25,656 bases of DNA from a virus (taxonomy: Duplodnaviria > Caudoviricetes): positions 1-25,656 of the IMG/VR virus record IMGVR_UViG_3300033067_000753. One strand, 5' to 3'. Under the pieces are notes generated by a model, which was not told where the DNA came from, ran no database searches, and saw only the letters and a list, made by a program, of their open reading frames with translations. Position 1 is the stretch's first letter, and each line of letters begins with the position of its first letter. Both the position numbers and the translations under genes were made by a program. This document shows, one piece after another, positions 1-25,656 of this stretch.

Positions 1-246
1 GCAAATGTTGGCACGTTGCCCGACTACAGCGCGTCCCTCGATGCCGCCGCGATGCTTGAGGCGCGGTTGGCCGAGCGTAGCCCACTCCTAGAACACGTCT
101 ACGCCAAATACCTAGTGGATGTTGTTGATGTGCGGCTAATTGACTATGACGGCGTAACCGACTGGTATTCTATGAGCAGCATGATCCGGGCCAGCGCCAA
201 AGACCGCACCATCGCGGCGATACTGGCCGCGCAGGAGGCGAAGTGA
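1..246 (+). CDS. Hypothetical phage protein, probably 5'-truncated by the window (phage ABA-sandwich-like)
   Basis: Frame 1 is open from base 1 (ANVGTLPDYSASLDAAAMLE...). The P-x-Y-S-x-x-L-x-A-A start and C-terminal A-x-A-x-x-R-x-x-A-x-I pattern resemble small phage ABA-sandwich proteins. Its stop overlaps the next start (GTGATG). Confidence 0.55.
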   Translation, partial: ANVGTLPDYSASLDAAAMLEARLAERSPLLEHVYAKYLVDVVDVRLIDYDGVTDWYSMSSMIRASAKDRTIAAILAAQEAK

Positions 247-512
247 TGAGCCGCAAGGACATTTCGGACGTGCTTGTTCTACGTGCGTATGTCGCAGGCG
301 AAGAACACTACAAGAACAACCACATCGTCAAATGGCCGCAAAACATTCTCGTTGAGTGGACAGGCCAGCCAGAGAAGGTTTGCATTGCTGCGATGTGGCG
401 AGCGTTTGACCGTGAGTTGATCGAATACGGGATATCTCTACGATCTGGCTGGCTGACTCCAAAGGGAGTTAAGCTACTTGCAGACAACGGCGAACAAACG
501 CCGACGCGCTAG
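243..512 (+). CDS. Small hypothetical phage protein, possible winged-helix fold
   Basis: 89-aa ORF translationally coupled to the upstream ORF, with GGAGG at 234-238. The C-terminal 'ELIEYG...GWLTPKG' resembles a wHTH wing. Confidence 0.6.
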   Translation: MMSRKDISDVLVLRAYVAGEEHYKNNHIVKWPQNILVEWTGQPEKVCIAAMWRAFDRELIEYGISLRSGWLTPKGVKLLADNGEQTPTR

Positions 513-522
513 AATCCCCTCA

Positions 523-573
523 GCCGCCCCGCCCTGCTCGACTTAATCGCAGCGGCGGGCGCGGCGTGGTTTT
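523..573 (+). terminator. GC-rich hairpin, probable terminator of the upstream ORFs
   Basis: GCCGC/GCGGC (523-527/561-565), CCCGCC/GGCGGG (528-533/554-559) and CTGC/GCAG (534-537/549-552), followed by GTGGTTTT. It begins just after the stop at 512; the U-tract is weak. Confidence 0.5.
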
Positions 574-595
574 GCGCAAAACATGCCCTAAATGC

Positions 596-625
596 TTGAC
601 AATAGGCAATAAATAGCGCTAATAT
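596..625 (+). promoter_or_regulatory. Sigma70-type promoter for the Y-RNA/Ro60 cassette
   Basis: Perfect TTGACA at 596-601, an 18-bp AT-rich spacer and TAATAT at 620-625. The predicted start (~631) coincides with the 5' end of the first RNA stem. Confidence 0.7.
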
Positions 626-629
626 ATGT

Positions 630-698
630 GTGTCAGTGGTGTAGATAACAGATACTTCTTGGCTTTAGAAAAGACTGTTATCGCCTGTTCCCTGATGC
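630..698 (+). ncRNA. Short Y-RNA-like RNA (unit 1, no tRNA module)
   Basis: The ends pair (GTGTCAG 630-636/CTGATGC 692-698; GG/CC; GATAACAG 644-651/CTGTTATC 675-682). Both arms are identical to those of unit 2, and it lies upstream of a TROVE gene. Confidence 0.7.
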
Positions 699-709
699 CT
701 TATCGACAA

Positions 710-857
710 TCGAATAGTGAACGGTGGTGTAGATAACAATTTCATCTCCTATCAAGAGTGAAACGCGGGTTCGAATCCCGCTGACCGAAAGGTCATCGTC
801 TAGTGGCCTAGGACGCATAAAAATCTTGTTATCGCCTGTTCCCCTTTCACTCTTTGA
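710..857 (+). ncRNA. yrlA: YrlA-like Y RNA with a circularly permuted tRNA-like domain (unit 2)
   Basis: Long closing stem (TCGAA/TTTGA, AGTGAA/TTCACT, GG-T-GG/CCCC, GATAACAA/TTGTTATC). It encloses a T arm (GCGGG-TTCGAAT-CCCGC, 765-781), an acceptor-like stem closed by GAAA (TGACC-GAAA-GGTCA, 782-795) and a D arm (GTC-TAGTGGCCTAG-GAC, 798-814). T-before-D order next to a Ro60 gene is the YrlA hallmark. Confidence 0.85.
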
Positions 858-860
858 ATG

Positions 861-892
861 AAACGAGTAGCCATCAGGTTACTCGTTTTTTT
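861..892 (+). terminator. Intrinsic terminator between the Y RNAs and the Ro60 gene
   Basis: AAACGAGTAGCC-ATCA-GGTTACTCGTTT 12-bp stem (one G-U pair) running into a T7 tract (886-892). Confidence 0.85.
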
Positions 893-904
893 ATTGGAGT
901 TGAT

Positions 905-2335
905 ATGGCAAAACTGAACCCGACCGCAGAAGATCGACGCATTGACAAGACGACCCGTTTAGCTGGTGGATTGGGCGCACACGCAGCCGCACAAAGCGCA
1001 GAGGGCTTGCTACGCCGTGCTGTGATGGCTTCCCTGCTATGGGAGGATTTGGCCTACGAATCTGGCGCATCCAGCGCCCAACAGATTGCCGCACTAATTC
1101 CGCAGGTTGCGCCTCATGCCGTTGCCGCAATTGCGCGTGAGGCGCGGATTAACCAGAAACTACGACACACCCCGCTATTCATCGCCCGCGAAATGTTGCG
1201 CCATCCTCAGCACCGTGTCTTAGTGGGCGGCGTGTTGGCCGACATCTGCACGCGGCCCGATATGCTCACCGACTTTCTAGCACTGTATTGGAAGGGCAGC
1301 AAAGATGCGCCAATTGCCAAACAGGTTAAGGTTGGGCTATCGCAGGCCCTTACCCATTTCAATGAGTATCAATTAGCGAAGTGGAATCGACAAGACCGCG
1401 CCGTAAAGTTGCGCGATGTGCTGTTTTTGACCCACGCCAAACCGCAGAACGCTGAACAAGAGGCGATGTGGAAGCGGCTGGCCGAGAACCAATTAGCTAC
1501 ACCCGATACATGGGAAGTTGCACTATCAAGCGGGGCAGACAAAAAGACATCGTGGGAGCGCCTTATCACTGAGGGCAAGTTGCCCGCGCTGGCCTTCCTG
1601 CGCAATTTGCGCGGTATGACACAAGCGGGTGTAGATCGGCGCGTGATTTATAACGGGCTTGCAAAACTGAAATCCTCGTGGTTGTTGCCGCTGAACTTCT
1701 TTAGTGCAGCGCGAGAAGCGCCCGAATACACCAGTGAGATTGAGCAAGCAATGCTGGCGTGCTACTCGCAGCAACAGAAGCTCCCCGGCTGGACGGTGTT
1801 TTTAGTGGATGTGTCTGGATCAATGGGCAAAGAGATCGGTGGTAAATCTACGTTTAAGCGCCTAGATGCCGCGTGTGCAATGGCCGTTCTTGCGCAGGAA
1901 CGCGCTGAACATTGCACCATTTACGCGACAGGTGGAAGCGATGCCGCACGCGGTCACGCTACTGCAAAGGTGAGCGGTTATCGCGGCTTTGGTCTAGCGA
2001 ATGAAATCAACCAATACAAACACGGTGAGCCTAAATCGTTGGGCGGTGGCGGCATCTTTACGCGCCAGTGCTTAGAGTGGATTAAGACAGACCTGAAAGG
2101 GCAAACGCCTGACCGCATTGTGGTGTTCAGCGATTCGCAAGACTGTGATATTGTGAACCGCGTCCCCGCCCCATTCGGCACGCACAACTACATTGTTGAT
2201 GTAAGCGCACACGCGCACGGCATCAATTACGCTGGCGTGTGGGACGCTGAGGTGTCAGGCTGGTCGGAGAAATTTATCGATTTCATTTGCGCGATGGAGG
2301 GTGTAGCCACGCAAGGGGAGGAGGATAGCGAATAG
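905..2335 (+). CDS. rsr: TROVE-domain RNA-binding protein (Ro60/Rsr) with C-terminal vWA domain
   Basis: TROVE-like motifs (LLWEDLAYE, FNEYQLAKW, LRDVLFLTHAKP, PDTWEVALS, LAFLRNLR) and a vWA MIDAS motif (VDVSGSM, VVFSDSQ). The start was moved from 854 to the ATG at 905 (476 aa) because GGAG lies at 896-899 and 854-904 is occupied by the terminator. Confidence 0.93.
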   Translation: MAKLNPTAEDRRIDKTTRLAGGLGAHAAAQSAEGLLRRAVMASLLWEDLAYESGASSAQQIAALIPQVAPHAVAAIAREARINQKLRHTPLFIAREMLRHPQHRVLVGGVLADICTRPDMLTDFLALYWKGSKDAPIAKQVKVGLSQALTHFNEYQLAKWNRQDRAVKLRDVLFLTHAKPQNAEQEAMWKRLAENQLATPDTWEVALSSGADKKTSWERLITEGKLPALAFLRNLRGMTQAGVDRRVIYNGLAKLKSSWLLPLNFFSAAREAPEYTSEIEQAMLACYSQQQKLPGWTVFLVDVSGSMGKEIGGKSTFKRLDAACAMAVLAQERAEHCTIYATGGSDAARGHATAKVSGYRGFGLANEINQYKHGEPKSLGGGGIFTRQCLEWIKTDLKGQTPDRIVVFSDSQDCDIVNRVPAPFGTHNYIVDVSAHAHGINYAGVWDAEVSGWSEKFIDFICAMEGVATQGEEDSE

Positions 2336-2339
2336 GACA

Positions 2340-2368
2340 TTGACAACCACCCGCGAAAGTCTTACGCT
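2340..2368 (+). promoter_or_regulatory. Sigma70-type promoter immediately after the Ro60 gene
   Basis: TTGACA (2340-2345), 17-bp spacer, TACGCT (2363-2368). Confidence 0.6.
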
Positions 2369-2374
2369 ATGCAC

Positions 2375-2440
2375 AGATGCTTACCCCGTTTTTGCTTTCG
2401 GGGAAGTCATGAACCGCCCGCCTGATCAGCGGGCTTTTTT
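2375..2440 (+). ncRNA. Putative ~65-nt small RNA (bulged hairpin plus terminator)
   Basis: Bounded by a promoter and a terminator. Hairpin ATG-CTT-A-CCCCG / TTTTTGCTTT loop / CGGGG-AAG-T-CAT at 2377-2410. Confidence 0.5.
2416..2440 (+). terminator. Intrinsic terminator at the convergence point of the two transcription units
   Basis: GCCCGC-CTGATCA-GCGGGC followed by TTTTTT. Confidence 0.85.
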
Positions 2441-2445
2441 ATTGC

Positions 2446-3639
2446 CTAGAAACTTGCAGGCGCAGGTGTGCCGTAGGTTGGCGATCCGCCGCCCCCCACG
2501 CTCCCGCTGCCGTTGTTGGTGACGATATACAGCCCCGCGAATACGTTGCGCATATCCTGATAGAACGCATTGCCACCCGCGAGCGATGCCGGGTCATAGT
2601 CCAGTGTATAGCCTGCACTCAGCCCTAGCCACTCGGCTGTGGTGCTGCCCGCTGGCCCTTCCTCTACCGCAATCGCAACCGCGTTAAACGTAATGTCATC
2701 CACGCAATACATGCCAAACCGCTTGATTGTCTCGGCCAAGATGCTGCCGAGTTGCGTTGTAACGTTGCCACCGCCGACCGCCGTGTTGAATGATGATTGC
2801 AGCGTGAGCAACGCGCCGGGGACTAGGTTTGGGTTCGTCCCGCCGTACGTGCTTGGCGATGCGTAACCGTCGCGGGTTGTTGCGGGCCATACCCACCCCG
2901 TAGCGTGGGCGTAGTAGTAAAACCGATGTGCATCAATGACGCATTTCAGCGCGTGGGAGAGATAAGACAACCCGTAAGTGATGGCGTTGCTAACTTCCCC
3001 GTAGCGGATCGTGCCACCGAGCGCCGACAGGTTAGAGCCACCATGCGCCCCGCTTTCGCCGCTGCCTGTAATCGATACCCGCGAGAATTTCACCAGCGCC
3101 GTGAAGTCCGTTGCGGCGTGGCATAGTGGTTGCACTTGGTCAATGTTGGCACTGTCCGCCGTGACAAACGCCGCGCAATCGTTGTTCCCATCATTAGGGA
3201 CGGTGTAACTAGAATCGGCCTGCACGGTGAAATCGGCAAAATAGGGCGAGCCGGTGAACGTTGCGCCGGTTGATGCGTTGATGCGCGTTGTCTCACTGCA
3301 TAGCGGCGTGCCGCCCCAGCCATAGCAGTTAAATTTGATTGTTTGCGTGGCCGCACTTGGGGACATATAAATGCGCTCTTTCTCCGACCGCAGCCGCGTA
3401 GCAAACCCGCCGCTATTTGTGCCGGATTCAATGAACGAAATCCCCGCCGCGCTCAGTGTGGCAGATGTGCCGATGGGTGTATTCCACGCCGACCCCGCTG
3501 AGAACGGCCACTTGAGCGCGTTGCGCTGCCCACCCGCAACACCAAACCGAAAATCCGCCGTGCAGGTAGACACGCCCAGCCGCGTTGTCCCTGTGCCGAT
3601 TGTTCGTCGCCCTGTTGATACACCCGCTACACACGGCAT
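2446..3639 (-). CDS. Uncharacterised Gly/Thr-rich protein (WPFS..S.WNTPIG type), last gene of the late operon
   Basis: 397-aa ORF starting 5 bp after the SGNH gene stop. WPFSxxSxWNTPIG, WVWPA and FGMYCVD motifs resemble uncharacterised bacterial surface/secreted proteins. Confidence 0.75.
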   Translation of the reverse strand: MPCVAGVSTGRRTIGTGTTRLGVSTCTADFRFGVAGGQRNALKWPFSAGSAWNTPIGTSATLSAAGISFIESGTNSGGFATRLRSEKERIYMSPSAATQTIKFNCYGWGGTPLCSETTRINASTGATFTGSPYFADFTVQADSSYTVPNDGNNDCAAFVTADSANIDQVQPLCHAATDFTALVKFSRVSITGSGESGAHGGSNLSALGGTIRYGEVSNAITYGLSYLSHALKCVIDAHRFYYYAHATGWVWPATTRDGYASPSTYGGTNPNLVPGALLTLQSSFNTAVGGGNVTTQLGSILAETIKRFGMYCVDDITFNAVAIAVEEGPAGSTTAEWLGLSAGYTLDYDPASLAGGNAFYQDMRNVFAGLYIVTNNGSGSVGGGGSPTYGTPAPASF

Positions 3640-3644
3640 TGCTA

Positions 3645-4364
3645 TTACTCCAATGCGACTACGATTCGCCGCGCTATTTCATACATCCCCAAGTCGTTGG
3701 GATGCCGACCCACCCCGCCATTGACACCGCTGCTAAACGACTCGGCCCGATTCCCCGGCGTGGTGAATATGTCACCGATGCCGACATACTGCCCGCCGTG
3801 CGCGGCGCATACGCTTTGAATATCGGCGTTGAACTTTTGCGCGAAGTCGTACCACGCGCCCACACAAACAAGCGCCTGCCGCCATTGCATCGCCGCGATC
3901 ACGCTGTCGTATTCCGCCCTAAACCGTGCAGGCGAATCCGCGCCGATGATGTTGTCGGAGAACTGCACCACCAGCACATCAGGCGAGAAGTCGCCGACAA
4001 TTTGCGCATACGTTCTATCCCATGCCGCGCCCGTATCAATTGCCTTCTCAATAGCCCACGCTTGCACGACCAACAGCGCCACCGTGCGGTGATTGCGTTC
4101 TGCCAGTGCCTCACAAACCGTGTGCGCGTAGTCGCTCTCTAGGCTGGTTGCCGCCATGCCGTTGGATTGCTGCCAGTCGTAGGTCGGTTGTGGTGGACTC
4201 CATGTAAGCGAGTTGCCCAGCGTCACGATGCGCAGCGGCTTTGTGCCGAACTTCGCCCCGCAAATGGTCGGCTGCTGGACTAGAACGCCGCGATAGGTGT
4301 TAGGCGATGCGCCGACCTGTGCGGCAATGAACAACGGGATAAACAATAACCACCTCACCATCAT
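3645..4364 (-). CDS. SGNH/GDSL hydrolase (esterase) with N-terminal signal peptide
   Basis: Block I IVTLGNSLT, block III-like LVVQFSDN and block V RHPNDLG. The ATG at 4364 overlaps the upstream TGA (ATGA) and gives the signal-like N-terminus MMVRWLLFIPLFIAAQVGA. Confidence 0.8.
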   Translation of the reverse strand: MMVRWLLFIPLFIAAQVGASPNTYRGVLVQQPTICGAKFGTKPLRIVTLGNSLTWSPPQPTYDWQQSNGMAATSLESDYAHTVCEALAERNHRTVALLVVQAWAIEKAIDTGAAWDRTYAQIVGDFSPDVLVVQFSDNIIGADSPARFRAEYDSVIAAMQWRQALVCVGAWYDFAQKFNADIQSVCAAHGGQYVGIGDIFTTPGNRAESFSSGVNGGVGRHPNDLGMYEIARRIVVALE

Positions 4365-5044
4365 GCACCGAGCCAAGCGATTGCCAAACAAGGCGAGTAT
4401 TCATTGACCACCACCGTATTCAGGTTGCCGCCGCTGTTCTGAAAGCCGGTAATTTCAAGATAGTCGCCTACGGCCAAGCGCCGAACCGTAGTTGCGCTCA
4501 CCGTGCGGTCATTGGATGCGCCTGCAATCAATTCTGCCGTGATGGTGGTTGTGCCGTTCAAGCGCACGCCAATTTCGATGAGCGTCGATGTGCTGGACGC
4601 TAGGCGTAGATTGCCTGAAATGGAATACACACCCGCCAACCCTGACGGGACGGTGAGTTTGGTATTAGCAACACCGAGGTTAGAAAATCCGCTGGTGTCC
4701 TCAACCACCGTATTGAACTGAATTGCGGTCGTGGTCGATGTGGTCAACGTTTGCGCGGCAGTATGTCGCACGCGGGCGTAAGGCGTGGTCACGCTGGTCA
4801 GCGCCGTGTTTTGGATTTGTCCTGTTGAGTTGTTCCACGTCAACACATAGGACGGGCTTGAGTTGGTTGTGATGTTGGGCGCGTAGAGGGCCGCTTGGCT
4901 GAGGGTGCTTACGATCTTCCCCGGCTCCTGTCGCTCAACCGTCTGCAATCGTCGCTCTAGGTCTGCGATGCGCTCTAGTAGCTTGCGGTTAAGCTCATAA
5001 TCAGGATCATTAAGCCATGCTGCGCTAGGTCGTTGTTGTGTCAT
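4361..5044 (-). CDS. Minor tail/fibre protein with N-terminal coiled coil and C1q/TNF-like beta C-terminus
   Basis: LLERIADLERRLQTVER coiled coil; FNTVVED...LTVPSGLAGVYSISG...RLAVGDYLEI pattern; position after the tail hub gene. Confidence 0.7.
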   Translation of the reverse strand: MTQQRPSAAWLNDPDYELNRKLLERIADLERRLQTVERQEPGKIVSTLSQAALYAPNITTNSSPSYVLTWNNSTGQIQNTALTSVTTPYARVRHTAAQTLTTSTTTAIQFNTVVEDTSGFSNLGVANTKLTVPSGLAGVYSISGNLRLASSTSTLIEIGVRLNGTTTITAELIAGASNDRTVSATTVRRLAVGDYLEITGFQNSGGNLNTVVVNEYSPCLAIAWLGA

Positions 5045-6198
5045 ACCGCTAACAACTCCAATGAAATATCTTCCGCTGTGTCTGCCGATGCGGTCACGGT
5101 CACAGCCTGAATGCGATGCGTAGTCGATACGCCGTAGTCATACGAAACCACCTTGTCACCCAAGAAATAGTGCAACCCGTAGGCGGTGGTTGGTGTTTGC
5201 ACTGGCCTAAACGTCATCAGCGTTTTGCTGCGCATCTGGTCAAGCGCCACATCGCCTTTCGCGTTTAGCCCTGTCGTGTTGCCTAGCGACAACTCACGCG
5301 CATCCACATAACCCTCTATGTCATTGGTCGCCGCCGCGTAGTTTGTGCCGGTGCGCGACACCCAATCGCGTAGAGACGCATCGCCCGCGCCCCATACGTT
5401 CGCTTGTGTGTATTCAGTTGAGCGCGTGACCTGATAGCGGCTCTCGGCCATGTTGCCACGGTCAGGATTAAATTGCACCTGTGCGCTGCCGGTGGATCGG
5501 TCTGTGCCAAGTTGCCCTAGATACCAGCGGAATTGATACGTGGCCGCGCTCGTTCGCACCAGCCCGAAGTCGCCACCGGCCACACGCGCAACTTTTTTGC
5601 ACGCCTCTAGCACGGACATACCAAACACGCCTACGCTGATTGTGTTACCGCTTGCGCTATCTGCCTGAACCGTAATCGTCGAATAGTTCACCGTCCCTGC
5701 ATTCGTCGCGTTACGCTTGCGCCCGTCGCCAGTTGTGCCGCTTGAGGTCATGTTGTAGGTGACGATGTTTTTGAGAACCGTTTCGCCTTTCGCGCTTGAG
5801 AAATCGTTGCGGTTGTTTGTGCCTGCGGCATAGTCCACGATGCGCCATTGCAACAGGTGTTCATTGCTGTAGCAGATGGCATCAAACGTTGCCACGTCGC
5901 GCCGTTCGAATATCGCATCACGATACACGCCGCTCCAATCCAGTGTCCAGTCAATCCCCAAATCAATATTGCGGCGGTAGACCTCAACGATAGATTTGTC
6001 GCTCAACAGGTTGACAACCGTATGGTCAGCAGGCACGCGGAAGCGGCACACGCCCACATCGTTTACACGTTTGGTGTATGTGAGTTGTTGAAAGCCGCTC
6101 AGTGCCGCAGACGACAAGCTACCCAGCCCGCCGGTCAGTTGCCCTTGCAGCACTCCGGCGGGTGAGTAAATGTCGATGCGGAAGTCGCCTACGCTCAT
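5041..6198 (-). CDS. Siphovirus Gp37-like minor tail (hub/Tal-like) protein
   Basis: 385 aa with NDVGxCRF, YLGQLGTDRS, EGYVDARE and YGLHYFLGDKV motifs typical of ReqiPepy6 Gp37-like proteins; tail module position. Confidence 0.8.
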   Translation of the reverse strand: MSVGDFRIDIYSPAGVLQGQLTGGLGSLSSAALSGFQQLTYTKRVNDVGVCRFRVPADHTVVNLLSDKSIVEVYRRNIDLGIDWTLDWSGVYRDAIFERRDVATFDAICYSNEHLLQWRIVDYAAGTNNRNDFSSAKGETVLKNIVTYNMTSSGTTGDGRKRNATNAGTVNYSTITVQADSASGNTISVGVFGMSVLEACKKVARVAGGDFGLVRTSAATYQFRWYLGQLGTDRSTGSAQVQFNPDRGNMAESRYQVTRSTEYTQANVWGAGDASLRDWVSRTGTNYAAATNDIEGYVDARELSLGNTTGLNAKGDVALDQMRSKTLMTFRPVQTPTTAYGLHYFLGDKVVSYDYGVSTTHRIQAVTVTASADTAEDISLELLAV

Positions 6199-6201
6199 AG
6201 A

Positions 6202-8220
6202 TTATTCTGGCCCGATGGCAAGCCATTGGATGTCTGCGGTAAACGTGGCTGTGCCAGATGAACCGTTGTAGATGTAGACAAGAAATTGAACCGTGGTTGT
6301 GGTGATTGTCAGCGGATAGGCCGCGACAACCTGAGAAGCGCCAAGCCCGCCAATCGGCACACAGCCAATAATGCACCAAGGTTTTGCGCTGTATGCCTGC
6401 GGGAATGTCGCGGTAGCCGTTACGCCAGAAAAACCACTTCCTGCGCTGACCGTTAACACCGTAGAGAACGAATACACACCCGCTTGCATCCGAATGCCAC
6501 CGGTCGGCGTGTAGTTGTTTGTGTTTGCTACGTTCCAATCTGTCGCGCTGCCGCCCTGCCGCCGGTAGAACTGCGGCATTCTGTCGCCCGCTTTTGTGTC
6601 GTCAATTGAATCCGCTGCAATCGCTGCGCCTGCAACCGACAAAGCCGGTAATGACACCGAACCCGCCGACACCGTTAGCCCGTTGGTTGCTGTTACGCTT
6701 GTGCCAGCGGTTAGGCTTCCGCCCACGGTCGTATTGCCGCTGGTGTCGATAATCAAACGATCATTTGTGCCAAGTGCCGATGATGCGCTGACTTTGAACT
6801 TATCCGAGTCGCTGTTATCTACGCCCTCGGCCCAGTTCTGCACGCCTGAAATGTCGTAGAGAATAAATGGATCGTTAGCCGATGCGCCCGCTACGCTTGC
6901 TTTCAGTTGCGCGTTGCTGTTTGCGGTGTTGCTGGTGTTTGTGGCCGACACAATGACGTTGCCACCCGATGACGACGCTGACGCGGCCATACCTGCCCCA
7001 CTGAACGAACCAGCGGAAGATGTAACGTTGCCGCTGAATGAACCGGTCGCGCCTGTAATGGCGCTGGATGCGGTCACGTTCGGCGCTGACACGTTGCCCG
7101 TCACAGTCATGTTGCCGGACGTGTCTACAACCACCTCGTCAGATGTGCCAAGCGCAGACGATGCCGAGATTTTGAATTTGTCGCTATCGCTGTTGTCAAT
7201 GCCGACTGACCAATCGGTTGAGCCTGAAACCTGATACTGCGTAAACGCATCGTTGGCGGTTGAACCTGCAACCTGAATCAACTCGCGTGCGTTGCTGCCT
7301 GCCGTGTTTGATGTGTTGGCCGTGGTGGTCGTCACCGTGCCGCCACTGCTCGATTTGGTTGTCGTGGTGTTCGCGCCCGCAATCGTGACATTGCCCGCTG
7401 ATGTCGCGGTGATGATGTCGGTTGAGCCAAGCGTAGCGCCTGCGGTGATCTTGAATTGGTCGCTGTCGCTATTGTCTAGCCCCACTGTCCAATCAGACAC
7501 ACCGCTGATGTTGAAGTTGATATACGGGTCATCACCGGACGCGCCCGCCGTAGAAATTTGCAACTGTGCCGCGCTGGATGCGGTGTTTGACGTGTTGCGG
7601 ATAATCTCTTGGGTCGTGCCACCTGATAGCGAACGCGATACGGTCAGACCGGCCACAGTGGGCGAACCAGTTGGCATGACGCGAATTTTCTTTGTGGTGC
7701 TATCAAAATCAATCGTAGCGTTATCCACCGCACCAGCCGCGCCGGGGTCAGTGATAAACCCGCGCTCATCCGTGACGGTAATTACGCCGCCCGTTGTGAT
7801 ACGCACTTGGGCCAAGCTGATTTCGTAGGTTGTGCTGTTCTGCGTAAGTGCTGGCGCGGTTGGGCTTACTGCCTCAGTGCCAGCCAAGCGCACTACGCGA
7901 ACCGTTTGCGCGGCGCTGCCATAGCGCAGAATGATTCTGTCGATACGCGGGTTTGTGACCGGCGTTGCAACTGCAACCGTCGTCGCCGCGTCGTTTTGAT
8001 ACCACGCGCCGTAAACCCACGCCACACCAGACGCAACACTGACCGGCGATGACGTGCCAGTGACAGCAAGCTCGTTTAGTTTGCCCTTTAGAATGCACGT
8101 TCCGGTTTCATCAACAATCTGAGATGTCCTGAACATCTCAATCATGTTTGCCGCGCTGTAACCACCGCCAGGGCCGTCCCCTACTCCTGTGGTCGAAAAA
8201 AATTGTGACCGCTCCGCCAA
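6202..8220 (-). CDS. Tail fibre/minor tail protein with three internal repeats
   Basis: TTG start with GAGGAGG RBS. N-terminal NPRIDRIILR...YEISLAQV...ITDER tail-attachment-type domain, Ser/Thr/Gly-rich repeats and a fibre-like C-terminus ending WLAIG. Confidence 0.8.
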   Translation of the reverse strand: MAERSQFFSTTGVGDGPGGGYSAANMIEMFRTSQIVDETGTCILKGKLNELAVTGTSSPVSVASGVAWVYGAWYQNDAATTVAVATPVTNPRIDRIILRYGSAAQTVRVVRLAGTEAVSPTAPALTQNSTTYEISLAQVRITTGGVITVTDERGFITDPGAAGAVDNATIDFDSTTKKIRVMPTGSPTVAGLTVSRSLSGGTTQEIIRNTSNTASSAAQLQISTAGASGDDPYINFNISGVSDWTVGLDNSDSDQFKITAGATLGSTDIITATSAGNVTIAGANTTTTKSSSGGTVTTTTANTSNTAGSNARELIQVAGSTANDAFTQYQVSGSTDWSVGIDNSDSDKFKISASSALGTSDEVVVDTSGNMTVTGNVSAPNVTASSAITGATGSFSGNVTSSAGSFSGAGMAASASSSGGNVIVSATNTSNTANSNAQLKASVAGASANDPFILYDISGVQNWAEGVDNSDSDKFKVSASSALGTNDRLIIDTSGNTTVGGSLTAGTSVTATNGLTVSAGSVSLPALSVAGAAIAADSIDDTKAGDRMPQFYRRQGGSATDWNVANTNNYTPTGGIRMQAGVYSFSTVLTVSAGSGFSGVTATATFPQAYSAKPWCIIGCVPIGGLGASQVVAAYPLTITTTTVQFLVYIYNGSSGTATFTADIQWLAIGPE
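6715..7610 (-). repeat. Three diverged ~75-80-aa repeats within the fibre gene
   Basis: NTSNTAxSxA...AGxxxxDxxxxxxxSGxxxWxxGxDNSDSDxFKxxAxxxLGxxD...GNxT occurs three times. Confidence 0.9.
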
Positions 8221-8241
8221 AGAATAATCCTCCTCACTGGC

Positions 8242-9129
8242 TTAAACACCAATGAAATACTTGTTGTATTGAAAAGTGACTGCTGTTGCTGCCGTCGCAC
8301 TTGTGCCTGTAACCGTGATTGAGTTATCCCCCGGTGCAAGGCTGAACGTCGCTAAATCCGATGTGCTTGAAAGATCGCCCGTTTTGACCGCGCCTAGTTG
8401 GTCGGTTATGCTCTTGTATCCATAGCGTGTATCAATGGTGTATGTTGTTCCGCCTCCGAGGTTTGTTGTAAACGTCAACGCATCGCCCGTTGTGTTATTG
8501 GTGATGCTGGGCGTATTGATTGGCCCAGTCAGTGAAATGATTGGGAATGACTCAATAGCCGCAACATCGCTCAATGAAATCGTGCTGGTTACACTGAGCG
8601 TTGACGAACCAAACGTAAACGGCGTAACCGCTGGCACGACAAACCCTGTGCCACCGCCCGACAACGCAAACGGCACGCTGATACCTTCGGGGTCATACGG
8701 AAACGGGTTATGCGCCGTGAGTTCCGCAACCGCCCGCTGTGTGAATCCAATACGGTCATCCGTGCTGAACTGCGGCGGGATACTTACCGAACAATCCCAC
8801 TGATATACACGATCCGGCGGGCGTGAATAGCGCAACTGAATCAGCGAGCGCGACGGGCGAAAGATGCGCAGCAGTTCGGCGCGGCGGTCGTGCCATGTTG
8901 CCTCGGTCGTTCCCATGCCGCTAAACGCGATTTGGATTTTGCGCGGCTCATAGCGAAAGTCTAGAAATGTGTCGCCGTGCTGCGCTGGGCCTCGGTTCGT
9001 AATCTCGCGCACACGCGGCGCACCCAACCCCGCAAGGCTCTGCGTGTTGTATAGAACGAGGTCGGTAAGATCGGCGTAATAACTGCCGTTAAAGACTTCG
9101 AGGGAGATTCTAGAGACTGTCCACGCCAT
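8242..9129 (-). CDS. Distal tail protein (Dit / siphovirus tail component)
   Basis: Directly follows the tape measure gene (TAATG overlap); motifs GPAQHGDTF...EPRKI, AHNPFPYD, FPIISLTGP and FSLAPGDNSI. Confidence 0.85.
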   Translation of the reverse strand: MAWTVSRISLEVFNGSYYADLTDLVLYNTQSLAGLGAPRVREITNRGPAQHGDTFLDFRYEPRKIQIAFSGMGTTEATWHDRRAELLRIFRPSRSLIQLRYSRPPDRVYQWDCSVSIPPQFSTDDRIGFTQRAVAELTAHNPFPYDPEGISVPFALSGGGTGFVVPAVTPFTFGSSTLSVTSTISLSDVAAIESFPIISLTGPINTPSITNNTTGDALTFTTNLGGGTTYTIDTRYGYKSITDQLGAVKTGDLSSTSDLATFSLAPGDNSITVTGTSATAATAVTFQYNKYFIGV

Positions 9130-11684
9130 TAGTTAGAACCTCCGTTCATCATTTGCAGGTACTGGACAGTCGATGGAATGTCACTATTAGCGGTGATTGG
9201 GTTTTGCACGTTGATGGTGTAGACGTTGGTTGTTGGGGTTGTTATCAGCGTTCCCCCCGGCACAGCGCCGCCCGATGCGGGGCTTGATGGTTGCCCACCT
9301 CCGCCAAGCAAACTTGACCCGATTGCCGTTGCTTGGATTGCCGTCCCTGCCAATGGAGACACCGCATTGATTGCGGCCATTAACAATGGTGAACCGCTAA
9401 TAGATTGTGCAAGCGATCCAAGCCCAGAACTACTAGAGCCGGATGGGGTTGACCCGCCACCGGTCAAACGGTCTAGCAAACTTACCGCCCCATCTAGAAG
9501 CATAATTAGTTTCGGCACAAGATCGGTAATCAGTCGTTCAATAAATGCGGTAATCTGTTTGCCGTGCTTCTCCCAAAACTCTTGCATCTTTACCATGAGC
9601 CGGTCAAACAACGGCATAAAGTCGCGCCCAATTACCTGCACAATGCCTTCAAAGTTGGCTTTCATTTCGTTTTGATGGCGCTGAAATTCAACCGCCGCTT
9701 TCACGCCATCATCACCAAGTAACTTATTTGCGTTCTTGGTTTTCTCCATCCAATCGGGCAACGTGTGCTGTGCGTATAGCTCGGCAATATCGTTTAGGTC
9801 TTTGCCGCTCTTACCGAACAGAGACATTTCAAGCGCTGCCTTGTTGGCACTGTCGGGCATTAACGCCAAACGCCCTAGAATCAAATCCATGCGCTTGTCT
9901 GGCGCTAGGTTTTCGATGTCGTGCCACTCAAGCCCCAAATCCTTAATCGCTTTAATGACGGGCGGCATTGTCTCTTGCGACTTCTGCAACTGTGCGTCTA
10001 GGTTGGTTTGGATCAGCCGCGTCACGCGCTCGTATTCGGTTTGTTCAACTTTTAGCCGCGCTTCACGGTCAGCAATGATTTTTTCTTGCGCGGTTTTGTT
10101 GTCTGTAACTTCTTGGTCGAATTTGCGCTTGGCCTCGGCTGCGCTACGGTCGTAGTCAGCCTTAAGCCGTGCGAGTCGTTTGTCCGCTTCCGCGTTGATG
10201 GTGGACGTTTGCGTTGCAAGTTCGGCGTTCTCAGTCGTAATGCGCGTGCGTAGTTCTGCAACCCGTGACACTGTATCGTTTTGCAGCTTGGCAAAATCTT
10301 CCGCGTATTTCGCGTCGGCCTCGGCCTTTTCTTTCGCGTTCTGGTCGCGGATGTCGGCTAATCGGCGCTCATTTTCTTCGGACTCTTGCGCCTTGCGCCG
10401 GTCGGCCTGTTTCTGCTTTAACGCTATATCTTCATCAGCGCGTATCTGTTCTTCTGCCGCGTCGTCCTGCATTTTTTGCCGACGCGCTGCGGTGTCTTTC
10501 TCTAACGCGGCCAGTTTGTCTTGCAAACTCTTGCGCGTTTTGTCGTCGGTGGCTGTGGCGATTTGTGTTTCAAGATCAACACGGCTCGCGGCGTAATCGC
10601 GCTCAAATCGTTCCAGCGCTCGTTTGTTGTCTAGCTCCCGAATCTCGCGCTTATCAACCGCATCTAGCCGCGCATCATTTAATGATTGATCGATGCCGCG
10701 CAACTTGTCAGCATAGGATTGTTCCTGCTGGGCGATACGCTCTTTGCCACGCTCAACGACTTCGTTAACCTGCTTCTGTAAGTCGGCTTGTTTTTCAGCC
10801 AACCTTGCTTGCTGGTCTGTGATGTCGTCATTAAGTTTTTTGATGGTTTCAGCGGTCGATTTCTGTGATCGTTCTACTGACTCTTGCCGTGATTCGTTGA
10901 TGTCCGCGATGGACTCATTGAGTTTACGTTCGGCTTCTTCACGGCTGCGCCTGTATTCATCCTCACGCCGTGTCTCTTGTTCGCGCAAATCCTGCAAGCG
11001 CTCAAAAGCGGCGGCTTGCAGTTGGGTCATCTTCTCTAGATGTTTGGCTTGTGCGTCTTGATTTTTCTGTAGCGCTTCAGCTCGATCCACCGCCTCTTGC
11101 CGCTGGATTTTTGCCGCTTGCTCACCCGCCTCTCTAAATATGCGAGCATTGGCGCTCATCATCTGCGCAATCTGTTCTGTGGATACGCCCGCGATTTCGC
11201 CCACATGCGCGAGCGTAGAGGCATACTCAGCCGTGAACCCTGTCACGTCCTGAATGCCATCTATTGCGCTCCCCCAATTGGCCGCCGCATTGGTAGCCGC
11301 GTATGCGCCCTCTACAATCTTTGCCAGCGCAATTGCCAACCCCGCAACCACCGCAACCACGGCCACAACCGCTACAGCGGCGGTCGCCATGCCGCCGCCA
11401 ATGGCCGCGCCTGCCGATTCGCCCGCAGGCCCAAGCCCTAAAATGCTGTCGGCCAACCCGCCGAATTTGTCTCCTAGTGGGCCGGGGAGATTTTCTAGCG
11501 ATTTGAAATGGCCGTGGAGTTGTTGTAGTTCGGGGGAGAGTTTACTTAGCGCCTCTTGTTCTTTGCTAAGTTTCTTTACCCCATCTGCGGCCTTCTCAGC
11601 AGACGCGCCGGTTTCATCCAGCGCTTTTTTTGCGCCCGACGAATCCCCGGTAATTGTGATTTTTAACTCACGATTGTCTGCCAT
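9129..11684 (-). CDS. Tail tape measure protein
   Basis: 851 aa; N-terminal LKITITGDSSGA, hydrophobic Ala/Val stretch, helical and coiled-coil body, MSLFGKSG motif; lies between chaperone and Dit. Confidence 0.9.
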   Translation of the reverse strand: MADNRELKITITGDSSGAKKALDETGASAEKAADGVKKLSKEQEALSKLSPELQQLHGHFKSLENLPGPLGDKFGGLADSILGLGPAGESAGAAIGGGMATAAVAVVAVVAVVAGLAIALAKIVEGAYAATNAAANWGSAIDGIQDVTGFTAEYASTLAHVGEIAGVSTEQIAQMMSANARIFREAGEQAAKIQRQEAVDRAEALQKNQDAQAKHLEKMTQLQAAAFERLQDLREQETRREDEYRRSREEAERKLNESIADINESRQESVERSQKSTAETIKKLNDDITDQQARLAEKQADLQKQVNEVVERGKERIAQQEQSYADKLRGIDQSLNDARLDAVDKREIRELDNKRALERFERDYAASRVDLETQIATATDDKTRKSLQDKLAALEKDTAARRQKMQDDAAEEQIRADEDIALKQKQADRRKAQESEENERRLADIRDQNAKEKAEADAKYAEDFAKLQNDTVSRVAELRTRITTENAELATQTSTINAEADKRLARLKADYDRSAAEAKRKFDQEVTDNKTAQEKIIADREARLKVEQTEYERVTRLIQTNLDAQLQKSQETMPPVIKAIKDLGLEWHDIENLAPDKRMDLILGRLALMPDSANKAALEMSLFGKSGKDLNDIAELYAQHTLPDWMEKTKNANKLLGDDGVKAAVEFQRHQNEMKANFEGIVQVIGRDFMPLFDRLMVKMQEFWEKHGKQITAFIERLITDLVPKLIMLLDGAVSLLDRLTGGGSTPSGSSSSGLGSLAQSISGSPLLMAAINAVSPLAGTAIQATAIGSSLLGGGGQPSSPASGGAVPGGTLITTPTTNVYTINVQNPITANSDIPSTVQYLQMMNGGSN

Positions 11685-11725
11685 GATTGGTATTGAGGCG
11701 CGGCGCTATGCGGCGCAGGTGCGTG

Positions 11726-11998
11726 TTATTTGCCGATAGCAATCAATGTGCTGCCAAGTGTGGCGAGGTCGTTGGCCGATGCTTCATTGAGTAAAAAATC
11801 TTCGGCGGCTTCTCGTTCTGACTCATCGACCAAATACATTGCGCACTTAATCAGCGCTTGAATGTCGGCCCGCGATGGAATCTTTTTTGTAGCCAGCGCC
11901 GTGACAACGGCTTGCGCATCTTCCAACGCAGCGTAAAACCCTAGCACGCCCTTTGTATCTGCGTCGGGCGTGCGTAGTTTCAATTCAAAGTTACTCAT
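11726..11998 (-). CDS. Probable tail assembly chaperone
   Basis: 90-aa helical protein between tail tube and tape measure (positional inference). Confidence 0.6.
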   Translation of the reverse strand: MSNFELKLRTPDADTKGVLGFYAALEDAQAVVTALATKKIPSRADIQALIKCAMYLVDESEREAAEDFLLNEASANDLATLGSTLIAIGK

Positions 11999-12001
11999 AC
12001 G

Positions 12002-13018
12002 TTACACAAGCGTTGAAACGCTGTTCGTGTTGCTATACGTAAACCAGTTCGACAACGAAGATGAGTAGGCGTTCTCAAGCGATAGTTTCACAACCACCGT
12101 GTTATTGCCCGCCTCGTTGATCTTCACACTGGTCAACTGTGATCCGCCCATGTCGAATTGGAAGATAGCCGTTGAACCGGTCGTGAACTTCACACGCACC
12201 AGCTTTTGAAACACGGTCGCCGTGCCGAATGTCGCATCAACAAACGCCTTATTTGCCGCGTTCCAGAACAACGTCAGGTCAAGCTTGCCGTCCCACTCTG
12301 CGCCTTCAATCCATGTTACGGCGCTTGGCCCGCCTAGCTGTTGATCCAACACGCGGTTGCTCTCTAGCTTGAGGCTCATTTCATAACCCGCAGGCGTGAT
12401 TGCTGTCGTGCCAGCCGTGCCGCCCAACGAATCCATGAATAGCGTCATGTCGTTACCCATGATTGGGGTCACGGTGCGGTCAGTCAGCGTACCCGTTGCG
12501 GCAGGTGTGGCCGTGGTGGATGCAACCGATTGGCACAGGCGCTCGACATCCATCGTTACCATGTCGCCGGTCTTGGCGCTGATGGTGATTGACTTGCCAA
12601 TGCAGCCGAGGTGTCGGTAAAAGAAACCATCGGTCGAATCGAGGTTGCTCACATACATCGTCTGCTTGCGCGGCGTGGCAACCACAGCGGTCAGCGGGGC
12701 GCTTGCGGTGCGAACGTATGGGCCAGCGCCGGACGGTGTAACTTCCCCAAACATCTGCTCAAGGTGATACGAAATGTCCTGATACGTGGCAATGTGCTTC
12801 CACGTAAACGCGGGCGGGATTTCGCTTGCGCGGGCGGAGAGATACGCGCCTTTCGCCAGCGACCCGCGGATGCTTGGGATCGTGATGTATTTCGCGCCGG
12901 GGTCAACCACTGGCGCGTCAATCACGTCCATGAGTTTGTAAGTAGCGGTAACGCCGGTTCCCCAAGTCGTTTCTTTACCGGCTGTGACTACACTTAGATT
13001 AGGAATCAATGGGGCCAT
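12002..13018 (-). CDS. Major tail tube protein
   Basis: 338 aa, Thr-rich, N-terminal GKETTWGT motif typical of phage tail tube proteins; canonical position. Confidence 0.85.
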   Translation of the reverse strand: MAPLIPNLSVVTAGKETTWGTGVTATYKLMDVIDAPVVDPGAKYITIPSIRGSLAKGAYLSARASEIPPAFTWKHIATYQDISYHLEQMFGEVTPSGAGPYVRTASAPLTAVVATPRKQTMYVSNLDSTDGFFYRHLGCIGKSITISAKTGDMVTMDVERLCQSVASTTATPAATGTLTDRTVTPIMGNDMTLFMDSLGGTAGTTAITPAGYEMSLKLESNRVLDQQLGGPSAVTWIEGAEWDGKLDLTLFWNAANKAFVDATFGTATVFQKLVRVKFTTGSTAIFQFDMGGSQLTSVKINEAGNNTVVVKLSLENAYSSSLSNWFTYSNTNSVSTLV

Positions 13019-13255
13019 TTAGTTATTGCCCTCCTGTTCGTTGTTGAATGTCGCGCCGGGTTGCGGTGCGGGTGTTTCGGGTTCTGGTTGCGGTGTTGCC
13101 GCCGGCACGTCATACAATCCACTCGCGGCGGCGTGCGTGCGTTGTGCTTCGCTCAGTGCGGCCCACTCATCAGCGGTTAGGTCACGCGCTGGAATGCCGT
13201 TGATGAACGCGAGCGGATTACCTTGTTCGTCAAACTCGCCTAGAAAGTGAATCAT
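13019..13255 (-). CDS. Small hypothetical virion-module protein
   Basis: 78 aa, GIPARDLTADEW motif with a Pro-rich tail; tightly packed in the operon with a GAGG RBS. Confidence 0.7.
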   Translation of the reverse strand: MIHFLGEFDEQGNPLAFINGIPARDLTADEWAALSEAQRTHAAASGLYDVPAATPQPEPETPAPQPGATFNNEQEGNN

Positions 13256-13262
13256 GGTTGCC

Positions 13263-13748
13263 TCACGGCCAAATGTTCTCGGTGTATGTCAGTTCACAGG
13301 TCACGCCGTAGTAATTGACATTGGAGAACAACGGATACTCAATAACGTTTGGCGCAATAGAGAAGCCCGTCAGGATGATGGATTTACCAGTCACCGGACT
13401 ACGCTGCGAGAGCGGAAGGTCAACATAAGCCGCCGCGTATTCCATCAACAGCGGCAGATGCTCTGCTAACCCGATGCCGCTTGATGTCGTTGCAAACAGC
13501 GCCACATCCGTAATCGTCCATGTCATTTGAGTAATGGGCGATACGCCGAGGTGCTGTGCTTGTGCGGTTGAGTTGCCCACACCCGCACTAAACGACATCA
13601 GTAAACGGATTGGCAGATTGGCGGTGTCAATGCGGTTTGGGAATTCGTTCTGTTTGCGTGCGGTGAGTGAAATTCCCTTGCTTGCAATCGGCACGGCGTA
13701 ATCTGCAATCGCGCTGTAGATGCTCTCGATAGCGCTCGAAATCGTCAT
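13263..13748 (-). CDS. Putative tail terminator/neck protein
   Basis: 161 aa, coupled by an ATGA overlap to the connector gene; positional inference. Confidence 0.6.
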   Translation of the reverse strand: MTISSAIESIYSAIADYAVPIASKGISLTARKQNEFPNRIDTANLPIRLLMSFSAGVGNSTAQAQHLGVSPITQMTWTITDVALFATTSSGIGLAEHLPLLMEYAAAYVDLPLSQRSPVTGKSIILTGFSIAPNVIEYPLFSNVNYYGVTCELTYTENIWP

Positions 13749-14332
13749 CGTGATAGCCTGCGATGTGGCGCGAGTAGCTGAACCACGTCAGGGGGGATAT
13801 TGCTGGGCATGACCGTTACGCCATCAGGCGACACAATCGGGCGATCTTCCGCCGCGCTCGTGTCCTTCTGGCGATATAGCCACGTCGCCAACCGAATCGC
13901 CGCCTGTTTGATGTGCGTGTGAACCGCAGTAAAACTCGCGTCGTCCGTGTATCCCCATTTGCCCGTTACCGCAATCGTGCCGTCAACGTTGAAGCTCCAA
14001 ACGCTTGTGCTGTATTTCATGCGCAACATTGAGTAAGGCGGGCCTTGATTCAATGGCTCTAGAAACACATCGGATGTTTGTAGCGTTGTGCCGTTGCCGT
14101 TGACCAACCCCGTGAGTTGGAGCAAGTCTTCATCCAAGAGGAGAAGTTGCCCCTGCACACGGGATTGGGTCTGTCTGTAGTAGCGGGTCTGCGTTGCTGG
14201 AACTAGCTTGCGCCGCGTAAAGTCCTCTATGTAGCTTTGCGCTGCGGTGATGAGGGTATCCAATAGTTCATCATCGGATGACGATGAAATCTTGGCGTAC
14301 GCCTTCACTTCCGCGACAGTGACAATGCTCAT
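13745..14332 (-). CDS. Head-tail connector/adaptor (gp6/gp15-like)
   Basis: VTVAEVKAY...DDELLDTLITAAQSYIEDFTRR N-terminus, IKQAAIRLA...Y, and IPPDVVQLLAPHRR C-terminus. Confidence 0.9.
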   Translation of the reverse strand: MSIVTVAEVKAYAKISSSSDDELLDTLITAAQSYIEDFTRRKLVPATQTRYYRQTQSRVQGQLLLLDEDLLQLTGLVNGNGTTLQTSDVFLEPLNQGPPYSMLRMKYSTSVWSFNVDGTIAVTGKWGYTDDASFTAVHTHIKQAAIRLATWLYRQKDTSAAEDRPIVSPDGVTVMPSNIPPDVVQLLAPHRRLSR

Positions 14333-14347
14333 AGATGACTCGCGCTA

Positions 14348-14806
14348 TTAGTTCGTAGTGAACAAGTTCACGTTCTGCGTCAAGCCGCTGGTTGGCGGGG
14401 CGATGCGCTCGCCGATCAGGATCGCAACAATGCCAACCGCAACGGTCTTGGTGTTGGTCGCCTGATACTTCGCGCTCAACCAGTAAAAGCCGTTGGCGCT
14501 GTCAACTTGCCCTGCGCGGATTTCAATCGCGTAGAGCTTGCTGCCGCCTGCGGCATCGGTAAACGTGGTTAGTGCAGCGTTAGTGATGTCTTTGGTCGTG
14601 CCGCTGGACGATGCGTTTGATTGGCAGAGTTTCACGTCTACGTTTGTTGCAGCCGCAATTGCGCCCACGTCAACCAAGACAGTGATGAACTCAGCGCCGC
14701 GCAAATCCACACGGCTTGTTTCGACGTAAGCGCCTGAGCCAGTGATGGTCTGCGCAACGAGTAGCTGCGAGAAGGCAGCGGAGCGGGTAAGGTTATGGAA
14801 TGCCAT
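14348..14806 (-). CDS. Putative capsid decoration/accessory protein
   Basis: 152-aa beta-rich protein immediately after the major capsid gene, with a strong AGGAGG RBS. Confidence 0.7.
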   Translation of the reverse strand: MAFHNLTRSAAFSQLLVAQTITGSGAYVETSRVDLRGAEFITVLVDVGAIAAATNVDVKLCQSNASSSGTTKDITNAALTTFTDAAGGSKLYAIEIRAGQVDSANGFYWLSAKYQATNTKTVAVGIVAILIGERIAPPTSGLTQNVNLFTTN

Positions 14807-14824
14807 TTGTTGTGCCTCCTGCGA

Positions 14825-16153
14825 TTAGGTCGTCTTGTAGACCACGAAGCGCCAACCCTCAGACACCTGACCACCCAAGCGGCGGCGACAAATGAAGATG
14901 GCTTGATTTGCGCGGGCGGTGGCGCTGTCGAGATAGCGTTCCACACTCATCCCGACTCGATCCGCGATGGTGTAACCACGGAAGTCGCCGAAAATGCCCA
15001 CGTAGTTGTTCGTGCCAGCAGACGGCAACGCCTCAGACTCATAGAGGGGATACCCAGCCAATTGGTTGGGCTGACCCGCCGCAAGGTTCTGGATGTTGTC
15101 GCTCCACAGGTAGCGGTTCTGCGAATCCTTCAAACCACGAACCACACCGACGCTGGTTTTGTTGAACAGCCAAGCGGCATTGCTGCGGTATTGGTAGTCC
15201 AGCAAATACGGGGTCGAGGCAACACCATCAGCGGTAATTGCGGTTGCAGTGGACTTGGTTTGCACATCGCTATCGAACGGGCCACCGGTTGTAGCGTCCT
15301 TGAGAATGCCCTGCGGCTTGCCCACGCCATCACCCACCAAGAATTTCTCATCCTCGTCAATCGCGCCAGCATTGGCAAACGCAACCGCCAAGTGATTCTC
15401 AATTGGGAAAGCGGGGTCTTCCAACATCGGGCGAGAAACCGACGTCTCCATCATTTGAGTGTTGACGGGGATCGTCAACTGCCCGAACGTAGCGTTGGTT
15501 GCAGCCGTGCCAGCGGTGGGCGACTCATCCACCCACGTAGAGCGAACGGCGCTGATGCGGCGGCTATCACCACCTGTGGCCTTGGGGATCACCAAGCGAT
15601 CACTGGAAGTGGTCAACACTGTGCCGAGCTTGCGCATCACGGTAAGACCGGGCAAGCGCATGATGATGTCAGCGCGGAAATCTTCGGGGACGATATAGCC
15701 GCCGAGGGTGTCGCTAGACTCAACCTGTGCGGCCTTCATTTCGGCCACAGTCATGCCAGCGGCAACGCCGTTCACGATCTGCTCAGGCGAATAAACCATC
15801 ACGCGGGCGAGTTCATCTTCTCGACCAGTGCGGATGTAGTTGCGAAAACCCACGGACTTGCGGTGTGAAACGCCCATGAAATCGCCGTAGAGTTCTTTGG
15901 CAACTTGCGCGTTGGCGGCGGTTGGTTCGCCAAACTTCTTCACATACCACGTCTTGATGGACGCGGGGGTTTCTTTCTCTTGCGACTCTGCGGCAGGCTC
16001 ACCCATCGGCAAGCGCACCGGCTCTGCGGCCACGTCAAACGTCTCAAGGGCTTTCATCGCTTTGGCGCGTTCGGTCAAATCTTTCGCGTCATCCAAGCGG
16101 CCCTCAACAATGGCCTTGCGAGCATCTTCAACGAATTGTTTAACGTTGCTCAT
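14825..16153 (-). CDS. Major capsid protein, HK97 fold
   Basis: GGYIVPEDF, FLVGDGVGKPQGIL, LKDSQNRYLW, LAGYP and FGDF motifs; N-terminal delta-like helical region; AGGAG RBS. Confidence 0.95.
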   Translation of the reverse strand: MSNVKQFVEDARKAIVEGRLDDAKDLTERAKAMKALETFDVAAEPVRLPMGEPAAESQEKETPASIKTWYVKKFGEPTAANAQVAKELYGDFMGVSHRKSVGFRNYIRTGREDELARVMVYSPEQIVNGVAAGMTVAEMKAAQVESSDTLGGYIVPEDFRADIIMRLPGLTVMRKLGTVLTTSSDRLVIPKATGGDSRRISAVRSTWVDESPTAGTAATNATFGQLTIPVNTQMMETSVSRPMLEDPAFPIENHLAVAFANAGAIDEDEKFLVGDGVGKPQGILKDATTGGPFDSDVQTKSTATAITADGVASTPYLLDYQYRSNAAWLFNKTSVGVVRGLKDSQNRYLWSDNIQNLAAGQPNQLAGYPLYESEALPSAGTNNYVGIFGDFRGYTIADRVGMSVERYLDSATARANQAIFICRRRLGGQVSEGWRFVVYKTT

Positions 16154-16157
16154 GTAT

Positions 16158-17282
16158 TCATGCTCCTAGTTCAATGAGGTCAATCTCAAGCATCAATGCA
16201 CGCGCTCTCTGCTCTGCACTTTGCGATGGCTGGCCTGCCTCGCCTTTTGCTTCGCCTATGGAATCGTTGCTAGATGCAATATCAGTCAGCGCGAAATGCG
16301 CTGGTCGATAACTCTTTAAGGGCAGAACCATCGTGCGCGGTTCTGCCGGTGTGGGTGTCACGCTCGCATCAATGCCAAGCGGCCATGATGTGATTTGATT
16401 GGCTTTGCCAACCTTCTTGCGTTCCACCAGATGAGGCGCTGTGCCGCTGCTCAGGCCAAACTTGCCCTGTGCGGCATACTCTGCAATCGCCTTCTCGTAT
16501 TCATCGCGGCGCTGTAGTTGAAACTCCAACCACACACCCACGTCATCCAACGTCATCTTGCCCGCGCCGATCTTCTTGCGCCCTATCGCGGGGTCTAGCC
16601 CGTGGTCGTAGTAAATGGCGGTCGGCTTGTCGCCGTCACCCAAATCGAAATCCGTGTCTTTGGTGAAATAGTCGCCGGTCAAATCGGTTGCGTCTGGATT
16701 GCCGAAGCGCACCAAGTAGCCGCCGAATTTGTTATCACCAAGCGCTTTAATCTCGCTGCCATAAGTCAATACGAGGTCTAATGACTTCTCGCTTGGCACA
16801 TCCACATCCGTCTCATATTCGGCGGTCATGTCCTGCACCATCGGCCCGCCTGCCGCCTCGCTCGCGCCCGCGTTATCCTCGGCCAGCGGTTGATCTGCAA
16901 CGGGTGTCCATGTCATCTCTACGCGCTGCCATGTCTCTACGGGGTCAATCCGAATCCCGTTTGCGTCTAATGTGAATGGCGCTTTGTAGTAGCGCAGGCC
17001 CTCCACAACGATAATCACGCAATCGTCATAAATGAAGGCGATATAAGCCTCGTTGTAGAACAACTCCTCATCGCTTAGGCCGATATACCGCCCAAACGCA
17101 GGAATCATCTCAATTACTTCGTGCTGAATAACGCCAATCTTGTTTTGCAAATCCAAAGACTTGCTCGACACCGGCCCGCTCATGTGAACCGCAGCGGGAG
17201 GCACAGCGCCGAGTTTGATCGCGTTGTCGTGAATAGACTGCACTAGTTGCTGATCCTGTTCGCTGTGCCGCTTGCCTGCCAT
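16158..17282 (-). CDS. Prohead (capsid maturation) protease with long N-terminal extension
   Basis: C-terminal half GGYLVRFG..DLTGDYF..YYDH..GLSSG..DASVTPTPAEPR matches the HK97-type protease pattern; directly precedes the capsid gene. Confidence 0.85.
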   Translation of the reverse strand: MAGKRHSEQDQQLVQSIHDNAIKLGAVPPAAVHMSGPVSSKSLDLQNKIGVIQHEVIEMIPAFGRYIGLSDEELFYNEAYIAFIYDDCVIIVVEGLRYYKAPFTLDANGIRIDPVETWQRVEMTWTPVADQPLAEDNAGASEAAGGPMVQDMTAEYETDVDVPSEKSLDLVLTYGSEIKALGDNKFGGYLVRFGNPDATDLTGDYFTKDTDFDLGDGDKPTAIYYDHGLDPAIGRKKIGAGKMTLDDVGVWLEFQLQRRDEYEKAIAEYAAQGKFGLSSGTAPHLVERKKVGKANQITSWPLGIDASVTPTPAEPRTMVLPLKSYRPAHFALTDIASSNDSIGEAKGEAGQPSQSAEQRARALMLEIDLIELGA

Positions 17283-17290
17283 GATTAGGG

Positions 17291-17348
17291 AAATAAAAAA
17301 CGCCCGCTCTCATGTGTCCCATTGCTGAAACACTGAGAGCGGGCGTTT
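17291..17348 (-). terminator. Intrinsic terminator/attenuator upstream of the protease-capsid genes
   Basis: 15-bp inverted repeat (17298-17312 / 17334-17348) ending in TTTTTTATTT on the - strand. Confidence 0.8.
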
Positions 17349-17391
17349 GCTCGACTGCTCTAAACCAACTCGCGGGCGTTGTCTCGACTGC
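17339..17391. repeat. Two 20-bp near-identical direct repeats
   Basis: GCGGGCGTTTGCTCGACTGC (17339-17358) and GCGGGCGTTGTCTCGACTGC (17372-17391), 18/20 identical. Confidence 0.85.
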
Positions 17392-17414
17392 GGGCTGGCT
17401 ATTTAGTTTTACCT

Positions 17415-17520
17415 AACACGTAGATAAGATTCGAACTTACGGAGAGGCGGCCAATTTGCTACCCACCGCAGCCGCCCCTTCTATGGGCTTCATCATTAAA
17501 CCACTCTGACACTACCTGTT
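17415..17520 (-). ncRNA. Non-canonical tRNA-like RNA (class II-like pseudo-tRNA)
   Basis: On the - strand: acceptor AACAGGTAG/CTACGTGTT (one G-G mismatch), D arm TCA-GAGTGGTTTAA-TGA and T arm GTAAG-TTCGAAT-CTTAT. The central region is oversized and there is no encoded CCA. Confidence 0.6.
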
Positions 17521-17526
17521 TCGGTT

Positions 17527-17538
17527 GGGCGCATTATA
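17527..17538 (-). promoter_or_regulatory. -10 box with GC-rich discriminator (stable-RNA-type promoter)
   Basis: TATAATGCGCCC on the - strand, with the -10 box ending 12 nt before the tRNA-like element; no convincing -35. Confidence 0.55.
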
Positions 17539-17560
17539 CAACGCTTATTGAGAATGGTTA

Positions 17561-17926
17561 TCAGTTAATAAACCATCCACGCGGTAGGTAAAACTCTTTC
17601 GCGCCTAGCAATACCTCGCAACGTGTTGAGGTCTTTTCTAGCACTCGGTCTATGCCTGAGTCATCCACACGAATACGCACCGTATTGGCGGCGCTATCCA
17701 TGACAAGCAAGACGCGAATAACCTTGCCATCCCAATCGGGCTTTACTTTGATACGCAGCGGCACATCATTCTGATAAACCATACTCCAAGGGAATAGAAA
17801 GAACGCCTCGCCAGATGACACGGCAACCTCTTGTTGCCCCCATGACACCTCTAATCCACGATAGCTGACAATTGGCTTTTCAAGTGGTGGGCTGTATGGC
17901 GCTTGCATTATTGTGTGTTCGCTCAT
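17561..17926 (-). CDS. Hypothetical protein
   Basis: 121-aa ORF, co-oriented and closely packed, with a weak GAG RBS. Confidence 0.6.
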   Translation of the reverse strand: MSEHTIMQAPYSPPLEKPIVSYRGLEVSWGQQEVAVSSGEAFFLFPWSMVYQNDVPLRIKVKPDWDGKVIRVLLVMDSAANTVRIRVDDSGIDRVLEKTSTRCEVLLGAKEFYLPRGWFIN

Positions 17927-17936
17927 ATCTCGTTAG

Positions 17937-18194
17937 TTATACCGCTTCTGCGCTGCCATTGGCTATCGGGTTGCGCCACGCATATCGAGTAAGCCCATTG
18001 GCCAGCGGCTCAATTTCTAAGAACCCAGAAAGCGCATGGCTAAATACCTCAAGCTGCCTATATGTATTTGCGTCAATATGATGGGTAGCTACGTAATGGT
18101 GCAGCCCATCCGCGCCTGATGCCAACTCGTATATCACATAGCGCGGTTTAGTTCGCCATCTATTCCGCCGCCGCGCTCGCTTGCCTTGTGCCAT
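17937..18194 (-). CDS. Hypothetical protein with Arg-rich N-terminus
   Basis: The ATG at 18194 overlaps the upstream stop (TGATG); begins MAQGKRARRRNRWRTKPR. Confidence 0.6.
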   Translation of the reverse strand: MAQGKRARRRNRWRTKPRYVIYELASGADGLHHYVATHHIDANTYRQLEVFSHALSGFLEIEPLANGLTRYAWRNPIANGSAEAV

Positions 18195-18370
18195 CAATTC
18201 AACCCCAGCGTCGAATCCTTCGCCACCATCCCCACGACCGGCGTAGACGTGCCTCGCGCTGCGTGTATCTGCGGCTTGCCGTCCATGTAGTTCTTCTCGA
18301 TATACGCAACGACCATCAATAACGCCTGACGCAGAACCAATAGAAACGCTCGTAGCTCGTTGTTTTGCAT
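18194..18370 (-). CDS. 58-aa hypothetical protein (not in the ORF track)
   Basis: MQNNELRAFLLVLRQALLMVVAYIEKNYMDGK...; strong AGGAGG RBS; fills the gap exactly and is coupled to the next gene. Confidence 0.7.
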   Translation of the reverse strand: MQNNELRAFLLVLRQALLMVVAYIEKNYMDGKPQIHAARGTSTPVVGMVAKDSTLGLN

Positions 18371-18378
18371 TGTGCCTC

Positions 18379-18642
18379 CTATGCCCCTATAAAAGTAGAT
18401 TGAATCGCAACGGTCAGTGTCGGGATCGTTTGCCCTTCTTCAACCTCAGCAAATGACGGGTGCGTGAGGATTAAATAAGCCGTCATCGTTTGTTCATCAA
18501 ATAGCGAACCGACAAACACCGCATTTTTAGGGATTCCCACCGTGCAGCGCAGCATCTCATAGGGCCGCGTTGACCATCCCTCGGTTATCATGTCAAGAAA
18601 TAACGTATATGAAACCGCTACACGCGCCACATTTCTACCCAT
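18379..18642 (-). CDS. Hypothetical phage protein
   Basis: 87 aa with GGAGG RBS, abutting the previous stop; GIPKNA...HPSFAEVEEGQTIP motif. Confidence 0.7.
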   Translation of the reverse strand: MGRNVARVAVSYTLFLDMITEGWSTRPYEMLRCTVGIPKNAVFVGSLFDEQTMTAYLILTHPSFAEVEEGQTIPTLTVAIQSTFIGA

Positions 18643-19119
18643 CTAACCTCCATTGAACACATTCGTTAACGCCTGATTGACAATATTGCTCACCGTGCCG
18701 TCGCCCTGCACTTGGTTAATCACGTCCTGATCTGTGCGCCACCCGCGCCGCTTGTGGAATGCCGCCTGAATGTTTGCGTCATGCACGAAGCCCGAATAGC
18801 CCGCCTTGTTCCACAACGTAGCACTACGCACCCCGCGCTGTATCGACCAGCGTCGATTGAGTGTCTGCGACGTTTTGCGCCCGTTAATGCTGCCATCCTT
18901 ACGCACCCATCGCGGCCCGTAGCCGCGCTCATACCACTGGTTAGGCCCGCCGCTTTGCCATGATCGCGGGCGATTGGCCTCGGACGCAGCCGGATACGGC
19001 GCGAGGCGGTTTTGAATTTCGGCGGCGATGGCGAATGTGGCAGCGCCGACGGCTTTGTTGAGGTCGGCGTTGAGTAGGCGGGTGAGGCTGGGTAGGCCTT
19101 CGATGGTGACGCTATTCAT
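18643..19119 (-). CDS. HK97 gp10-like neck/tail-completion protein
   Basis: Begins with SVTIEGL; TSQTLNRRW and NKAGYSGFVHD resemble the gp10-family TGxLxxS / NxxxYAxxV motifs. Confidence 0.6.
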   Translation of the reverse strand: MNSVTIEGLPSLTRLLNADLNKAVGAATFAIAAEIQNRLAPYPAASEANRPRSWQSGGPNQWYERGYGPRWVRKDGSINGRKTSQTLNRRWSIQRGVRSATLWNKAGYSGFVHDANIQAAFHKRRGWRTDQDVINQVQGDGTVSNIVNQALTNVFNGG

Positions 19120-19348
19120 GCTGTAGCCGTTTTACCTCCGCTAACAGTGCTAGTATGTCGCGGCGGGCGCTGTCTATAAATGCTTTGTCGGTTTGGGCAA
19201 TGTCTTCTGTATCGACCAACGCACCAACAAGCATAAACGTGTCCCTGTCGCCAACCTTGCAATATTCAATATCAAAATAACCACCTTTCTCAAACGGGTA
19301 AGCCGCCTCAGTACGGGCGCGGATCGCGGTCAGTTCGTCGTCGGTCAT
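19112..19348 (-). CDS. Small phage protein (Ead/Ea22-like)
   Basis: MTDDELTAIRAR...AFIDSARRDILALLAEVKRL pattern; GAGGG RBS. Confidence 0.65.
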   Translation of the reverse strand: MTDDELTAIRARTEAAYPFEKGGYFDIEYCKVGDRDTFMLVGALVDTEDIAQTDKAFIDSARRDILALLAEVKRLQHE

Positions 19349-19618
19349 TTACTTCCCCTCTCCACTCTCTTGCTCATGCAACGCGCAAAAGAAATCTTCT
19401 GCCGTCACTAGCCGCGCCATGTAATTGCTGCCATCAGCAAGCGCCGCGCCTTTGCGAATCAATGGCCGTTCTAGAAACAAAATGTCAGGCGCATAACACT
19501 CACGCACCTCGTAATCAAACGTCATTGGCTGATACGTGTCAGGGTCTAGCGGCGTGGTCATGTTGTCGTCGTTGTCTCGCGCTAGCCGCCAATGCTTGCA
19601 CGTTTTACAAGTGGTCAT
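19349..19618 (-). CDS. Small Cys-containing hypothetical protein
   Basis: CKTCKHW...C...FFC, a possible Zn-binding arrangement; ATGA coupling. Confidence 0.7.
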   Translation of the reverse strand: MTTCKTCKHWRLARDNDDNMTTPLDPDTYQPMTFDYEVRECYAPDILFLERPLIRKGAALADGSNYMARLVTAEDFFCALHEQESGEGK

Positions 19619-19818
19619 TGTGTTTTTGTATAAATTAGGTCAATTCCCCATTGCAGCGGCATAAACTTTACGATGCCCGCAACGGGAACACTGTGCTCGA
19701 TCAACCACATTTCGTCCTTGTCGTCCCATGTCGTTATCCAGTGATTGCCACTTGAGTCCACTACGAAATACTTTTGCATGGGAACTGGCGCAAGTTCGCT
19801 TATTTCAATCCATCTCAT
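19615..19818 (-). CDS. Small phage protein (DUF551-like)
   Basis: MRWIEISELAP...W...IVKFMPL pattern; GGAGG RBS. Confidence 0.6.
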   Translation of the reverse strand: MRWIEISELAPVPMQKYFVVDSSGNHWITTWDDKDEMWLIEHSVPVAGIVKFMPLQWGIDLIYTKTQ

Positions 19819-19833
19819 GCGTTCGGCCCTCCA

Positions 19834-20112
19834 TCACTTCCCCTCCTTCTTCCGCTTGCCGCCGTTGCCGCCCGCCAATGCCCCTTCCAGTTGAATAGTT
19901 ACCGGTTTGGAGATTAGCCCGCCGCCCGAAACACCCACGGACATCTGTTCTCCCTTGACCATCGCCTGACAATACAGCAGCCCGCTATCGCGCTCGCTGC
20001 CCATCGCCACGCCGCCCAATGGTTGCCACCCCGCGTTGATGGACATTGCAACAAGTTCGGAGAGTTGCGCGGGGTTGGCGTTAGTAAGGATTGTGTAGTT
20101 GGTGATTTTCAT
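19834..20112 (-). CDS. Small phage protein (DUF1737-like)
   Basis: YTIL...LSELV...INAGWQPLGGV...YCQAMVK pattern; GGAGG RBS; ATGA coupling. Confidence 0.7.
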   Translation of the reverse strand: MKITNYTILTNANPAQLSELVAMSINAGWQPLGGVAMGSERDSGLLYCQAMVKGEQMSVGVSGGGLISKPVTIQLEGALAGGNGGKRKKEGK

Positions 20113-20474
20113 TCGCTATCCTCCCAATCAATATGCGCCGCAATCATCTTGCCATACATCTCATACAGCAACGCCAGTTTGCCATCTTGCACACCATAGA
20201 CACGCTGGATATATCTTTCGGGCTGTTTGTACTCGGCATAGTTGCCCCACCCAGAAGAAACCCAATATGAGGGGGATTGCCGATGCGTAACGCGAATTTC
20301 ATTCAGCCCAAGCGCTACATTTGTTTCGATGTGTTCGGAATCACGCCATATTGGTTTGCTGGCTATACCAACTGAGCCAGCAACGGCCCAATCACTAGAT
20401 GCGCTGGCAGACAGGCCAGCAGAAACGGTTATTGATCCATTAGTTGATACTGTTGTTTCGCTCATATACCTCAC
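20109..20474 (-). CDS. Hypothetical protein
   Basis: 121-aa ORF overlapping the portal stop (GTGA); alternative ATG start at 20465. Confidence 0.6.
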   Translation of the reverse strand: MRYMSETTVSTNGSITVSAGLSASASSDWAVAGSVGIASKPIWRDSEHIETNVALGLNEIRVTHRQSPSYWVSSGWGNYAEYKQPERYIQRVYGVQDGKLALLYEMYGKMIAAHIDWEDSE

Positions 20475-22939
20475 TTCTTTACTACTTGAATCGTAGAACT
20501 ACATCGGCAGCGCGGATGCGCGGGTGGCCCTTCAATCTCGCCCCACTCCGCATCTGTTTTGCCGTTTAATGGGCCACAAATAGGACATACAAGTTCGTCC
20601 CTAAGAGAAGCCCATACCTGCTTAGTCTCAAACCCCGCATCATTCAATTGCGTCTCGTAGATGTCTGTGCCAGCCGCAGCCGCCCGCGTAATCTCCGTCA
20701 CCGCGATACTCTCGGCCCGATTCGCGCCAAACGCAGGCGATAACAGCGCCTCTACGTCGCCCCGCGTCATGTTCGGCGTATCCATGTAGCTGCTGACGGC
20801 ACGCTGAACAATCGTTCTAGTCGTGTCGTTCAGCCCGCCGATAAGGTCAAAGACGTATTTACTAGCCCACTCGCCCGCCGCCGTCGCGCTGGCTGGCACG
20901 TCTAGCCCAAACTCAGCCTCTAGCGCCCCCATGCGCCCGTATGCGTGCTTCTCCAACACCGGCCTGATTGCGTCCTGTAAATCGCTGTCGAGGTCATCGT
21001 AGCTTGGCTCACGCCCCGCCCGAACGTCTGCGCTAAATTGCCCGCCGTATTGAGCAAACACAGGCACAAGGTCATCGTATAGGGCTTGCTCCTCTGGCGT
21101 GAGCGCAAACGGGTCATCGCGCTTGAGGAACGCCGCCCCTGCAACAACCTTGCGCACATCATCGGCGTTCGTCGCCTTGCTCAGTTGCGCGTTGATGATG
21201 GCCGCAACGTCCGGCGCGATGTGGTCGGATTCGAACTTGACCGCAGCGGGTTTGCCGTTCTTGAGCGACTTCAAACTCTTCGCCTGCCATCGCTCCAAAT
21301 CGACGTATAGCGCGTCGGTTGCGATACTCTTGGCCTGTGGTGGCTGCGGCTTGTCTACCGCGCCCCCTTGCGCATCTGGTGCGGTTTGGGGCGGCATGTT
21401 TTGCGCGGGCGGCGGTTGCGGCGCTTCTATCTGCTTGGGCTTAAACGCCGTTGCCGCTGCGATCATCTGGCTAATCTCGTCAGGCGGGATTGTTGGGAAT
21501 GATTGAGTGATGACAATACGGGCGGCATCGGGCGCAAGATCACCGCCTTGCACCGCCTGCACAACCTCTAACAGGCTTGCAATCTGCGCCCCGTTTAGCG
21601 CCTGTGCCTGCACGTCAGCACCACCAGCGGCAGGCAATTGCGCGGGTTGGTCGGCTGGTGCTGTATCACTTTGTGGTGCATCGCCGTTTGCGTTCATCAT
21701 CGGCGGCGCAATAAACGCGCCCACCTCAGACACGAACATGCGCCCGCGATAGTCATTTAGTTTCTCCTTGCCGTCACTCTCGCGCAATTCGTCAATCGTC
21801 CAATACTTTGAGCGCGTCTCAGTCTGCCGCAACAGTAGGTCAACGTTGCGCGGGCGAATGTCGTCAAATGTCGCCTGTAGTTGATCGCCGTAGAAGATGG
21901 GCAAAATCTGCGAGGTCAAATCCTCAGCCAGCATCACATGATAGGGATGCACCACGTTACCCAACACCGCGTCTCCGGCGTGGTCGCTGTTGGCGCGTGA
22001 TGCGTCTGCGCTCCAATACCCTTCGGGGATGCCGAAGATACGGTCGATTTCGTTGCGCGATGCGATGCGGCTCTCAATCTGCTGAATCTTCTGCATGTCG
22101 AAGCCGAACGCATCCATCTTGAGATCACCGCTACGCGCAAAGCCGATGCCAATACCGTTGCCGAACAAGCCCTCTAGAATCTCGGCCTTGATGGTCTGAA
22201 ACTCCCCCTCTTGGATGTGTTGCGGCAACGTAATCAGCGCGTCAGGGATCGCCTTCTTGCGATCAAAAAACGCCTGCTGCCATTTCGCCATTGCGTTGTC
22301 CGTGTTCACGGCCAGCATCGCCGCGTCCAGTGGCGCAAGCCCCTGCCGCAAGTCTTGCGGGTGTGGCAGATGGCTATAGCAGATATAGCGCGGGTCAAGC
22401 TCCATCGGGTCGGCATCCGGCGCAGAGTAGTACATGTAGCGCATGAATACCTTAGCGTCAGGGATGACCTTGACCATGTGCGGCGGGATTGGCCACACTT
22501 CCGCGATGGTGTTGCTATTGCCCAATGGCGCAAAGTAGAGAAACGCCTTGCCGCTCAGTAGCATGGACATTTGCCAGAACAACATCAGGAAGGATTTGCC
22601 CATGTAGGGGTTCGGCTGATTCCACCGAGCCTCAAACGGATGGTTGATTTCTTCCGTGGTCTTTTCACCCTGTATCTTCTGAATGCTCAGGTTCGCCGCC
22701 GCAAACTCACGCGACAGCACTTGCACATCGCTATACACCCACGATGTGATTGCCGCTTGCGCTCGTGTTAGCGACGGGTTAGGGTTGCGATCCTGCCAGC
22801 CGGTGAACGTTAGCGGGTAAGTCGGCATCATGCCGCCGTAACCGCCGCTGCGTTGATTGCGCGGCGCGAATAGTTCAGCGCCACTTAGTTCTCGTTTCAT
22901 GTATCCCCACAACTGCGGTTTGTTCCTGTATATGCTCAT
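20471..22939 (-). CDS. Portal protein fused to a MuF/SPP1 gp7-like minor head domain
   Basis: The N-terminal ~410 aa are HK97-like portal (PNPYM, EVWPIPP, GLAPL, IDRIFGIP, WTIDELRE). The C-terminus has RAESIAVTEITRA, CPICGPLNG and PPAHPRCRC, which are MuF motifs. Single uninterrupted frame. Confidence 0.9.
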   Translation of the reverse strand: MSIYRNKPQLWGYMKRELSGAELFAPRNQRSGGYGGMMPTYPLTFTGWQDRNPNPSLTRAQAAITSWVYSDVQVLSREFAAANLSIQKIQGEKTTEEINHPFEARWNQPNPYMGKSFLMLFWQMSMLLSGKAFLYFAPLGNSNTIAEVWPIPPHMVKVIPDAKVFMRYMYYSAPDADPMELDPRYICYSHLPHPQDLRQGLAPLDAAMLAVNTDNAMAKWQQAFFDRKKAIPDALITLPQHIQEGEFQTIKAEILEGLFGNGIGIGFARSGDLKMDAFGFDMQKIQQIESRIASRNEIDRIFGIPEGYWSADASRANSDHAGDAVLGNVVHPYHVMLAEDLTSQILPIFYGDQLQATFDDIRPRNVDLLLRQTETRSKYWTIDELRESDGKEKLNDYRGRMFVSEVGAFIAPPMMNANGDAPQSDTAPADQPAQLPAAGGADVQAQALNGAQIASLLEVVQAVQGGDLAPDAARIVITQSFPTIPPDEISQMIAAATAFKPKQIEAPQPPPAQNMPPQTAPDAQGGAVDKPQPPQAKSIATDALYVDLERWQAKSLKSLKNGKPAAVKFESDHIAPDVAAIINAQLSKATNADDVRKVVAGAAFLKRDDPFALTPEEQALYDDLVPVFAQYGGQFSADVRAGREPSYDDLDSDLQDAIRPVLEKHAYGRMGALEAEFGLDVPASATAAGEWASKYVFDLIGGLNDTTRTIVQRAVSSYMDTPNMTRGDVEALLSPAFGANRAESIAVTEITRAAAAGTDIYETQLNDAGFETKQVWASLRDELVCPICGPLNGKTDAEWGEIEGPPAHPRCRCSSTIQVVKK

Positions 22940-22945
22940 TGCTGC

Positions 22946-24481
22946 CTACCTACCAAATGAAATTAACACTGACCGATTCGCCGCCATCAACCACGCCAGC
23001 GCGATTGCATCGCCCTTGTCCGGTGATCGCCCAATACGTTTTTTGATTTCGTCCTTCGGCTCTATCTGAATGCCGCTGCCCGTTGGCTTCCACCGTGGGG
23101 CGCATAAATCACTCAACAACTCTGCGTCATCGGGCAACGCAATCTGCGAGCCGAAATCAGGGTCTAGCGCCTCGCGCAACTTCCAATACGCCTCAGCGCG
23201 TTTGTTGACCATCTTGAGTTTGCCGCTCTTGTCGTATGCGCCCGATGCCTCGGCAAAGTTAATGGCCCTTGCGTTTGCGCCCTGCTGCCTGAGTGAGTCG
23301 TAGCACGATGAGCCTACGCCGATAACGTCTACGGCGATGAGGTCTTGCAGGTTGTCGGCGGCATCAATCGCCACCTGTGCCGCGAGTGGGCCTGTAGGCG
23401 TTTGCGATCCTGCCACGGCCACAACCGGCGCAAACCATAGGCCACGCAACACGGATACACACGTCTTATCATCGCCGCCGCGTGCAACGTCGCAGCCAAT
23501 CGCGGTGATGGGCGTGTTGGGCTTCGGTGTATCGCGCCAGCGCTTTTGTGCCTTACGCACCCAATCAGTAGGGATGACCTGCCAAATATCGTCTTGCCGT
23601 GCCGCCCGCCAATCGCCTTTTAGTGCGCTACGTAATGGTTCGGGCGTGCCATCAATCACCGACTGATACCCTGATGCCATCAATACGGGGTTATCTGTAA
23701 CCAGTGCAGGAATGAACGTGCGCGAGCGCGGGCGAACTGTCTCGCCCTTATGCTCAAAATGCGCCGCGCTTTCGACTTCGGTATCTTTGCCCTCAATTAC
23801 GGCAAACCATCGCAACTCGCCCGCCTTTGCCGGGTTGGCGTGTTGGTCATTGAGCCACGGCCCCCAATAGTGGATCACCCATTCTTCCTCTACGGCCAAC
23901 GGCGGGTTGCCTGTGCCGATGATGCGGCAGCGTTGGGTTGGGTCTGAACTTCGATTCCACGCATTTACAAAGCGGAACATAGATTCGGTGAACTGTGGCA
24001 GTTCGTCCCACGCCTTGAGGTCATGGGCGCGGCCTTGATACTTGCGCTTGTCGTTCTCGTATTGCAGTGAGCCAAACTCAATCTGTCGGTTATCGCTCAA
24101 ACGCCAAATGTGTAGCGACTCGTTATAGGAGTCTTTGCTATGTTCGATGTTGTCACGGTTGTATATCTCACGGCTGCGCTCAATCATGCTACGGGTCTGC
24201 GGGAACTCGCGGCGCAAGATTAGGCTATTGCGGTGACGTGTGCCAGCAAGACCTAACACGAGGTCGGTTTTGCCTCCACCTGCTGCTCCACCGAAGAACA
24301 TTTCATCTGCCGTGCTGTTGTATGCCATTTCTTGAGGTGAGCCGGGGAAGGGTTGCCAGATCGTAGCCCTAGTCTGCTTGGCTATCTTGTGGGCCAGCTT
24401 CGCCGCTACCATTGCGCCATAGTCCTGCGGCGGCAATAATTGGCGTAGCGAGGTCTGCCCCAAGTTCGTTGATGACATCAT
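22946..24481 (-). CDS. terL: Terminase large subunit
   Basis: Walker A GGAAGGGKT, Walker B AWDE, motif III-like GTGNP, RNase H-like nuclease GCDVARGGDD and SPDKGDA. Exact start uncertain. Confidence 0.95.
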   Translation of the reverse strand: MMSSTNLGQTSLRQLLPPQDYGAMVAAKLAHKIAKQTRATIWQPFPGSPQEMAYNSTADEMFFGGAAGGGKTDLVLGLAGTRHRNSLILRREFPQTRSMIERSREIYNRDNIEHSKDSYNESLHIWRLSDNRQIEFGSLQYENDKRKYQGRAHDLKAWDELPQFTESMFRFVNAWNRSSDPTQRCRIIGTGNPPLAVEEEWVIHYWGPWLNDQHANPAKAGELRWFAVIEGKDTEVESAAHFEHKGETVRPRSRTFIPALVTDNPVLMASGYQSVIDGTPEPLRSALKGDWRAARQDDIWQVIPTDWVRKAQKRWRDTPKPNTPITAIGCDVARGGDDKTCVSVLRGLWFAPVVAVAGSQTPTGPLAAQVAIDAADNLQDLIAVDVIGVGSSCYDSLRQQGANARAINFAEASGAYDKSGKLKMVNKRAEAYWKLREALDPDFGSQIALPDDAELLSDLCAPRWKPTGSGIQIEPKDEIKKRIGRSPDKGDAIALAWLMAANRSVLISFGR

Positions 24482-24887
24482 CTGGTTTTAACTTCCCGTC
24501 TTTCAATAAGGCTATTAGCTGATCCTGCCAAGTCTCTACAACTGTTGTTTGTTTGACCGGCCCGTCAATCCGCTCTAACGCATGGCCCAACATCCCCGGC
24601 GATGGTTCGTTAACCATTGCCATCCACCACCGCAGCGCCAACACGCCAGCTAGGGGAATGTCGCCGGTCTTGAGCGCCTTAAACTCTTTGGCGTATTGCT
24701 GGCAAGCGTTAGCGACTTCCTCCGAGGTCATGCCGCCAAACTCTTTCAGCCAGTGCGTGATGCTGACTTCGTTCTTGGGCCTGCCGCCGGGGTTGCGCAC
24801 CTCGCCCGGTTTAATGGCGTGAGGGTTGCCCTTCTGGAACGGCTTGCCGCGCGTTTTTTTGACGTTGTTCTGTGCGCTTTCGGTCAT
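24369..24887 (-). CDS. Probable terminase small subunit (DUF5681-like N-terminus)
   Basis: KPFQKGNP...KPGEVRNPGGRPK motif and ERIDG motif; directly upstream of terL. Confidence 0.75.
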   Translation of the reverse strand: MTESAQNNVKKTRGKPFQKGNPHAIKPGEVRNPGGRPKNEVSITHWLKEFGGMTSEEVANACQQYAKEFKALKTGDIPLAGVLALRWWMAMVNEPSPGMLGHALERIDGPVKQTTVVETWQDQLIALLKDGKLKPDDVINELGADLATPIIAAAGLWRNGSGEAGPQDSQAD

Positions 24888-24891
24888 GGTT

Positions 24892-25224
24892 TCACTTCGC
24901 CGCCGTCAGCGGGTCACGCACGATCACGCTGAACACCGGCTTAAACGGATTCGCCCGCGAGTTGGTGAACGTCACCTGTATTTGGAATCGTCCAGCAACG
25001 GCGCTACTAATTTTTGGCAAGGTGATGATGTTGCCATTTACGCTCGTTGACCCACTCAGTAGCGTTGACGTTACATCTGTGCCTGTATCCAAGTTGGTCG
25101 CCGTAACGCTAACGCTTGTCGGGCTTCCCCCGTAGTTGGTTGTGTCCAATGTTGGGTTTGGGCCTTCCCCAACCCATTGTTGTAGCGGGCTTCCCGCCAC
25201 GACTAGATTTGCCGCTAGGCTCAT
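24892..25224 (-). CDS. Hypothetical beta-sandwich (Ig-like) protein
   Basis: 110 aa, Thr/Ser/Val-rich alternating pattern; ATGA coupling; GGAG RBS. Confidence 0.65.
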   Translation of the reverse strand: MSLAANLVVAGSPLQQWVGEGPNPTLDTTNYGGSPTSVSVTATNLDTGTDVTSTLLSGSTSVNGNIITLPKISSAVAGRFQIQVTFTNSRANPFKPVFSVIVRDPLTAAK

Positions 25225-25613
25225 ATTCGCTCCTGTAACGCCAGCGCCGTTTCTCGCTGCGTCAACATCTCGTCTATCTGTCGTTCAGTCATCGTCATCA
25301 ATTCGCGCCTATCCATTAACACCATCAGCGTATGGCGCGTCGGCAACGTCAGCGCCGTAGCGCGTGGCTCAACGTGCAGCGCGGTCGTGCGCTCGTCCAG
25401 TGCCAGCACAACGCTCCGCCCCGCCAACGTCAGACCCACCCCGCGCTCTGCAACCACCAACGCCACGCTGCGCTCGAATAGCTCGGTGGCTACGTCACGC
25501 TCAGGCACAGCCAGCGCAATCGAACGCGGGTAAAGCGTGAGGGTTGCCGCCTCGGTGGTCGGCGGGGGCGTTGATTGCACCCCCTTTTGGCGAAAGAAGA
25601 AGAACAGCGACAT
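25221..25613 (-). CDS. Hypothetical protein with 9-residue tandem repeats
   Basis: Arg recurs exactly every 9 residues, 12 times; TAATG coupling to the upstream ORF. Confidence 0.7.
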   Translation of the reverse strand: MSLFFFFRQKGVQSTPPPTTEAATLTLYPRSIALAVPERDVATELFERSVALVVAERGVGLTLAGRSVVLALDERTTALHVEPRATALTLPTRHTLMVLMDRRELMTMTERQIDEMLTQRETALALQERI

Positions 25614-25656
25614 TAGGCAATATCAACCTGAATTCCAAACGCGCTTACTGTGACGT
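25613..25656 (-). CDS. 3' end of a gene truncated by the window edge
   Basis: Open frame ...VTVSAFGIQVDIA* whose TAA overlaps the next ATG. Confidence 0.45.
   Translation of the reverse strand, partial: VTVSAFGIQVDIA

Follow-up and report, generated by a model that had tools for sequence, protein, structure and literature searches.

Two tandem Y RNA-like units with a shared, putative Ro60-binding handle beside the rsr gene of a tailed phage

The window analyzed here, the whole stretch of 25,656 nt from a virus of the Caudoviricetes (IMG/VR record IMGVR_UViG_3300033067_000753), carries two tandem RNA units that share one handle as a putative Ro60 site, with a hairpin on one RNA and a circularly permuted tRNA mimic on the other; we give this reading a probability of about 0.8. 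Judged from sequence, the two RNAs are very probably Y RNAs bound by Rsr, the Ro60 protein encoded next to them.

The RNA units and the Ro60 gene in the window

The features of the locus are as follows.

596..625, + strand: promoter-like site of the sigma-70 type (TTGACA, 18 nt, TAATAT), directly 5' of unit 1, 10/12 match
630..698, + strand: unit 1, a predicted YrlB-like hairpin Y RNA, assigned from repeats and fold
638-639/690-691 and 640-643/683-689, + strand: GG/CC and the 4x7 internal loop of the unit 1 handle, which also has a lower stem and a bulged U637
644-651/675-682, + strand: upper stem of unit 1 (8 bp), followed by the conserved motif at 652-658; the cargo is a small hairpin with a 7-nt loop that is not anticodon-like
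about 718..850, + strand: unit 2, a predicted YrlA-like Y RNA with an 86-nt circularly permuted tRNA mimic, ends inferred
724-739/826-843, + strand: unit 2 handle, the same as that of unit 1
860..896, + strand: intrinsic-terminator-like hairpin (860-889) with a T run, separating the Ro60 gene from the RNA array
905..2335, + strand: Ro60/Rsr gene (476 aa, with TROVE and vWA); the phage head and tail genes lie on the other strand

The sequence-only reading had reported two exact duplications, and the 15-mer (at 636 and 724) and the 17-mer (at 676 and 827) do each occur twice in the 25.6-kb window and nowhere on its minus strand; exact repeats of these lengths within 451 nt are expected by chance at about 2e-4 and 1e-5, respectively. 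The flanking pairs said to change between the units do so (G651/C675 versus A739/T826 and A635/T693 versus G723/C844), and the payloads have the sizes given for them, 23 nt (652-674) in unit 1 and 86 nt (740-825) in unit 2. Both units fold as proposed (z -2.67 and -2.66 versus shuffles), and RNAalifold, applied to 35 short units drawn from a set selected by pairing, returned exactly the proposed pairing register of the handle, with changes on both sides in 15 of 16 pairs. An alternative register, in which GGYG pairs with a 3' YGYY as in the lower helix of Rfam YrlA, was pairable in 91% of cells, but none of its four pairs was doubly changed and one pair failed in 9 of the 35 units; it was rejected as the main fold and may occur as a minor conformer. 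A KUWCWUC motif, absent from the earlier description, is conserved directly after the 8-bp stem. The family consensus at this place, UUAC, fits the YUAY conserved in YrlA behind the upper stem, but the window units read AUAC and UUUC.

The Ro60 ORF at 905 starts approximately 55 nt after the RNA units on the same strand, within the 4 kb of a TROVE gene that serves as a criterion for YrlA. Its 476-aa product matched PF05731 at 54 bits (cut-off 23), and its VWA_2 match (E 1.7e-4) fell under that family's own cut-off. An AlphaFold model of the protein had a pLDDT of 88, and all 13 of its fold matches at E<=0.001 were Ro60 structures; as modeled, the window Rsr has the Ro60 fold, at 13-21% identity to the solved Ro60s. 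Human Ro60 matched the Rsr profile only at E 0.029, yet in the model the fold agrees. At least 7561 clusters among 8000 scored were related to Rsr at E<=1e-50, with crAss001 at 52%. The remainder of the window holds phage portal, capsid, and tail genes on the strand opposite Rsr; ARAGORN found no tRNA gene in the window, and a scan of 23 window ORFs turned up no RNA ligase. Identical letters occur in two DNA runs of one study, one of which may be the source sample.

The counts of promoter-like sites (1 found versus 1.5 expected in shuffles) and of terminator-like hairpins did not exceed those in shuffled sequence, and the evidence for 596-625 and 860-889 is their position, which is suggestive. 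Just 3' of rsr, the stretch 2339-2445 holds a second TTGACA-led promoter-like stretch, below the scan threshold, and a terminator hairpin; the approximately 70 nt between them contain no ORF and have a weak Trp-leader match. The two hairpins flanking the region (505-572 and 2416-2452) were found again in further contigs from those DNA runs; in two cases a single contig connects about 565-572 to about 2416-2465, the intervening sequence being unknown. The recurring hairpins and the contigs that join across the cassette hint weakly at an RNA-Ro60 cassette that can be exchanged as an insert between two terminators.

Covariation, distribution, and kinship of the handle

Related loci (158) were gathered, single-protein locus searches having given only 2 and 8 loci. 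A first structural extraction (154 distinct units) had pairing as a requirement and therefore could not test covariation, so selection was repeated blind to pairing, with the 5' motif and the nearest G-N4-UUCC downstream of it as the sole criteria. Across 721 kb in 159 loci, the Rsr strand had 172 5' motifs and the reverse strand 0, and the pairing-blind set comprised 122 distinct units in 58 loci. In these units, the 11 variable pairs were 92% paired, as against 37-47% in slid registers, and the strongest 13 MI-APC signals were all predicted pairs. Because the 5' motif had been drawn from the first loci, a held-out DNA-first search was run, which yielded at least 242 loci among the matches listed, 161 of them of at least 2 kb. 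Among the matches listed for these 161 loci were 94 closed handles, 82 with a TROVE gene on the same strand and 0 with one on the opposite strand, whereas TROVE was found at 12 of the 67 unclosed matches listed; the 182 new units among the listed matches were 86% paired versus 37-42% in slid registers. The covariation first noticed between the two window units is thus borne out among homologues by the 122 pairing-blind and the 182 held-out units, and the tie to TROVE genes appears both from Rsr loci and from the DNA-first search. The handle helices are real, and the tie of the handle to TROVE genes holds across the family. By eye, the 12 closed held-out matches without TROVE, among those listed, divide into six that are chance-like and six that look genuine. 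The latter (L172, L194, L200, L241, L287, and L363) appear to be true single handles; up to 3 kb around them shows no TROVE gene, and their TROVE partner may be farther off or absent.

The family has a fixed frame of a bulged U, two pairs, a 4x7 loop (Y-G-N-A over G-N4-U-U), and 8 pairs, followed by KUWCWUC, whereas the stems, including the upper stem, are free in sequence among relatives. The internal loop had been called fully conserved; this holds between the two window units, but among the 122 relatives, in which the invariant letters are partly imposed by the search motif, the free positions vary, the third loop base being U in 74, A in 28, C in 19, and G in 1, with four variable positions on the 3' side. 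Variants of GG/CC with matching changes exist in the pairing-required extraction. Near-identical upper stems were six times commoner within loci (17 of 114 pairs) than between loci (190 of 7636), so the exact duplication in the window mostly reflects recent copying.

Each locus carries 1-7 units. The order promoter, handles, terminator, rsr would suit a cis-acting leader that controls rsr by autoregulation via the terminator at 860-889, the units then not being free RNAs. Such a role is very improbable: arrays lie upstream or downstream of rsr, often downstream, and some lie over 1 kb off with tRNA genes between, and no handle-terminator pairing was seen apart from a single 15-nt inverted repeat of 80%.

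When the scan was loosened and based on anchors, it gave 303 forward hits outside the ORF and 40 reverse ones, with graded handle variants in crAss-like phages, phage G, a Rhizobium phage, Arthrobacter phage Atuin, and phiLo. In a Bacteroidota sample, 20 of 301 genomes matched the Rsr profile, and 14 of the 18 loci examined had 2-5 closed units downstream of an rsr encoding 513-536 aa; the units have the same geometry with GC/GC or GU/AC in place of GG/CC. Restriction of the handle to the clade of approximately 470-aa Rsr proteins is ruled out by these Bacteroidota loci. Some cargoes downstream of rsr in Bacteroidota (L409-L423) are unusual, one example being a T arm carried on a long hairpin that a GGGGAG/CCCC helix closes. 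In a FastTree phylogeny that gave long-branch warnings and had no animal, Salmonella, or Deinococcus rows, the GG/CC form spans a 117-row Rsr clade that includes the window and occurs outside it in CcrColossus and a Xanthomonas phage. A covariance model built from the 35 short units (R1) found unit 1, a training sequence, and many relatives; it missed window unit 2 and several long units and was therefore left out of the counts.

Several neighboring observations were made in these loci. In crAss001 (L154 5517-6240) and related crAss-like loci, handle variants (UUAGUGUA over UGUUCUA) lie downstream of TROVE, some apparently nested, and at about 5690-5840 of the crAss001 locus a D arm precedes a T arm and is scored as tRNA by Rfam. 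Bacillus phage G (L161 840-990 and 2315-2995) has six units with a UGAAGCGG-type handle. ProQ/FinO RNA-chaperone genes stand beside two arrays (L014 821-1312 and L092 3748-4320). Near arrays, RNA ligase was found in three loci, RtcB in two, and Thg1 in one (130 of 148 listed ORFs, 57 loci); RNA ligase or RtcB lay within about 2 kb in 5 of the 57 loci scanned, a count with no background rate beside it.

Bacterial YrlA and YrlB carry the Rsr-binding motif GNCGAAN0-1G, of which the 5' strand alone can be recognized according to the available parts of Chen 2014 (PMC4201824). Compared with GNCGAAG, the 5' strand GGYGNAG had 0, 1, 2, and 3 mismatches in 5, 61, 53, and 6 of 125 units, respectively; the window motif GGUGUAG has two and is not an instance of the YrlA motif. 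A UUAC-type motif follows the handle at a spacing similar to that in the published YrlA alignment, and three CcrColossus RNAs with this handle are putative YrlAs in Table S2 of the same work, which has B. thetaiotaomicron YrlA in Table S1 and one Y RNA of phage G in its list (PMC4201824, available parts). The Rfam YrlA model (RF02553) gave unit 2 only 17.9 bits against a gathering score of 69, with the handle misaligned; Rfam found no Y RNA family match in the window and no YrlA at gathering score in 20 related loci. The published YrlA of mycobacteriophage Alice also falls under the Rfam cut-off, so the score is a weak test, and the Rfam failure was rejected as proof of novelty.

The earlier proposal of a distinct Ro60-binding handle was not supported: in sequence, the handle is likely a variant of the known YrlA/YrlB docking site and not a separate invention, because it lies 0-3 mismatches from the published motif, is followed by a UUAC-type motif, is borne by listed CcrColossus YrlAs, and shares its Rfam failure with a published YrlA. 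A Ro60 site that evolved separately from the YrlA motif is unlikely. It would account for the Rfam result, for the conservation of the 3' strand here as against the 5' strand alone in the published motif, and for the lack of a bulged base in Alice YrlA. The loop reads CGAA in 5 of 125 units, however, and 66 of 125 are within one mismatch of the published motif, the same UUAC motif lies downstream, and graded variants run through phage G, the Rhizobium phage, crAss-like phages, phiLo, and Bacteroidota.

The modular handle-plus-cargo array is supported by the counts per locus, but its novelty is not, tandem and modular Y RNAs having been published. In the available parts of Chen 2014 (PMC4201824), each of the three species studied has at least two Y RNAs, a tRNA-like one and a hairpin, and M. 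smegmatis YrlA and YrlB come from one precursor upstream of rsr; Y RNAs were termed modular by Wang 2018 (10.1101/312249, available parts). Both the distinct binding site and the modular design are largely anticipated in print. No description of the two-stranded geometry was found in keyword searches and in five of the six Chen supplementary files, whose tables give coordinates and no sequence; the geometry may be drawn in Chen Fig. S1 for a Bacteroidetes YrlA, whose handle is unreadable in the PDF text, or in other literature.

Like YrlA, the units lie beside rsr on the same strand and have a long terminal stem, the arm order T, closed acceptor, D, and a 15:48 pair. Unlike YrlA, they have a fixed frame (bulged U, 2 bp, 4x7 loop, 8 bp), GGYGNAG, and a conserved 3' strand; their "V" arm obeys anticodon-arm rules, and the handle sits on long linkers at the D/anticodon junction. 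As with YrlB of Salmonella and M. smegmatis and Yrn2 of Deinococcus, a second, shorter hairpin Y RNA stands in tandem with a common motif. Unit 1 is a long hairpin in tandem with unit 2 and carries the variant motif; YrlB has a small pyrimidine-rich loop, and 5 of the 7 loop bases of unit 1 are pyrimidines. YrlB homologues were missed in Chen's searches (available parts), whereas short units are the majority here (85 of 153 without a T or D arm). Animal Y RNAs and Deinococcus Yrn1 also combine a terminal stem as handle with a variable effector end; in contrast to them, the bulged-C helix with GGUCCGA is absent from both window units, in agreement with the earlier view that the handle does not resemble the classical bulged-C site. 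A 2026 preprint on three tRNA-mimic families makes no mention of Ro60 or TROVE.

The closest solved relative of the window Rsr is the phage Ro60 of Thermus phage phiLo (E 2e-32, 21% identity), described with Yrl1 and Yrl2 (PMC12135203; PDB 9KOP and 9L5Y). According to the available parts of that source, the phiLo RNAs are stem-bulge-stem structures with a CGAA loop, which together with Ro60 bind and dampen host PNPase; C-to-U and A-to-U changes in CGAA each weakened binding 3-4-fold. That RNA may not be the natural ligand. The RNAs studied were chosen upstream by CGAA, and the downstream sequence is not mentioned in those parts. In phiLo (MH673673.1), we found two units of the handle geometry just downstream of the Ro60 gene (L159 2915-2978 and 3104-3186), with a 1-nt bulge, GG/CC, an internal loop, an upper stem, and GUACUUC; the first matched R1 at 25 bits. 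The stretch taken as Yrl2 folded no better than shuffles (z -0.07), and that taken as Yrl1 had z -4.9. The handle thus suggests that the RNAs tested with the solved phiLo Ro60 may not have been its natural partners.

The tRNA mimic and its anticodon-like arm

The cargo of unit 2 contains the following features.

744..760, + strand: anticodon-like arm, called "V" in the literature; its stem is 744-748/756-760, with 3 of 4 inner pairs
761..781, + strand: variable region (4 nt, C764 = position 48) and perfect T arm
782..795, + strand: acceptor-like stem, closed, 5 bp, GAAA cap, no CCA
796..814, + strand: U8 and D arm (798-801/811-814); 13-22 non-Watson-Crick; G803, position 15, pairs with C764

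The tRNA mimicry proposed for this payload is confirmed, with T arm, closed acceptor-like stem, and D arm in that order and with the tRNA tertiary bases U8, A14, G15:C48, G18/G19, U55, and C56; the tRNA anatomy of the cargo is clear. An 11-nt linker leads from the D arm back to the handle. The 7-nt loop (749-755) has U33, A37, A38, and, at the anticodon place, AUC, which is not a usual bacterial anticodon; ARAGORN called the re-ordered domain tRNA-Asp(atc). Unit 2 is not a canonical tRNA gene with a normal-order cloverleaf and an open 7-bp acceptor.

By pattern search, 153 units comprised 51 with T then D arms, 13 with T only, 4 with D only, and 85 with neither, and these and the following cargo counts are not independent events, the units being related. 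In 50 of 63 long T-arm cargoes, a hairpin began where an anticodon arm canonically lies relative to the T loop; of the 7-nt loops of these 50 hairpins, 41 had U33, 48 a purine at 37, and 41 A38; the corresponding held-out figures, among the matches listed, were 30, 33, and 27 of 36. A strict YU-NNN-RA hairpin occurred in 26 of 70 long cargoes versus 3.5 after loop shuffling. In the 56 loops that had a paired stem and a purine at position 37, G37 followed G36 in 14/14, whereas other bases at 36 were followed by A37 in 40/42 and G37 in 2/42, the pattern that is the rule of real tRNAs; in held-out loops, G37 accompanied G36 in 8/10 versus 2/32 for other bases (A37 in 30/32), among the matches listed. 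Real tRNAs in the same loci had G37 in 15 of 28. Cargoes with a 4-nt variable region had a non-Watson-Crick 13-22 pair in 8/12 versus 1/25, an association to be expected if this segment packs on the D stem. The 15:48 pair was GC or AU in 56 of 61 cargoes, and the linker from D stem to handle measured 8-28 nt. Among short cargoes, 16 of 80 were an isolated anticodon-type stem-loop (0.8 expected), as were 15 of 81 held-out ones among the matches listed (0.75 expected). Anticodons differed in 8/8 loci with two scorable long units; no such locus was present among the held-out matches listed.

In print, this arm is drawn as a variable arm and called V or VL, and YrlA is said to lack an anticodon loop (Chen 2014, PMC4201824; Wang 2018, 10.1101/312249; available parts of both). 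Several rows of Chen's own alignment have, by eye, a CU-NNN-AA loop in that arm (PMC4201824, available parts), and neither an anticodon-rule reading of the "variable" arm nor bare-arm short cargo was found in the accessible parts of the literature examined. An anticodon arm in phage Y RNAs has, from the sequences, apparently been overlooked in print. That the anticodon-like loop is itself under selection is possible, at somewhat less than even odds. There is almost an even chance that the particle is the same and the arm is a relic of repeated re-derivation from tRNA genes, with a functionless loop and a variable arm as published. Such a relic would agree with the real tRNA genes near many arrays; with Salmonella YrlA, which is without the loop and in whose crystal the handle-side stem occupies the anticodon-stem place (10.1101/312249, available parts); with the 13 of 63 T-arm cargoes off the canonical spacing; with the 64 of 80 short cargoes, including window unit 1, that are not anticodon stem-loops in a 4-pair test; and with the excess of A at position 32 (13/56 loops versus 4/125 real tRNAs). 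What a relic would leave to be explained is that U33, a purine at 37, A38, and the G36-G37 coupling are kept though the acceptor is closed and variable in length, that the 4-nt variable region goes with a non-Watson-Crick 13-22 while the 8-28-nt linker parts the D stem from the handle, and that bare stem-loops form whole cargoes at the frequencies given above.

A different account, in which unit 2 is the precursor of a real tRNA whose handle is excised, ends ligated, and acceptor opened, as in permuted tRNA genes, is the least probable of those considered. ARAGORN called 52 of 61 re-ordered cargoes as tRNA versus 8 of 61 as written, a comparison with no scrambled-arm control; M. smegmatis YrlA is cleaved by RNase P and receives CCA (PMC4201824), and the idea was raised by Wang 2018 (10.1101/312249; available parts of both). 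The window acceptor, however, is limited to 5 pairs and lacks CCA, acceptors differ in length, linkers measure 4 and 8-28 nt, A32, A34, and a stop anticodon occur, and many cargoes are fragments. Two GenBank annotations, tRNA-Thr and tRNA-Gln, cover parts of handle-borne cargoes (L155 2241-2308 and L153 2718-2785); because of this overlap, some phage "tRNA genes" are likely Y RNAs.

A predicted Ro60 particle and its meaning

Returning to tandem Rsr-bound Y RNAs, we propose that one precursor of approximately 260 nt would start at the promoter (596-625), end at the terminator (860-889), and be cleaved between the units, as in M. smegmatis, and that partial read-through of the terminator would supply Rsr. 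Rsr would bind each handle by reading the bulged U, GG, and the loop, with the stems setting geometry only, and the cargo would project from the Ro60 ring and engage host RNA enzymes. Candidate partners are PNPase, which known Ro60 particles tether (PMC4201824, available parts), or tRNA-recognizing enzymes engaged via the anticodon-like arm. Against the proposed particle stand the two mismatches of the window motif to GNCGAAG, in view of the weaker phiLo binding after changes in CGAA; the low identity of Rsr to the solved Ro60s; the six genuine-looking handles without TROVE within up to 3 kb; the negative scan of the window ORFs for RNA ligase; and the cargo loops, that of unit 1 not being anticodon-like and that of unit 2 reading AUC.

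Other work, in its available parts, connects Ro60 or phage tRNAs with defense and repair: a Ro60-like gene of phage Bas63 counters Ppl defense (10.1101/2024.10.10.617714); the Salmonella operon responds to tRNA cleavage, and YrlA was suggested as a competitive anticodon-nuclease inhibitor, Salmonella YrlA itself being uncut (Hughes 2020, PMC7790460); phage tRNAs were proposed to counter anticodon nucleases (PMC10264068); and TROVE of jumbo phages was grouped with RNA repair (PMC7824862). A more speculative extension, which we regard as rather unlikely, is a display system, with Ro60 as the scaffold for a set of tRNA mimics and bare anticodon arms whose anticodons differ and which are kept under tRNA loop rules. 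They would serve as decoys for host anticodon nucleases and other tRNA-targeting defenses, or inhibit these competitively, or would guide ligase repair. In sequence, the retained loops would fit this display, which, if true, would explain why phages from crAss001 to CcrColossus carry Ro60.

The function of bacterial and phage Y RNAs, and the reason for their conserved tRNA-like part, are open questions in the available parts of Chen 2014 (PMC4201824) and Hughes 2020 (PMC7790460). A handle defined on both strands provides a search rule for short YrlB-type units that homology searches have missed; it gives 8 units versus 3 in CcrColossus and 6 versus 1 in phage G, as well as arrays in crAss001 and Bacteroidota, and its model names exact bases for mutation. 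If the "variable arm" is truly a maintained anticodon arm, the decoy idea would be directly testable in cultured phages (CcrColossus and crAss001), and the arm would link Ro60 to tRNA-targeting immunity.
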